Part shown: piece by piece, positions 1-64,000 of the stretch
Layout of the letters: the number at the start of each line of letters is the position of its first letter
Position numbering within the stretch: position 1 is the first letter of the stretch
Assembly: GCA_965238275.1 (NCBI GenBank)
Contig: OZ250186.1
Coordinates: 2,152,669-2,216,668, forward strand
Direction of reading: 5' to 3'
Source of the DNA: Nitrosopumilus sp.
Lineage (GTDB): Archaea; Thermoproteota; Nitrososphaeria; Nitrososphaerales; Nitrosopumilaceae
DNA length: 64,000 bases
Program-made: the position numbers and the translations under genes
The notes under the pieces: generated by a model
The model's database searches: none
Told to the model about the DNA's origin: nothing
What the model saw: the letters and a program-made list of their open reading frames with translations, nothing else

Positions 1-1541
1 CCCTGATGAGCGATTCCACTGCGATGCGTGGCAGTATTCCCTGCTTGTGGCAGGTGCGCGCAACTGAAACAAGTACAGAAAAGACCTTCATTCCCTCCGC
101 CACTGACAGCTTGTGGCGCACGTTCCTCTGTAGCACGACGGCGTCGCGTATGTCCCGTTCTGCATCGTTATTGTGTGGAGGCATGCCGGGGTACTGCAGA
201 TACGTAAACAGGTCGGGGGCCGCACCCTCAAGGGTGGTCTTGAAGGGGTGGGATTCCCCGTAGGAGGCGGCAATTCCAAGCACGCGTTTTTCCAGGTCCC
301 GACGCTTCGCGGCATCAGCCGTGTCCAGATCCTTAATGTCATGATACATTTTGAGCAGCCTTTCGTACTGGAGCAGATCATTGCCGCCGTTCCTGATTGC
401 CAGCTTTTCAGCCTCGCGGAGCAGGTGTACCCAGCACCGCTGTTTGATTGGAAACACGCTGTATCCGGCATACCCGTCCACCACGACAGGAATGCCCAAA
501 AGCCCGGCAAAGTGAAGTTCCAGTACGGCAGCGGCCCTGGTGTGGGCCACCACCACGTATGTTGCGTCTTTTATGGTGACAAGCCACGCATAGCCCCTCT
601 TGCCGTTGATCTTGATGTATGATTCGTCCATCTGGATGTAGGGCGCGTCTGCCATCCTGTCCATGATCTCCTTGTATGCGCCCTCCAGGAGGCGCTTTAG
701 CGCCACGCGCGCATTCCATATGGTGTTGGACGAGATCTCAAACTTGTATAATGCGTTGAAATAGTATGCGACGGTCTGGTCCGTGCTTCTCTTGTTGTAG
801 TATTCCAGCACGAATCCCAGCGCCTTGGGGCCCAGTGACGTGCCGCACAGCGTGGGATCCGGGGCGGCAGTTATTGTGCCGCATTTGCAGCATGCTGCCT
901 TTTCCATCACGTATGCGATACATTTGATCCCAATCGCGTCGTCGTCGGGAAAGTCATAGACCATCTTCACTTTTGGAGCCGTATGCTGGAGCGTCTTGCT
1001 TCCGCAGCTGCCGCACCTGCTTACGCCCAGGGTAATCGTTCTGCCTGCCTTGTTCTTGTGCGAAACTCCGACATGGCCCATGGGCGGTCCGCGGCCGGTA
1101 TTGTTGTTTTTTGATTCTGCATCGCCTGCTTCCGGTTTTGTGCCATCTTCTTCGGGTTCTGCATCACCCCCTTTTGGTTCTGCATCCTTTTCACGCTCCT
1201 TCCGGAAGGCATCGCGCTCTGCATTGTACATGGAAATGGTGGATGATGACATGTGCTCGCTTTCGTATGCTGCAAGCTTTCTGTCACGTTCTGCCAGATC
1301 AGATCTCAATGAATCTATTTCACGTACAAGCCTGATTGTCTCCTTGGCCAACGTGTCCTCCATCTCTTTTACCTTGGTTCTGAACATTTCATTCTCTCCG
1401 GCCAGTTTTCTGAATTCCTCGCGCAGGAGCGTAAGATCGGATTTACTCATGTGGTGGTTTTTAGACGCTACGATCTAAATTGTGATGGTCTAAATGGATG
1501 CATGTTCTGGTCAATGTTTAGGCAGGGACCTGAGTGTTTAC
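1..1541 (-). mobile_element. IS66-family element (single-ORF ISBst12-like), truncated by window edge
   Basis: Minus-strand end reads GTAAACACTCAGG from 1541 (IS66-type GTAA terminus) and is followed by a TnpC-like ORF; the other end lies outside the window. Confidence 0.8.
2..1450 (-). CDS. IS66-family transposase (3' end runs off the window; absent from the ORF track)
   Basis: Own translation from ATG 1450: MSKSDLTLLREEF coiled coil, CGSCG/CCKCG zinc motifs, QMDES, VVDGYAGY, QRCWVHLLRE, HNNDAERDIR; open to position 2. Confidence 0.85.
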   Translation of the reverse strand, partial: MSKSDLTLLREEFRKLAGENEMFRTKVKEMEDTLAKETIRLVREIDSLRSDLAERDRKLAAYESEHMSSSTISMYNAERDAFRKEREKDAEPKGGDAEPEEDGTKPEAGDAESKNNNTGRGPPMGHVGVSHKNKAGRTITLGVSRCGSCGSKTLQHTAPKVKMVYDFPDDDAIGIKCIAYVMEKAACCKCGTITAAPDPTLCGTSLGPKALGFVLEYYNKRSTDQTVAYYFNALYKFEISSNTIWNARVALKRLLEGAYKEIMDRMADAPYIQMDESYIKINGKRGYAWLVTIKDATYVVVAHTRAAAVLELHFAGLLGIPVVVDGYAGYSVFPIKQRCWVHLLREAEKLAIRNGGNDLLQYERLLKMYHDIKDLDTADAAKRRDLEKRVLGIAASYGESHPFKTTLEGAAPDLFTYLQYPGMPPHNNDAERDIRDAVVLQRNVRHKLSVAEGMKVFSVLVSVARTCHKQGILPRIAVESLIR

Positions 1542-1591
1542 CATGCGCATTGTGAACCGTTAAAATATGGGCGTCACGGCTTGAGGGCATC

Positions 1592-2106
1592 ATGCATGGT
1601 GCCAACTACAGGAACGGAACAGGCCAGCCATTTACGCGAAAGCAGTACATCAAGGGAAAACCGCAGATAAAGATCGCCAAGTTTCAGGGCGGCAAGAGGG
1701 GAACATACCAGTACTGCGTCCAGCTTCTCATTAATGAAAAGATTCAGATCAGGCACATGGCCATCGAGTCGACCAGACTTGCGGCAAACAAGACCCTGGA
1801 GAAGACAGTCGGGGAGACTGGCTACTATTCCAGACTCAGGATATACCCGCACAATCTCCTCAGGGAGAACAAGATGATTGCCGCCGCAGGCGCAGACAGG
1901 CTTCAGGAGGGAATGAGGCGTGCATGGGGCAAGGCAACAAGCCTCGGGGCAAGGGTCAGACAGGGCCAGTGCATCATAGACCCCGACATTATGTCAACGG
2001 GAGTGAACACCTGGAGGCTTCGAAAAAGGCACTCAGGGGATCGTGCGTAAAGCTGCCCGGAACCCCGACAATCAAGGTAATCGAGTGGAACAAGCCATCA
2101 CCATAG
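1592..2106 (+). CDS. rpl10e: 50S ribosomal protein L10e (uL16), apparent frameshift near 1979-1989
   Basis: RLRIYPHNLLRENKMIAAAGADRLQEGMRRAWGK motif; the expected C-terminus (YVNGSEHLEASKKALRGSCVKLPGTPTIKVI) is in the -1 frame ending at 2106. Confidence 0.9.
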
Positions 2107-2361
2107 GCCCTCCAGCTGCTGCTTTTTGCCCCTTACAAACGCCAAGAATTCCTCAAACTCTTCTTTTGTCGGTTCGCGCCCAAGCACCCTCCTTGACTGA
2201 TAGTAGAATGCGTTATAGAGCCTCCCCATCGCTATCCCCAGTACAAACGACCGGGAATAGTCTGCCTCAGAAAGGGATCTGGCCAGCTGCAGTATCTCAT
2301 CCCTGTTTGAGACAGTCTCCTGAATCTTCTGTTCCAGCCGCTCAAGGATCACCCCATTCAC
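2098..2361 (-). CDS. Hypothetical protein (thaumarchaeal-type)
   Basis: 87-aa ORF with GRLYNAFYYQSRRVLGREPT motif, AT-rich upstream promoter region. Confidence 0.7.
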   Translation of the reverse strand: MNGVILERLEQKIQETVSNRDEILQLARSLSEADYSRSFVLGIAMGRLYNAFYYQSRRVLGREPTKEEFEEFLAFVRGKKQQLEGLW

Positions 2362-2424
2362 GACTAATGTTGGTCTTTACTGTTAAAAACAGTTTAATAT
2401 TCAAATCCGGATTCTAGAACTGTC

Positions 2425-2501
2425 GCAGTTATAGTATAGTTTGGTTATTATGCGAGCTTGCCAAGTTCGTGACCCGGGTTCAAATCCCGGTAACTGCACC
2501 A
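2425..2501 (+). tRNA. tRNA-Gly (GCC), CCA encoded
   Basis: GCAGTTA/TAACTGC acceptor stem, anticodon arm CGAGC-TT-GCC-AA-GTTCG, T-loop GGTTCAAATCC, terminal ACCA. Confidence 0.95.
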
Positions 2502-2929
2502 TCGGGTTCCAGGGGCGTCAGGGCCTTCCTGATTATTGCCAGGGCATCCTGTGCCCTTGCAGGATTGGGCAGCTGAATCATAAAGACGTTATCCCTGCCG
2601 TAGTGGGATCTTGGGGAGGATAGTGCAAGCATCGTGGCATCTGCAAGGGACTCGAAGAATGCCAGATCGGTTTTTGCATTGACCATGAATCTTTCAACCA
2701 TGCCGCCCTTTGAGAACTCTAGAACAACATCCACAAAGACATGCCCCAGCCCGTCCTGCAGGATGTTCAGATTGGTGTCGATCGAGAGCGGCCTGCCTGC
2801 AATCTCAGACAGCAGATCGTCATACCGGCTCGCCTCAATAACAATGCACGGGACCCTCCTGCCGTCAAAGTCAAAGGTGGTGACTCCGTCATGCACCCGG
2901 CTGAGCAGTCTCTTTAATTCGTCAGGCAT
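2480..2929 (-). CDS. Hypothetical protein (thaumarchaeal-type)
   Basis: 149-aa ORF overlapping the end of the upstream antiporter gene. Confidence 0.7.
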   Translation of the reverse strand: MPDELKRLLSRVHDGVTTFDFDGRRVPCIVIEASRYDDLLSEIAGRPLSIDTNLNILQDGLGHVFVDVVLEFSKGGMVERFMVNAKTDLAFFESLADATMLALSSPRSHYGRDNVFMIQLPNPARAQDALAIIRKALTPLEPDGAVTGI

Positions 2930-4247
2930 CGTCGTCCTGCTCGTCCATTGAAAGTACCTTGTCTCCGGCCCGTACCATGTATGGTGTAAGAAACGAGGTG
3001 ATTATCGCGATCATTCCCATCAGCGGAAAGAGAAAGGCGCTGACTGCGCCTATGTCCACGCCGGTCTTAATAATTACGATTGAGAATTCGCCTCTTGGCG
3101 CAGCCAGGGTAAATGCGGAGCGAAACACGCCTCCGCGCCGCTGGCGGAATATCAGGCTGGCAATCGTGTTTCCCCCAAACTTTGTACCGATGGCCACTGC
3201 AATCAGTGCGACGGCTATGAGCATATAGTCGCCAATATTGGTAATGTCCATCAGGGCGCCTATGGATATGAAAAATATTGCCACGAACATGTCCTTGATC
3301 GGGCTTGAGAGCAGCTTGGCCACTTCGGCCGACTTTGATTCGGCCACAAGCACCCCTGCCAAAAACGCCCCGATTGCAACAGAGAGCCCCACGACGTTTG
3401 TCAGCAGGGCGTATCCAAAGCAGATTCCAAGAATGGTAAGCAGTAGGATTTCACGATGCTCGGTTGCAGCAACCCTGTCGATCAGGGGCGTGATCAGGCG
3501 GGTGCCGACTGCAAACGTTCCAAAGATCAGTGCGGCGGCGACTGCCACAACAGTTGCAACCGACTCTGGAGATACGGTTCCAATCAGGGCAACGGACTGC
3601 AGCGAGCTGAGCAGTATTACGGCAATTACATCCTCCACAATCAGGATTCCCAGAACCCGGATGGACGACTTTTGTTGGATCTTCCCTGCATCCTCCAGAA
3701 TCTTGACGATTACAGCAGTGCTGGAGATGGACAGGGCCGCTGCAATAAACAGGGCGTCCATGAACTCCAGGCCAAGCGCAGTCGCCACGTAAAATATGGC
3801 CCCCAGCGACATGAGCAGCCCCATCGTGCCCACGCCTATGGTGGCCCGGCCTATGCTTCGAATCTTTGCGTACGGGAACTCGATTCCAATGACAAACAGT
3901 AGCAGTATGACTCCGATATCGGCAAAGAGGTGCAGGGCAGAGATGTCAGCCAGCAGCCCCACCTCGCCGAAGATGCTGGGATCCCTCCCGTCAGGCAGAA
4001 TCCATGACCAGAACGGCGAGAGAGGGCCTATCAGCATTCCCGCAAAGAGATATCCGATGATCAGCGGCTGCCGTATCTTAAAGAATGCAAGGGCGACTAC
4101 GGCCCCAATAATCATGATAAAAGCCAGATCAGTGATAAAGTTGGTATGGTAAAATCCAGGAGTGACCTGGTCAATAATGGTGGTTACGGTACTGTTGAAC
4201 GAGTCTTGGATTGTTGACGGATCCAGCTGGAGTAAGAAGTTCTGCAT
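2922..4247 (-). CDS. Cation:proton antiporter (CPA2/Kef family)
   Basis: Many TM helices; GVILLLFVIGIE, LSISSTAVIVKIL, GILIVED, PRGEFS motifs; start chosen at MQNFLL (ORF extends to 4298). Confidence 0.92.
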   Translation of the reverse strand: MQNFLLQLDPSTIQDSFNSTVTTIIDQVTPGFYHTNFITDLAFIMIIGAVVALAFFKIRQPLIIGYLFAGMLIGPLSPFWSWILPDGRDPSIFGEVGLLADISALHLFADIGVILLLFVIGIEFPYAKIRSIGRATIGVGTMGLLMSLGAIFYVATALGLEFMDALFIAAALSISSTAVIVKILEDAGKIQQKSSIRVLGILIVEDVIAVILLSSLQSVALIGTVSPESVATVVAVAAALIFGTFAVGTRLITPLIDRVAATEHREILLLTILGICFGYALLTNVVGLSVAIGAFLAGVLVAESKSAEVAKLLSSPIKDMFVAIFFISIGALMDITNIGDYMLIAVALIAVAIGTKFGGNTIASLIFRQRRGGVFRSAFTLAAPRGEFSIVIIKTGVDIGAVSAFLFPLMGMIAIITSFLTPYMVRAGDKVLSMDEQDDDA

Positions 4248-4564
4248 ACTAACAGTTTGTACAGTATGCTTAAAAATAGATGCCATGGCAGATGGCACCC
4301 ATACCCCGGAACTGACGCGGATCCGGCATCACATAGCCTGCAGGCCAAACCGCACCATGCCGTAGGACGTATTGGACTCACGGATTCGTGCGATCCGGAG
4401 ATACGGCGCATGCCAAATCCCTTTATTGTCATGGAACCGCACACACACATAGAGACAGTCACATGACCAAGTGCGGGGTGATGAGTAGGTCGACTGAAAC
4501 GGGATGTGGAGACATGACCTGGGGTATTTGACTGCATTAGGTTATGCCGTGTTTGGGTTCTGTA

Positions 4565-6050
4565 GTGAAAAGCGAAAGTTCGTGCAATTTTTTGGATCCC
4601 TTTTTAAGAAAACAAATTCTATCCACATACATGATTGTCAGCAAACGCGTTACGATAATGCAGTCTCGGGAATTGTCACGCAAGATTGTAAAATGTTCCC
4701 TGGAAACAGACGTCGTTTACGACATGACCATACTGATGAAACTGGCCCATCCCAAAATGACCCAGTTTGACGTGAACAACCTGATAACTGGCTGGCGCAA
4801 AGAATTCAACCTGACCAACAGCGTCCGCATGCATGAGGCCGCGTCCAAGCAGGCCCTCCAGTCGGTAATCAAATTTAAGAAATCAAATGTGAAAAAACAC
4901 GCAAAACGGATCTGGCGCAAGAAGCAGATAAAGCTCGGCAAGGCCAGAACGTACAGGCACAACAGGTGGACGGATCCGTCCAGCCTGATGAGGCGCGGCA
5001 AGAAGACAACCAGGCTGCGTTCGCTGAATTCGCGCGGAAAGCCAAAACTGCGAGACGACGGCACGGTGTTCCTGCCCGGACTCGGAGGGGTAAGGCCGCG
5101 CACGGAGATCCCCGAAGGCAGGTTTGTGTCGTTCCAGATGATCGACATTACAAACAAGGTCACGCGCAAGACCAATGACGGTGATCGCAGGTTCAAACTG
5201 CATTTGCAGGTAGAAGTTCCAGACCCCGAACCAGCTGCAGGCTGCAAGGCAGGGATCGATCTGGGCGTCAGGCACCTTGCGGCAGTCGCAGACGAGGACG
5301 GGAACGAAAAACTGTACAATGTTCCTGGCGGGTGCAGGCGTCACGACGGCGACAAGATTGACCGGTTGAAGTCACGCCGGTCAAAATGCGTGCGCGGTTC
5401 GCGCAAATGGGGAAAGGTCGGCCGCATGATACAACGTGAATTGAAAAAGATATCCGACAGGCAGAAACACAACGAAACGGGCATTGCCAGGCGGATAACA
5501 AAAGGCCTGTCTGCGGTATTTTTGGAAGACATGGATTTGACCAGGATGAGGAGATCCAACGGAAAGGCACCAAAGACCGGGTTGAACCGCGAGATGGCAT
5601 ACTCTAGGATGGGGGAGTTTCGGAGCCAGGTTGAATGGCAGATGAAAAAGAAAGGCGGAGTTTCAAAACGCGTGGAATACAAGAATACCAGCCAGAGGTG
5701 TGCTGTTTGCGGAACTGTGGACAAAAAGTCCAGAAACGGCGAATCCTTTGCCTGCACTGCATGCGGGTGGTACCACCACGCCGACAAGAACGCGGCAAAA
5801 AATATTTTGGATAATGACTGCCTCCACATGGGGGCTGGCGGCCAAGCCCACAAAAACAGTGGAGGCACCATTGCAGGTGTCAAGGTCGTCACAAGGCGCG
5901 AGGATCACGGTTCAGGCAGTCCTGCAAGGGACAGCTTGACAAGTCGGCTTGGACCCGACAACGATGATTTTGGAAGATCTGACAGAGCGCCGGAAAGGGC
6001 ATCAGGGCATGCTACGGAGAAATCTGTTTGCACAAACTTTCGCTCGCCGC
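4565..6050 (+). mobile_element. Putative non-autonomous TIR element carrying tnpB (IS630/mariner-like ends)
   Basis: TA|GTGAAAAGCGAAAGTTCGTGCAA (4565-4587) versus reverse complement of 6028-6050, GCGGCGAGCGAAAGTTTGTGCAA, followed by TA; 18/23 identity, inner 16/17. Confidence 0.65.
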
Positions 6051-6112
6051 TATGGTACCAGTCACACTGCAGAGCCAGAACCCAGACGGCCCGCATAAGG
6101 AACCGCCAATAG
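4631..6112 (+). CDS. tnpB: RNA-guided endonuclease TnpB
   Basis: RuvC-I GIDLGVRHLA, RuvC-II FLEDMDL, zinc finger TSQRCAVCG...CTACG, RuvC-III HADKNAAKNI; TTTTTAAG TATA-like box ~25 nt before ATG 4631. Confidence 0.93.
   Translation: MIVSKRVTIMQSRELSRKIVKCSLETDVVYDMTILMKLAHPKMTQFDVNNLITGWRKEFNLTNSVRMHEAASKQALQSVIKFKKSNVKKHAKRIWRKKQIKLGKARTYRHNRWTDPSSLMRRGKKTTRLRSLNSRGKPKLRDDGTVFLPGLGGVRPRTEIPEGRFVSFQMIDITNKVTRKTNDGDRRFKLHLQVEVPDPEPAAGCKAGIDLGVRHLAAVADEDGNEKLYNVPGGCRRHDGDKIDRLKSRRSKCVRGSRKWGKVGRMIQRELKKISDRQKHNETGIARRITKGLSAVFLEDMDLTRMRRSNGKAPKTGLNREMAYSRMGEFRSQVEWQMKKKGGVSKRVEYKNTSQRCAVCGTVDKKSRNGESFACTACGWYHHADKNAAKNILDNDCLHMGAGGQAHKNSGGTIAGVKVVTRREDHGSGSPARDSLTSRLGPDNDDFGRSDRAPERASGHATEKSVCTNFRSPLWYQSHCRARTQTARIRNRQ
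5810..6070 (+). ncRNA. Putative omega/reRNA of TnpB (scaffold to ~6050, flank-derived guide after)
   Basis: Inferred from position: ~240 nt between RuvC-III and the right end; the translated tail is non-conserved; structure not computed. Confidence 0.45.
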
Positions 6113-6490
6113 TCATCACATGCAGCAGTGGCAGATGCCAAGACATGGTTCTGATGAACGGTGCATAAAAGCAGTCGAGTGTCACATCAGGCAGATTCTG
6201 CACAAGGCAGGCATGCTGCAGGGGATACAGCATCAGGCCACAGGCATGGCATTACAGGAATGGAAGGGGCAGACGCCTCTAACACGTGGCGGCAGGCCGT
6301 GCAATTTGGATCCACAAAGTATTAGTAGTACCGTACTATACAGTACCATATGATTCGATGCCAGCACTGCACCATGCCATTCACGGCAACTGCAGACGGG
6401 ATGGCCGAAAAGACATTTCATGAGATTCTCCACGGTCCCAAAGTAGTCAACTAGCCCAACTCTTTTATGATAATTTTTTTAATGGAATGC

Positions 6491-7993
6491 ATGGCAAGTG
6501 CCGCAAAAAAGACTACTGGGACTGCAAAGAAGAGGGAGCCGAGTCCGGCCGCACTTTTAAAGAAGGTCGCATCAGTCTCGGACTCTACAAAGGCGCTGCA
6601 AAAGGAGATCAAGGCAATGTCAAAGATCTTTGCGGGCAACCAAAAGATACTTGTCTCGATGAAGGGTATGATGGATGCGCTGGCATCAACGCTGGAGCAT
6701 GTCCAAAAGCACTCAAGGCAGATCAGCATAATGGAGGAGGATACGCAAAAGCTGTATGCCGGCCTGAATCGCGCAAAGTCCCAGTCGGACATTATAGGCA
6801 GGCTCAACGATCAGACTGCAAGGCTGCAGGAGGAGGTGAACAGGGTCCAGAAGATACAGGAGGCATCAAACACCGGGGAGCTTGCACGGCAGGTCGAGGA
6901 CAGCATGCATTCAATCCAGAACAACTCCAAGATGATCATCAGGATTGCACAGAGAATCGACGAGATAAGGGACGAGCTCAGGGATGTCTCGGGAAGGACA
7001 GACTCGCTTTTGGAGATTGGCAGCGACATTGACAGGCTCAAAAACAGCATGGATGACATATCAGAAAAGACCACAAGGCTGGATGCAGGGACGCATGTGA
7101 TTGAAGACATCAAGGGCGAGCTTGGAAGGATTGCCGAGAAGGTCTCGTCAGATTCCAATCTTGGCTCCGAACTGGACGCAATCAGGTCGACGATTGACGC
7201 CATATCGGCAAAGGCCTCAAGGATCGACTCGCTGGGCGGCGTCATAGAGAATCTTCAGAACCAGTTTGAGGCAGTTGCCGCAGATGCCACGGACACAAAC
7301 AGCATGTGCGCAAGGTCAGTCAGTGATCTTGCAGGCAAGATAGACAGGATAGAGACCGATATCGGGACACTGTCACGCAGGGCAGACTCGACGGCGTTTG
7401 TAGGGGAGGGACTCAAGTCGGTCCAGTCGGATCTGAACAACCTCAAGGAAGGCATGCTTGAGAGGACCGACGGCATAGAGCAGAAGATTGCATCTGCCTC
7501 GGAGATGATAAGGAGGCAGGATGCAGGAAACGCAGAATTTCACAAAAAAACGGAGAGCATATTCAAGGATATTCAGGCGATCAAGAGCGCGGCAAGCAAG
7601 GCATCAGGGGACTCTTCAAGGGAGATGATGGCGCTGCTAAGGCTCTCAGAGTACCAGTCGGGCATCAGGATGAATGCAGAATCCAAGTACGGGGATTCGG
7701 TGGATCTGGAGAAGATGGCGCAGCAGACTGTGCAGATTATCAACTTGTTTGACAGAATCTCAATTGAGGCAGGTGAGGAGATCCCGCTTCCCCGCGAGGT
7801 AAGGCAGTGGGCCATAAGCAAGATTCTGGACTGTGCTGACAGGTGGGAGATTCGGTTTGAGGAGGTCTATTCCATGCTGAAAAATACGATGGGCAAAAAA
7901 ACCCTCAACGAGTCCCTGAGAATTCAGCAGGTAAGGGACATTTACGGAATCAGGGCAGTAGACAAGATCAGGCGGGAACTGGACATATCCTAG
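6491..7993 (+). CDS. Long coiled-coil protein (MCP signalling-domain-like, thaumarchaeal)
   Basis: ~500 aa of heptad-rich helices, globular C-terminus QWAISKILDCADRWEIRF. Confidence 0.7.
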   Translation: MASAAKKTTGTAKKREPSPAALLKKVASVSDSTKALQKEIKAMSKIFAGNQKILVSMKGMMDALASTLEHVQKHSRQISIMEEDTQKLYAGLNRAKSQSDIIGRLNDQTARLQEEVNRVQKIQEASNTGELARQVEDSMHSIQNNSKMIIRIAQRIDEIRDELRDVSGRTDSLLEIGSDIDRLKNSMDDISEKTTRLDAGTHVIEDIKGELGRIAEKVSSDSNLGSELDAIRSTIDAISAKASRIDSLGGVIENLQNQFEAVAADATDTNSMCARSVSDLAGKIDRIETDIGTLSRRADSTAFVGEGLKSVQSDLNNLKEGMLERTDGIEQKIASASEMIRRQDAGNAEFHKKTESIFKDIQAIKSAASKASGDSSREMMALLRLSEYQSGIRMNAESKYGDSVDLEKMAQQTVQIINLFDRISIEAGEEIPLPREVRQWAISKILDCADRWEIRFEEVYSMLKNTMGKKTLNESLRIQQVRDIYGIRAVDKIRRELDIS

Positions 7994-10081
7994 ACGCCGA
8001 CCTCGTCGATCCTGTTGAGTTGTTCCTTCTTCCTCTTCAGGGCCGCAAATATTCCCAGAATTACGGCAATCCACATGGTGGCAAGGAGTATGTTGGTGAT
8101 GCTGACGTACATGTATGGCATTGCATCAGTGACGTTGGACTGCAGCAGCAACGCCCTGCTGTTGATGTCCATCATTCCGGTATGGTACGCAGAACTGTCC
8201 TTTGGGACGGTTGCAATCTTTTGAATGCTCTCAGATATGGTGTTGATGTCAGTCTGGATTCTAAGGAAGTTTGTAGACTCTGTGGCAAAGAGCCATACGG
8301 GGTTTTTGGCAACAAGCTCGCCGCCCGTGTCGGTCGTTTCAGGCAGCTTTGTAAGCACGATCGTCATGTCATTATTGATTGCAGCCAGATGGGCCTGGAT
8401 GACTGCAGGATCAGATGAGCCGACTGTCAAGGTTACCCCTTATCCTGTCAAGCGGGTATATGTCAGAGTTGTACCCGTAGAGTGCCATAAATCCGCCAAA
8501 CATGATAACTGCAACTATTCCCACCATCGAAAGCTTGTAAACCCTGTTAGCCATCTTCTCCTTCTCAGTCATTACAGGATTGGGGTTTGATTTATTTCTT
8601 TTATACCGGGTGTGCGACAGGCTCATGTAGGCGATATAAAAGAACCCGACCACCTGCAGTCCGATGATCGGTGCAAAGATTGGATTGTTTGAGAATATGG
8701 CAATGAATATCCCGGCCACGCCGTACACTCCAAAGAATATCTCCAGGAGGGTGGTCTGGGTAAAGGGCAGGTTGTATGCCTTGTTCTTCCAGCCGTCATC
8801 GTTTTTGATTATGCCGTACTTGGGAGTTCGAAGAAACTCGTTCTTTCTTCCAACCACGGCATCAAAGACTGCGACGGTATTGTTGACTGACATTCCGGCG
8901 TTATACACCAGCAGGGCCGGAAGTATCTTTGCCTTTGACTTCCACGACTTGTTGTACATCTTTTGTATTATCATGATGTATGCGCCCGGCCCCATCGCAA
9001 GGTATGTTGCAATCGTCAGTGCCGGAAGAAGGCTGATTATGTAGAGGTCCACCCTCCCTGCCAGCAGTACAGGCAGTGCCAGAAACTGTATGAGCATCAG
9101 CGGGTACACGATGTGGCGCGTCAGCTGAATGAATGCCTGGATCTTGGTCTCCACTGCAACTGTGCGCTTGATGACAATGTCAGAGAGCAGCTTTATTGCA
9201 CACTGTATGGAGCCCTTTGCCCAGCGAAACTGCTGGCGTTTTGCCGCATTCATCTGGACTGGAAGCTCTGCATCCACCACAACGTCAGGCAAAAAGATAC
9301 ACTTCCATCCCTTCATCTGCGCCCTGTAGCTCAGGTCCAGATCCTCTACCAGCGTGGCCGTATGCCAGCCCCCGGAATCCTCAATGCAGTCCCGCTTCCA
9401 GATTCCGGCGGTTCCGTTAAAGTTCATAAAGAGACTGGAGTTGCTTTTTGCCTTTTGTTCTATCAGAAAATGAAAGTCAAGGCTCAGCGCCTGCGCCTGG
9501 GTTATTGCAGAGTAGTTCTCGTTGACGTGCCCCCAGCGGCACTGTACCAGGCCTATGCCCGGCTCTGAAAAGTACGGGATTGCCTTCCTGAGAAACCACT
9601 CAGGCGGGATAAAGTCTGCATCAAATATGGCAACAAGCTCCGTGTCTGTCGTCTCCATTGCATGCTTGAGGGCGCCGGCCTTGTATCCCCTCCTTGTTCC
9701 GCGCCGGACATGCTCTATTTGAAATCCCTGCTTTTGGTAGTCACGGACGGTGTCCCTGAGCAGGTCCACGGTGTCATCATCAGAGTCGTCCAGCACCATT
9801 ATCCTCATCTCGTCCTTGGGGTAGTCCAGGCTGCACACTGCACTGACAAGCCTCCTTGCGACGTACTTTTCATTGTATATTGGAAGCTGGATGGTAATTG
9901 ACGGGGTGCCCAGATCAGCAGTGGGCAGAACGTCATTTCTCCTGCTGGACAGGTATGCCAGATAGTAAAAGTTGCAGGTGTACGCAGTGATTATAACCGC
10001 AGATATCATGAAGATGCTGAGCATAAAGCTTACAAACGGAGTATAGTCCATGTTCCCTAATGCCTGAGAGGCGCCATTCAC
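7990..10081 (-). CDS. Cellulose-synthase-like GT2 glycosyltransferase, split by a frameshift near 8426
   Basis: GYKAGAL, FDADF, VEDLDL and QQFRW motifs; ORFs 8411-10081 and 7990-8430 overlap in different frames (RIRGNLD / VGSSDPAVI). Confidence 0.85.
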
Positions 10082-10099
10082 TATTTATAGTTGCAAGCG

Positions 10100-11047
10100 C
10101 TATTTCGGCTCGAATATCTTGATTGCCTGGGGCGGACAGACCCCCTCGCAGGCAAGACAGAATATGCAGTCAGGCTCCTTTGACATCAGCGGCTTCTTCT
10201 CGGATCCGGGGTTTCCCGGGGTGTCAAACCACTCGTAGACGCTGACCGGACAGGCCTCGATGCAGCCGCCGTCGGCAATACAGATGTCATAGTCTACAGA
10301 TACAAACTCGCCCCACACGCCCATGATTCCGTTGCTGGTGCCTCTTCGGCCCCAGGTCTTGATGGTGTGTTCTGCAGCATCATACGAGAGGGACGGCTTG
10401 AGTTTTGATTTGAATTCGATGTCGATTGGGCCATCTTTTGCGCCGTCTGGAATCTCGATTGCGCCGTCGTCTTCCTCGTCCAATTCCTCGGTAGCCTCTA
10501 TCGGCTTTGGCTTTGCGCCAAGGACGATCTTGGCCAGCGGGGTCAGATCCTCAAGTTTTTGAAGTGCCACCACCTCGGAGATCTTTTCAGATTTTACATA
10601 ATATGCGACAAGCTTGTCTGCAAGGATGGTGTTGCGCAGTATCGTATCGATGATCATCTTGGCAAAGTGATCGGCTTTTTTGCGGTAGTCCTGAACCCAG
10701 TTGGGATCACCGAACTTTTCAATCGGGAATATCTGGTATATGATATCAACTACTTCCCCGGTTACAATCTCCACCGTAATTGACAGGTTCACCTCCTCGT
10801 AGCCTTTAGCGTCAGGATCATTCATGTTTCGCTCCGTCCACCTGTACGTGGCAAAGATCCTGTCAGCGTACATGTCCATCTCAAATGACTTTTTGAGGCC
10901 GTCATGAACCGACTTTAATTCCACAGGATCCTCAAGTTTGACTGGCAGTCTGTAAAGGCCAAGCTTGAAGCCGTGCAGCGGATAGACGCCGCGTTTGGCA
11001 GTGGGTGCTTCCATCGACCATACGCGATCCTTTAGGAGCAGTGACAT
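10100..11047 (-). CDS. 4Fe-4S ferredoxin-domain protein
   Basis: C-terminal CIADGGCIEACP and CIFCLACEGVCP dicluster motifs. Confidence 0.88.
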   Translation of the reverse strand: MSLLLKDRVWSMEAPTAKRGVYPLHGFKLGLYRLPVKLEDPVELKSVHDGLKKSFEMDMYADRIFATYRWTERNMNDPDAKGYEEVNLSITVEIVTGEVVDIIYQIFPIEKFGDPNWVQDYRKKADHFAKMIIDTILRNTILADKLVAYYVKSEKISEVVALQKLEDLTPLAKIVLGAKPKPIEATEELDEEDDGAIEIPDGAKDGPIDIEFKSKLKPSLSYDAAEHTIKTWGRRGTSNGIMGVWGEFVSVDYDICIADGGCIEACPVSVYEWFDTPGNPGSEKKPLMSKEPDCIFCLACEGVCPPQAIKIFEPK

Positions 11048-11496
11048 TCAATATTGATTGTCCGGATTTAGTTAAAAAGGTTGTCAAATGTAATTTGCGG
11101 TGTAGTATCCAAGAATCATGTCGCCTCTGATCTTGATTGTCAATCATTGATATCTGCCTCCATCCATTTGGGGTTCTGCTGTCTTATCTCGTCAGTCACA
11201 CGCTTGTTGCGGAATGCCATCATGGGAGTCTCGTAGTTGTCAATGTCCAGAGAAAAGTGCAACCTGTCGGCGTTATAGTATTCGACGTAATCGTCCAGAT
11301 CCTTGTAGTGCCATATCTCATCTTCGATCGTTCTGTGGAACCTTTCCAGTTTTCCGTTGGTCTGCGGGTGATATGGCCGTGAATTGATCAGTCCTACGTT
11401 GAGGTTCAGCAGCTCGTTTTCAAAGAATGTTGGGATCCAGGTTCCGGTCTGCTTCTTGCGGCCACCCCTGCCGACGAAGCACGAACCGTTGTCAGA

Positions 11497-11808
11497 CAGG
11501 ATTGTCGCCGGCGTCCCGAACCTGCTGACTGCCTGACGGAGTACTGTTACCGCGTTCTCCGAAGTGGCCTCCCTGAACAGCGCAGCGCCTGTGATGCACC
11601 TGGAGGCGTCGTCAAGGTACGTAATCAGGTTCAGATTCCTCATGCGCTGATCAGGATTGTCGCCGGCGTCCCGAACCTGCTGACTGCCTGACGGAGTACT
11701 GTTACCGCGTTCTCCGAAGTGGCCTCCCTGAACAGCGCAGCGCCTGTGATGCACCTGGAGGCGTCGTCAAGGTACGTAATCAGGTTCAGATTCCTCATGC
11801 GCTGATCA
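11497..11808. repeat. Tandem duplication, 155-bp unit, inside the IS481 transposase
   Basis: AGGATTGTCGCC...GCGCTGATC starts at 11498 and again at 11653. Confidence 0.9.
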
Positions 11809-12279
11809 TTCATGACGTGCCAGTCCGTGTGCCACATAGCATTGGAGTAGATGCGTTCGTACCTGATCCACTTGCGTTTTTTGGATTTTGCAGGAGGGTC
11901 GACCACGAGGCCGTTGGATTTCATAATTTGGTATACCCTAGAGCGGCTCATATTGTGTCCATCACCCTTGAGTCTCCTGGCAGTCCTGGGCCGGACCCCG
12001 CTAGAATGAGACCGATCAAATCCGAATGCCTTTTGGAGCAGGGGGTCGAGGGAAGGACATGAGCAAGAGACGTAGTCCCCAGGACAAGGCCAGGATAGTG
12101 ATGGAGTTTTTTACCACCAATGTGCCAGCTGCCGAATTGTGCCGAAAGCACAACGTGTCGCCTGCAACCTTCCAAGACTGGAAGGACAAGTTCCTGCAGG
12201 GAGACAAGCAGGCTCTCATAAACAGGGGGGATGCAGCCAAAAACCATTTGGCAGAGGTGGAAAACCTCAAGCGCATAAT

Positions 12280-13017
12280 AGAAGATATGCGTAATCCGGA
12301 ACTTTTTCAAACTCCGCGCTGACATGTTAGCCCTGCTGTCAAAAATTTATGATCCATCCAATTAAAACCAGAATATGCCGGTTCATACTGTTGTCGAATC
12401 AGGAAACAAGTGACCTGCAAAAAGAGAACAAGGCTCTCAGAGACATGATCAAGCGCCAGGACGCTGACATCAAGCGCTTGGAGGCAGCCGCCAAGCACGA
12501 GCAAAGCCTGTGGGGTACGCGAGACGGCTCCGAGTCTGGAGCCGCAGGAGAGCCCGCCCTGCTGCATCGCGTGGAGGTCTTTGATGAGATCATCAGAGTC
12601 GAGAAAAATCTTCATGACGCGACGCTGAAGTGCAGGGAACAGTTCCAATACATGCTTGACAGGGTCGAGGCATGGATAAGGCAAAGCGGCAAATCCCCGC
12701 TCTTCAGGAACGACGAGACGAGGGCGTCGGATCCCGGGAACCGCTGCAAGCTGTACCCCAGGCACGCGCTGCTCATGGCGCTGATGTACAAAAAGGGCAA
12801 CCCCACGCAGGGCGCACTTGCGGCATTCTTTGGAATAGACCAGGCAACCGTGTCCCGGTATATCGATGTACTAGACGGGGTGCTTGAGGCGGTGCTGCCC
12901 ACCGCTGCCAACATCTCAAAGGAGATAGCAGGCACGGAGACAAAAGAGGATCTCAAAAAAATAATTTCCGGGCCGGACGGGGGCATCATGATGATCGACG
13001 GCACGCACTGCCCCATA
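12280..13017 (+). mobile_element. Truncated IS5-family (ISL2-like, DDE_Tnp_4) copy, transposase fragment 12349-13032
   Basis: TIR AGAAGATATGCGTAATCC; near-identical to the 15231-16714 copy up to IDGTHCP, where another IS begins. Confidence 0.85.
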
Positions 13018-13086
13018 AGAAAATATGCGTAATCCCCCTGTTCACATCGATAAATTTAGATCAGGCACGATCGCGTCTCACATCAA

Positions 13087-14457
13087 ATGCCAGACTCGCC
13101 TGATCAGATCATGCACAGATTGGAACAGGAAAACAGAAGCCTAAAAAATATTCTAAAGCAGAAAGACAAAAAGCTGGAACAGAAAGACAAAAAGCTGGAA
13201 CAGAAAGACAAAAAGCTGGAACAGAAAGACAAAACCCTAAAAAATATTCTAAAGCAGAAAGACAAAAAGCTGGAACAGAAAGACAGAAGCCTAAAAAATA
13301 TTCTAAAGCAGAAAGACAAAAAGCTGGAACAGAAAGACAGGGAGTTGGGCCTTGAACGCGGCCTGTGGAAGAGCAGGAACGATGGCTGGAACCCCGGCAA
13401 GGGGCCCGCGTTGCACCTGCTAGAGGTGCTAGACGGCATAATACGCGACGGGGACAAGCTCCGCCATGTCACGCTGGCAGACGGGGAACAGTTCCGGTAC
13501 ATGCTGGAGCGGGCCAAGGTGTTTCTGACGCATTCGGGCCAGATGCCGCTGTTCCGCGATAACGCATCCCGGGTCTCCGATCCCGGAAACCGGTGCAAAC
13601 TGTACCTGAGACACGCACTGCTCCTAGCACTTATCCGCAAAAAGGACAACCCCGCCCAAGGCGTGCTTGCCGCATTCTTCGGGATAGACCAGACCACCGT
13701 GTCCCGGTACATTCCGGTGATGGATGCGATGCTGACAGGAATACTTCCGACGGCAGACAACATATCCGAGGAGGTAGCTGCTGCCCCGACCAAGGAGGAT
13801 TTCAAGAAGATCGTGCCCGGGTCCGACGGGGGCGAGATATTCATAGACGGCACGCACTGCCCCGTGCAGCGCCCGTCTGTAAAGTCAGTCCGGCGCATGG
13901 GATACTCCGGCAAGAAGAAAAAGTTCACCAACAATACCAACGTGTACACCAACCGGGACGGGGTGGTGATCGGCATATCAAAAAGCACCGTCGGGTCAGT
14001 CGGCGACATCACGTTGCTCAAGGAACGCCCCATGCCGTTTGGAAAGTGGGAGGAGGCGATGCACGATCCGGACCTGCCAGAATCAGACAGGTGCCACCCC
14101 TTCGTCGACCGCGGCTACCAGGGAATCGCAGATCACCTGCCCGGCACCACGCCGGAGATCCCGTACAAGAAGACCAGGGACACGCCGCTGACGCCGGAGC
14201 AAAAAAAGCACAACCACAGGATCAACTCCACCAGGGTGTTGGTGGAGCACACGATAGGCAGGCTCAAGCGCTACGCGCGTCTTGCCGACCCGTACGACGG
14301 CAACGCGGCCCAGTTCAACAGGGAGTTCAACGTGATCACCGGGCTGGTAAACCTGAACCTTTTGTGGGACTGCATGGAAAAGGGTCCGCCACCACCGGGG
14401 CAGTGGAAGACGTCAGTAGACTGGGACAGGGCCTGCTCCGAAGCTCCGGTCAAGTAG
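13087..14457 (+). CDS. IS5/ISL2-like transposase with N-terminal heptad repeats
   Basis: HTH LAAFFGIDQTTVSRY, IDGTH, YSGKKK, DRGYQG, RVLVEHTIGRLK. Confidence 0.9.
   Translation: MPDSPDQIMHRLEQENRSLKNILKQKDKKLEQKDKKLEQKDKKLEQKDKTLKNILKQKDKKLEQKDRSLKNILKQKDKKLEQKDRELGLERGLWKSRNDGWNPGKGPALHLLEVLDGIIRDGDKLRHVTLADGEQFRYMLERAKVFLTHSGQMPLFRDNASRVSDPGNRCKLYLRHALLLALIRKKDNPAQGVLAAFFGIDQTTVSRYIPVMDAMLTGILPTADNISEEVAAAPTKEDFKKIVPGSDGGEIFIDGTHCPVQRPSVKSVRRMGYSGKKKKFTNNTNVYTNRDGVVIGISKSTVGSVGDITLLKERPMPFGKWEEAMHDPDLPESDRCHPFVDRGYQGIADHLPGTTPEIPYKKTRDTPLTPEQKKHNHRINSTRVLVEHTIGRLKRYARLADPYDGNAAQFNREFNVITGLVNLNLLWDCMEKGPPPPGQWKTSVDWDRACSEAPVK
13135..13340 (+). repeat. Coding tandem repeats (21-bp CAGAAAGACAAAAAGCTGGAA and LKNILK units)
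   Basis: QKDKKLE and LKNILK blocks repeated several times. Confidence 0.9.
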
Positions 14458-15230
14458 AATTCAGGGCACGATGAAGTGCTGCAAGGCTGCGCACGTCATT
14501 TTGGATTTTGGGGTGAACAGACTTGCCACATACACGACACGAGCAGTTTTAGGCCGTATTTTTCCGGTTTTTTATGGCCGGGTTGGCAAAATGGGTGGAT
14601 TACGCATATCTTCTAATAGGCGAGATCACCGTAGCCAACGACATTTTAAAAAAAACTTTGGAGGGAACAAAGTGATGAGGATGCAGGCCGTAAGTGACGT
14701 AAGCAAGTGCATGAGCCTGAACAGGGCCCTGCAATACTGCGGCATGTCCAAACACTCCTGGTACTACACCAAGAAGCCAAGAGACATGGCCATCATCTGG
14801 CCGCATGAGTTTGCGCGCTTTCAAGATGCAGAGGTCGTACTTGCAAAGGCCTTTGAGGACTACAACAAGGACAGGATCCACTCGGCTCTGGGGTATCTCA
14901 CACCCGACGAGTTTATCGGCAAGATGGAGGTTGAGAATAGATGAGAGACATGATTATTCGGAAAAAGATGCAAAAAGTGGTACCAAAAACAAGGGTCCAG
15001 ATCAGTCCGTACTGCACCCTCCGGCCTGCGGCGGTGGGCGTCCAGTAACGCTTGGATCTCCAGATCAGACGGCACGGGATTTCTCGGTCTCCCTGCAAGG
15101 ATCTGTTGGTGTGCTGTTCCCGTCTTGAGGTACTCTGCCCACAACCACTGGATGTGCCGCTGCGTCACGTGCATCTCCTTTGCCACGGTATCGGTGTCCT
15201 TGCCATTTTTCATCTGGTTGATGATGTATT

Positions 15231-16714
15231 AGAAGCCATGCGTAATCCCTCCATTTCGTTGGGTTAAACCAGAAAAACCCAGAAAATATTAAAAATTCTG
15301 ATTTAATTCCCGTCATGTCAAGCGTGTGGAAACCCGTCCTGCCAGAAATACAAAATAACGTGCGCAACCTTGCAGCACCACGATGTGCACGGAATTAATT
15401 GTTTGAAACGGCGCTGCCGGGGACGTTTGCCTCTTCCCAGTTTATTACCGGCCCCAGCGTGCTACCTGAAGGAGGTCCTTTCTTCATCTGGTTCCACAGG
15501 AGGTCCAGGTTTACGAGTCCGGTTATTATGTTAAATTCCCTGTTAAAGTCGCCAATCTTTCCTTTGTATGGCGCGGTAAGCCGGCCGTACCGCTTCAGCC
15601 TGCCGATGGAGTGCTCCACCTTTACCCTGGCCGAGTTGACGGCGTGGTTGTGCTCCTTTTCCTCCTTTGTAAAGCGCTTGTGGTTCTTGGTCTTCTTGTG
15701 CGGCTGCAGGGTGTTTGTGCCGGGCAGATCCTTTGCGATTCCCTTGTAGCCGCGGTCAGTAAGGGTGTGGATCCTGTCTTCTTCGGGGGTGTCCTCGTCG
15801 CACATCCTGTCCCACCATCTTCCAAATGGCAGCGGGCTCTCCCTGAGCAGCGTGATGTCGTGGACGGATCCCACGGTGCTGCCGGATATGGCGACTATCA
15901 CCCCGTTTTCATTTATGCACACGGTGGTGTTGAGCGTGAATTTCTTCTTCTTGCCAGAATACATCATGCTCCTCATCTGTTTTTCGTCTGGCCGCTGCAG
16001 CGGACAGTGCGTGCCGTCGATCATCATGATGCCCCCGTCAGGCCCGGAAATTATTTTTTTGAGATCCTCTTTTGTCTCCGTGCCTGCTATCTCCTTTGAG
16101 ATGTTGGTAGCGGTGGGCAGCACCGCCTCAAGCACCTCGTCTAGCACATCGATATACCGGGACACGGTCGCCTGGTCTATTCCAAAGAATGCCGCAAGCA
16201 CGCCCTGCGTGGGGTTGCCCTTTTTGTACATCAGCGCCATGAGCAGCGCGTGCCTTGGGTACAGCTTGCAGCGGTTCCCGGGATCCGACGCCCTCGTCTC
16301 GTCACTCCTGAAGAGCGGGGATTTGCCGCTTTGCCTTATCCACGCCTCGGCCCTGTCAAGCATGTATTGGAACTGTTCCCTGCACTTCAGCGTCGCGTCA
16401 TGAAGATTTTTCCCGACTCTGATGATCTCATCAAGGACCTCCACGCGATGCAGCAGGGCGGGCTCTCCTGCGGCTCCGGACTCGGAGCCGTCCCGTGTGC
16501 GCCACAGGCTTTGCTCGTGCCTGGCAGCTGCGTCCTGGCGCTTGATCATGTCTCTGAGAGCCTTGTTCTCTTTTTGCAGGTCACTTGTTTTCTGATTCGA
16601 CAACAGTATGAACCGGCATATTTTGGTTTTAATTGAATGGATCATAAATTTTTGACAGCAGGGCTAACATGTCAACGCGGAGTTTGAAAAAGTTCTGGAT
16701 TACGCATATTTTCT
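15231..16714 (-). mobile_element. Intact IS5-family (ISL2-like) element
   Basis: TIRs AGAAGCCATGCGTAATCC / AGAAAATATGCGTAATCC, 3-bp TSD ATT (15228-15230, 16715-16717). Confidence 0.9.
15395..16645 (-). CDS. IS5/ISL2-like transposase
   Basis: IDGTH, YSGKKKKF, VHDITL, DRGYKG, RVKVEHSIGRLK. Confidence 0.9.
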   Translation of the reverse strand: MIHSIKTKICRFILLSNQKTSDLQKENKALRDMIKRQDAAARHEQSLWRTRDGSESGAAGEPALLHRVEVLDEIIRVGKNLHDATLKCREQFQYMLDRAEAWIRQSGKSPLFRSDETRASDPGNRCKLYPRHALLMALMYKKGNPTQGVLAAFFGIDQATVSRYIDVLDEVLEAVLPTATNISKEIAGTETKEDLKKIISGPDGGIMMIDGTHCPLQRPDEKQMRSMMYSGKKKKFTLNTTVCINENGVIVAISGSTVGSVHDITLLRESPLPFGRWWDRMCDEDTPEEDRIHTLTDRGYKGIAKDLPGTNTLQPHKKTKNHKRFTKEEKEHNHAVNSARVKVEHSIGRLKRYGRLTAPYKGKIGDFNREFNIITGLVNLDLLWNQMKKGPPSGSTLGPVINWEEANVPGSAVSNN

Positions 16715-16941
16715 ATTGTATGGACTTGGCCGTTAGTTTCGGCCTCATTGCCTCACTGGATTTGTGTAGCTTAAAGTAGTCTCGGAATGTGCGCTTGACT
16801 ACACCCAAGCGACATGATTTTTGGACAATAGAAAATGTAATTTGCGGATCATCAGGCCCAACCAGTTGGATGTGGGGTATGCAAATGCCTTGCGTGCGGT
16901 GCTAGCCTGCCGCGTACGTTATTTGACAGGCGAACCACGTA

Positions 16942-18390
16942 TTATCCTACGACTATGATTCCCTCTTTTATGAGGAACTGTATGGCAGATACAAACGAGG
17001 CATCATCTATGTCTCCATTTACCCAGTGTCCTGCGGTACCCTTTATCCAGTCTGGGATTGGCTTTTCCCCCGGATCCTTCTCAGACAAAGTCGGCGGAAT
17101 CTGTAGTATCCCTTCGTTTACCAGAAACTGCATGGCAGATACAAACGAGGCATCATCTATGTCTCCATTTACCCAGTGTCCTGCGGTACCCTTTATCCAG
17201 TCTGGGATTTTTTGGACAGAAACGGTGCTTTCCTTGGCAAATATTTGGACGGGGATTTCCACATAATCCGCAGTGGCGGATGGGACGATGTGCTCAGGCG
17301 ACAATCCGTAAACCCAGACGACATAATTTGCGATCCCGGGTTCCTCTTTAACGATAAAATCAATCATGGCCTGTCCGGATGGGGAGTAAAGAAAGTCTCT
17401 GCCCTCCTCCTGTGCCAGTGATCTCAGCGGTTTCAGGTCGTCATCCACTACAAGAAAGTCGTACTGAACCTGGTTTAGAAACTCGGTATCGTCAAACTTG
17501 CTGATGAATTTTATGAGCCACTGCATCTCACAGCCTTCCACGGGGTCTTCAGGTCCGTAGAAAGCGTGGATTTGGTAGTCGGAGTTGCTCGTAGGCTTTT
17601 TGACACTTACCGCTTTTTCTATACTAGTGTCACAGCCGGATGTGGCAAGCAGATCTGCCGTGGACTCAATCCCGGCAAAGGGAGTCTCCAGGACGTTTTC
17701 CCTGTATTCCCGTAACTCGAATATGTATTCCGGGGGAGGAATGCCTTCAGATACGTGTGTATACGTTTGCGCCTTTATCGGAAAGGGAAAATCGTCAACT
17801 ATCCAAACCTTACTTACGGCACCGCCCGTCTTCCAGCCAACTTGGACCGTTTCCCATGTGCCAGCTCGAACTGTGACCGTCTCAATTGCCACGGGGACTA
17901 CTTGCTGGCCGCCAATGTTACCAATTTTTCCCCAAGACACCGCTGAGAATTCTTTTGGTCCCTTGCCGCCGGAGCTTCCGTCGGCTGTCGCAAATGCGGA
18001 CAGCCAGACAATCGAGGATTTGAAGGCCCCCCTGTAAGTACTCAGGTTCTCAGTGCCGCCTGTCGGCTCGGGAGCGATTTTTCCCAGCTCCATTTCGCCC
18101 CTGATGACCTTGTTGCCGTCATAGACGACGACCTCTGATAGCCACTTGATTTCGCTTCCTACCTGCTTGTCCCCCTTTATCCAGATGTCCATTTCAAATT
18201 TGACGCATTCTTTGTAATCCACATGGCACATTGAATAGGAGAAGTAGTCGCCCTGTTTGAGACCCTCGCCTGCAAACCAAGTGCCCTCTTTGTCAACGCC
18301 GCCTGCCTCAATTTGTGCAAAGGTGGTAGCCGGTATGAATAACGCCAAAAGAAGCATGGGAATAATCGAAAACAGCAAAGTTTGTTTCAA
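16942..18390 (-). CDS. Secreted/surface protein with two C-terminal IPDWIK repeats
   Basis: Signal peptide; IPDWIKGTAGHWVNGDIDDASFVSA twice (150-nt period). Confidence 0.8.
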   Translation of the reverse strand: MKQTLLFSIIPMLLLALFIPATTFAQIEAGGVDKEGTWFAGEGLKQGDYFSYSMCHVDYKECVKFEMDIWIKGDKQVGSEIKWLSEVVVYDGNKVIRGEMELGKIAPEPTGGTENLSTYRGAFKSSIVWLSAFATADGSSGGKGPKEFSAVSWGKIGNIGGQQVVPVAIETVTVRAGTWETVQVGWKTGGAVSKVWIVDDFPFPIKAQTYTHVSEGIPPPEYIFELREYRENVLETPFAGIESTADLLATSGCDTSIEKAVSVKKPTSNSDYQIHAFYGPEDPVEGCEMQWLIKFISKFDDTEFLNQVQYDFLVVDDDLKPLRSLAQEEGRDFLYSPSGQAMIDFIVKEEPGIANYVVWVYGLSPEHIVPSATADYVEIPVQIFAKESTVSVQKIPDWIKGTAGHWVNGDIDDASFVSAMQFLVNEGILQIPPTLSEKDPGEKPIPDWIKGTAGHWVNGDIDDASFVSAIQFLIKEGIIVVG

Positions 18391-18439
18391 ACCTGATAAA
18401 AATTGTCAAATCGGATAGTTAAACATTTTGCAACTGTTT

Positions 18440-18615
18440 GGCGTTGTCCACGTCTTCGTCAAAAACCATCAATTAGCTTAAAGATCATTGGCATCAGGCA
18501 TCAGAAAGGTTTTGGATCACCGATCCCGCCCACAATTAATGAATCCCAATAGAAAAAAGAGGAAGGCAAAGAACATTCCGCGAGACCAAGAAAATAAGAA
18601 GAAATGGACATGTCC
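18440..18615 (+). mobile_element. Left-end remnant of an IS related to 37804-39052
   Basis: GGCGTTGTCCAC TIR then close match (GGATCACCGATCCCGC...AATAGAAAAAAGAGGAAGGCAAAGAAC) to the reverse complement of ~38880-39052. Confidence 0.8.
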
Positions 18616-18660
18616 GGGTGCCAGAATCAGAATAACGCCAGACTGCATCTTGGAGACGCA

Positions 18661-18966
18661 CTAGTCATCCGGACAGGTAAGAGCCCTGAGATCCGTATAC
18701 CTCTTCTCCATGGCGTTGGCATGGGCCTGAACCTGTGGCAGTCCGTAGCATTCCTTGGAAAAGTACCACCGGATCGGAACCCAGTGTCCTATACCATCCA
18801 TGTCATGTATCATGCCCTTGTCGGCATTGACGTTTAGTTTTTCGTCAACAGACGTGTCCCGGATGGAGAGTCCCCTCTTGGTTTTATCCTCCATGACAAG
18901 ATCCGCATCGCTTTCCTTGATTAGATAAAAGGAACCCTCTTTGAGAACAGGAAGGTCCAGTAGCAA
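18661..18966 (-). CDS. Hypothetical protein (thaumarchaeal-type)
   Basis: 101-aa ORF immediately after the sulfurtransferase. Confidence 0.7.
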   Translation of the reverse strand: MLLDLPVLKEGSFYLIKESDADLVMEDKTKRGLSIRDTSVDEKLNVNADKGMIHDMDGIGHWVPIRWYFSKECYGLPQVQAHANAMEKRYTDLRALTCPDD

Positions 18967-18967
18967 T

Positions 18968-19813
18968 TTACCGTTCCACGGGATTTCCTATCATGTTGCC
19001 CCATTCAGTCCACGAGCCATCGTAGTTTCTAACCCTGGGGTATCCCAGCAGGTACTTGAGCACAAACCAGCTGTGAGAGGATCTCTCGCCAATTCTGCAG
19101 TAGCAGATTACATCCTTGTCTGCAGTGACACCCAGAGGTTCGTAATTCTGCCTCAGTTCCTCGACAGACTTGAATGTCCCGTCAGCATCGTTGACTGCCG
19201 TGGCCCACGGAATGTTGTTTGCGTCAGGAATGTGTCCGCCCCTCTGTGCATGCTCCGTCGGGTATTCCGGGGGTGCGGTGATCTTGCCTGAAAATTCCGC
19301 AGGAGAACGTACATCGACCATCACCGTATCTTCCCGGTCCAGTGCGCGCCGAACATCAAACAGGTACGCCCTCAGTCCCTCATCGGGTGGTTGGGCGCTA
19401 TACCCGACAGGCTCCAGATTGGGCTCGCCAGTCGTGTATTTGCGATCCTCCAGCTCCCACTTTTTCCGTCCGCCGTTCATAATCCGGACGTCATCATGAC
19501 CGTAATACTTGAACACCCAGAAGACGAATGCGGCAAACCAGTTGTTAAAGTCGCCGTACAAAACAACGGCAGTGTCAGAACCGATTCCATTCCTTGACAT
19601 TAATTCTTCAAACTGTTTTTTGTTGATAATGTCCCGTGTTACCGGATCGTTAATGTCGCGCTTCCACCAGATCAGGCTTGCGCCATCGATGTGGCCCTTT
19701 TGGTACGCGTTTACAGGATCATAATCGACTTCCACCAGTCGCCGGTTTTTGCCGGGGGGGTTCTGTGAGACCCACTGGGTATCCACCAGCACGTCAGGAT
19801 CCGCATAACTCAT
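18968..19813 (-). CDS. Thiosulfate sulfurtransferase (two-domain rhodanese)
   Basis: GHIDGA, YCRIGERS, YDGSWTEW motifs. Confidence 0.93.
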   Translation of the reverse strand: MSYADPDVLVDTQWVSQNPPGKNRRLVEVDYDPVNAYQKGHIDGASLIWWKRDINDPVTRDIINKKQFEELMSRNGIGSDTAVVLYGDFNNWFAAFVFWVFKYYGHDDVRIMNGGRKKWELEDRKYTTGEPNLEPVGYSAQPPDEGLRAYLFDVRRALDREDTVMVDVRSPAEFSGKITAPPEYPTEHAQRGGHIPDANNIPWATAVNDADGTFKSVEELRQNYEPLGVTADKDVICYCRIGERSSHSWFVLKYLLGYPRVRNYDGSWTEWGNMIGNPVER

Positions 19814-19994
19814 GATGCCGGTATGGCTTGTTCATAATTAACTGTTTACTGAAAGGCGGAAACCAATTCCATAAGCCGCATACAGCAGGCATGGGGGCGA
19901 TGCAGGGCACGGCTTTTGACAGGACGGGTCGTCGGATTGTGCGGGACTGCCGACAAAAGATGACTTTTATGTAAATGCAAACAAGGTAGGGTGG

Positions 19995-20810
19995 TTGAAT
20001 CTTCAAAGGGTCGCAGTAGTCAGCAAGGTTGGATCAAAAGAGTCAGAGCAGGCTGCAAGGGATGTTGCAGGGAAGCTTCTGGCAAAGGGGATCATAGTGT
20101 ATACGATATCGCCAATCAGCGTGGAGTCGGCAAAGGAGATGGAGTCCCTTGAGGAACTAAAGAAGATCAGGCTGGACCTTGTCATAACCCTTGGAGGGGA
20201 CGGCACCACCCTGAGGGTCTTTAGAAACCTGGACAACGAGGCCCCCATTCTGACAATAAACGTGGGGGGGAACAGGGGAATACTCTCGGAGATAACCATT
20301 GGGGAGATCGACGACGCGATAGAACAGATTCTTGCAGGCAAGTTTTTTCTGGACAGGAGGATCAGGGTGGTCGCATCCTGCGGAGGCGAGGAGTTTCCGC
20401 CCGCCCTCAACGAGATCTACATCAGCAGGACAAACCTGACAAGAACCTCAGAGATTGAGATAAAGTTTCAAAACGACACCGTGCAGCAAAAGATGGACGG
20501 GGTGATCGTTGCGACGCCTAGCGGCTCCACCGGGCATTCGTTTTCGCTGGGCGGTCCGATCCTGCACGAGAGCCTGGATGTCCTCATCATAACCCCGGTC
20601 GCCCCGGTATACAGGCTGGAGTCAATCGTAGTCCCCGACGAGAAGATTGAGATCGTATCGTCGCACGACAGCAGCATTGTGATGGATGCGCAGGTGGTAA
20701 AGGCGGCAGGGTACGGAGAGCCCATCATCATCAAAAAGTACAGAAAGCACGCAGTCTTTGTAAGACTCAAAAAGCGCGGACTCAGGCAGATGGGCAAGCT
20801 TGGGTACTAG
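19995..20810 (+). CDS. nadK: NAD kinase
   Basis: GGDGT, ALNE, DGVIVATPSGSTGHSFSLGGP. Confidence 0.93.
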   Translation: MNLQRVAVVSKVGSKESEQAARDVAGKLLAKGIIVYTISPISVESAKEMESLEELKKIRLDLVITLGGDGTTLRVFRNLDNEAPILTINVGGNRGILSEITIGEIDDAIEQILAGKFFLDRRIRVVASCGGEEFPPALNEIYISRTNLTRTSEIEIKFQNDTVQQKMDGVIVATPSGSTGHSFSLGGPILHESLDVLIITPVAPVYRLESIVVPDEKIEIVSSHDSSIVMDAQVVKAAGYGEPIIIKKYRKHAVFVRLKKRGLRQMGKLGY

Positions 20811-21297
20811 AATTCTGGATGCAAGTGCATTTTATGCAGGGGTTCCGTTTGGATCCCCCGTACGCTCCCACACGTCCCGGCTGGTCTACGAGGAGATCAA
20901 GCACATAAAGAAGAGCCACGACGCGCTGGGCATCCTGCTGGACACCGGAAGGCTGCAGGTCAGGGAGCCGGACGGTGCGTCAGTCGATGCAGCGCTCAGG
21001 GCTGCAAGAAGAACCGGGGACATCCTGCAGCTTTCAAGGCAGGACATATCAATTATTGCCATGGGCATTGAGATGAAAGGCGAGATTGTTACTGACGATT
21101 TTGCAGTCTCAAACGTGGCAAGGAGTCTGGGCCTGAAGGTCTCGCCCGTGATGACCCGCGGGATAACTGATGTAGGCAGGTGGGTTCATTACTGTCCGGG
21201 ATGCAGGACAAACCACACAGGCACGTCAGAGTGTCCTGCATGCGGAACGCGTCTCAAAAGGAAGCTTCTCAAGGGTCGTGCAGGGTCTTCTGGCTAG
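20800..21297 (+). CDS. nob1: Nob1-like PIN endonuclease with zinc ribbon
   Basis: ILDASAF, TDDFAVSNVA, CPGC/CPACG. Confidence 0.85.
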   Translation: MGTRILDASAFYAGVPFGSPVRSHTSRLVYEEIKHIKKSHDALGILLDTGRLQVREPDGASVDAALRAARRTGDILQLSRQDISIIAMGIEMKGEIVTDDFAVSNVARSLGLKVSPVMTRGITDVGRWVHYCPGCRTNHTGTSECPACGTRLKRKLLKGRAGSSG

Positions 21298-21955
21298 ACT
21301 CCTTTGAGAAGCTGCTTTTGGTGCACAGCGTCCTTTTGATCTTCTTTGATCTGGCCTGGCCGAATCCCTCAATCTTGGCAATCTCCGTGCTGCTTGCAGA
21401 GAATGCCTTGAGCGGCGTCTCAAACCTCTCAAGCATTCTTACTGCAAACTTTTCACCGACCCCCGGAAGGCTGCAGAGGACGGACAGCTGCTGCTTTTCA
21501 AGATCGGCGGACTTTTTGATCTTCTTGAGGTATGGCCCCTTGGCAGACTCCTTTCTGGAGCACATGGAGACTAGCAGCTTGGCTGTGTGGGCGGCGCTGG
21601 GGGTCGGAATTACTGGAATTTTAAAATCAAGCGCGACAGTGGACAGGGCACCGTAGAATATCATCGGGTTGTCTGTGATCTCATCAATCTCATCTACGTT
21701 TCCCTCCATGAGGACGACAGGGTATTCAAAGTGCTCCTTGAGCCGGGAGCATTGATCAAACAGCCTTCCGTCAAATACGGACGACATCAGATCACGGATG
21801 CTCTTTCGCTCCACGACAGTCTCGGATGCGACGATGTAGTCCCCTACCAGAAGCGTCTTTGTCTCGACGCTCAGGCCAATCGACTTGAGAAGATCAGGAA
21901 TTCCGCTCTTCTTCTCCCTCTCATCTGCGACTATCCGAAGGCCTGCCAGGTTCAT
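21269..21955 (-). CDS. ERCC4/XPF-family nuclease with HhH domain
   Basis: DEREKKS, GDYIV, VERKSIRD, LPGVGEK. Confidence 0.9.
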   Translation of the reverse strand: MNLAGLRIVADEREKKSGIPDLLKSIGLSVETKTLLVGDYIVASETVVERKSIRDLMSSVFDGRLFDQCSRLKEHFEYPVVLMEGNVDEIDEITDNPMIFYGALSTVALDFKIPVIPTPSAAHTAKLLVSMCSRKESAKGPYLKKIKKSADLEKQQLSVLCSLPGVGEKFAVRMLERFETPLKAFSASSTEIAKIEGFGQARSKKIKRTLCTKSSFSKESSQKTLHDP

Positions 21956-22014
21956 TACTGGTACATGCCAGACTGCGGGTATATCAAGCCATGCGCACAC
22001 CCAGGCTACTACTA

Positions 22015-22407
22015 CTACCGCCTGGAACTATCAGAAGGCGGCGCACCCGGGGGGCCGCCACCGCTCTTCATCATCTGGGTAATGTGTGCCTCCTGTTCCT
22101 TGAGGGTCTCCTTGAGGCGCGTCTCCTGCTTTTCAAGCACGGTCATGCGCGTCTTTGCCATGACCTGCCTCTCCTCTAGATCATCGATTAGATCCTTCCT
22201 CGTTGATCGTATCATGACAGTTCCCACGTGTTTAAAGACGGCATCGTCATCGCCTGCCCTTTGCAGCTCCTCTAGCGCCTTTGTCGTTTCAGCCCTTTCC
22301 ATCTCAAGGTGTTGTCTCTGGGTCATGACCGACTGCAGGTTCTGCTGGGACTGCTGCATCTTGGTTATCTGTTCCTGAAGCCACGGCGGCATCTGTCTTG
22401 ATGACAT
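22015..22407 (-). CDS. pfdB: Prefoldin beta subunit
   Basis: Coiled coils flanking VFKHVGTVMI; exosome operon context. Confidence 0.9.
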   Translation of the reverse strand: MSSRQMPPWLQEQITKMQQSQQNLQSVMTQRQHLEMERAETTKALEELQRAGDDDAVFKHVGTVMIRSTRKDLIDDLEERQVMAKTRMTVLEKQETRLKETLKEQEAHITQMMKSGGGPPGAPPSDSSRR

Positions 22408-22430
22408 GGCTACCCTGAAACTTTGTTTCG

Positions 22431-22673
22431 TTATATCTTTACCGATTCTATCGAGTCATGGCAGGCCCGGATGAGGCGCAGCGTGGAGTTGAGGTTTGCC
22501 CTCAGGTGTGCAAGATTCTCGGACTCTACGCGGATAAGGATTGCATCATCATCATCATCATCACCCATCTGGATGCTGGTTTTGACAGTGTTGTCAATCC
22601 CAATGGAGTCAAAAATGGCTTTTGTCTTGTCCCCTGCATCGACGGTAATTCTTGCGCTAAAGCTTGATGTCAT
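22431..22673 (-). CDS. pcc1: KEOPS subunit Pcc1
   Basis: HLRANLNSTLRLI motif between rpl37ae and pfdB. Confidence 0.8.
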   Translation of the reverse strand: MTSSFSARITVDAGDKTKAIFDSIGIDNTVKTSIQMGDDDDDDAILIRVESENLAHLRANLNSTLRLIRACHDSIESVKI

Positions 22674-22869
22674 ATGCGGTTCCGGCTATCTTGAGGTTGC
22701 ATTTTTTGCAGGACCATATCCCCACGGCATCCCGGCCAAACGTCTTGGAACCGCATTCAGGGCAGGTTCTCTTCTCTTTTAGCTGGAGATGGATCTTTGT
22801 GTACTGTTTTCTCAACTTGATGCCATACCTTGCACCAAGGCCCTTGAGTGATTTCTTTGCCTTTGCCAT
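22657..22869 (-). CDS. rpl37ae: 50S ribosomal protein L37ae (eL43)
   Basis: GARYG, CPECG, GIWSCKKC. Confidence 0.93.
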   Translation of the reverse strand: MAKAKKSLKGLGARYGIKLRKQYTKIHLQLKEKRTCPECGSKTFGRDAVGIWSCKKCNLKIAGTAYDIKL

Positions 22870-22870
22870 T

Positions 22871-23686
22871 TCAGGCCCCCTGTGCGGATTCCTTGATCTG
22901 CTCGCGTATCTTTGCCCCAATCCGGACAGATATCTCTCCGCATCGGACTACCTCGTCCTGGGTGAATCCGTCGGCTCCGCCCTTTTGGAGTGCACAGATG
23001 TTTCCGTCAGAGTTGCTGGCAATGGTTATCCTGGCATCCATGCAGCTCCACTCGTCTGCGTTTGGATCGACTATGATGTGACTTCCAATCTTGCCCATGG
23101 TTACAGAGACAGGTATGGTCGTGACAGGCACAGGCAACTCCTCGCCCTCTACCAGCGTGGGGATGTCATTTACCATGCTCCACGTGGGCATTTTGGATGT
23201 GAGCAGGGCCGCAGTGGCAGCATAAGAGCATGCATCAAACAGGTTTCCGTCATAGTCTACTACCACGTTGTCTGCAAAGACGCCCACTACGGACTTGTTG
23301 GCCTCAATTACCAGCTGGGAGACGTCCACCATGTGGCTCTCCCGTATTCCCCGGTCTACCACCCTTGCCAGCTCGATTACGGCAGGTCCCGGCGGTCCGG
23401 TCTCTACGGTGGGGTGTGAAAGTGGCAACAGTTCTGCAGTACAGATGAAGATTCCCTTGTCGCCCGTGTCAGGAAATGGCCTGTCCGGTTGAATCTTTAT
23501 TCCGCAAACCACCTCGGTCTCTCCGAGCAGTACGCGGGCCGAGCCGTTTGCCTTGGGAATTGCGTTTACCTGTATGGTTATCTTTCTTGGCTCCTCAAGG
23601 GCCCTTCCGTCGGTTCTCTTGCCCTGTGCCAGAAGCTCGAGAATCTGCACCCGTTTCAGATCGTTGATTATTGCAGATGATGTCAT
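22871..23686 (-). CDS. rrp42: Exosome complex component Rrp42
   Basis: RNase PH fold, RTDGR, ELARVVDRGIRES, DYDGNLFDA. Confidence 0.93.
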   Translation of the reverse strand: MTSSAIINDLKRVQILELLAQGKRTDGRALEEPRKITIQVNAIPKANGSARVLLGETEVVCGIKIQPDRPFPDTGDKGIFICTAELLPLSHPTVETGPPGPAVIELARVVDRGIRESHMVDVSQLVIEANKSVVGVFADNVVVDYDGNLFDACSYAATAALLTSKMPTWSMVNDIPTLVEGEELPVPVTTIPVSVTMGKIGSHIIVDPNADEWSCMDARITIASNSDGNICALQKGGADGFTQDEVVRCGEISVRIGAKIREQIKESAQGA

Positions 23687-24417
23687 TTCCTGTCGCCTTC
23701 AAAGTATTTGTTGTGGAGTGCCTTCTTTTGCAGGTCATATACTATCTTGCATCCCTCGATTCCCACTTCCACGCACTTTTTGTACTCTTCGGGAGTCATG
23801 ATGCCGTCCAGTTGCAGGAGGGTAATCTTTTTCATGTTTGGCATGTAGCCGATTGGCATGTCAGCCTGTCCGGCCTGGTCTTCTTCATTATTGACATCAA
23901 GGATTACAGTGTCTGCCACCTTGCCTGCAGCGCACGCAGCCACCATGTCCCTCATCGGAATTCCGGCATCTGCCAGCGCGACGGAGGCTGCAGAGAGAGC
24001 CGCGCACCTTGTTCCGCCGTCTGCCTGAAGTACCTCAATAAACACATCGACTGCGGTTCGTGGGAATTTTTCCAGAATTACCGCAGGCTCCAGGGCCTCC
24101 TTGATCACCTTTGATATCTCAATTTCACGTCTGGAGGGGGCTGGATTCTTTCGCTCGTCTACCGAGAACGGTTCCATGTGATACCTGACGCGCAGTATTC
24201 CCGTATCCGTATTGGACATGTGTTTTGGATGCACGTCTCGTGGACCAAAGACGCCCACTACAATCTTGTTGTCGCCAAATTCAATGTACGCCGAACCGTC
24301 TGCATTCTTTAGTCCGCCGGCCTTTATCATTATTGGCCTGGGCTCGTCAACCTTTCTGCCGTCACAACGAATGCCGTTCTTGTCTAACAGTACTAACTTT
24401 GCATCTCTTCCACCCAT
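23683..24417 (-). CDS. rrp41: Exosome complex exonuclease Rrp41
   Basis: ADGSAYIEFG, VLQADGGTRCA. Confidence 0.95.
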   Translation of the reverse strand: MGGRDAKLVLLDKNGIRCDGRKVDEPRPIMIKAGGLKNADGSAYIEFGDNKIVVGVFGPRDVHPKHMSNTDTGILRVRYHMEPFSVDERKNPAPSRREIEISKVIKEALEPAVILEKFPRTAVDVFIEVLQADGGTRCAALSAASVALADAGIPMRDMVAACAAGKVADTVILDVNNEEDQAGQADMPIGYMPNMKKITLLQLDGIMTPEEYKKCVEVGIEGCKIVYDLQKKALHNKYFEGDRK

Positions 24418-25094
24418 TATGATTCACCTTTTGATTCCAGCATTTCTTTTACCTGATCAGCCAAATTGGCAACATGTGCGTTTTCATCTACCATTTGGAT
24501 GGCCTTTTTAGCCTTTAATAAGCCATGGGGAGTATCACAGGATACGACAACCCAGCCGTTCTGGCCTATCGTGACTGCCGCGTCGGTTGCAAGCTCTATG
24601 GCCTGAATCATGGCGCCCTTCTTTCCGATTAGTCTTGGAATCTTGCTGGGGGATATCTTGACCAAGTCACCAGAGTCAATCTTGCCCAGATCCCGGTCAG
24701 ACACTGTCACCAGCGGATCCCGGGTCCTGTCAAAGTTTGCTATCCTGGCAGCCACCAGATCCCCGGCACTGAGTTTCGAGGAGAGCTCGTCGGCATGTGC
24801 AGAAAAGTCCCGTCCAAAAACATCCTGTGCAGGCAGAAATCCCACATAGCACGAGTTGATGTCAAGCTCCCATGACAGCGATGTGTGGGAGATTACCTTG
24901 CCGATAACAAGATCATTAATCTTTGGAATATACTTGCCAGTCAGCGGGATGACCTTTGCAGAGTCGTCATAAATCTCGGAGATTCCGACTGCGGTGGAGA
25001 TTATGTTTTTTCCGTCAAGTATTACGTTCTGCTCGGGCCTGAACGGTCCGGTGGTAACAACATCGCCTGGAATCACGTATCTTCGCCGGTTCAT
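24417..25094 (-). CDS. rrp4: Exosome RNA-binding protein Rrp4
   Basis: VIPGD, S1 and KH (PRLIGKKG, GQNGWV) domains. Confidence 0.93.
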   Translation of the reverse strand: MNRRRYVIPGDVVTTGPFRPEQNVILDGKNIISTAVGISEIYDDSAKVIPLTGKYIPKINDLVIGKVISHTSLSWELDINSCYVGFLPAQDVFGRDFSAHADELSSKLSAGDLVAARIANFDRTRDPLVTVSDRDLGKIDSGDLVKISPSKIPRLIGKKGAMIQAIELATDAAVTIGQNGWVVVSCDTPHGLLKAKKAIQMVDENAHVANLADQVKEMLESKGES

Positions 25095-25777
25095 TGGATT
25101 ACCTCGACTGCAGCGGATCCTCTGGTTATGGAACCCAATCTATCTATCACGTTTGGCCTTGCTCCAGCGGGTATTTCAAGTATTGCTTTTAGCGAACCGT
25201 TGTTCTGCCATTCCTCCTTTTGCAGGGATCCCACGGATTTTAGTACCGCATACGACTGGGCCGCATACTGTGCTGGAATGAGGATCTCCAGCCGCAGGCT
25301 TTCAGACTTTAGTGCGATTATCGAGCGCAGTTTCTCAACGATATCCTTTACCTGCTCGTCGACGCTCCGCTGCGGATCAATCGAGATGCGGCCGTCCTTC
25401 ATGGCCTGCTCGATTCTCAATGCGGGGTGCGGAAAATGTGTCCTGGGATCCACATACGTCTTGGCAATGAATCCTATGATCTGCCTCCTCTTTTCATCGA
25501 TCATCTTACGCCGTTGATCGGTTGTAAGATTCAGATCACCTTTTTGGAGGATTATTTTTGCTATTTCAGAGGCGTCCTCCGTCTTGAAGGCGTTTAGGAG
25601 TTTCTCCATCGAGGGCTTTGTTCCCTTTCCGGAGTCAGAATAGATCTCATCGGAGACCAGGACAGAGGAGATCTCCTTCTTCCGGCCCAGCCGGTAGTCA
25701 AGGGCCGGATCGGGCTTCACCAGGATCTCAAACTTTTCACCTTCAAAGGAATACCTAACCACTGTAATGTCTGCCAT
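25091..25777 (-). CDS. Ribosome maturation protein SBDS/Sdo1
   Basis: GEKFEILV, DPRTHFPHP. Confidence 0.93.
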   Translation of the reverse strand: MADITVVRYSFEGEKFEILVKPDPALDYRLGRKKEISSVLVSDEIYSDSGKGTKPSMEKLLNAFKTEDASEIAKIILQKGDLNLTTDQRRKMIDEKRRQIIGFIAKTYVDPRTHFPHPALRIEQAMKDGRISIDPQRSVDEQVKDIVEKLRSIIALKSESLRLEILIPAQYAAQSYAVLKSVGSLQKEEWQNNGSLKAILEIPAGARPNVIDRLGSITRGSAAVEVIQ

Positions 25778-25882
25778 TTCTAAGACACGTAGGATTGCTG
25801 GGTATTTATTTATTGGAATCAGACAGGGGAGAGGGCCTTCCCGCTAGCTTTTTATTTGGACTGAGGAGAACTTTTTCGAGAC

Positions 25883-26521
25883 TTGTCGTCCTTGGAGATA
25901 GTTAAAAAAGATAGCCATAAAATTTCTGTAAAGTTCAGCGGAGTTCCCCTCCAATACGCAAATGCCCTAAGACGCATATGCCTCAACGGCATTCCGGTGT
26001 TTGCAATCGGCGATGTGGACGTAATAGAGAACTCATCGGTGCTCCCAGACGAGGGTCTCGCACACAGGCTTGGGCTTGTGCCGATAAGGACCGATCTGCA
26101 TAGATTCAATGAGCGATCAGAGTGCGACTGCAACAGTGAAAAGGGATGCTCCAACTGCTCAGTCATGCTGTATCTGGATTCTGGAGAATCCGATGTTACA
26201 AGAACCATCTTCTCAAACGAGCTGTCCTCTGAGGACGATGTCATAAAGCCAACCTCAGACAAAATCCCCATAGTGGATCTTGCCCCGGGTCAGAAGATAA
26301 AAATCGAGTGCCATGCCATGCTGGGACGCGGAACAGAGCACGCCAAGTGGAACTCGGCAAACATCTCGACTTTGATCGATGCTGACAATGCAGGCGAAAA
26401 GATCCTCACAGTAGAGTCTACAGGGTCACTCGACCCCGAACAGATCATCCTTGCGGGAATAGACGAGGTCAAGGACAAGCTGGGCGAGTTCAGAGAGATG
26501 CTGGACAGGATTGAGGCGTAA
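25883..26521 (+). CDS. rpoD: RNA polymerase subunit D (Rpo3)
   Basis: YANALRR, ENSSVLPDEGLAHRLGLVP, EHAKW. Confidence 0.95.
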   Translation: MSSLEIVKKDSHKISVKFSGVPLQYANALRRICLNGIPVFAIGDVDVIENSSVLPDEGLAHRLGLVPIRTDLHRFNERSECDCNSEKGCSNCSVMLYLDSGESDVTRTIFSNELSSEDDVIKPTSDKIPIVDLAPGQKIKIECHAMLGRGTEHAKWNSANISTLIDADNAGEKILTVESTGSLDPEQIILAGIDEVKDKLGEFREMLDRIEA

Positions 26522-26575
26522 TCCGGGCAATACAAATCATACACGTTATATTTGGGTTATAAACCGCTTATTCAC

Positions 26576-26923
26576 ATGACAAATCAAGTAGTGGTGCACA
26601 TGGCCAGAAATTTAAGAAAGGCCTCGGCTGCCAACGATGCCCCAATCTGGGCAAAACTGGCAGAGTACGCGCTAAAGCCATCCATAGCAAGAAGGGACAT
26701 CAACGTCAACAGGATTGGCCAGCTTACAAAAAAGGGCGACACCGTGGTGTTTCCGGGAAAGGTTCTCGGCACAGGCAGCATACCCCACGACATTACGCTG
26801 TTCTCGTTTGCCATATCGCGCACTGCAGCAGACAAGATAACAGGCAGCGGCGGGAAGTTGATCGGATATTCGGAACTCATCGAGCAGAATCCCACAGGCA
26901 AGGGGGTGGTACTGCTTGGCTAG
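26576..26923 (+). CDS. rpl18e: 50S ribosomal protein L18e
   Basis: APIWAK, VFPGKVLGTG. Confidence 0.93.
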   Translation: MTNQVVVHMARNLRKASAANDAPIWAKLAEYALKPSIARRDINVNRIGQLTKKGDTVVFPGKVLGTGSIPHDITLFSFAISRTAADKITGSGGKLIGYSELIEQNPTGKGVVLLG

Positions 26924-27386
26924 TAGCAGCCAGGAGCAGGTAGTAAGAACCGACAGGCCCATAGTCGTTGATGCGACGGATCACATCGCAGGAAGGCTTG
27001 CATCGCATGTCGCAAAACTGCTCCTCAAGGGCAACAGGGTTTCTCTGGTAAACTGTGAAAAGATCATGATCAGCGGAACCAGGACAAACATCATTCAGGA
27101 GTACAGGGAGTTTTTGGAGATCAACAGCATAATCAACCCAAAACACGGTCCGGTCCATTATCGCAGGCCGGACACGATAATCAGCAAGATGGTTCGTGGA
27201 ATGCTCCCCCATGACAGAAAGCCTTCAGGCAAGGAGGCACACAAGAGGCTGAGGGCATACATTGGATCTCCAAAGGATGTAAAGTCTCTCAAGAAGATCC
27301 AGTTTGAAAAGGCAAAAATTAAAAGAACCGCATCACAGTATGTCACAATGGCGCAGCTGTGCAGGGTGATAGGGTGGACTGAATGA
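26916..27386 (+). CDS. rpl13: 50S ribosomal protein L13
   Basis: GRLASHVAK, VRGMLP. Confidence 0.95.
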   Translation: MASSSQEQVVRTDRPIVVDATDHIAGRLASHVAKLLLKGNRVSLVNCEKIMISGTRTNIIQEYREFLEINSIINPKHGPVHYRRPDTIISKMVRGMLPHDRKPSGKEAHKRLRAYIGSPKDVKSLKKIQFEKAKIKRTASQYVTMAQLCRVIGWTE

Positions 27387-27832
27387 CCGTTCCAAAGACT
27401 GAGATTTATTTTGCAACCAGAAAGGCTGCCAGTGCACGGGTATACATTACAAAAGGACAGGGAAGAGTCCGCATCAACAATGTCCCAGTGGAGATGATTC
27501 CGCAGGAGACTGCCCGCGAGGTCGTCATGGCTCCGCTGGAGATACTAGGCGACCTGAGAAACAGGGTTGACGTATCAGTGAGGGTCAGGGGCGGAGGCTT
27601 CATGGGGCAGGCAGGTGCAATCGCGACAGGAATCTCAAGGGCGCTTGTAGGCTGGACAAAGTCTAAAAAGGATCCAAGGGATCATCCGTTCCCAAAATCC
27701 ATCAGGGAGGATCTAAGAAGAAGAATAACTGATTTTGACAAGTATCTGATCAGCGGGGATGCCAGGCAGAAGGAACCAAAGAAGTTTGGCGGGCCCGGGG
27801 CCAGAAGAAGAAAGCAGAAATCATACCGTTAG
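27383..27832 (+). CDS. rps9: 30S ribosomal protein S9
   Basis: GGGFMGQA, EPKKFGGPGAR...QKSYR. Confidence 0.96.
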   Translation: MTVPKTEIYFATRKAASARVYITKGQGRVRINNVPVEMIPQETAREVVMAPLEILGDLRNRVDVSVRVRGGGFMGQAGAIATGISRALVGWTKSKKDPRDHPFPKSIREDLRRRITDFDKYLISGDARQKEPKKFGGPGARRRKQKSYR

Positions 27833-27835
27833 GCC

Positions 27836-28555
27836 GTGAAGAGCGTAATTCTGGCAGGCGGCAGTGGTTCCAGGGGAAGGCCGTATACTGACTACTTTCC
27901 AAAGGCCATGACGCCAATCAACGACAGGCCGCTGATCGATTATATCGTAAGATATCTGGAGTCATTTGATCTTATCGAGGAGATCATCATAGTGTCTGAC
28001 TTTAACGGCCTCGGGGGCCAGATTAAAAACTACTTTGGGGACAGCAGGAGGGGCCTTGTATACATCCAGGACTCCGGGAACGGAACTGCAGGAGATCTGC
28101 TGCATGCAGGAAGCATGCTGGACGGCCAGCCGGAGTTCCTTTTGTGGTTTGCAGACAACCTGTGCGCTGTCAGCCCGGAGGGGATGAGGGATGTCCTCAG
28201 GGAGAAGGAGAGCATGGCAGTAATTGCCACCAGGACAAGCAGGAGGGAGGAGACAGGGTTTGCAGTAGTGCAGGATGGAATAATCAAGCGGTTCATGGAA
28301 AAGCCCGTAATGCAGCTGCCGGCCTCCGAATGCCTTGGAATATACATGCTCAGGGGCGACATCATGGACAGAATCGGCCAGACTCAGAAGAAGGAGATCA
28401 ACCTGTCCTATGACATCCTGCAGCCGCTCTCAGGGGAGGACAGGATCAGCGCCTTTGACATAGGGGACAGGGAATGGATTGACGTCGAGTCCCCGACCGT
28501 CATTGACAGAAACAAGGATACCGTGGAAAGAATCATAGCACAGATGGGACTGTAG
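27836..28555 (+). CDS. NDP-sugar pyrophosphorylase-family nucleotidyltransferase
   Basis: ILAGGSGSR...PKAM, GTAG, FMEKP. Confidence 0.88.
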   Translation: MKSVILAGGSGSRGRPYTDYFPKAMTPINDRPLIDYIVRYLESFDLIEEIIIVSDFNGLGGQIKNYFGDSRRGLVYIQDSGNGTAGDLLHAGSMLDGQPEFLLWFADNLCAVSPEGMRDVLREKESMAVIATRTSRREETGFAVVQDGIIKRFMEKPVMQLPASECLGIYMLRGDIMDRIGQTQKKEINLSYDILQPLSGEDRISAFDIGDREWIDVESPTVIDRNKDTVERIIAQMGL

Positions 28556-29114
28556 AGGCCTTCTCAAACCTGGATATCTCATCTTCAAACTGGAACGTTC
28601 TGGCAATCTCGTCTAGGCCCTCGAGCAGTATCTGCTTCCGGTGGGACTCCATCTCAAAGGGTATCTCCTCAGACGGGGTGGTGATTGTCTGCTTTTCCAG
28701 ATCCACGTCCACCGTGCCAGTCTCCGAATAAAGCCGCCCAACCGTCTCAGGGTCCAGCTGTACAGGCAGGATGCCGTTCTTGAAGCAGTTGCTCAAAAAG
28801 ATGTCTGCAAAGGACGGTGCAACCACCACGGAGAATCCGTAGTCCATCAGCGCCCACACGGCATGCTCGCGGCTGGACCCGCAGCCAAAGTTTTCTCCGG
28901 TTACAAGTATCTTGGAACCGCCGTACTCTGGGTTGTTCAGGACAAAGTCAGTCTCCCTTCCTTCCTGGTCGTACCGCCAGTTGTAGAACAGGTACCTTCC
29001 AAAGCCGGATCTCTGGATCAGTTTTAGAAACTGTTTTGGGACGATCTGATCCGTATCCACGTTTATCTTCTCAAGGGGCGTGATGATGCCTGACACCCGG
29101 GAGAAAGGCTCCAC
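28533..29114 (-). CDS. leuD: 3-isopropylmalate dehydratase small subunit
   Basis: NVDTDQIVPKQFL, NFGCGSSREHA. Confidence 0.93.
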   Translation of the reverse strand: MEPFSRVSGIITPLEKINVDTDQIVPKQFLKLIQRSGFGRYLFYNWRYDQEGRETDFVLNNPEYGGSKILVTGENFGCGSSREHAVWALMDYGFSVVVAPSFADIFLSNCFKNGILPVQLDPETVGRLYSETGTVDVDLEKQTITTPSEEIPFEMESHRKQILLEGLDEIARTFQFEDEISRFEKASTVPSVL

Positions 29115-29115
29115 C

Positions 29116-30525
29116 CTAGATCATCTCCCGGACATCTGTAAAATGCCCCCGGATTGCAGCTGCTGCTGCCATTACCGGACTCACCAGATGCGTGCGTCCG
29201 CCGGCGCCCTGCCTGCCTTCAAAGTTCCGGTTGGACGTGCTTGCGCACCGCTCGCCCGGGGCCAGGATGTCAGGATTCATTCCAAGGCACATGCTGCATC
29301 CGGCCTCCCTCCATTCAAAACCGGCATCGGTAAAGATTCTGTCGAGTCCCATCTCCTCTGCCTGCCTTCGGACCATCTGTGAGCCTGGAACCACCATGGC
29401 CCGTACGTGCGGGGATACGCGGTTCCCCTGAACGATGCAGGATGCCTCTATCAGATCCTCGAGCCTTGCGTTGGTGCACGAGCCGATAAAGACGCGGTCG
29501 ATGCGTATGTCCCGGATTGGTGTTCCGGGCTTGAGATCCATGTAGTCAAGGGCATTCTGGGCGCCATCCTCCCGGTTTGGATCGCCGCAGGCAAACTCGC
29601 CTGGGGGCGGAACGGCGTCAGTCACATCGCATGTCATCTCCGGGTTGGTGCCCCAGCTGACCTGGGGCGCCATGTCGTCAATATTCATGACAAACCTCCT
29701 CTCAAAGGCTGCATCTGCGTCACTTTTGAGATCCTCCCTCCACGAGTCCACAAGCGATTCGTAGTTTTCCGGCGTGTACTGCCGTCCCCGGAGATAGTCA
29801 AATGTCTTCGAGTCCGGCGCGACAAGGCCCGCACGCGCGCCTGCCTCGATGGACATGTTGCATACAGTCATCCGCTGCTCCATGGAGAGATCCGAGATTC
29901 CCCGGCCGCAGTACTCGATTACCGTGCCCGTGCCGCCGCCGGTTCCGATGTTTTTAATGATCGAAAGTATGATGTCCTTTGCAGTCACGGCCCTTGGGTT
30001 CTTGGGCGACCCTTCCACCCTGATCTCAAAGGAATCCGGCTTCTCAAGCCACAGCGTCTGGGATGCCAGGACGTGTTCCACCTCGCTTGTGCCGATTCCA
30101 AATGCCAGCGCCCCAAAGGCGCCATGCGTCGAGGTATGGCTGTCACCACAGACAATGGTGGAACCTGGCAGGGTAATTCCAAGCTGGGGGCCGATAACGT
30201 GGACTATGCCCTGGTTGGGGCTGTCCATGTCAAAGAGTTTGATTCCAAAGTCCTGGCAGTTTTTTGCAAGCGTCTGGATCTGGACTGCCGATGTCTGGTC
30301 CAGCATTGGAAGGGTCCTGTTGCTGGTGGTGGGGACGTTGTGATCCATTGTTGCAATTGTAAGGTCCGGCCGCCTGACTCCCCTCCCATTCACCCGCAGT
30401 CCCTCAAAGGCCTGCGGCGATGTCACCTCGTGTACCAGGTGTCTGTCAACATACAGCAGATCCCGGCCGTCCTGCCGGGCCACCACATGGGCATCCCAGA
30501 TCTTCTCAAAGAGGGTCCTTCCCAT
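29116..30525 (-). CDS. leuC: 3-isopropylmalate dehydratase large subunit
   Basis: [38 protein letters not shown]. Confidence 0.95.
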
Positions 30526-31017
30526 CTAATCGCCCGGTTTGTACTTGAAGAGGCCGCCTGCGGCAATTATCTGGCCGATAATCTTTGAGAATGGCTTCAT
30601 GGGATATGTCTGGTTTTTGGTAACGTTTCGTATCTGGTTGGCATCCGTGTCAATCTCGACTGTGTCGCCTTCGGATATGCCCTCATACGCATCCTGTTCG
30701 ATCTCGATTGGCAGCAGGAACGCGCCATCCACCGCGTTTCGATAAAAGATTCTTGCAAAGGAGAGTGCGAGGACGGCCGTTATCCCCGAGTGCGACAGGG
30801 CGATTGGCGCATGCTCCCGAGACGAGCCGCACCCAAAGTTTTTCCCTGCCAGTATCAGGCTTCCATTCTTGGCCTTGGAGTGAAAGTCGGGATCCAGCCC
30901 CTCCATGGCATGCGTTGCAAGCTCCGCATAGTCATGAATCTTGAGGTACTGGCCGGGAACGATTACGTCCGTATCGATGTTGTCCCGTGCGTACTTTATT
31001 ATGCTGCCCCTCATCAT
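30526..31017 (-). CDS. Archaeal-type aconitase-family small subunit (homoaconitase/IPMI)
   Basis: DNIDTDVIVPGQYL, NFGCGSSREHA, FARIFYRNA. Confidence 0.88.
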   Translation of the reverse strand: MMRGSIIKYARDNIDTDVIVPGQYLKIHDYAELATHAMEGLDPDFHSKAKNGSLILAGKNFGCGSSREHAPIALSHSGITAVLALSFARIFYRNAVDGAFLLPIEIEQDAYEGISEGDTVEIDTDANQIRNVTKNQTYPMKPFSKIIGQIIAAGGLFKYKPGD

Positions 31018-32291
31018 TATAGATCCCTCGGGTCCGTGATTCTTCCGGTAACGGCAGACGCGGCTGCAACGAGCGGGGATGACAGGTATGTCTGGGATTC
31101 CACATGGCCCATTCTTCCCGGGAAGTTTCTGTTTGTGGTGCTGATGCAGATCTCGTCCTTTGCAAGCACCCCCATGTGAGCACCGCAGCACGCGCCGCAG
31201 GTTGGCGGCCCGACTGTCGCGCCCGCATCAAGAAATATCTTTAACAGCCCGTTCTCCATGGCGCGCCGGTATATCGATATTGCCGCAGGAAGTATCTCGG
31301 TTCTTATCCGCACTTTCCTGCCCTTGAGAATGCGCGCCGCAGCCTCCAGATCCTCGTACTTTGCGCCGGTGCATGAGCCGATGTATGACTTGTCCAGGTC
31401 CACTGACGGGGCATCCCTGACCGCCGAGACGTTTTCAGGCGAGAACGGTTTTGCGACCACCGGCTCCACCTCGGCACCCTCAATCTCAAACACCTGGGCG
31501 TACTCTGCGTCATCATCGCCCCTCACCAGACGAGCATCCGGTGCTGCTGCTCCCCTCTGTGCGAGATAGTCTGCCACCTTTTGATCCGGCTCGACGATTC
31601 CATTCTTTGCCCCGGCCTCGGTAGTCATGTTGCACAGGGTAAGCCTGCCCTCCACGGACATGGCATCAACGCCGGTTCCGCCAAACTGCATGGTTCTGTA
31701 TGCGCCGCCGTCTGTTCCTATCTGCCCGATTATCTTCAGAATCAGATCCTTTGCCATTACGTGATCAGGCAGCCTGCCGTTGATCTTAAAGTAGAGCGTC
31801 TCTGGAACCTTGAACCAGATCCTTCCGTTGAGCAGCACGTATGCCACGTCGGTGTGCCCCAGCCCGCATGCAAATGCCCCCAGGGCGCCAGTAGTGTTGG
31901 TGTGCGAGTCTCCCCCCACATACACGTCGCCGGGCATGACCAGCGCCTCCTCATGGGAGAGGGTATGGCATATTCCGTACTGGCCCATGCCGTACTTGAA
32001 GTGCTTCTTGATGCCGTATTCCCGTGTAAATCTGGATAATTTCACAATGTTTTCTGCAGAGATCTTCTCGGCAGAAGGGACAAAGTGATCCTCGGCAACC
32101 CAGACCCTGTCCGGATTCCACAGCCTGTCTGTCCGGATTCCCTGCGCCTTCAGCCTCTCAAAGACCTTGAGTACGCCGGGTCCGGATACGTCATGAACCA
32201 TGACCTGGTCAACATCTGCAAAGACCACGTCGTCAGGGGATACGCTGGATCTTCCGGACGCCCGTGCAAGAATCTTCTCAACAATATTCAT
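31017..32291 (-). CDS. Archaeal-type aconitase-family large subunit (homoaconitase/IPMI)
   Basis: GDSHT, IGSCT, CGACCG, TNRNFPGRMG. Confidence 0.9.
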   Translation of the reverse strand: MNIVEKILARASGRSSVSPDDVVFADVDQVMVHDVSGPGVLKVFERLKAQGIRTDRLWNPDRVWVAEDHFVPSAEKISAENIVKLSRFTREYGIKKHFKYGMGQYGICHTLSHEEALVMPGDVYVGGDSHTNTTGALGAFACGLGHTDVAYVLLNGRIWFKVPETLYFKINGRLPDHVMAKDLILKIIGQIGTDGGAYRTMQFGGTGVDAMSVEGRLTLCNMTTEAGAKNGIVEPDQKVADYLAQRGAAAPDARLVRGDDDAEYAQVFEIEGAEVEPVVAKPFSPENVSAVRDAPSVDLDKSYIGSCTGAKYEDLEAAARILKGRKVRIRTEILPAAISIYRRAMENGLLKIFLDAGATVGPPTCGACCGAHMGVLAKDEICISTTNRNFPGRMGHVESQTYLSSPLVAAASAVTGRITDPRDL

Positions 32292-32470
32292 AACCGACAG
32301 ACCCCGTCTTACAGATTAAAATCTTTTCAGGGATGACGGGGATGCGGGGGGCAATCCACGCATGCAGCTGAAATATTTTGGGCCTGAACGGTGCGTATGT
32401 TCCCCGCAGCACCATATGAACGGTAAAATGGCAGAACAGTAAAAAAGAAAAAAAACCCCCAGACATCATC

Positions 32471-33271
32471 ATGCACCTAAGCGTCCTACCCCTTCTGGCA
32501 GACAGAATGAGGGGAGTCTTTGACATATTTGAGATGCTCTCAAGGACGCTGGAGAAGAACGGCGCAAGACTGCAGGACGGCGATGTTCTGGTGATCTCTA
32601 CAAAATACGTATCAAACTCTCAGGGAAGAATTGTGGATGCCCAGAAGATCAGGGTATCAGGCAGGGGAAGACAAGTCTCAGAGAGGTTCAGGATGGAACC
32701 GGAGACTGCAGAGATCATCATCAGGGAGTCTGATGAGATTATTGGGGGCATTGCAGGATTTGTCATCACGTCATCAGAGAGCATAATGGCGCCAAACGCC
32801 GGAATCGACAGATCCAACGCGGGGGGGGAAGTGATCCTCTATCCTGCAGAGTCGCATCTGACTGCAGAACAGATTCGCAGAAAGATCTTCCTGGGGTTTG
32901 GCATACACGTGGGGATAATTCTGGCAGACAGCAGACTGATGCCTGCAAGGGTCGGAACCTCCGGGGTTGCAGTAGCGTGTGCAGGGATCGAGCCGGTGCT
33001 GGACATGAGAGGCAGCAGGGATCTTGACGGAAACCCGTTAAAGGTGACATTCCAGGCAGTGGCTGACAACCTGGCAACGATTGCAAACCACAAGATGGGC
33101 GAGGGCTCAGAGTCAAGGCCGTTTGCAATAGTCAGGGATTCGGGGGCAATACTGACAGACAGGAGGATCACGCCCTCAGAGACGACAGTGTCGCCTGACC
33201 TGTGCCTGTACGTCAGAGGACTCTCAGGCATGCACGCAGGCAGCAGGAGCAGCAACAGCAACAACAGCTAG
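32471..33271 (+). CDS. cofE: Coenzyme F420-0:L-glutamate ligase
   Basis: NAGIDRSN, DLDGNPLKVT, MGEGSESRP. Confidence 0.9.
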   Translation: MHLSVLPLLADRMRGVFDIFEMLSRTLEKNGARLQDGDVLVISTKYVSNSQGRIVDAQKIRVSGRGRQVSERFRMEPETAEIIIRESDEIIGGIAGFVITSSESIMAPNAGIDRSNAGGEVILYPAESHLTAEQIRRKIFLGFGIHVGIILADSRLMPARVGTSGVAVACAGIEPVLDMRGSRDLDGNPLKVTFQAVADNLATIANHKMGEGSESRPFAIVRDSGAILTDRRITPSETTVSPDLCLYVRGLSGMHAGSRSSNSNNS

Positions 33272-33376
33272 AAGGGCCGTTCTGTTCTGAATGGATTGGT
33301 TTGAAGAATCCCGAGCATGCTGTGTGCTCATCGATGACCCGGATTGGCTGTTCCCGCATGACTAAAAACACGCCTG

Positions 33377-34370
33377 TCATCCCATGACGTTTGGATAGCA
33401 GGCATACGTGTCTGCCAATTCCTGCTGGCGTTCCACCAGCATGTTATGCCATTCTATCACGGACGCATGTTTTTCTGCCAGTTCGTTGTACTTGTCGGTA
33501 TTCCACCCGTACTGTTCTACCGCCTCGTCGTACTCTGCAAATATCACGCTGTATTCTTCTACCATTTCGTCATACCCTGCACCGCTCACGGCTGTCATCT
33601 CCACCCCAATACGGTCAAGATCGGCACCCATGCCATCCAAGGCCGCGTCTAGATTGGCAAATATGGTGTCAAACTCGGCAAACGCGGAGTCAAATGCCTC
33701 CAAATTCTCGTCGTGCATGGTAATCTCGCTGGCAATCTCGCCCATGTCCGTGTATAGTATTTCCTGCCCCACGAACCACTCGGCGCGTTTTTCCGGCACG
33801 GCATAACCGTTCCAATCAGACGTGGGCACACCGCCATTCCCGTACATCAGGTGTGACGTGTCATCGGTGTGGCCGAGCCCGAGGGAATGACCTATCTCAT
33901 GCATTATGACATTTGTCACAAAATCATGGTCCCTCTGGACGAATTTTCCATTGCAGTCATAGTCGCCCAACCCGATATGGATATCGCAGTCGATGTAAGG
34001 GACGTTCAGCGGGCATTTGACCTCGCCGGCGCGCCCGTTTAACAACTTGTGCGTCCATATTATGTCGATCGCGCGTCAACGAACCTCAATCCGGGGTTTG
34101 ACATTTCCCACGTGCCCAGCGCGTCCTCAAGTGCCGCAATCGGGATCTCCTTGTCCGGGATCATGTCCAGCCAGCCGCTTACGGAATAACTCACCGTCTG
34201 GTTATGCGCCAGAAAGCCAAGGCTTTGCATGTATTCCAGCGCAGCCCACATTTCAGTCTCTTCAATAAGGCCGTCTTCCTCGTATTCGAATAACACGTCG
34301 ATCCACGCGTCGGCCGAACCTGGAACGAATAACAACATTACAAGGAATGCATATGTGGCTTTCGTTACTT
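33377..34370 (-). pseudogene. Matrixin-family (M10-like) zinc metalloprotease, frameshifted near 34070
   Basis: HEIGHSLGLGH plus Met-turn HLMYG; N-terminal part (ALGTWEMSNPGLRFVD) in a different frame from IDIIWTHKLLNG. Confidence 0.7.
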
Positions 34371-34410
34371 ACAATAGGCATTCATTGCTTAAAACTGATC
34401 ACTGGAAAGT

Positions 34411-35623
34411 GGGTGTGTCCTAGTAATAAAAAATGCCATCCCATGTGCCAAGATGTCAAAGACACGATTGGTGCCAGAACCCGTCGGCATCAACAGTGCA
34501 GCACCGTCGATCCCCCACAACCCATAAAATCCCCCAAATCCAAGACGCTGTGCGGAGGCTCCGCTAGGAGGCGCGTGTCAAGACGCGCCGGTTACGCTGC
34601 AAGTATCGCGATTTGATCCTGTGTGAGCCTACCGTCTTTTGCCTGCAATCTGGCCACGAGCTCGACGTTGTAGCACATGATGCGGATCGCAACCTCATTT
34701 GCCCGGTTCTCGTGTTTTCGGCATCTGGTGCCATCCCCGTACATCTTCTTGAGGGCGGCAAAGACTGCCTCGATGATGCTCCGCTGGTGGTACTGCGAAT
34801 CAAATTTGTCCCGATCATCCATGTACAGGCTCACCATCTCGCGCCACGACTGGCTTCCCTTGGCGTTGCGTACGGTGTTGGACTTTGGCTTGATGCGGGG
34901 CACCATTCCCATGGCAGATATCATGTTGCACATGAGCCTTGCCAGGTACGCAGAATCCAGGCAAAAGTCGCCGGTGCCCCGGCTTAGCCTGCAGAGCATC
35001 ACATACAACCCGTTTATGTCTGCCACCGCGCTGTCTGTCACCATGCAGTCGATTATCACCCTGGTGCGGATATCCACGATTGCGTGCAGTTTGACCCATC
35101 CCTTCCTGGTGCGAAAACTGTCGGTCCTGACGTCAAGCCACCTGACAAACCGCAGGTACGAGTATCCGGTGCTGTCTGCTGCCAGGGAGCCTGCCTCCAC
35201 CTCCCTGATGGCAATCCGGTGTGCCTCTGCCAGATACCATTCCGGGATCAGGCCGTAGGCGTGCGCTATCGTGCTCTTGGAGGGAATCCGGTCCAGGCCC
35301 ATCTTGGCTGCCATGGTGCCGTTATTCCGGAGAATGCCGACCATCTTACGGTAGGTCGTGCGCTGTGCCTCAAGCATGATGCAGACAGCTGCCATGGCGC
35401 CAGGCGGATATGCAGTCATGCCGCCCAGGCCGGGCCTGACGGCGTACGGATTCCCAAGCTCCTTGATTATTCCCAGCACGGTATTCAGCATGAGACCAGA
35501 CAGGTACTGCTGAACCAAATCGTATTGTCGTTGATCGCGTTTCTTTGTAGTCATTAGGCGATGCCGTGATCTGCCGATCCATATCTTTTGTCATCCGGGG
35601 GTATATGTCTCTAGGACACACCC
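34411..35623 (-). mobile_element. IS5-family element
   Basis: 13-bp perfect TIR GGGTGTGTCCTAG; 9-bp TSD CTGGAAAGT (34402-34410, 35624-35632). Confidence 0.9.
34592..35554 (-). CDS. IS5-family DDE transposase
   Basis: ADSTG, WVKLH, LDSAY, YHQRSIIEAVF. Confidence 0.9.
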   Translation of the reverse strand: MTTKKRDQRQYDLVQQYLSGLMLNTVLGIIKELGNPYAVRPGLGGMTAYPPGAMAAVCIMLEAQRTTYRKMVGILRNNGTMAAKMGLDRIPSKSTIAHAYGLIPEWYLAEAHRIAIREVEAGSLAADSTGYSYLRFVRWLDVRTDSFRTRKGWVKLHAIVDIRTRVIIDCMVTDSAVADINGLYVMLCRLSRGTGDFCLDSAYLARLMCNMISAMGMVPRIKPKSNTVRNAKGSQSWREMVSLYMDDRDKFDSQYHQRSIIEAVFAALKKMYGDGTRCRKHENRANEVAIRIMCYNVELVARLQAKDGRLTQDQIAILAA

Positions 35624-35757
35624 CTGGAAAGTTGTGTACGCGTCTTGGCTCAGCGGCGTAAAGATCCATAATGATCAGGATCGGTGGGCCATGCACCGGA
35701 TTCATGCCAAGCCGAAACTGTGCCATCGGAACGAGTTTTTGCTTTAAATATCCCATT

Positions 35758-36324
35758 ATGGATCACAATAACATGGAGTACATGACCAGATACCCCAAGA
35801 CCATATCATTCCTTGACGGACTGAAGCACCAGATTAATGCAGACAGCAAGGAGGGCGTCGAGCAGCTCCACATAGTAGTCAGAAAGAGCTTTGAGGAGAT
35901 CACCAAGATCTTTGCAAAGGAGGGATTTACCAAGGTAAAGCTTGAGCACAAGCAGCCGGACCAGATAGGCAGCGGAATGAATCTGAAGCTGAAAAAGCCA
36001 TGGGAGATACACGTAAGAATGGTCGACTTGAAGAAGGGGCTGATTGGAATCCAGGCAGAGGTAGAGGTCTCAAGGGACTATCTCCAGCACCTGTTCTCCC
36101 AGAGGACGCCAGTCGTCTACGAGATCGAGGAGATTCTAAAAAAATACCAGGTGGAGTACAGCGTATGGCACAACAGAATCAGAAAGAACATACACACCAT
36201 CATAGACAACTACAAGGTCAAGCTTGCAACGCCCAGCATACCCGTATTTGCATGGAAACCCATGCTGTTTGTAATCGGAACGATAGGCGCCTTTTACGGC
36301 TGGAAGTACTTTAACACCATCTAG
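35758..36324 (+). CDS. Hypothetical protein (thaumarchaeal-type), C-terminal TM helix
   Basis: Host-like codon usage, AEVEVSRDYLQHL motif. Confidence 0.7.
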   Translation: MDHNNMEYMTRYPKTISFLDGLKHQINADSKEGVEQLHIVVRKSFEEITKIFAKEGFTKVKLEHKQPDQIGSGMNLKLKKPWEIHVRMVDLKKGLIGIQAEVEVSRDYLQHLFSQRTPVVYEIEEILKKYQVEYSVWHNRIRKNIHTIIDNYKVKLATPSIPVFAWKPMLFVIGTIGAFYGWKYFNTI

Positions 36325-36653
36325 ATGCCAAGCATCTCGGCCTTGGTCAGTTCCAGAAACACCTTGTCCCCCACTGAAAGACCCATCTCCTTGTACTCGT
36401 GCATCTCAAGCTTCAACTGGGTGACTCCGGCCTGCGCCCCCATTCCGCCGCCGCCCATTCCGGAGAGCATCTTGTTGAGATCCTTCATCATGTCGTTCAT
36501 GTTTGTGAATCCCATTACCTTTGGGGTGCCAAACGGCGACGGCGGGTTCTGTGCCCCTTCCTGAAAGTCCTTTATCGAGGACAGCGAGACTACCACGTAT
36601 GGTGCCCCGTCAGGCGAGGCATCAATACTTCGCACTACAAACTCTTTCTTCAT
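36321..36653 (-). CDS. Hypothetical protein (thaumarchaeal-type)
   Basis: MKKEFVV...LSVGDKVFLEL, Gly/Met-rich linker. Confidence 0.7.
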   Translation of the reverse strand: MKKEFVVRSIDASPDGAPYVVVSLSSIKDFQEGAQNPPSPFGTPKVMGFTNMNDMMKDLNKMLSGMGGGGMGAQAGVTQLKLEMHEYKEMGLSVGDKVFLELTKAEMLGI

Positions 36654-36952
36654 GTTATGGAATGGCGGTCTCTTGCCATATAATCTTAATTTTGGCAAAA
36701 GGCCGTTTGGACGGTATGTGGCGGCTTTGCAGCTCATCTGAGGGCAGAATGCGTGCTATTCTGGCCTGTAAGTATTCTGAGATATCCTCTGGCCGCATGT
36801 GGGGCCCGGTTCTGTCCGAGGCAGGAAATGGAACCGTGTAGAATCCGTCAAAAAATGCCTGCACGCCTCAGATCGGGGCGTGGATTTGTGAACGGGCGGC
36901 AGACTGCATATCAATTCTGGCCGGATCCCATCAGGCATGCCTGCATTCATTT

Positions 36953-37726
36953 TCAGGCAATCCAGCGTGTTATGGAGTAGTAGTTTTTGTCATATTCAAA
37001 GATCCAAGACAGGTCGTATTTTTCGCGCCACCGATCAATTTGGCTAATGTCTGACCGGCTCAGGGCAACTGACACGTCAATGTTTTCCTGAATCATTCCT
37101 GTGGCGTTTATTGCCGACTGTACAGTCGGGAGTTGTGCCAAGTCCGTATCAGTCAGATCCACAAATTGGGACTGTGCGCGTTGTAACATGTATACCCCAA
37201 CGAACGGTGGGTCAGGACCTCCGACCAGGACGTATTCATCAGAAAAGACGTAAAACGTCCCATCATGCCTGAAGAATTTTGAATCGGTGCGATACTCATA
37301 GCTGCCCGGATACATCGACTTGGTGTCCGGGTCAGGCTCGGATATTGTAAAATAGTCATCTACATTACCGCCATACTTTGCGACATGCTTTTGTGCGACA
37401 TACCGGTGGTTTGCAAACATGTCATCATAGGTTGCAGACACCCGGCCTTCCGGACTCAGTGGAAAGTCTTCTGCAAGGGATTGCTCAATCAGGTCTCTGA
37501 CTATGGGTGCCTCCCTCAGGGCATCATCACTCAGATGTTTAATTTCCAGATGCTCCAGTCCCTCCGCAGCGTCTGCCGCTTTTTGAAACTCGTAGTCAGA
37601 GTAACGTATGAGCCCGACCCCCTCATGGTAGGGCGAGACGCCGAGGGCAGACAGATAAAGCACGGCAAAGACGGCGGCAGATATTCCGACACTTCCGGTT
37701 ATTTGCAGAATTCTCCCAGTCCTCAT
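36953..37726 (-). CDS. Membrane-anchored hypothetical protein
   Basis: N-terminal TM helix; weak internal repeat (LSDDALREAPIV / LTDTDLAQLPTV). Confidence 0.6.
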   Translation of the reverse strand: MRTGRILQITGSVGISAAVFAVLYLSALGVSPYHEGVGLIRYSDYEFQKAADAAEGLEHLEIKHLSDDALREAPIVRDLIEQSLAEDFPLSPEGRVSATYDDMFANHRYVAQKHVAKYGGNVDDYFTISEPDPDTKSMYPGSYEYRTDSKFFRHDGTFYVFSDEYVLVGGPDPPFVGVYMLQRAQSQFVDLTDTDLAQLPTVQSAINATGMIQENIDVSVALSRSDISQIDRWREKYDLSWIFEYDKNYYSITRWIA

Positions 37727-37803
37727 CCCCTGTTACCCCTTCCAGACACCATAACGATCAACTGTTTTGCCCAGGTTCTCTATTAAACAATTCATGCATG
37801 CCC

Positions 37804-39052
37804 GGCGTTGTCCACATTTTGATAATCCCGCTCTATTTCACACTATTTTTGGTTTATTTTGGCACCCCAAATCTGGACTCCGAAGGGAGTTTTGGTGTTG
37901 ACAGGTTTACTATTAGTCGCTTTTGAGCCGTTTTCATCATGTGGTGTATAGCATCTGCTGGAACCGGAAACCGGCATTCTGCCCCTACAGGAGCCCTATG
38001 CTACCAGATTGTAACAGATGTTTCGCAGAATTACCTGGAGCCTCTGCATGGGGAGCGTCTTTGCGGCCACTACGGAGCCGAACCTTTCCTTCATGGATGA
38101 AAACACCGACTCGACAGGGCTGCGTTGGTGATACACCTTCTCGAATCCGTCCTGATCCCGCCTGAACCAGCGGAGCATCTCTGCCCGGGGGTTGAAACCC
38201 TTTGCGGTGTGGTTCTTGCGGGGCCATATCACCGGCTTCCTGCCGCTGTCGTAGATCATCTTGCAGTTGGCGCGTGCGTCATATGCCGAATCCAGCATGA
38301 CGTGCCCGTCACCGTCTGGCACGCGGGCAATCATCTTTCGGAATATCGGCGAGTCGTGGGTGCGTCCGGGCGTCACCATGCATGCGACGATCTTTCCATG
38401 GGGGGCCACCAGTATATGCAGCTTGACGAACTGACGCCTAGACACGATGCCCTTCTTGGCATCCTCCCAGTCGGCGTAGACGTTGATTGAGAATCCGGTT
38501 GCGTCCCCGAGGAGAGGACCGTGTGCATCACTGCCTGCCTGTCTTAGGATCGTCTCTGCCAGAACCTCCTGCTTTTCTGCCAACCTCTTGGCTGCCGCAT
38601 GCAGGCACGATTTGGACGGAACAGCTTTTAAGCCGCATACGTGCAGTGAACCTGGGTTTGCCTCTAGGTACGAGACGTGTTCCCGGTATGAGTTGCCGCG
38701 AAACTCCTTGCCCATGAGGCAGATCAAGTAGGAGATCTCACGCCGGTCCTTATCAGATTTTGGTTTGAAGATCTCGTACAGGGTGGTGGCAAGGAATCGG
38801 ATTCTGATTGATACTCGTTTCCCCTCTCCACTCCTTCTCACCTCGTATTCTTTGCTGTAGCCTTTCGGCCGCACCCATTTCTCCTTGTTTTCCTTGTCTT
38901 TGTCTTCCTTGGCTCTGTTCTTTGCCTTCCTCTTTTTTCTATTGGAATTCATTAATTGTGAGCGGGATCGGTGATCCAAAACTTTTCTGGTGTCTGACGC
39001 TAATGATCTTTAAGCGTAACGTTACTTTTTTGAGGAAGATGTGGACAACGCC
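37804..39052 (-). mobile_element. IS5-family element
   Basis: 14-bp TIR GGCGTTGTCCACAT; 10-bp direct repeat ATGCATGCCC (37794-37803, 39053-39062). Confidence 0.9.
37996..38952 (-). CDS. IS5-family DDE transposase
   Basis: GDATGF, FVKLH, HDSP, LDSAYD, YHQRSPVESVF. Confidence 0.9.
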   Translation of the reverse strand: MNSNRKKRKAKNRAKEDKDKENKEKWVRPKGYSKEYEVRRSGEGKRVSIRIRFLATTLYEIFKPKSDKDRREISYLICLMGKEFRGNSYREHVSYLEANPGSLHVCGLKAVPSKSCLHAAAKRLAEKQEVLAETILRQAGSDAHGPLLGDATGFSINVYADWEDAKKGIVSRRQFVKLHILVAPHGKIVACMVTPGRTHDSPIFRKMIARVPDGDGHVMLDSAYDARANCKMIYDSGRKPVIWPRKNHTAKGFNPRAEMLRWFRRDQDGFEKVYHQRSPVESVFSSMKERFGSVVAAKTLPMQRLQVILRNICYNLVA

Positions 39053-39130
39053 ATGCATGCCCGACCAGCCTGTATGCGATGGCAAAGGCGGCATTACGGA
39101 TGCGCAAGGGGCAGCATGCCTCCATAATGG

Positions 39131-39712
39131 ATGTCGGTGGTTGAAACTTTAATTACAAATTTTTATCAAACCATAACGTTGACTGAGCCGTTAAGAACCA
39201 CGCTTCGATACTATGGGATCTCGCCGTGGGAGATCGAGGTGCTGTACGGATTCCTCAACTCCCATTTTGTAGTGATCCAGGACGAGATCGAGCCCGATGA
39301 TGAAAACTTTGTGAGTCTTTTGGACATGACCATTCCGCTCCAGTTCAGCGAGACGTTCTTCCAGTGGTTCGGATTCAAGCGCTGGGAGAAGATCAAGGGC
39401 ATCTTCAAGGAGATGAAGCGGAGGAGGGGCAGTGGCAACGCATTAAAGATTGTCATCAGGTTTCTGGGAAGGCCGGGGATCATATTTACCGTCGATGTCA
39501 ATGACAGGCAGTGGTTTGACAACGCAATGGAGAAGATTGATTTTGTGCTGGAGCTGCTGCCGCACCATCTTGATCCGGGCAAGACGCCCCCGGACATCTC
39601 AGAGATCACATACAGGTTTGACCAGGAGACGATAAGGTGGCGCCTTGATGCTGCCTCGTCAGGGGGCAGGAGGTATTCCTTCAGAGGCGGCTCGTGGGTA
39701 GGGGCTACCTGA
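39131..39712 (+). CDS. Hypothetical protein (thaumarchaeal-type)
   Basis: WEKIKGIFKEMKRRRG, EKIDFVLEL; true start may be ~39178. Confidence 0.7.
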   Translation: MSVVETLITNFYQTITLTEPLRTTLRYYGISPWEIEVLYGFLNSHFVVIQDEIEPDDENFVSLLDMTIPLQFSETFFQWFGFKRWEKIKGIFKEMKRRRGSGNALKIVIRFLGRPGIIFTVDVNDRQWFDNAMEKIDFVLELLPHHLDPGKTPPDISEITYRFDQETIRWRLDAASSGGRRYSFRGGSWVGAT

Positions 39713-40139
39713 GATCATCCTGTAGCGGTTCTAGCAGCCTGTAAAGCTCCTTGTACTTGGATTCAAGAAACTCAAGGGCGTCTCCAAGCTTTTTGGATTT
39801 TGCATACTTGAAGCGAATCAGTTCGCGGTGGTGCCAGTATGTGCTGCCCTGGCCAGAGGAGATTGTGGTGAAATAGTCCACCCCCTTTATGGCATCGGGC
39901 AGCCTTACATCGTACGGAAACAGCATATCCACAATGAACCATTCATCCCCGTCAGGGTAGTCAGAGCCGGTCTCCACATCAAAGAATATGTGAAGCAGGT
40001 CTGACTGCATGAGGCCGTCGCCGTCCAGCAGCGGATGTCTTGCAGACGATCTCTTAAAGTCCAGATTTACAAGTTCGGGTTCAAAGAACCCCCGGATTAT
40101 GGATCGACGAAATATCTGGTTTGCCTTGCTGATATTCAA
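39705..40139 (-). CDS. Hypothetical protein (thaumarchaeal-type)
   Basis: 144-aa ORF, TGSDYPDGDEWF motif. Confidence 0.7.
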   Translation of the reverse strand: MNISKANQIFRRSIIRGFFEPELVNLDFKRSSARHPLLDGDGLMQSDLLHIFFDVETGSDYPDGDEWFIVDMLFPYDVRLPDAIKGVDYFTTISSGQGSTYWHHRELIRFKYAKSKKLGDALEFLESKYKELYRLLEPLQDDLR

Positions 40140-40222
40140 ATATTAGTATTTAACGAAACTTGGCTATAACCTCTTAGGTCGACCATTTAAAACAGATCCA
40201 CGCCCACAAAATAAGAATACAC

Positions 40223-41823
40223 GTAACTGTGTAGTTTTTTGATCAAATGGTGAATTCCATGCCTACAAAAAACTATGTATTTTTTTTAACATGGAACCAG
40301 ATTCTCGCGCAGGACCGTGCAAAAATCATCTCCCCTTGCCTTGCATGTCTGCTTGATGCTCATCAGCACGGCAATCGCGTCTGCGCCCTTCTTTGACCTG
40401 CTCCCGTTGCTGTTCTTGCGAAGAATGACGTACGGCCTGATGGCCCGCTCTGCCCGGTTGTTGTGGTATTCGACATCGTCTGTCTCCAGAAACGCAAACA
40501 GGTGATCCCTTTCCCGCACCAGCCTCTTGCGCATCCTGTTGCAGTGCTTGCAGTCGCGGTCCTTCTCGAGCCTGCCTATCAGGAACGCGATGCGACGGTC
40601 CAGCCTCTTCTTTGTGGCAAGCGCGTCTGCTCCTCCCGGAATGGCACCGTCGACGTGCGAGTCCCACAGTATGCTGCGCAGCGTCCTTGCGTGCCGCCGG
40701 TAGTCCTGGCCGGGATTTTTGTATCTCAGGGTGTCCTTGATGTCCCGGGCGTAATGCAGGTGGCACTTTTGGTGCATGGTTCCTATGACGTTCCACGCTC
40801 CCCACGAGTCAGACGTCACGCATCCCGAATAGTCCTTGCCAAGCATCTTTTTTGGAACCTTCGAGTTCCTGCGGCGGTGTACCTCGTAGATTACGGCGTA
40901 CTTTGTTACCACCGCCCACAGCCAATAGTTGGTGCCGTTGACGCGCCAGACAGACTCGTCCCCATTTATCGCAGGCGAGCGCCTCACCTCCTCCTTGATC
41001 TTCTCGTACAGCGGCCCAAGCTCCCGTGCCATCCTGCACACCATGCGGTTTATGGCAGATTCGGTGATCCTTGCAGAGTACGTTAGCAGGACAATCTGGC
41101 ATATCCTGAGGTCTGACATGCCGTGCAGCCTGAGGATGACCATCATTATCATAAAGTTGATCCCGTACCTGGAGTTTGGCAGTGCCAGCGGGGTCCTGCC
41201 GGACACGGTCTTCTTGCAGTTCCTGCAGCGCCTTCTCTTTACTGTCACCTTGATGTGCTCTAGTTCCACCCTGGCAGCCTCCCTTACGACCTTTGTGTAC
41301 GTGGATACGCACTCGGAGAGGTCGGAGCTGCCGCAGTTGTCGCACGTGTGGGGATCTGCCGTCTCCTCCGCGTCTATTCTTTCAGGACGCCTGAGGCCGG
41401 TACGTCTGTGGTCGCTTGACTTGCCCTTGGCCTTTGTGCGGCGTCTGGCACCGCCGGTCTTTTTGTCAGGTTTTGCGCCGATGCTCCTTGCAACGGCAGC
41501 CGATATGACGCCCTTTGCTTCCTGCAACTCTGCCGTGAGGTCCCGGATCTGTCGGAGGGCGGCAGCGTAAAGATCAGCGAGATTGGCCAGCTGACGGTCT
41601 TTTTTGGCCAGCTGCCCTGCCATCATCTCCACTTTTTCCTCCAGTTCTGCAATCCTTGACTCGGAATTATCATCAGGCATAATGCAAACCGTGGGAACTG
41701 ATGATCTAAAAATTGGAATGGAGAGAAAAACTCGATCAAGTGATTAAAAATAGTTTCAAAAAAAACTACACAGACGTTTGTAGGCATGGAATTCAACGTT
41801 TGATCAAAAAACTACACAGTTAC
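40223..41823 (-). mobile_element. IS66-family element (single ORF)
   Basis: 25-bp perfect TIR GTAACTGTGTAGTTTTTTGATCAAA; 8-bp TSD GAATACAC (40215-40222, 41824-41831); subterminal AAAAAACTA repeats. Confidence 0.93.
40286..41680 (-). CDS. IS66-family transposase
   Basis: Coiled coil, CDNCG/CRNC, NGDESVW, QKCHLHYARD, HNNRAERAIR. Confidence 0.92.
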   Translation of the reverse strand: MPDDNSESRIAELEEKVEMMAGQLAKKDRQLANLADLYAAALRQIRDLTAELQEAKGVISAAVARSIGAKPDKKTGGARRRTKAKGKSSDHRRTGLRRPERIDAEETADPHTCDNCGSSDLSECVSTYTKVVREAARVELEHIKVTVKRRRCRNCKKTVSGRTPLALPNSRYGINFMIMMVILRLHGMSDLRICQIVLLTYSARITESAINRMVCRMARELGPLYEKIKEEVRRSPAINGDESVWRVNGTNYWLWAVVTKYAVIYEVHRRRNSKVPKKMLGKDYSGCVTSDSWGAWNVIGTMHQKCHLHYARDIKDTLRYKNPGQDYRRHARTLRSILWDSHVDGAIPGGADALATKKRLDRRIAFLIGRLEKDRDCKHCNRMRKRLVRERDHLFAFLETDDVEYHNNRAERAIRPYVILRKNSNGSRSKKGADAIAVLMSIKQTCKARGDDFCTVLRENLVPC

Positions 41824-41945
41824 GAATACACCAGATGCCATGCTTTGGACCAGTTTTCCAAACCCATCAAGACACGCATGGGGCCACAGGCCAGGCGTCA
41901 TCAGACAACATGCAAAAGGCCGGCGCCTATCAGGAATTTTCCGGC

Positions 41946-42908
41946 TCAGATCTCCATGGAGTCAAGCATTGAGGAGATATCGGTGGTCGGAAAACCGTCT
42001 CTGGAGATCTGCTGCTTTGCAGGCGAGTTTTCAATGTAGTTTGGAATGGTCCCCTGGAGTCGTCTGTCGTACGGCGTAATGCCGTCATTCCTGTAAAAGA
42101 CGCCTATTGGTATCCGGTCCCCCCATTCCAGGGACTTTACCAGTGCCTGGCTCAGCTTGTGGTTTAGGTCGCCCTCGGTGGCATGGCGGACCATCGGGTT
42201 GTAGCCAGTATCCTCCAGCTTGTAGATTCTAGAGTGCCTCTTCTGTGCCTCATCAACCAGGTCCACGCCGGCGTACCAGTCCCTTGTGTTGATGTCGTTG
42301 TACGTGGGGCACGGCTGCAGCACATCCAGAAATGACAGCCCCTTGTGTTCGACTGACTGGATTATCAGATCCTTCAGATGCCGGACGTCATACGAGTATC
42401 CCCGTGCAACAAACGTAAAGCCGCTTGTCACTGCCAGCCCTATCGGGTTTACATTGTAGTTGGTGTTGGGAGAGGGGAGCGACTTTGTCTGCTCGCCAAG
42501 CTTCATGGTGGGCGATGCCTGTCCCTTTGTCAGGCCGTACACCCCGTTGTCAAATATGATGTACGTCATGTCGACATTGCGTCTTCCGGCTGCAACAAAA
42601 TGACCGGCGCCGATTCCCAGTCCGTCCCCGTCGCCACCCACTGCAACAACGTTCAGATCATTGTTTGCTATCTTTGCGCCCTGGGCAAATGTCAGTACCC
42701 TGCCGTGTAGCGTGTGGACGCCATACGTGTTGATAAAGTGCGAGGTCTTGCCGGAACATCCGATGCCGGAGAATATCACGGTCCTGTCCCTCCGGATTCC
42801 TATCTCCGCCAGGGCCATCTGGATGGCGTTTACTATCCCAAAGTCGCCACATCCGGGACACCAGTCGTTGTGCACGTCGGTCTTAAAGTCGGCAATCTTA
42901 AGCGCCAT
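41946..42908 (-). CDS. 2-oxoacid:ferredoxin oxidoreductase beta subunit
   Basis: [26 protein letters not shown]. Confidence 0.95.
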
Positions 42909-44811
42909 GTGTCAGGATCTCCTTCTTGTCGGCCTTGTTCTGGACGATTCTCTTAAGCGAGTCATAAATCTCGGTGCATGTCATGGATCTGCCGGTATAT
43001 TTTAGGATGTAGTAGTCAGGATCCCGTCCGGTGTTCATCTTGAATAGTTTTCCCATCTGTGCAGAATAGTTGGCCTCCACATCAATTATTGTTTTGACAT
43101 TGCCAATTAATGATTGTATGTACGCGGCAGGGAACGGGTGCAGCAGCTTCATCTCGATGAGCCCCACAGTGATTCCCTCTTTTTTGAGCATCCTGATTGC
43201 ATCAAGTATGGGCCCCTTGGCCGAGCCCCACGAGATCACAGTATGCTCATGGATTCCGTACGAGACTGCCTGCTCGGATTCCGGAATGCTCTTCAGTATA
43301 AGGTCAAGGCGGGACATTCTCTTGTCCATCATGGCTATGCGCATCTCGGGATCCTCGGTAATGTGACCGTGCTCGTCGGATTCGTCCCCGGTGTTCCAGA
43401 ATATTCCGTCGTCTGCGCCCAGATACGAGCGCGGGGATATGCCGTCATAGGTAAACCTGAACCTTTGATAGTCATCATCATCAACACGCTCCAGCAGCTT
43501 GCCGCGATCGATTGATATCCTTGCGGGTTCAAACCGCCTGCATGTGACTACCGAGCTTGCAAGGAACTTGTCCATCATGTGGATTACCGGAACCTGAAAG
43601 ACATCGGCATAGTTGAAACACCTTCCGGTGTCGTAAAAGCTCTCCTCGATGGTGCCAGACGCGTAGACGATCTTTGGAAAATCCCCGTGTCCGGCGTGGA
43701 CTGCAAAGAGCAAGTCATCCTGCCCGTGCCTCGTTGGAAGTCCGGTGGAGGGTCCGCTTCTCTGATAGTTGGTAATGACGATTGGGACCTCGTTGATTCC
43801 CGCCCATCCCAGGGATTCGGCCATCAGCGAGAATCCCGGACCGGACGTGCATGTTGCAGAACGGGTCCCGGTCAGCGCGCCTCCGATGGTCATCCCGATT
43901 GCACACATCTCGTCCTCAGTCTGCATCACTACAGTGGAACCTGCCTGGGAGCCGTCCACATCCAGAACTGCATTTGACTCCAGATAGGACGACTCGTCAG
44001 AGGCAGGGGTAATCGGATAGTAGGGCTGGAATCTGCACCCGCACGCCATCTTTCCCAGCGCGGTGCCCTGGAATCCCTGCACCAGTATGGTATGGGACCG
44101 TTTTTTCACCGGGTGTAGTTTGTGGGGGAATTCTACAGGCTGCCTGCTCATGTAGTCATAGGAGTGTGTGGCTGCCTGCTTGTTTAGCATGGCAATTGCA
44201 GGCTTTTTTGCAAATATCACACCAATGGAGTCAAGCAGTAACTTGGACGGTACCCTGAGCAGCCCCAGCGACAGCGAGACGGCAATCACATTGTACATCC
44301 TCACCAGGCCCCGCAGCCTTGGGTTGCCTGTCTCCTCTGCAAGACGTGCAAGCAGTCCCTTGAAGGACACAGGATACAGGTGGACGCCATTGTCTTTTGC
44401 GACCTCCAGTGCCCCGGATATGGTAAACGGCTTTCCCTTGGACTCAAGAAACGCATGCAGTCGGTTCCGGAACGACTCGTCAAGGGTCATGACTCTGCTG
44501 GTATCAACACCGTCCAGATCCGAATCATAGATAATTCCGCCGCCTGGCAGTACGTCGTTAAAATGTCGAAATATGGTCTCTGCGTCAAACGAGGCCATCA
44601 GGGTTATGCTGTTGGTACTGGATGAAATCTCCTCGTCTGATATCCGGACTGCAAAGTAGCTGTGCTCCCCCTTGATGTTTGAATAGAACTCCCTCTTGCC
44701 AAACACGGCATACCCTTCCTCTGCACAGACACGCGTGAATATGTTTGCGCCGGATTCGACTCCACTGCCCTGTGGGCCTCCGACAAGCCAAGTAAAATCA
44801 GTCAAATCCAT
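42898..44811 (-). CDS. 2-oxoacid:ferredoxin oxidoreductase alpha subunit
   Basis: [30 protein letters not shown]. Confidence 0.95.
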
Positions 44812-44849
44812 AACACAACACGTCAGTTCTAGCGCATAAATGAGTTTTT

Positions 44850-44993
44850 CTAACCACCGGTGGCAGCATCAAACAGGGCACATTCGCATTTGTCGCGCTC
44901 TCCACAGTACGGACACACGCACATGCACATCTCAATGGAGTTGCCACACAGCATGCATGTTTCGAATTCCTCCTTCTCGTCGGCGCTAGGCAT
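44850..44993 (-). CDS. Small Cys-rich protein (47 aa, 8 Cys)
   Basis: MPSADEKEEFETCMLCGNSIEMCMCVCPYCGERDKCECALFDAATGG. Confidence 0.65.
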   Translation of the reverse strand: MPSADEKEEFETCMLCGNSIEMCMCVCPYCGERDKCECALFDAATGG

Positions 44994-45044
44994 GCTGGCT
45001 TTAGACAAGAATCGTATAAATGGTTTAAGCCATGAATTCAGGAT

Positions 45045-46013
45045 ATGAAAAGAAAGGTGTTCATAACAAGAAAAATTCAGGACGCTGCACTGGCAGAACT
45101 GAACAGCAAGTATCAGGTGGATGTGCATTCGGGGGAGCGGCCTGCCACCCGTGAAGAGTTGCAGTCAGGAACAAGGGATGCAGACGGGCTGATCTGCTTT
45201 CCATACGACAGGATTGACCAGAAGATCATCGATTCTGCAAGGAATCTAAGGGTCATCAGTACGTACAGCGTCGGATTTGAGCACATAGACGTAGGGCATG
45301 CCAGGAACAGGGGAATCAGAATAGGGTACACCCCAAACGTGCTGACTGATGCGACTGCCGATATGACGTTTGCGCTCCTGCTTGACCTGTTCAGAAGGGT
45401 GTCAGCAGGGGACAGGGTTATGCGGGAGGACAGATGGGTGTCAGTCTATGCGCCAACTGAGTATCTTGGGACTGATCCCCAGGGCAAGACGCTCGGGATT
45501 CTGGGCATGGGCAGGATTGGCCGGGCAGTAGCCAAAAGGGCAGACGCATTTGGCATGAAGACAGTATACCACAACAGGCAACGCCTGCAGGACCCGCAAG
45601 AGAGGTCGCTGGGAATAGAATACGTATCCTTTGATGAGCTGGTCACACGGAGTGATGTCATCTCAATCCACACGCCGCACACTGCAGAGACTGAACACCT
45701 GTTTGATGCGGATGTCTTTGCCAGAATGAAGAGGACTGCATACCTCATCAACACTGCAAGGGGGAGAATAGTCAACGAAAGGGATCTGGCAGCTGCCCTG
45801 AGGGACGGGATCATTGCAGGTGCGGGACTGGATGTCTTTGAGACTGAGCCCATCAACGGAGAAAACCCCCTGCTAAAGCTGCAAAACGTGGTGCTGTCCC
45901 CCCACATGGGTAGCGCCACAACGGAGACAAGGGCAAGAATGGTCGAGATCGTAATCAGGAATCTGGATCTTGGGATGGACGGCAGGAAGCCTGCATACTC
46001 TGTGGAATATTAG
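45045..46013 (+). CDS. D-2-hydroxyacid dehydrogenase (glyoxylate reductase-like)
   Basis: GMGRIG, INTARG, AGLDVFETEP, PHMGSAT. Confidence 0.92.
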   Translation: MKRKVFITRKIQDAALAELNSKYQVDVHSGERPATREELQSGTRDADGLICFPYDRIDQKIIDSARNLRVISTYSVGFEHIDVGHARNRGIRIGYTPNVLTDATADMTFALLLDLFRRVSAGDRVMREDRWVSVYAPTEYLGTDPQGKTLGILGMGRIGRAVAKRADAFGMKTVYHNRQRLQDPQERSLGIEYVSFDELVTRSDVISIHTPHTAETEHLFDADVFARMKRTAYLINTARGRIVNERDLAAALRDGIIAGAGLDVFETEPINGENPLLKLQNVVLSPHMGSATTETRARMVEIVIRNLDLGMDGRKPAYSVEY

Positions 46014-46249
46014 AATTCGGCCATGGCAGACGTACGGACAAGATTGTGCAGGACAGGACTTGTGCAGGACAATCAAACACGGCGGGAACCCACGCCGGAC
46101 TGGTCATACATGCGCAGTTTTTATATCCATGGCACGATGTATAATCATATTGAAGAAGTTCAAGCACACCAATGAAGAATTAGAGTTAGCCAAGATACAG
46201 TCTGAGAAAGAGAAGAAGCGGAAATCCCAGAACTAGTGTCTTTCACCCA

Positions 46250-46276
46250 CCTGCCTGTACGGCAGGGGTTTTTTTT
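46250..46276 (+). terminator. Hairpin plus oligo-T tract
   Basis: CCTGCC-TGTAC-GGCAGG followed by T8 between convergent genes. Confidence 0.45.
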
Positions 46277-46649
46277 AAAATTGAATCTTTGAAGGATACC
46301 TCTGATGCAGCCCGTCATACAGTTCCATTCGCTCTGGAATCAGCACGCCGGACTGGTCATACATGCGCGTAAAGAATGCTGCCAGGACCCGCTGTCCGTC
46401 CCTGTTAAAGAACCGCACACTGAAGCTTGTTCGCCCGGGCCGCGGTTCCTTGACAAACTCGGCGGATTCTATGGACTCGGAGTTAATATGCATGTGTGCC
46501 GGATCGTCGTTTTCCCCCAGCGTGATCCACTTGTCCTTCTGCCGTATTCCCAGATGGTTGCTTCTTACCTCGCTTACGGCACCATCACTCTTTACGATAA
46601 ACAGCACATCGTCAATTCCCACAATCTCAGATAGCAGTTCCAAAAGCAT
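46275..46649 (-). CDS. HutX/ChuX-like heme-carrier-family protein
   Basis: FIVKSDGAVSE, HMHIN, SFSVRFFN motifs. Confidence 0.6.
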   Translation of the reverse strand: MLLELLSEIVGIDDVLFIVKSDGAVSEVRSNHLGIRQKDKWITLGENDDPAHMHINSESIESAEFVKEPRPGRTSFSVRFFNRDGQRVLAAFFTRMYDQSGVLIPERMELYDGLHQRYPSKIQF

Positions 46650-46674
46650 GCATGGGTATTTCATCAAAGTTATT

Positions 46675-46956
46675 TCAGTTTTTGGGATCCGGGGTGTCAA
46701 TCTGCACAAGATCGTCCGGATCTCCGCGGATGCAGTCAGTGCCGACTGCCTTGACCGGGGAAAACGTCATCACGCCCCGCGGAATCTTTCCGCCGTCCTG
46801 AAGTATGGTAATCCTGTCGGATATGTCCTGTCGGTGCCTCTCGCAGGCAAGCCCCACCATGTATTCGTCGGCACCTGCAACTATCGAGACGATGAATCTG
46901 GGGGGATTCACACACTGCCTTTTCTTGCTTACCACAGAGCACCTGTCAGGCATCAT
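46675..46956 (-). CDS. Small hypothetical protein with Cys/His ligands
   Basis: PDRCSV...CVNPP...ACERH...GTDCI. Confidence 0.65.
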   Translation of the reverse strand: MMPDRCSVVSKKRQCVNPPRFIVSIVAGADEYMVGLACERHRQDISDRITILQDGGKIPRGVMTFSPVKAVGTDCIRGDPDDLVQIDTPDPKN

Positions 46957-47003
46957 AAGGCCAGTCGGCGCCTGTTTGATATTAATCTTGGTCGGACGGT
47001 GGA

Positions 47004-47059
47004 AAACGATGCGGCCCCAAACGATGCGGCCCCAAACGATGCGGCCCCAAACGATGCGG
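47004..47059. repeat. 15-bp minisatellite AAACGATGCGGCCCC x3.7
   Basis: Perfect head-to-tail copies in a divergent intergenic region. Confidence 0.95.
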
Positions 47060-47141
47060 TGGCAAAAATTCACCCCATGCAGGATGAATTCGTCTGAGGA
47101 ATACGGAGTTTATTACAGAGACAGGCCAAATATGAATACTG

Positions 47142-48449
47142 TTGAACAGCGAGTTTGATGTTGCAATCATAGGAGGGGGAATCCTTGGAACCTCGATATC
47201 ATATTTTGTATCGGCCCTGAACGAATCAAAAAGGATAGCAGTGATAGAGCAGGCCGGGAGCGTCGCATTTCATACAAGCGGAAGAAACACCGGAAAGGTT
47301 CATGCGCCATACCTGTACGACCCGGCAAGGAAGCGGCTTCTTGCAAGGGCCGCCTTTGACGGGTACGGCATGTGGGAGGAGTACTCCAGGATGAAAGGCC
47401 TGCCGTTCAGAAGGGATGGGGTGCTTGAAGTCGCACTGGACAGGGATGACGTGCAGGTGCTTGAAAAGTATCTCAGATGGGGAAGGCAGAACGGACTGGA
47501 GGATTCGGACATTGAGATTCTGGACGGGGGCGATTTGAAGAGAACCGAGCCGGAGATACGGTGCGAGGCGGCGCTCAGGGTGCGCAGGGATGCATCCACA
47601 GACTATGCTGCACTGTCCGGTGCGCTGATGACGGACAGCCAGGAAAACGGCACGAAGTTTCTTATGAACTCGACTGTCACCGGGATAAAAAAGGGCGGCG
47701 CCAAGTGGGAGATCACGTTAAACAACGAGAACGTGATTCTTGCAGATCTGTTGATTAATGCAGCCGGCGGCAGGGCAGTGGATATCGCGCACGATGCAGG
47801 AGTTGCACACAACCTTACGGATGTGCATTTCAGGGGGGAGTACTGGAAGGCCCCTGAGGAGTACTCCGGACTGACCAAGACCAGCGTGTATTCGGTTCCG
47901 GAATTTCCAGAATATCCGTTTCTGGATCCCCACTGGATCATCAGGGCCGACGGCAGCTGTGAGATCGGTCCGAATGCGGTTCCCGTGTTCAGTCCATACG
48001 GGTATGACACAATGGAGAACATCAAGGAGTTTGTGCCAAAGATGCTTGAGATGCTCGGCTCCGGCGCAAGAAAGGCAGTCTTTAACAGGCAGTTTCAGGA
48101 ACTTGCAATCAGCGAGATTCAGTCATCCATGTCAAAGACGGCGATGGTCGACAGGGTAAGAAGATTCCTGCCTAGAATCAATCCGAACAGGATCACCGAG
48201 AGGGGGACGGCCGGCATCCGATCGTCAGTGATTGACGAGAACGGGACGTTCATCCCTGATGCAGTCTGCATCGAGGGCGACTCGTCATTTCACATTCTCA
48301 ACTACAACTCCCCGGGTGCCACAGGCGCGCTTCCGTTTTCGGCATACGTGGTCAGCACGCTCGATGAGAAGGGACTCATCAGCAACGAGCATCAAGATGC
48401 AAGATGCGGACCGTGGCAGTTCTCAGAGATTGTAGGGGGCATGGCGTGA
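47142..48449 (+). CDS. FAD-dependent oxidoreductase (L-2-hydroxyglutarate oxidase-like)
   Basis: IIGGGILG, HTSGRNTG, FRGEY, NSPGATGA. Confidence 0.88.
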   Translation: MNSEFDVAIIGGGILGTSISYFVSALNESKRIAVIEQAGSVAFHTSGRNTGKVHAPYLYDPARKRLLARAAFDGYGMWEEYSRMKGLPFRRDGVLEVALDRDDVQVLEKYLRWGRQNGLEDSDIEILDGGDLKRTEPEIRCEAALRVRRDASTDYAALSGALMTDSQENGTKFLMNSTVTGIKKGGAKWEITLNNENVILADLLINAAGGRAVDIAHDAGVAHNLTDVHFRGEYWKAPEEYSGLTKTSVYSVPEFPEYPFLDPHWIIRADGSCEIGPNAVPVFSPYGYDTMENIKEFVPKMLEMLGSGARKAVFNRQFQELAISEIQSSMSKTAMVDRVRRFLPRINPNRITERGTAGIRSSVIDENGTFIPDAVCIEGDSSFHILNYNSPGATGALPFSAYVVSTLDEKGLISNEHQDARCGPWQFSEIVGGMA

Positions 48450-48541
48450 ATCGGTATGCGGCGGAATTGCCATGCGTACAACAGGCCTGCATCAGTGGCC
48501 GAACCACCGCAGGGCATCCCCTAAAGACGGCATGGGATGAA

Positions 48542-48642
48542 TGGCGCCGGGAGGGAGATTTGAACTCCCGATCCCTTGCGAGAACGCGCTTTATGGTGTA
48601 TCATTTCCAGGCGCGCGCCCTACCAGGCTAGGCGACCCCGGC
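48542..48642 (-). tRNA. tRNA-Ser (GGA) with a 14-nt intron at 37/38 (48591-48604)
   Basis: GCCGGGG acceptor stem, CGCGC-CT-GGA-A[ATGATACACCATAA]A-GCGCG, long variable arm, GTTCAAATC, CCA. Confidence 0.92.
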
Positions 48643-48703
48643 ACAAGTCTTACGACAGGGGTGCTTGGGGGAATCTGATTATAAATTGTGTCATGCCTTC
48701 GGC

Positions 48704-49129
48704 CTACAGGATTGTGACTGTAGTTGATGCGGCGACATCGTGCCCTGCGTGTATCTTGTAGATGCCGGAGATGATCGGCGTTCCATCATACTGGATCGGA
48801 GTCCATGATATGTACCACTCGTCTCCGGGATTGAGCGTTTGTTCCACCTCCCCTGCAAGGGGAGCAAATATGGCGACGCCTGCAAGACCGGTAACACGTA
48901 ATCCATACGAGTCATCAGGAAAACTCAGCGGAAGCGTCCCGGAGTTTATGACGCGGATCTCAATCTTCTCGCCCGGCGCATAAACGGACTTGTCTGTAAC
49001 GACAGACAGCGAATGCCCCTCCACATACGTCACCTGGTTGGTATCCTTCAGACCTGCAAGATACACGCCAAAGAGCAGTCCGGAGACGACGCCGACTGCG
49101 ATAAAGACGACGAGGGTTCTTGCTAACAA
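48704..49129 (-). CDS. Membrane-anchored Ig-like hypothetical protein
   Basis: N-terminal TM helix, TDKSVYAPGE, GIYKI. Confidence 0.7.
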   Translation of the reverse strand: MLARTLVVFIAVGVVSGLLFGVYLAGLKDTNQVTYVEGHSLSVVTDKSVYAPGEKIEIRVINSGTLPLSFPDDSYGLRVTGLAGVAIFAPLAGEVEQTLNPGDEWYISWTPIQYDGTPIISGIYKIHAGHDVAASTTVTIL

Positions 49130-49153
49130 CGGTTACGGTGTGTCGTATCTGTT

Positions 49154-50155
49154 TTAATCCTTTGGCATAACAGGCTTGGTACGCCATTTCTTGGGATATG
49201 TGTTGGGGGGCATTATGATTCGTTTTGTCTCAAAGGCATGCCCCTTCGCAGCCTCGTCGATCTCCTCGGCAGACATTGTCGACTCTGCCAGTGCAACTGC
49301 CTCCCCCTTTTGGGTATACACGCCGACCAGATCCCCCTGTTTCAGTCCTCTGGAGACCTGCAGGATTCCGGGCACCGCCAGCTGTGCGCCGTGACACATC
49401 GCATCAACTGCCGAGTCACGAATAACCACAGACTTTATCTCGCTGAGTGCAGTCTCCACGGGTTTTATCATCCTCATCAGCTTGCTGCCATCCCCGTCAT
49501 CATTCCATGTGGCAAACGCGTCTGCCAGTTCGTGCATCGTCACCAGGCCGTCAGTCTCCCGGAACTGGCCCACCCTGGTCCGTCTCAGTTCCACCATGGT
49601 CGAGCCGGGCCCCAGCACCTCGCCCACATCATAGTACAGTTTTCTTATGTAGGTGCCTGCCTCGCACAGGATGCGGGTCAGCAGCAGCCTCTCCTTCTGC
49701 TCAAGCACCTCAAACTCGTAGATGTGCCTGATTCGGGTCTGCCTGAGTACGGCAGAGCGCTGCGGGGGCTTTTGGAAGATTGGCCCTTTGAACATCCCAA
49801 TCACCTGTGCAAGCTTTTCAGGCGACGGCAGGGAGTGGATCCGGCCCAGCGCATGATACTCCTTTGGGCCAAGCAGCAGGACCCCCAGTGCCTTTGTAGC
49901 CTCTCCCAGTCCGAGCGGCAGGACCCCGGACACCTGTGGATCAAGCGTTCCGCTGTGGCCAATCTTGGGTAGGTTCAGTATCCTCTTTGTCCATGCCACA
50001 GTCTCATGGCTTGTAGGACCAGGCGGCTTGTCCAGCAGTATTATTCCATAGCTGAGCAGCTGCTCGACTGTTCTCTTGTCGTAGTATGTGCCATATGCAT
50101 CGTCTGTGATATCCTGATCAATTTCAACCAGATTCTCAAGCTGTCTGAGCGTCAT
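49154..50155 (-). CDS. cbf5: Pseudouridine synthase Cbf5
   Basis: DKPPGPTSH, GHSGTLDP, CEAGTYIR, PUA domain. Confidence 0.95.
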   Translation of the reverse strand: MTLRQLENLVEIDQDITDDAYGTYYDKRTVEQLLSYGIILLDKPPGPTSHETVAWTKRILNLPKIGHSGTLDPQVSGVLPLGLGEATKALGVLLLGPKEYHALGRIHSLPSPEKLAQVIGMFKGPIFQKPPQRSAVLRQTRIRHIYEFEVLEQKERLLLTRILCEAGTYIRKLYYDVGEVLGPGSTMVELRRTRVGQFRETDGLVTMHELADAFATWNDDGDGSKLMRMIKPVETALSEIKSVVIRDSAVDAMCHGAQLAVPGILQVSRGLKQGDLVGVYTQKGEAVALAESTMSAEEIDEAAKGHAFETKRIIMPPNTYPKKWRTKPVMPKD

Positions 50156-50712
50156 AGCAGTCTCTTCACCGTATCCCTTGCAATATCAATTACCTGTTGC
50201 GCGGTAAGATGGTCAGTGTCAATCTTCAAATCAAAGACGGACTCGTCATATCCAAACTCAAATCTGTACAGGTTCTTGTACAGCGCCCTGTTCTTGTCAA
50301 AGCGGTTCTTTGTGACTGCAGATGCCTCGACGGGGCTCATATTGTCCCGGGATTGCATTCTTTTGGTGCTGCTTGCATGGGAGCCGTCAAGCCATATCTT
50401 TATGCCGCTGCCTACCAGCCACGGCAGCGTGTAGCTTGTGATTACCCTGCCTCCATCATTGAACAGACCCATCAGTTTCTGGTCCAGCTGCCTGTCAAAC
50501 GTAGAGTCGCCCTCGCGCTGGTTGAGAAACTGCATTCCCTGCTGCGTGTCCCACCAGTCATCACCGTCAGGTTCAAACCCCTGCGTCCTAGCCATCTCCT
50601 TTAGGACGTCCCCGCCGCTGAGATACTCCATTCCAAACTCCGTTGCAAGGCCCTTTCCAACAGTAGTCTTGCCCACCGCCGGGGGTCCGGAGATTACAAC
50701 AGATTTTGTCAA
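50152..50712 (-). CDS. cmk: Cytidylate kinase (archaeal)
   Basis: GPPAVGKTT; operon context. Confidence 0.88.
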   Translation of the reverse strand: MTKSVVISGPPAVGKTTVGKGLATEFGMEYLSGGDVLKEMARTQGFEPDGDDWWDTQQGMQFLNQREGDSTFDRQLDQKLMGLFNDGGRVITSYTLPWLVGSGIKIWLDGSHASSTKRMQSRDNMSPVEASAVTKNRFDKNRALYKNLYRFEFGYDESVFDLKIDTDHLTAQQVIDIARDTVKRLL

Positions 50713-51332
50713 CTGAGATCCATGGATGTTCTGGTCAGTTTCATGATAATTCCACTAAACGCAATGGATGAAAGAAAGTACCATGCCCACAGAAAGAGCG
50801 CGTTCTCCGCGGTACAGACATGCTCCGGGTCTGCGGCCTGTTCGGCAGTACACGTAAGCTGCAGCCAGTCGCCTGGAATCACGTTGAGCGGTATGGGGGA
50901 TATTGCAACGGTATACGAGAAGAGTTGTGGCAGGACCAGATAGAATATCAGAATCAGGGGAACAAATGTAATCATCATCGGCCTCATGTTCATCTGCATC
51001 ATCTCCATGGACATCTTGTTCATGTAAGAGGACTTTTTGCTCAGCTCGTTTATCCTGGCCTGATCCTTTGAGCGCATTGCGGCCATCCTCTCCTTCTGCC
51101 ATGAGCGGGTCTCCTTCATGATCCGCTTCAGCTTTGTCTGATCAACCATCTTCTTTCGGACTGCCGCATTGAATATGTTGAGCAGTATTCCAAATCCGGA
51201 CACGGCAAACATTGAAACAATCAGGCCCTTGACTATCGGATCATCGCTTCCCAGCGCGCCCCGCTGCTCTGTAAAGAATTCAAACTGGAGAAACACAGAA
51301 TCAACAAAGAGAAACACAAAGCCGAGATCCAT
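50709..51332 (-). CDS. EMC3/TMCO1-family (DUF106) membrane insertase
   Basis: TM-coiled coil-TM, MRPMMIT, WYFLSS; position between adk and cmk. Confidence 0.85.
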   Translation of the reverse strand: MDLGFVFLFVDSVFLQFEFFTEQRGALGSDDPIVKGLIVSMFAVSGFGILLNIFNAAVRKKMVDQTKLKRIMKETRSWQKERMAAMRSKDQARINELSKKSSYMNKMSMEMMQMNMRPMMITFVPLILIFYLVLPQLFSYTVAISPIPLNVIPGDWLQLTCTAEQAADPEHVCTAENALFLWAWYFLSSIAFSGIIMKLTRTSMDLS

Positions 51333-51334
51333 TT

Positions 51335-51910
51335 CTACAGCCCCATCATGTTGATTATTTCATCCGCTACTTCATCAACCTTTCCCTCTGAGTTCAGTAC
51401 ATGCATCACCGGGGAGCCGGTAATTACAGAACATGCAGAGATCATTCCGGACTGGACATCCAGATCCCCCTTGACTGCGGCGATGGTAACACGATCCCTG
51501 TTTCGGCTGGTATCCCTCATCCGCCTGTTGTAGATCTCCTCGGGACGCGCAGAGACTGAGATAAAGTTGGTTGGACGGATGATACTCAGGACCTGCCCCG
51601 GCAGCCCTGGATAGTAGCCTTCCGGCGAGCTGATAAATGCATGGGTGTCGACAAGTATCATGCCCTCATAGGTTGCAATCCGTTGGGCGGCAATATTCTG
51701 AAGGCGTCTCTGCTCGGATATGGGAAGCTTTCTGAGATGATCCCGATCACGCACGCCGTTCTCCTGCCCCACTTCCAGCATCAGCGTTCCAAAGCTTACC
51801 ACGATACAGTCCGGGTTGTTGGCCTTTAGACGCTGGATCATCTTGGAGAGCAGCGTGGTCTTTCCGACTCCGGGAATCCCGGTGATTACTATCCGCTTAT
51901 TTCCTGCCAA
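51335..51910 (-). CDS. adkA: Adenylate kinase (archaeal)
   Basis: GIPGVGKTT, DRDHLRKL, VDTH, GYYPGLP. Confidence 0.92.
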   Translation of the reverse strand: MAGNKRIVITGIPGVGKTTLLSKMIQRLKANNPDCIVVSFGTLMLEVGQENGVRDRDHLRKLPISEQRRLQNIAAQRIATYEGMILVDTHAFISSPEGYYPGLPGQVLSIIRPTNFISVSARPEEIYNRRMRDTSRNRDRVTIAAVKGDLDVQSGMISACSVITGSPVMHVLNSEGKVDEVADEIINMMGL

Positions 51911-53327
51911 GCAGAGCCCCCAAACGCGGCATGACGACTTCGACTTGTTCCCTTACCAGTTGCGTATAGTAGTTAATTAGAATGTCAACCATGAGCAGGA
52001 TTCCGATTCCGGATCCAAACACTCCAAGAACATCAGAGACTCCGGCCAGCAGGCCCAGTATCATCGAACCGATGAGGGTGACAGACGGGATGTACTTGTT
52101 TAATAGCGCCTCAACAGGCTTGTTTGATCTTCGAAATCCCGGAATCTGTACATCGGCATCGAGAAGGTTTTGGGCTGCGCTCTTTGGGGAAAGGCCTCCA
52201 AGCTCCACCCAGAGCTTTCCAAACACCACCACAATCCCAATCATAAATATGACATAGCCTACTGCCCTCATCGGATCCAGGGTGGCCGCCTCCAGGCCCC
52301 TGGGCGGCGTGATAAAGTATATGAGGCCGCCTATCGGGGTGGACGGGCTTGTCGGGTCAAACTGTGCTATGAAATTCATAAAGAAGTTGTTGTTCCGCGG
52401 GTTCGTGTTGGCCCATAACATCTGGAATACGAATACAGCATTTGCCGTAAGGGCAGAGGCCAGGATCACAGGAATGTTGGAGACGTACATCAGCTTGATC
52501 GGGTATACGGCAGAGAACCCCCTGTACTTTGTCGATACGATCGGGATCTCAATCTTCATGCCCTGTGTAAAGACAAGTATCAGCAGGATTCCGGCGGTAA
52601 GACACAGTCCGAAGATGCTCGGCAGCTGGTTTGAACGGAACAGTATGTCTGCGAAGTCGCCGGCTATTATTGATTCGCCGATAAACGGGAATATGCCGAT
52701 CATTCCGCCGTCGCCGGCACGCAACGGGCTGAACAGGCTCCAGAGGATCTGCTGGGCCACGCCTGCCATGATAAACAGGCTGATCCCGCTTCCCAAGCCC
52801 CATCCCTTCTGGATCAGCTCGTCAAGGAACATGATTATGATCGACGCTGCCATCAGCTGCCCGACCATGATATACAGGACAGACGGTTCCGTGATATTAG
52901 GACCGTACACTGCGATTCCGTACACGACTGACTCTACAACGATTATGATGTAGGTTACCAGCTTGGTCGCCGTCTGGAATATGCCTCGCTCCTCGGGCTT
53001 TTTAAAGTCAAACTTGAGGATCTCCGAGCCCCTGAGCAGCTGCATCAGCAGCCCGGCAGTCACGATCGGCCCTATCCCCAGTTCCACGAGGGTGCCCTGC
53101 TGGGATGCAAAGATTACACGCGCAAACTGTAGAAAATCAAATTCGGGCGTGGTTGCGCCAAACAGCGGGGTCTGCCCCATCACCATATAGATGAGCAGGG
53201 CCATTCCACACCAGAGGAGGCGTATTTGGAGAGAGATCTTCTTTTTCGGCTTTGGGACCTGCGGGAGGTAGGGTTCGACCTTGAAGACAATCCTTCGTAG
53301 GATGGTAGTTAAGCTACCTTCAGCCAT
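51897..53327 (-). CDS. secY: Preprotein translocase SecY
   Basis: ELGIGPIVTA, KGWGLGSGISLFI, YVSNIPVIL. Confidence 0.96.
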   Translation of the reverse strand: MAEGSLTTILRRIVFKVEPYLPQVPKPKKKISLQIRLLWCGMALLIYMVMGQTPLFGATTPEFDFLQFARVIFASQQGTLVELGIGPIVTAGLLMQLLRGSEILKFDFKKPEERGIFQTATKLVTYIIIVVESVVYGIAVYGPNITEPSVLYIMVGQLMAASIIIMFLDELIQKGWGLGSGISLFIMAGVAQQILWSLFSPLRAGDGGMIGIFPFIGESIIAGDFADILFRSNQLPSIFGLCLTAGILLILVFTQGMKIEIPIVSTKYRGFSAVYPIKLMYVSNIPVILASALTANAVFVFQMLWANTNPRNNNFFMNFIAQFDPTSPSTPIGGLIYFITPPRGLEAATLDPMRAVGYVIFMIGIVVVFGKLWVELGGLSPKSAAQNLLDADVQIPGFRRSNKPVEALLNKYIPSVTLIGSMILGLLAGVSDVLGVFGSGIGILLMVDILINYYTQLVREQVEVVMPRLGALLGRK

Positions 53328-53745
53328 CGCGGGGCAACACCTCTCCACCAGCTGCCTCTAGTTTTTCTTGTGCGGACTTTGTAAACTGCCGTACCTTGAC
53401 AGAGTAGGGGCTGGACAGGCTTCCGCCGCCAAGGAGCTTGTCGTATCCTGCGCCTTGAAGATCCACTGTTTTTTTGCCCCCTTCCTCGGTACCGAATGCT
53501 GCAAACAGGTCGTCTAGGTCACGAATGCTGGCCCATCTTCGGATGATGTTTGGGTGGGGCGGTTTAGTTGAATCATGGCCGTAATGATCAGGATCATCCT
53601 TCAACATGGTACTGTAATGGTGCTTCATCATGCCGGTAATTCCCAGACCGCCCTGATGTCCGCTTGCACGGTGCTGGCCGACCTGGCCCCATCCCATGTG
53701 CCTGCCTCCCCGGAGCCTTCTGGTCTTTCTCAGTCTTGTTGCCAT
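53320..53745 (-). CDS. rpl15: 50S ribosomal protein L15
   Basis: RRLRGGRHMGWG, KLLGGG. Confidence 0.93.
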   Translation of the reverse strand: MATRLRKTRRLRGGRHMGWGQVGQHRASGHQGGLGITGMMKHHYSTMLKDDPDHYGHDSTKPPHPNIIRRWASIRDLDDLFAAFGTEEGGKKTVDLQGAGYDKLLGGGSLSSPYSVKVRQFTKSAQEKLEAAGGEVLPRDG

Positions 53746-53746
53746 G

Positions 53747-54214
53747 TCAGATCATATTCCTAACAAGCGTGCCCAGTTCCTTGTTCTGTCCCAGTATGCC
53801 CTTTTGTCCGTACAGTTTCTTGGTGCTTCTCTTGAATCCGTATCTTGGGGGTGCCAGGGCAAACCACGGCTTGAGCGGCTTGAGCTTGGACAGGGTCACC
53901 TTTCCCTCGCTCAGGGCAGATGCCAGATCATCAGAACTTGCAAAGCCAAGATCCTTGAGATCCTCTGAAGTGACCTTTTGATAGCCTGACTTTCTTGCCT
54001 TCTTGTCTATGAGTTCCTTTGCCAGGGCAGCGTCAGCATCAAACCACGAGACATAGTGCTTTATCTTGTTTAGCATGCCCAGCGTGTTCTCCTTGGCAGG
54101 CAGTATGGTGGCGCGGTATTTTTTATCGAGCTTGAGCAGGGTCATGGTGCGGACTGCCCAGTACGGAACGTCTGCCTGGCCCTTTATTCTAACAACGAGA
54201 TATGCCTTGACCAT
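53747..54214 (-). CDS. rpl30: 50S ribosomal protein L30
   Basis: VVRIKG, LKPWFALAPPRYG. Confidence 0.92.
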   Translation of the reverse strand: MVKAYLVVRIKGQADVPYWAVRTMTLLKLDKKYRATILPAKENTLGMLNKIKHYVSWFDADAALAKELIDKKARKSGYQKVTSEDLKDLGFASSDDLASALSEGKVTLSKLKPLKPWFALAPPRYGFKRSTKKLYGQKGILGQNKELGTLVRNMI

Positions 54215-54219
54215 TCCCA

Positions 54220-54882
54220 TCAACCCTGACTGAACGTCTGCCTGAGGCAGTTCAGTATAGCCTTTGATGTCGAGTTCATGGTGGGCGTGGAGCCCTTTGC
54301 GGTGGTCCACGCATCCTTTAGTCCTGCCAATTCCAATAATCGCTTTATCTTGCCTCCTGCTACAAGCCCCAGCCCTCTGGGAGCAGGAATTATCTCGATC
54401 GTGACGCTTCCTCCCTTCCCTTTGACCTTGAACGGGACCGAATGCTTTTGATCACACCTGCACTCCCAGCTGCCGCATCCGATCTTGATTGGGCTCACGT
54501 TCAGAAAGGCCTGGCTGGTCGCCTTTTCTATTGCAATTCTCATCTGTTTGGATTTTCCCTGACCGATTCCCAGATATCCTGCCTCGTTTCCCGTTGCGAC
54601 GATCGCCTTGAATCTGGTGGACTGGCCGTTTGAAGTCATCTTTTGGATAATCCCCACGTCAATCACCTCGCTCTTCAGATCGGGAAGTAGTTTTTTGATT
54701 ATTCCGGCCTCTTGGATTCGCAGGCCCGTCTCAATTATCTCCTCAAGGGATGTGATCTCGCCGGATGCGACCTTGTGACCAAGTATGGTCTTTGGTAGCC
54801 AGACCTCTTCCTCAGGCTCCCTTCTGGGTCTTTTGGGACGGTTGCCGCCGCCCCCTCCTCGGTACTGGGATCTCTGACTCAA
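54220..54882 (-). CDS. rps5: 30S ribosomal protein S5
   Basis: WLPKTILG, GCGSWEC, PAPRGLGLVA. Confidence 0.95.
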   Translation of the reverse strand: MSQRSQYRGGGGGNRPKRPRREPEEEVWLPKTILGHKVASGEITSLEEIIETGLRIQEAGIIKKLLPDLKSEVIDVGIIQKMTSNGQSTRFKAIVATGNEAGYLGIGQGKSKQMRIAIEKATSQAFLNVSPIKIGCGSWECRCDQKHSVPFKVKGKGGSVTIEIIPAPRGLGLVAGGKIKRLLELAGLKDAWTTAKGSTPTMNSTSKAILNCLRQTFSQG

Positions 54883-55365
54883 CTATCCAACACCGCCGTC
54901 GATGGTAGATTTAACCTGTAAAACCTCGTTCTTTACAGTCAGGTGATCCCCGTTGATTCTCTCTGTGGGTGGAAACGTCTCTGCGTCGGCAGGCACCTCA
55001 AGGCCTGCGTCAATCACGCCCTTTAGGGCCGCAGCCATTCTCTGGGTGTATCTTCGGGTTCCAGTGTAAAGAATGGCGTTCTTTGCGCCCAAGAGTAGCG
55101 CCTTCTTGCCTGCAAGATACCCTGTCAGGTATGCTGCAGGTATGTTCTTTCTGGAGCCCTTCCATCCCCTCTCCAGCAGGGATCTAGAGTGTGCAGATGC
55201 AATAACCGTGTCACCTGCGATTCCTGGCTTGAGAATCTGGACCTGGGTGTTTTGATTGGTAATGTTTACAGTGATGAAATCGCGCTTGCCCATGAGCATG
55301 GTGCCGCGTTTTTTATAGTTGGTTTTTTGATTTCTGAGTCTTCTCAGTATCTTTGAATAGGTCAT
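54883..55365 (-). CDS. rpl18: 50S ribosomal protein L18
   Basis: KTNYKKR, NIPAAYLTG, GVIDAGLEVP. Confidence 0.94.
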   Translation of the reverse strand: MTYSKILRRLRNQKTNYKKRGTMLMGKRDFITVNITNQNTQVQILKPGIAGDTVIASAHSRSLLERGWKGSRKNIPAAYLTGYLAGKKALLLGAKNAILYTGTRRYTQRMAAALKGVIDAGLEVPADAETFPPTERINGDHLTVKNEVLQVKSTIDGGVG

Positions 55366-55415
55366 CTATAGAAACCGATTTTGAACCAGCTCTTATATAC
55401 GTTAAGCGTCGGTAG

Positions 55416-56769
55416 AACTCTGTTTCCTAATTATCGCCAGTCACACCCAACAGGTTCAGAATTAGGCCAGATCAGTTGAATTTGAACATAATATCAAACA
55501 TCTTCAATAGAAAACCGTATTGATCAGAGAGGTGTGCAGACAGTCAGGTTACCGCCATGACTGAAAACACATCCTCTCCAGACAAAACGGGCACGCATGA
55601 GGCTAAAAAATCTTTCAAATCCAAAGAACGCCGGTTCCAGTACGATGACCGCAGGTACATAGACCGCGGCCAGTTGTGGACGCTCCAGATAAGCCCGGAG
55701 ATCCTGACTCAGGGAGTCGAGAAGCTAAACTGCGGGAAGGTAGGCCGCCCGTACGTATTTTCAAACGCGTGCTTTGCAGCAGCATCCCTGTTCAAAAACG
55801 CCACCGGCATAAGGTACAGGCAGCTCCAGGGTCTGGCAGAGACGATAGTCGGCAAGGAAAACGCGCCCACGTACTCGGCGTTCCAGAAGAGGATGGCCAA
55901 GCTTGGCTGCACTGTTGCAGACAATGATGATGGTAGCGGCACGGCTTCTGCGTGGTTCTCAGACGGCGGCACCCGGGCCGAGATCAAGCTGTTTGCCTTC
56001 GACTCCACTGGACTCAAGCCCACAAACCGCGGCGACTGGATGACAGAAAAGTGGGGGACCGGGCGGGGCTTCATAAAGCTGCATGTCGGGGTGGATGCCA
56101 AAACCAAAAAGATCTACGCCGTGGCCATAACCGACGACAAGTGCGGGGACTCTCCGCAGTTTGAGGAACTGGTGGGGCAGGCCCTTGCAAATGCAAAAAA
56201 ATCACCAAACTCAGACACTTCTGCAGGCACCAAGGCGGCAGCCGACGGCGCGTACGACGCCCAGAAGATCCGCAGGTACTGCGACGAGCAGGGAATCGAG
56301 CCGCTGATTCCCGTCCGCATCGACTTTGCCGGAAAGGCGAACGGGTGCATGCCCCGCAAGGAGGCAGGATTCAGGCAGCTGGGGGACCTGGACTGCATGG
56401 ACAAGACGGCAGAACGCAAGTTTGCAGGCCTCACGCGCGAACAAAAGAGGGAATTCCAGAAGGCGTGGCGCAGGGAGTCAGGGTACAACGACCGGTGGTC
56501 AGTCGAGATTGTATTTTCCACGTTCAAGCGGGTGTTGGGCGAGTGCATAAGCGCGCGCAAGTGGGAGAACGTCAAGGCCGAGATATACGGAAAGGTGCAG
56601 CTGTACAACCAGATGATCGATACTGCAATCGACAACGGGTACGGCACGCCAAGGATCGTGCAAGCCTACAAGCCCGGCCCAAGGACTGCAAGGGAAGGGG
56701 GCAAGACGACGACGTAGGCAGAATTGCACAGACGAGTATCTGTGTCGAGCGTAATTAGGAAACAGAGTT
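55416..56769 (+). mobile_element. IS5-family element
   Basis: 18-bp perfect TIR AACTCTGTTTCCTAATTA; 8-bp TSD GTCGGTAG (55408-55415, 56770-56777). Confidence 0.92.
55557..56717 (+). CDS. IS5-family (IS903-like) transposase
   Basis: GRPYVFS, FDSTGLK, FIKLHVGVD, ADGAYD, GYNDRWSVEIVFS. Confidence 0.9.
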   Translation: MTENTSSPDKTGTHEAKKSFKSKERRFQYDDRRYIDRGQLWTLQISPEILTQGVEKLNCGKVGRPYVFSNACFAAASLFKNATGIRYRQLQGLAETIVGKENAPTYSAFQKRMAKLGCTVADNDDGSGTASAWFSDGGTRAEIKLFAFDSTGLKPTNRGDWMTEKWGTGRGFIKLHVGVDAKTKKIYAVAITDDKCGDSPQFEELVGQALANAKKSPNSDTSAGTKAAADGAYDAQKIRRYCDEQGIEPLIPVRIDFAGKANGCMPRKEAGFRQLGDLDCMDKTAERKFAGLTREQKREFQKAWRRESGYNDRWSVEIVFSTFKRVLGECISARKWENVKAEIYGKVQLYNQMIDTAIDNGYGTPRIVQAYKPGPRTAREGGKTTT

Positions 56770-56825
56770 GTCGGTAGCGATGCCGATTTCATGCAGGAAG
56801 CATGCCATTGGATCTGAACCGGCCT

Positions 56826-57746
56826 TCAACTCCCTGCCCCCAACATGGAACAGAGCAGGGCATTCTGTGTATGAAGGCGGTTCTCGGCCTCATCCCATAC
56901 TGCCGACTGCGGGCCGTCAATCACCTCAGATGTCACCTCCTGTCCCCTCTTGGCAGGAAGGCAGTGCATGAAGATTGCATCGGGTTCTGCCGAATCCATC
57001 AGTCTGGAGTCTACCTGATACTTGGGAAAGAATTTTTTGATTCGCTCAGAATCACGGTTGTGGATGGATGACCACGTGTCGGTTACAACGACATCGGCAT
57101 CCCGGACTGCGGCAAACGGGTCACAGGTGAGCGTGATATCGGTGGATTTTGCAGATTCGGCCACAACCGACTGGCTGGGCTCGAACCCCTGCGGGGTTGC
57201 AATGGACATAGAGATTCCAGACAGCGCGGCTCCGTAAATCATGGAGTTGCAGACATTGCTGCCATCGCCAATCCAGGCAATCTTCAGTCCCTTGAGCTTC
57301 TTCTTTCTCTCCATAATGGTCATAAGGTCAGCCAGGATTTGGCATGGATGGAAGGAATCAGACAGTCCGTTGATTACTGGAATCTCTGCATTCTCAGACA
57401 GCGTTTTGATCTGCTCGTGCTCATAAACGCGTGCCATGATGCAGTCGGCATATCGTGAAATGGTCCTGGCAGTGTCCTCGACGGATTCGCCGCGGGACAG
57501 CTGCATCTCGCCTAGCGAGAGGTTTATTGCATGTCCGCCCAGATGATACATTCCTGTTTCAAAGCTTATGCGTGTTCTAGTAGAGGGCTTTTGAAAGATC
57601 ATGGCCAGTGTCTTGCCCTTTAGGACCGGCTTGAGCCGGCCGTCCTTCAGTTCTTTCTTAATCCGGATGGAATGTGCCAGTAGCGATGAAAGCTCCTCGG
57701 GGGTCAGTTCTGCCAGAGTAAGCAGATCCTTTGTTTTGAGATTCAT
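56826..57746 (-). CDS. argF: Ornithine carbamoyltransferase
   Basis: STRTR, HPCQ, HCLP, AENR. Confidence 0.95.
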
Positions 57747-59206
57747 TTTTTAAACAACCCAAACATGCCTTGCTTCTTTTTAGATTTTTCCCTCTTGGCG
57801 TCATTTTGTGCAGGATCCTGCGTCTCGTCCCGAATCTGATCGCGTTTTTCATCAATTTGTGATTCTGCAGGATCTGTTCTGCCGTTTTTGATCCATGCGC
57901 GAATACGTCCTGCCAAGATGGCAGCCTCGTCGTCGTTTTCAGGCGGAGGCGTATCAAACAGATCAGAGTAGGATGCAATATCGTCATCAGAAATTCCCAC
58001 AAATGGATCTGCGGGTTCGGGTTGTGGGATTGGTTCTGCTGGCTCGGGCTCGACTGGCTCCGGTTTGACTACTGGCTCAAGGGGTTCCTGTGCGGGATCG
58101 GGTTCGGGTGTGAGATCAGGCGTAACGGCTGGCTCAATGGGTTCCGGCGTGGGTTCGGGTTCGGGTTCTGGCTCAGGTGCGGGTTCGGGTTCGGGTTCGG
58201 GTGTAAGCTCAGGTGTAACGGCTGGCTCAAGCGGTTCTGGCTCAGGCGCGGGTTCAGGTGCAGATTCTGAGTGTGTAGGCGTATCCATCGCAACGTCATC
58301 AATTGAGCCAAAAACAGTCTCTAGAAAAGTTTTCTTGTCAAAGGGTTTTAGATCAGGATACTCTTGGCCCACCCCCACATACATGACAGGTGTTGAAGTG
58401 ACCTTTACAATGGATAACGCGGCACCGCCGCGCGCATCTGCGTCACTCTTGGTCAGAATTGAGCCGTTGAATTTTGTGTGACCGAAGAATTCACGTGCCT
58501 GATTGACAGTATCGTTGCCGGCTAGCGAATCGCCTACAAAGATCTTCATGTCAGGGTTCACGACATTGGTGATTTTTGTAATCTGCTCCATCAGGTTTTT
58601 GTTTGTCTGCATTCTTCCTGCAGTATCAATCAGTACGCAATCAGTCTTGTGTGACTTGGCATACAATACTGCGTCCCTTGCCACAGCTGCAGGATCTGAA
58701 TTGTAATTCTGTGCGACAAGTTTTATGTTAAGGCGATTCGTATGCCCGCGCAGCTGCTCGATCGCACCGGCCCTGAAGGTGTCAGATGCTGCAACAACTA
58801 CTGAGTATTTTGCCTGCTGCAAGAGGTATGCTACTTTGGCCAGGGAGGTGGTCTTTCCAGTACCGTTAATCCCAACAAAGAGAATCAGAAACGGTTGATT
58901 CTGTCTCTTTTTTTCATTGATCTGTTCAAAGAGGTCAATGCATCCGGCAGCGTCAAACAGTTCAGATATGCTGGAGATCAGGCTGTCCTTGACAAATTTT
59001 TCAATACTGCTCTTCTCAATTGACGAGCCTACCAGACTTTTCTTCAGATCCAGTTTTAGTGCGTCAATTACCTCAATGGCCACATCAGATTCCATAAGGG
59101 CTATCTCCAGATCAAACAGGACGTTTTCAATGTCCTTTTCATTGAGTTCCTTTTCACTCAGATTCTTTGCTACGCTGGAAAATGCACCGCGGAGTTTATC
59201 AAACAT
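57743..59206 (-). CDS. ftsY: SRP receptor FtsY with C-terminal Pro/Glu-rich extension
   Basis: [25 protein letters not shown]; (PE)n repeats at ~58020-58270. Confidence 0.94.
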
Positions 59207-59208
59207 GG

Positions 59209-59631
59209 TTATTCAGAGCCAGGCGCGGGTGCCTGCATTAGTTGGTTGATCTGCGCCTTTCCCTGCTCTAGTTGTGAGGCCACATTCTGTTTTGCAGCAA
59301 CAGTCTCCTGTAGCACGACCTCCATCTCCTTGATACGGGCTTCAAGATAGTTTACCGTGGAATCCACGTCCTTTTCCATTGTGATGCCTGCACCAATACT
59401 CAGAACGGTTTTGACATCAGATGAAACCTTTGCCGGAATAAAGACACCCATTCCAATCGGAAGAAGCGCATCAGACTCTGGCTTCTCAGACAGGGATCTG
59501 ACGGATTTGATTGCATTTGCAGCTTCCTGCAACACGTTTAGAAACGTTCTCTCCCTCTGGGTCAGATCCGCAAAATATGTCTCAAGTGCCTGTATCTGTT
59601 GTATCATATGCTGCGCCTGTTCCTCGCTCAT
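59209..59631 (-). CDS. pfdA: Prefoldin alpha subunit
   Basis: [17 protein letters not shown]; upstream of ftsY. Confidence 0.9.
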
Positions 59632-59959
59632 TGACAGCAAACCTGTCTTGGATAGTTATAAATCAATGACCGACAATTTGTGTTCCAATGTCTGGACGCT
59701 TGCCCCACCCATACTTGTACATGGCTTGCAAGGTGCCGCCGCCCGCTTGTGCCTGCACAGGACAGGGCAAGGATACGTTTCGAGTGCATAAAGGCTGTCG
59801 TCCAGTAATCCTAGGACTACCCAGCAGACAATCTAAACCGAAAAAGCTGTAGAACATGAATTCAGGCATCCGGTTGAAGACGGACAACGAAAAATACATC
59901 AGGTGTGTCACTCAAAGGCATGCCGCATGTTATTATCAAGTTCTATATAATAATACGAT

Positions 59960-60718
59960 ATGTCCTTAACAATGACTATGACAAAAACAAAAATACCCGA
60001 GATGTACAGTTCTACCAACACGAACAGGATAATAAGTGCAAAAATACCCGTGATGCACCGTTCGGTCGACATGAATGGGATAATTCTAGAATGCGGCCAG
60101 AGATATGCAGACAAACTAGGATACACCATGAGTGAGATTATCGGCACGTCGTTCTTTGCTCACACGCCGGCAAAAACCCGCAAAGATCTGAAAGCGTCGT
60201 TTGCCGCATGGAAGAAGACGGGCAACACAAATGTTGCTAAAAAAATCCAGCTGGAAACAAAGGACGGCAAGGCCATCGACGTAATACTCACAGTAACAAA
60301 CAGACATGAAAATGGTCAGCTAACCGGAAGGGACGCAACCATGTTTGAAGTATCGGACATCAAAGATCTTCAGGATACATACAATGTCGGCGTAAGAAGC
60401 GACTACGAGAATCCCTATGTTATGCGCAGGTCAATAGACTATCAGGGCATAATAGTAGACTGCAATCAGTCGTACTTGGACAATCTTGGCTACACAAAAG
60501 ACGAGGTTGTCGGAATCAGTCTTTACAAGCACACGGCAGCTAGAAGTAAAGGTCTCCTGAAATCAAACATGGAAAACTGGAGAGCAGGATATCGCTACAA
60601 TCCCAAAATATACATGCAAAGAAAGGACGGCAGCGAGTTCCCAGTTGAACTTACCGCTATTGACGAGACAGACAGCGAAGGCAAAATACTCGGTAGAACA
60701 GTATCTCTCAAACTATAG
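59960..60718 (+). CDS. Tandem PAS-domain protein
   Basis: Two repeats: GIILEC...LGYTMSEIIG and GIIVDCN...LGYTKDEVVG...RKDGSEFPV. Confidence 0.85.
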   Translation: MSLTMTMTKTKIPEMYSSTNTNRIISAKIPVMHRSVDMNGIILECGQRYADKLGYTMSEIIGTSFFAHTPAKTRKDLKASFAAWKKTGNTNVAKKIQLETKDGKAIDVILTVTNRHENGQLTGRDATMFEVSDIKDLQDTYNVGVRSDYENPYVMRRSIDYQGIIVDCNQSYLDNLGYTKDEVVGISLYKHTAARSKGLLKSNMENWRAGYRYNPKIYMQRKDGSEFPVELTAIDETDSEGKILGRTVSLKL

Positions 60719-60830
60719 GATACAACACACACTCCATTTTTTTTTATTTATGCTGACCTCGTGGTGGCTGGTGCGCATCCATGTCAATGACAAACAATTT
60801 TAGTGCTGTTTTAGTTTCTGGACGCTTGTC

Positions 60831-61292
60831 CTAGATTTTTGACTTGACAAAATCATGATCATAGCATGTAAGCTCCAACTTGTTGCCGTCAGGATCGTCA
60901 AAATATATCGAGTATGACAAATCATGATCAAGCAGATTTCTCTTCGTAACCCTGTCTTTCAGAAAAAATACTCTCATTCTATTCAAGCGGCCGACAAAAT
61001 CCACGAATTTTTCCCCGGAGGTTCTAAAGGCTACCCGGTTGATAGAGCCGTCGTTGTCTTTTGCGCCATTCATCATGGCAAGGATGACAGATCGGTTAGT
61101 GTTTCCAATAAACAGGGGACCGTTCTTAGACCACATCTCAAGTTCTTCGATTGGATGTAGTCCAAAAACCTCCCCATACCACTCGGCAGCTTTCAGCCTG
61201 TCTGTTACGAACATCTCAATATGATCAACGTCCTCGATTGAAAAATCAGTCAACACCGACAGTCTGGGATTCAGGTTATTATAATTAGCCAT
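60831..61292 (-). CDS. VOC/glyoxalase-family protein
   Basis: DHIEMFV...WYGEVFG, SIYFDDPDGNKLE. Confidence 0.88.
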   Translation of the reverse strand: MANYNNLNPRLSVLTDFSIEDVDHIEMFVTDRLKAAEWYGEVFGLHPIEELEMWSKNGPLFIGNTNRSVILAMMNGAKDNDGSINRVAFRTSGEKFVDFVGRLNRMRVFFLKDRVTKRNLLDHDLSYSIYFDDPDGNKLELTCYDHDFVKSKI

Positions 61293-61452
61293 ATGTGAAG
61301 AAATCAGCAGGAAAGACAGAAGGCATCTCCATCAACCCTCGCAAGGCAATCAAAACCGGCTTGCCCATCTGTTGGATCAAGATGCGACCGGACAGACTAG
61401 TTCGTGAATCAGATACTGTTACAGTAATCCCAGATGTGCCATCTAGCACCTG

Positions 61453-62797
61453 ATGCAAACAGATCAATGGGGGCACGCCCAGACGATCCTTATGTACCAC
61501 CAAAAAGATCGCCTGAGACGCGATATGATGAACAATGGCAAAATATATGAATCTGTTGAGAAGGTGCTGAGAGAAAGCATCGTGCCGTCCGCCGAGGTCT
61601 CCAAAAGGTACAACGCGACATATGGCGCAAGCTGAGAGAAAGCATCGTGCCGTCCGCCGAGGTCTCCAAAAGGTACAACGCGACATATGGCGCAAGCGAC
61701 TTTAACGTGCTGCATGCCGCGATGCTTGACACTTCGGTCGGCGGATGCAGCTTCGCCATGAGAGAAATCACGGCGCAGTCCATCGAGAATCCAAGATATT
61801 CACGTCATTCTCCAAGCGACGAGTGGTTTCGCGATATCCTGTCCAAGACGGACGAGGGTAAGGCGCTTGAGACTTTTAACCAGGCGGTAAGGGCACAGCT
61901 GGATGAGCTTTACCTGTTTGGCAGGCTGCCTGATGTGCTTGATGTGGCCATCGACATGCACCTGATACCGTGCCACAGCAAGAAACTTGGCTCTGACCTG
62001 AGAGGCGGAGAGCGCAAGAGCGGCACCAACAGATTCGAGGCGTACATCACGGCGCAGTGCGTCAACTCCAAATCGCGGCTTATCCTTGCGGCCCTATACG
62101 TGGACAAGTCCTCATCCGTGCACGAATCCCTGCGTGAAATCCTCAATTCGTGCCTAGAAAACGTCTCCGCCGTCGGATCCAGGCTGGGACTGATCCTGGT
62201 TGACAGGGGCTTCTTTTCAGTGAACTCAATATCCGAGATTGAGCGTCTTAGCCTTGAGTACCTGATGCCGTGCACCAGAACCAGTAGGGTGAAAGACTCG
62301 CTGCGCAAGTTCGTGGCCAAAACGCTCGGCCCCATCTCAAAATCCGACATGACGAATTCTGACAAGGCAGCGGTTCAGTACCACATGATCATAGCAGAGA
62401 AGAAGAGAGTAAGGAAGGAAAGTGAGGGGGCGAAGAACGGGGACAAGAAGGCAGGTGCGCCGGAAGATCGATACATTGCGTTTGCCACCAATGCCCCGTG
62501 GTGGATGTAGAGGAATATTCCAAAAGGTGGACCATCGAGACATGCTACAGACTGGTAGAGAATGCCAGGGCGAAATCGTTCGGCAGCAGTAGGCCTGCCC
62601 GGCTTTTCTGCTTTCTGTACTCGCTGATGCTATTCAATGCGTGGGTGCTGGTAAACGCGCAGCTGGCCAGCTTTCTGAAGCTGCGTGACGGAGTCCTTCC
62701 GGTGACGCAGCTGTATATGAAAATTGTCACGCTAATAGCAATCTATCGGAATATTACGATTCAGCCCGAGCCACCGCCAGATCCCGTGGCTCCGTGA
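61453..62797 (+). pseudogene. ISH3-like transposase with two frameshifts
   Basis: AIDMHLIP, VDRGFFS, AFATN, YSKRWTIETCYR; broken by a 65-bp duplication and a 1-nt indel near 62500. Confidence 0.85.
61567..61696. repeat. Tandem duplication, 65-bp unit
   Basis: CTGAGAGAAAGC...GGCGCAAG at 61567 and 61632. Confidence 0.92.
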
Positions 62798-62846
62798 GCA
62801 CATCTGGGATTACTGTGTTAAACTCCATATCCCTTTTCTTCCAAGT

Positions 62847-63338
62847 TCACTTCATGATCTGAATGTACTCAAACCCCTCGTCTTGGTGGGGTGATTCTAG
62901 TTCTTTGTGTTTGCCGTCAAGAATATAGTCCTCTAGTGCGTCCGGCCTGCATCTGTTTTGCTCGTATGCACGGGAGATGTTCTGGAAGAACACGACGTTT
63001 ATCGTGGCGCCGTACTTTCGGCCCAGTTCCACGTGGCGGCGGCGTATTTCGTGGGTTAGGTTGGTGTCGTCCACGACTATGTTTTTGCCCTCATCCAGCG
63101 CTTCGGTTATCAGAACATGCTCAATCTTTCTTCCTCTGCTGAGAGCACCACTAGGGAATTCGGAATACGTGTCAAGTATTTTTTGTTGGCGGACACGGCT
63201 CCACTTCTTGATGATATCCAAGGATACGTGGACGTGGCTTGAGAAGAGTTTTCTAGACAGCGTGGACTTGCCGCTTCCAGGAATGCCGACCATGAGGATT
63301 ATTTCCATTGGTGAGTAGGTGGACTTGTCGCTAATCAT
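62847..63338 (-). CDS. P-loop kinase (AAA_33 / polynucleotide-kinase-like)
   Basis: GIPGSGKST, VVDDTN, R..R lid, ESPHQDEGF. Confidence 0.82.
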   Translation of the reverse strand: MISDKSTYSPMEIILMVGIPGSGKSTLSRKLFSSHVHVSLDIIKKWSRVRQQKILDTYSEFPSGALSRGRKIEHVLITEALDEGKNIVVDDTNLTHEIRRRHVELGRKYGATINVVFFQNISRAYEQNRCRPDALEDYILDGKHKELESPHQDEGFEYIQIMK

Positions 63339-63426
63339 TGTTTTGCGTGATACATACGTAGATTCTGCTACGTTATCGTTATTTGCGCCCCACCATTGAC
63401 ATGGCTTCCATAGATGCATTTGTGTT

Positions 63427-63900
63427 TTATTTCTCAAATTCTTTCCAATATTTTTCCATCAAATCTCGATATTCTTTCAACGTGATTCTTGTCATTTCTC
63501 TTTTGTGGACTCCAAATTTTTTAAATGAAATTGTTCTGTTAGAACAAATTTTCCCATTATTCCAATCTTCCATATCAAAATACCAAGTTGTTGATTCGGG
63601 ATTCTTAAAATCAACATCGTCTTCAAAGCCAAAAATAAGAAAATGGCATCTACCATCTGCATTTAATTTCTTGTACAATTGTTCAAAAGCAATCATTTGG
63701 CCGACGGGAAGTCTAATCCAATCTTTTGAAAAAGTTTTGTTTTCCATCACAATAAATCCACCTCTATGCTCAACTACCCAATCAATGTCAGTTCCACCAG
63801 TTGTTTTCATACCCACTTGCGCTAATCCCCCAAGTTTTGATCTTTCATCTGCAAATTTTTCTTTATCAAAAATAGTATGTTTTGGATTATAATCTGACAA
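63427..63900 (-). CDS. Hypothetical protein, probable PD-(D/E)xK nuclease fold
   Basis: TDIDWVVEHRGGFIVMENK followed by GQMIAF; AT-rich DNA. Confidence 0.55.
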   Translation of the reverse strand: MSDYNPKHTIFDKEKFADERSKLGGLAQVGMKTTGGTDIDWVVEHRGGFIVMENKTFSKDWIRLPVGQMIAFEQLYKKLNADGRCHFLIFGFEDDVDFKNPESTTWYFDMEDWNNGKICSNRTISFKKFGVHKREMTRITLKEYRDLMEKYWKEFEK

Positions 63901-64000
63901 TGATCATTCCATGTAATTTTAAAATTTAAGCATAGCTGATTTCCACTCTGTTAACTCATCAACACCTGCACGCAACTGCGGCAAAGTCATGGCTCTGGTA

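Follow-up and report, generated by a model that had tools for sequence, protein, structure and literature searches.

The window, the 64,000-nt stretch of a Nitrosopumilus genome analysed here, contains a 1,490-bp element (4563-6052) that is bounded by 25-nt terminal inverted repeats and includes an intact tnpB gene and a covarying omega-RNA-like 3′ region (Table 1). An inverted-repeat search of the window returned the arms 4556-4587 and 6028-6059. Identity between the arms of this copy is 18/23, the same figure on re-reading as in the original prediction (4565-4587 against 6028-6050), or 20/25 if the terminal TA is counted, and these ends are common to the copies of the genome. Each arm holds a small CGAA-NN-TTCG palindrome. 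The element opens with the TA at 4563-64 and closes with that at 6051-52, its termini reading TAG...CTA. The inverted repeat is not a product of chance, because the same ends bound the remaining copies and the inner 17-mer of their consensus is a perfect inverted repeat.

Table 1. Features of the tnpB element and its flanks (positions in the window)
Feature	Position	Strand	Remarks
Left-flank C, candidate TAM base	4560..4560	+	Directly 5′ of the left duplication; flank and not element, according to the empty sites
2-bp target duplication, left copy: TG here (TA in other copies)	4561..4562	.	Single TG in the G146 empty site
Left terminal inverted repeat, TAGTGAAAAGCGAAAGTTCGTGCAA	4563..4587	+	Repeat search and alignment of copies; with the flanking dinucleotide matches IS630-A termini at 16-21/27
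TATA-box-like TTTTTAAG, presumed tnpB promoter	4601..4608	+	About 23 nt upstream of the start codon
tnpB ORF	4631..6112	+	Conserved protein stops at the element end, 6052; final 20 codons are read-through into the flank
Omega-RNA-like structured region (approximate bounds)	5820..6049	+	Shares sequence with the tnpB 3′ end and with the right repeat; covariation
Right terminal inverted repeat, TTGCACAAACTTTCGCTCGCCGCTA	6028..6052	+	Repeat search, alignment of copies and comparison with IS630-A termini
2-bp target duplication, right copy: TG	6053..6054	.	Comparison with the G146 empty site

The tnpB product matches PF07282 (3.2e-16) and PF01385 (6.5e-15) and has the OrfB_IS605 plus Cas12f1-like_TNB architecture. 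In alignment A1, D210 and C357 are invariant and E299, D385, C360, C375 and C378 nearly so; these residues are the RuvC D-E-D triad and the four zinc-finger cysteines. Both results agree with the initial description of an intact gene that keeps its RuvC acidic residues and its zinc finger. Judged by codon comparison with three diverged copies, the TnpB protein is under purifying selection (dN/dS 0.16-0.17 over 390 codons). Its nearest relatives among named natural proteins with solved structures are, by profile search, the mimivirus TnpB-like L79 (5e-22) and ISDra2 TnpB (3e-20), and a representative search found 22,634 relatives at E ≤1e-3 and 212 at E ≤1e-30. A scan of viral contigs gave one distant locus with 24% identity.

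The conserved start of tnpB is the ATG at 4631 (MIVSK...). At the TATA position of the alignment of copies (18 rows, the window copy and 17 others), 16 rows carry TTTTTAAG or, in one copy, TTTTAAG, and an insertion displaces the box in one of the remaining two; a similar TTTTTAAG is found at the equivalent position in family 1 of the relative G017. The TATA-like box and the start codon, described earlier as lying inside the left repeat, do fall within the element's left end, though beyond the 25-nt repeat. At the other end of the gene, the stop codon (TAA or TAG) consists of the duplicated TA and the first flank base in 10 of the 17 other aligned copies, and the ORF of the window copy continues past the element only because its TG duplication removes this stop.

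For the omega-RNA-like region, RNAalifold on 10 sequences from three families gave 56 pairs, 23 of them with compensatory changes, for a structure derived from the same alignment. Paired cells amount to 96.1% compared to 34-49% when the partners are slid, and the 23 compensatory pairs compare with 3-5 in these slid controls. Within the part of tnpB that overlaps this region dS is halved. No Rfam family matched between 4400 and 6400 of the window at E values up to 1. As expected of an omega RNA, the structured RNA predicted here extends from the 3′ part of tnpB to the right end of the transposon.

The genome (G000), a single contig with a completeness of 99.92%, holds around 22 copies of the element with common boundaries: in the 18 aligned rows and at 22 left and 24 right ends, the other copies stop where the window copy does. 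Of 16 copies, 12 retain an ORF that is 474 aa or longer. Copies of the main subfamily are 97-99% identical, and the window copy forms a lone lineage with 78-82% identity to each of the others. The intact ORFs and the high identity within the main subfamily indicate that the tnpB-element family is recently active. Allowing up to three mismatches, the 17-mer of the repeat has 51 matches in the genome, which are found at ends of the tnpB family, at ends of IS630-A elements or, with three mismatches, at a handful of scattered positions. Two further tnpB families with the same architecture (59% and 47% amino acid identity) are found in G017.

An orthologous empty site for the window copy in another relative, G146, reads gggttcTG followed by gtgccagtca, with one TG where the window has TG-element-TG. 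Accordingly, the window copy has duplicated TG and the element spans 4563-6052. This site corrects the original prediction in three respects: the flanking TAs, taken for the duplication, are the termini of the element itself, with TG (4561-62 and 6053-54) duplicated instead; the length of 1486 bp becomes 1,490 bp; and the predicted empty site, GGGTTCTG-TA-TGGTACC, was wrong by one dinucleotide. That an empty site would reveal a 2-bp duplication was nonetheless borne out at three empty sites (orthologs for the window copy and copy c316, a paralog for copy c708), though with TG rather than TA for the window copy, and each of these sites has exactly one dinucleotide where occupied sites carry two. 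For copies c1779 and c1935, matches to G146 orthologous sites end hundreds of bases short of the junctions. At the left ends in the genome the duplicated dinucleotide is TA in 21 of 22 cases, the TG being that of the window copy. The elements sit in C-TA-S sites (C-TG-G for the window copy) and the three empty sites read C-T-R-G; IS630 prefers CTAG targets. We also considered a 5-bp CTATA duplication or crossover site, as suggested by the CTATA conserved at the junctions of aligned copies, and dropped it because the empty sites hold C and one dinucleotide, not CTATA.

Neither a Y1 TnpA (PF01797) nor a serine recombinase (PF00239) was matched anywhere in the one-contig genome, and control genomes gave matches to both. 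The earlier observation that neither enzyme adjoins tnpB therefore holds genome-wide. The same genome also contains IS630-family DDE_3 elements whose inverted repeats match: in these IS630-A elements the transposase is a single HTH+DDE_3 ORF (PF13358 DDE_3, 7e-21), intact in one copy in G000, at C1:1873267-1874328, and stop-free in three copies in G017. Over 27-nt termini, tnpB elements and IS630-A are alike at 16-23 positions, compared to 21/27 between the two ends of IS630-A1 itself and 4-10/27 between tnpB elements and the unrelated control IS630-B. An IS630-A copy seated in phase within a (GTA)n run likewise shows a 2-bp duplication.

Based on these data, we propose, with a probability of about 0.82, that 4563-6052 is a non-autonomous IS630/Tc1-mariner-type transposon with tnpB and the omega-RNA-like region as cargo, cut and pasted by the IS630-A DDE_3 transposase. 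The boundaries, the empty sites, the IS630-A ends and the absent Y1 and serine TnpA support the original prediction of an IS630-type element moved in trans, and IS630-A is apparently the mobilising element, given the similarity of the ends and their co-residence. In such a transposon the place of the transposase would be taken by an RNA-guided nuclease module, made up of tnpB and an omega-RNA-like RNA with a scaffold extending into the right repeat, and the enzyme of the co-resident IS630-A elements, whose termini are near-identical, would cut and paste the transposon. With a guide that the omega RNA would draw from the DNA just past the right end, TnpB would cleave the empty allele (C, TA and right flank), and repair from the occupied sister chromosome would then restore the element at the old site, so that a cut-and-paste element could be kept there while gaining a new one. 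The benefit of TnpB has been described as less obvious for cut-and-paste elements than for IS605 (2026 review; cf. PMC13565253, PMC10711439), since excision already leaves a break that can be repaired from the sister copy.

The usual home of tnpB is the IS200/IS605 family, and the small palindrome in both arms might suggest an IS1341-type element that is moved as single-stranded DNA by a Y1 TnpA, the inverted repeat being subterminal hairpins. This is highly improbable for an element that shows a 2-bp duplication at three empty sites in a complete genome without a PF01797 match, and whose 25-nt arms are reverse complements far past the 4-bp palindrome and match the ends of a DDE element. IS1341-group elements lack both inverted repeats and a duplication and rely on Y1 TnpA (2026 review; cf. 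PMC13565253, PMC10711439). The window element resembles them in having tnpB with a putative omega RNA, no transposase of its own and many copies, but differs in its inverted repeats, its duplication and the lack of a Y1 TnpA in the genome, and we therefore do not place it in IS200/IS605 (IS1341 group). As its alternative the original prediction had named an IS607-type element with a 2-bp core, at which a serine recombinase would cross over to move it. While CTATA is conserved at both junctions and the 2-bp repeat could serve as such a core, the window copy has TG and not TA at both junctions and keeps its TAG...CTA termini, which fits a duplicated target and not a fixed core. With PF00239 unmatched in the genome, a duplication present and ends that are symmetrical and IS630-like, we rejected IS607 membership and give it very little probability.

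A further explanation holds that the IS630-like ends are ancestral and that the present copies were spread by a lost or unrecognised transposase, or by TnpB-triggered recombination, and not by the resident IS630-A. It would account for one intact IS630-A transposase against around 22 tnpB copies and for ends of that single intact element that differ from tnpB-element ends at 4-9 of 27 positions; 7 of 20 repeated ORF families scanned have no Pfam match, and a left-only C (see below) is not a property of IS630-A insertions. Nevertheless, we consider it improbable: tnpB elements and IS630-A have in common the 2-bp TA duplication at C-TA-S and the TAG...CTA termini, and the pairing of their ends recurs in G017 with ends that have diverged together (23/27 between family 1 and IS630-A3-type ends).

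The concept of a TnpB carried by an IS630-type transposon is not new. IS630 insertion sequences duplicate TA (review; cf. PMC13565253, PMC10711439), and the elements described here share with the IS630/ISY100 type the DDE_3 transposase (in the partner elements), the short inverted repeats and the TA duplication; they differ in that the tnpB elements have no transposase and show a strict left-only C unlike IS630-A insertions. The novelty implied by the original prediction fails because Altae-Tran et al. 2023 (PNAS; PMC10691335) already describe IS630-linked "DDE-6" TnpBs, a large branch with symmetrical ends, as well as solo TnpBs within DDE-type ends inferred to move in trans. As in DDE-6, tnpB lies inside symmetrical inverted-repeat ends of the IS630 family, with its 3′ end near the right end, and is apparently recently mobile (PMC10691335). 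In that paper an IS630 DDE transposase and a separate HTH protein are encoded in cis with tnpB, whereas every Nitrosopumilus element with both ends placed is around 1.5 kb long and has tnpB alone, the HTH+DDE_3 ORF being elsewhere in the genome. The searched text of PMC10691335, whose supplements list the members, gives no match to 'Thaumarchae' or 'Nitrososphaer'. The arrangement was published in outline in 2023 but is unusually clear in the window element.

Fanzor1 offers a eukaryotic likeness: Tc1/mariner and other TIR transposons carry a TnpB-family nuclease as cargo with a TA duplication, and the scaffold of the guide RNA lies directly at the right end (PMC13565253, PMC10711439). The window TnpB is, in contrast, prokaryotic and compact (around 480 aa), and about equally close to ISDra2 TnpB and L79 as judged by profile search. 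In prokaryotes the association of TnpB with DDE transposons is rare and its benefit unclear (2026 review; cf. PMC13565253, PMC10711439). No paper in the literature searched mentions both 'TnpB' and 'Nitrosopumilus', and the present elements extend IS630-borne TnpB to marine ammonia-oxidising archaea. G000 and its relative G017 form a compact natural system for asking why a cut-and-paste DDE transposon carries an RNA-guided nuclease, with around 22 exact-boundary copies, one intact transposase as partner, three empty sites, a guide-RNA scaffold that covaries and a sharp one-base flank asymmetry.

This asymmetry concerns the base 5′ of the left duplication, which is C at 22/22 ends in G000 and at 6/6 and 8/8 in the two G017 families, that is at 36 of 36 insertions. 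Of the 24 right ends in G000, 10 have C at the corresponding position (left versus right, Fisher p = 1e-5), and the flanks of IS630-A itself, read by eye, have C at about half of the ends. The strict left-flank C is unexplained by the transposase, as IS630-A insertions show no such bias. It may be a new signal, a candidate one-base TAM. A more tentative step, to which we give somewhat less than an even chance, would make this base the whole TAM of the nuclease, with the guide starting inside the duplicated target.

A distant tnpB family in a genome titled Cenarchaeum is carried by another kind of TIR transposon, whose 8-bp duplication is variable. Here the base directly 5′ of the left duplication is G in 11 of 11 cases, and the right side, in reverse-complement view, has C in 4, G in 3, T in 2 and A in 2. 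The 13-nt terminal motif occurs at 33 places; its convergent pairs are spaced by 1.8-2.2 kb, which corresponds to the length of the tnpB elements, and none of them encloses a longer element that could hold a partner transposase.

If the left base is the TAM, TnpB would be a retention filter for DDE transposons of the cut-and-paste type: restoration after excision would be open to insertions behind the right base alone, and the nuclease would thus shape the visible insertion landscape of a transposon with an integrase of different specificity. The last base of the element (A in CTA, C in TTCCC) would then shield occupied sites from self-cleavage. Should this reading hold, a one-base TAM would make such a TnpB of interest to genome editing as well.

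Finally, the window copy is occupied in contigs of four runs from four studies, both junctions being bridged in three and the right junction only in the fourth; no clean empty allele was found among these contigs. As a lone lineage with a non-canonical TG duplication that is occupied in all four runs, the window copy gives no sign that it still moves. The contigs of one run also contain a joint from 4537 to 6402, with a 23-nt side, which was left aside and looks like the arrangement of a relative.

The genome (G000), a single contig of 2,216,668 bp (99.92% complete), carries many copies of the tnpB element. A DNA search returned 17 further near-full-length rows, several more copies split by insertions and a tail of fragments, while a motif search recovered 22 left and 24 right ends. 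Based on the aligned ends of 18 copies, conservation starts at C|TATAGTGAAAAGCGAAAGTTCGTGCAA and stops at TTGCACGAACTTTCGCTCGCCGCTATA; both boundaries are sharp, with unrelated flanks outside them, and the inverted repeat noted in the original prediction is the longest in the region. Among the 16 copies compared in full, the main subfamily shows 97-99% identity, indicating that it spread recently. The window copy forms a lineage by itself, with 78-82% identity to every other copy compared, and the element is absent at this site in the relative G017 and 13 further relatives.

CTATA is present at both element junctions. It can be read as a 5-bp duplication, as a fixed crossover core or as a 2-bp TA duplication beside TAG...CTA termini. 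We found three empty sites that decide between these readings. For the window copy, the orthologous site in the relative G146 (left flank 92% identical) reads gggttcTG|gtgccagtca and the window reads gggttcTG-TAG...CTA-TGgtaccagtca. For a second copy, c316, the G146 site is aagatcCTGgtggcc and the occupied site aagatcC-TA-[element]-TA-gtagcc. For a third, c708, a paralogous gene is empty (GGTA-CTG-GCTGTC; occupied, GGTA-C-TA-[element]-TA-GCTGTC). All three empty sites hold C plus a single dinucleotide. The duplication therefore spans 2 bp, leaving TAG...CTA as the element proper; the 5-bp duplication and the fixed crossover core are ruled out. The window copy duplicated TG instead of TA, which explains its odd CTGTAG...CTATG junctions and the extension of its tnpB ORF into the flank. 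Thus the inverted-repeat-bounded tnpB with a dinucleotide duplication is real, but the original prediction named TA where the empty site has TG. The intergenic stretch holding the window element may be an insertion hot spot, as G017 has a different insertion there (see table).

Coordinates of the tnpB element, its parts and related insertions
Feature	Location	Description
tnpB element, window copy	window 4563-6052	1,490 bp
tnpB ORF	window 4544-6112	single long ORF
TnpB start (ATG)	window 4631	
Last 20 codons of tnpB ORF	window 6053-6112	flank DNA
Conserved block	window 4467-4546	~80 nt; 75-83% identity in 13 relatives versus 65-70% for the neighbouring gene
G017 locus L063, orthologous to window ~4550-6320	G017:C1:1403200-1405400	different ~1.6-kb insertion with a long ORF, same intergenic stretch
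MITE inserted in three tnpB copies outside the window	G000:C1:615467-615571, 643115-643219, 1821616-1821722	~95 nt; inverted ends GAGACATAATCCGTAAT
~57-nt stretch replacing the outer left repeat in three tnpB copies	G000:C1:828605, 2148252, 501220-502605	the last is a single-copy tnpB

Next, we considered which transposase moves these elements. Neither Y1_Tnp (PF01797) nor Resolvase (PF00239) was found in the genome; of 14 control genomes, six were positive for the first and twelve for the second by the same searches. The repeated ORFs were clustered and 20 representatives scanned against Pfam: four are IS66-type, five DDE_Tnp_4 or DDE_Tnp_1 types, two rve-type and two DDE_3 (IS630 family), and seven match no Pfam family. 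One DDE_3 family, IS630-A (L050, 354 aa, match 7e-21), adjoined two weak matches of the tnpB repeat motif. Four full IS630-A copies have TATA[C/G]TGACG[C/A][G/T]CAAAAGT... at both ends, and one copy lies within a (GTA)n run whose repeat phase is kept across the TA duplication. The ends of the tnpB elements match IS630-A ends at 16-23 of the terminal 27 nt; the two ends of copy IS630-A1 match each other at 21/27, and the unrelated IS630-B family, taken as a control, matches at 4-10. The same pairing recurs in G017, whose own two tnpB families (59% and 47% amino acid identity to the window protein) both have IS630-A-like ends (23/27 for family 1 against IS630-A3-type ends). IS630-A transposase genes free of stops number only one in G000 and three in G017. 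From the observed anatomy, duplication, lack of a TnpA, matching DDE element and recurrence in a second genome, we infer that the tnpB elements are non-autonomous IS630-type elements moved in trans, presumably by the IS630-A transposase. The original prediction of such an element is thereby supported.

The genome is very IS-rich for 2.2 Mb, with 306 repeated regions at least ~300 bp long, among them IS66, IS5-like, rve and two IS630 families. A ~95-nt MITE with inverted ends GAGACATAATCCGTAAT is matched at 13 places, 12 of which show 96-100% identity. The ~57-nt stretch shared by three tnpB copies could be the terminus of a different mobile element, or a left end produced by recombination.

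In all 22 insertions the left duplication is directly preceded (5′) by C, whereas the equivalent base at the 24 right ends, viewed as the reverse complement, is C in 10, G in 9, T in 4 and A in 1 (Fisher p = 1e-5 versus left). The empty sites show that this C belongs to flank DNA. At position −3, T is overrepresented on the left (18/22) and the right (13/24) alike and looks like a transposase preference. In G017 the left base is C in 6/6 and 8/8 insertions of the two tnpB families and the right bases are mixed; IS630-A's own flanks, read by eye, have C at about half of the ends. The strict C thus goes with the tnpB cargo and the left side. In a rejoined empty site (C + TA + right flank) it would sit where a TAM would lie. 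According to the searched text of a review, the 5′ duplication of Fanzors is part of the TAM. The left C, together with the left G of a distant tnpB family (below), hints at a possible one-base TAM, with a guide that would start inside the duplication.

TnpB matches the Pfam families Cas12f1-like_TNB (3.2e-16) and OrfB_IS605 (6.5e-15). Aligned with 15 homologues, RuvC D210 and C357 are invariant, and E299, D385, C360, C375 and C378 nearly so. Of the 16 copies compared in full, 12 retain a reading frame of 474 aa or more, and dN/dS against three diverged copies is 0.16-0.17 upstream of the 3′ part. Ten of the 17 other aligned copies form their stop codon from the duplicated TA and the first flank base (A or G), so the TnpB C-terminus differs between insertions.

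The last ~240 nt of the element are conserved beyond what the protein requires: against the three diverged copies, dS is 0.32-0.35 there versus 0.68-1.03 upstream. Ten sequences from three families share a predicted common fold of 56 pairs, 23 with compensatory changes, on the alignment from which the structure was predicted. By this same alignment, 96.1% of cells pair; shifting the partners by 1-3 columns lowers this to 34-49% and gives 3-5 compensatory pairs. GCTC of the right repeat takes part in the last helix, so that the predicted RNA scaffold would extend to the transposon end, a feature of known TnpB systems. Rfam holds no family matching this region. It also returned nothing for the conserved block left of the element, a possible regulatory site or small RNA gene.

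IS630-borne TnpBs are a known kind. The searched text of Altae-Tran et al. 2023 (PMC10691335) describes a DDE-6 branch with IS630-family DDE transposases, a separate HTH protein and symmetrical ends, and suggests a possible link between IS630-encoded TnpBs and Fanzors; a 2026 review (PMC13565253) repeats this account. The words 'Thaumarchae' and 'Nitrososphaer' are absent from the searched PMC10691335 text, where 'TAM' occurs twice, both in the Discussion, with no TAM statement found for DDE-borne prokaryotic TnpBs. In the literature searched, no paper joining 'TnpB' with 'Nitrosopumilus' was found; the supplements of PMC10691335 may bear both on these archaea and on the TAM. The interest of the element lies mostly in a clean test system and the left-only flank base.

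A distant tnpB family (28-33% amino acid identity; L100-L114) is found in G163, a record titled Cenarchaeum sp. Its elements, ~1.8-2.6 kb long, are of a different TIR type, with inverted repeats GGGAATTAYATA... and target duplications of 8 bp, whose two copies agree at 7-8 positions in 11 of 12. In 11/11 the left duplication is directly preceded (5′) by G, a bias missing on the right. The 13-nt terminal motif occurs at 33 places, with pairs spaced 1.8-2.2 kb, and revealed no partner transposase. The tnpB of L109, on a contig titled Dehalococcoidia bacterium, has up to 79% DNA identity to the Cenarchaeum family, which suggests either that the gene passed between organisms living together or that the contig was misbinned.
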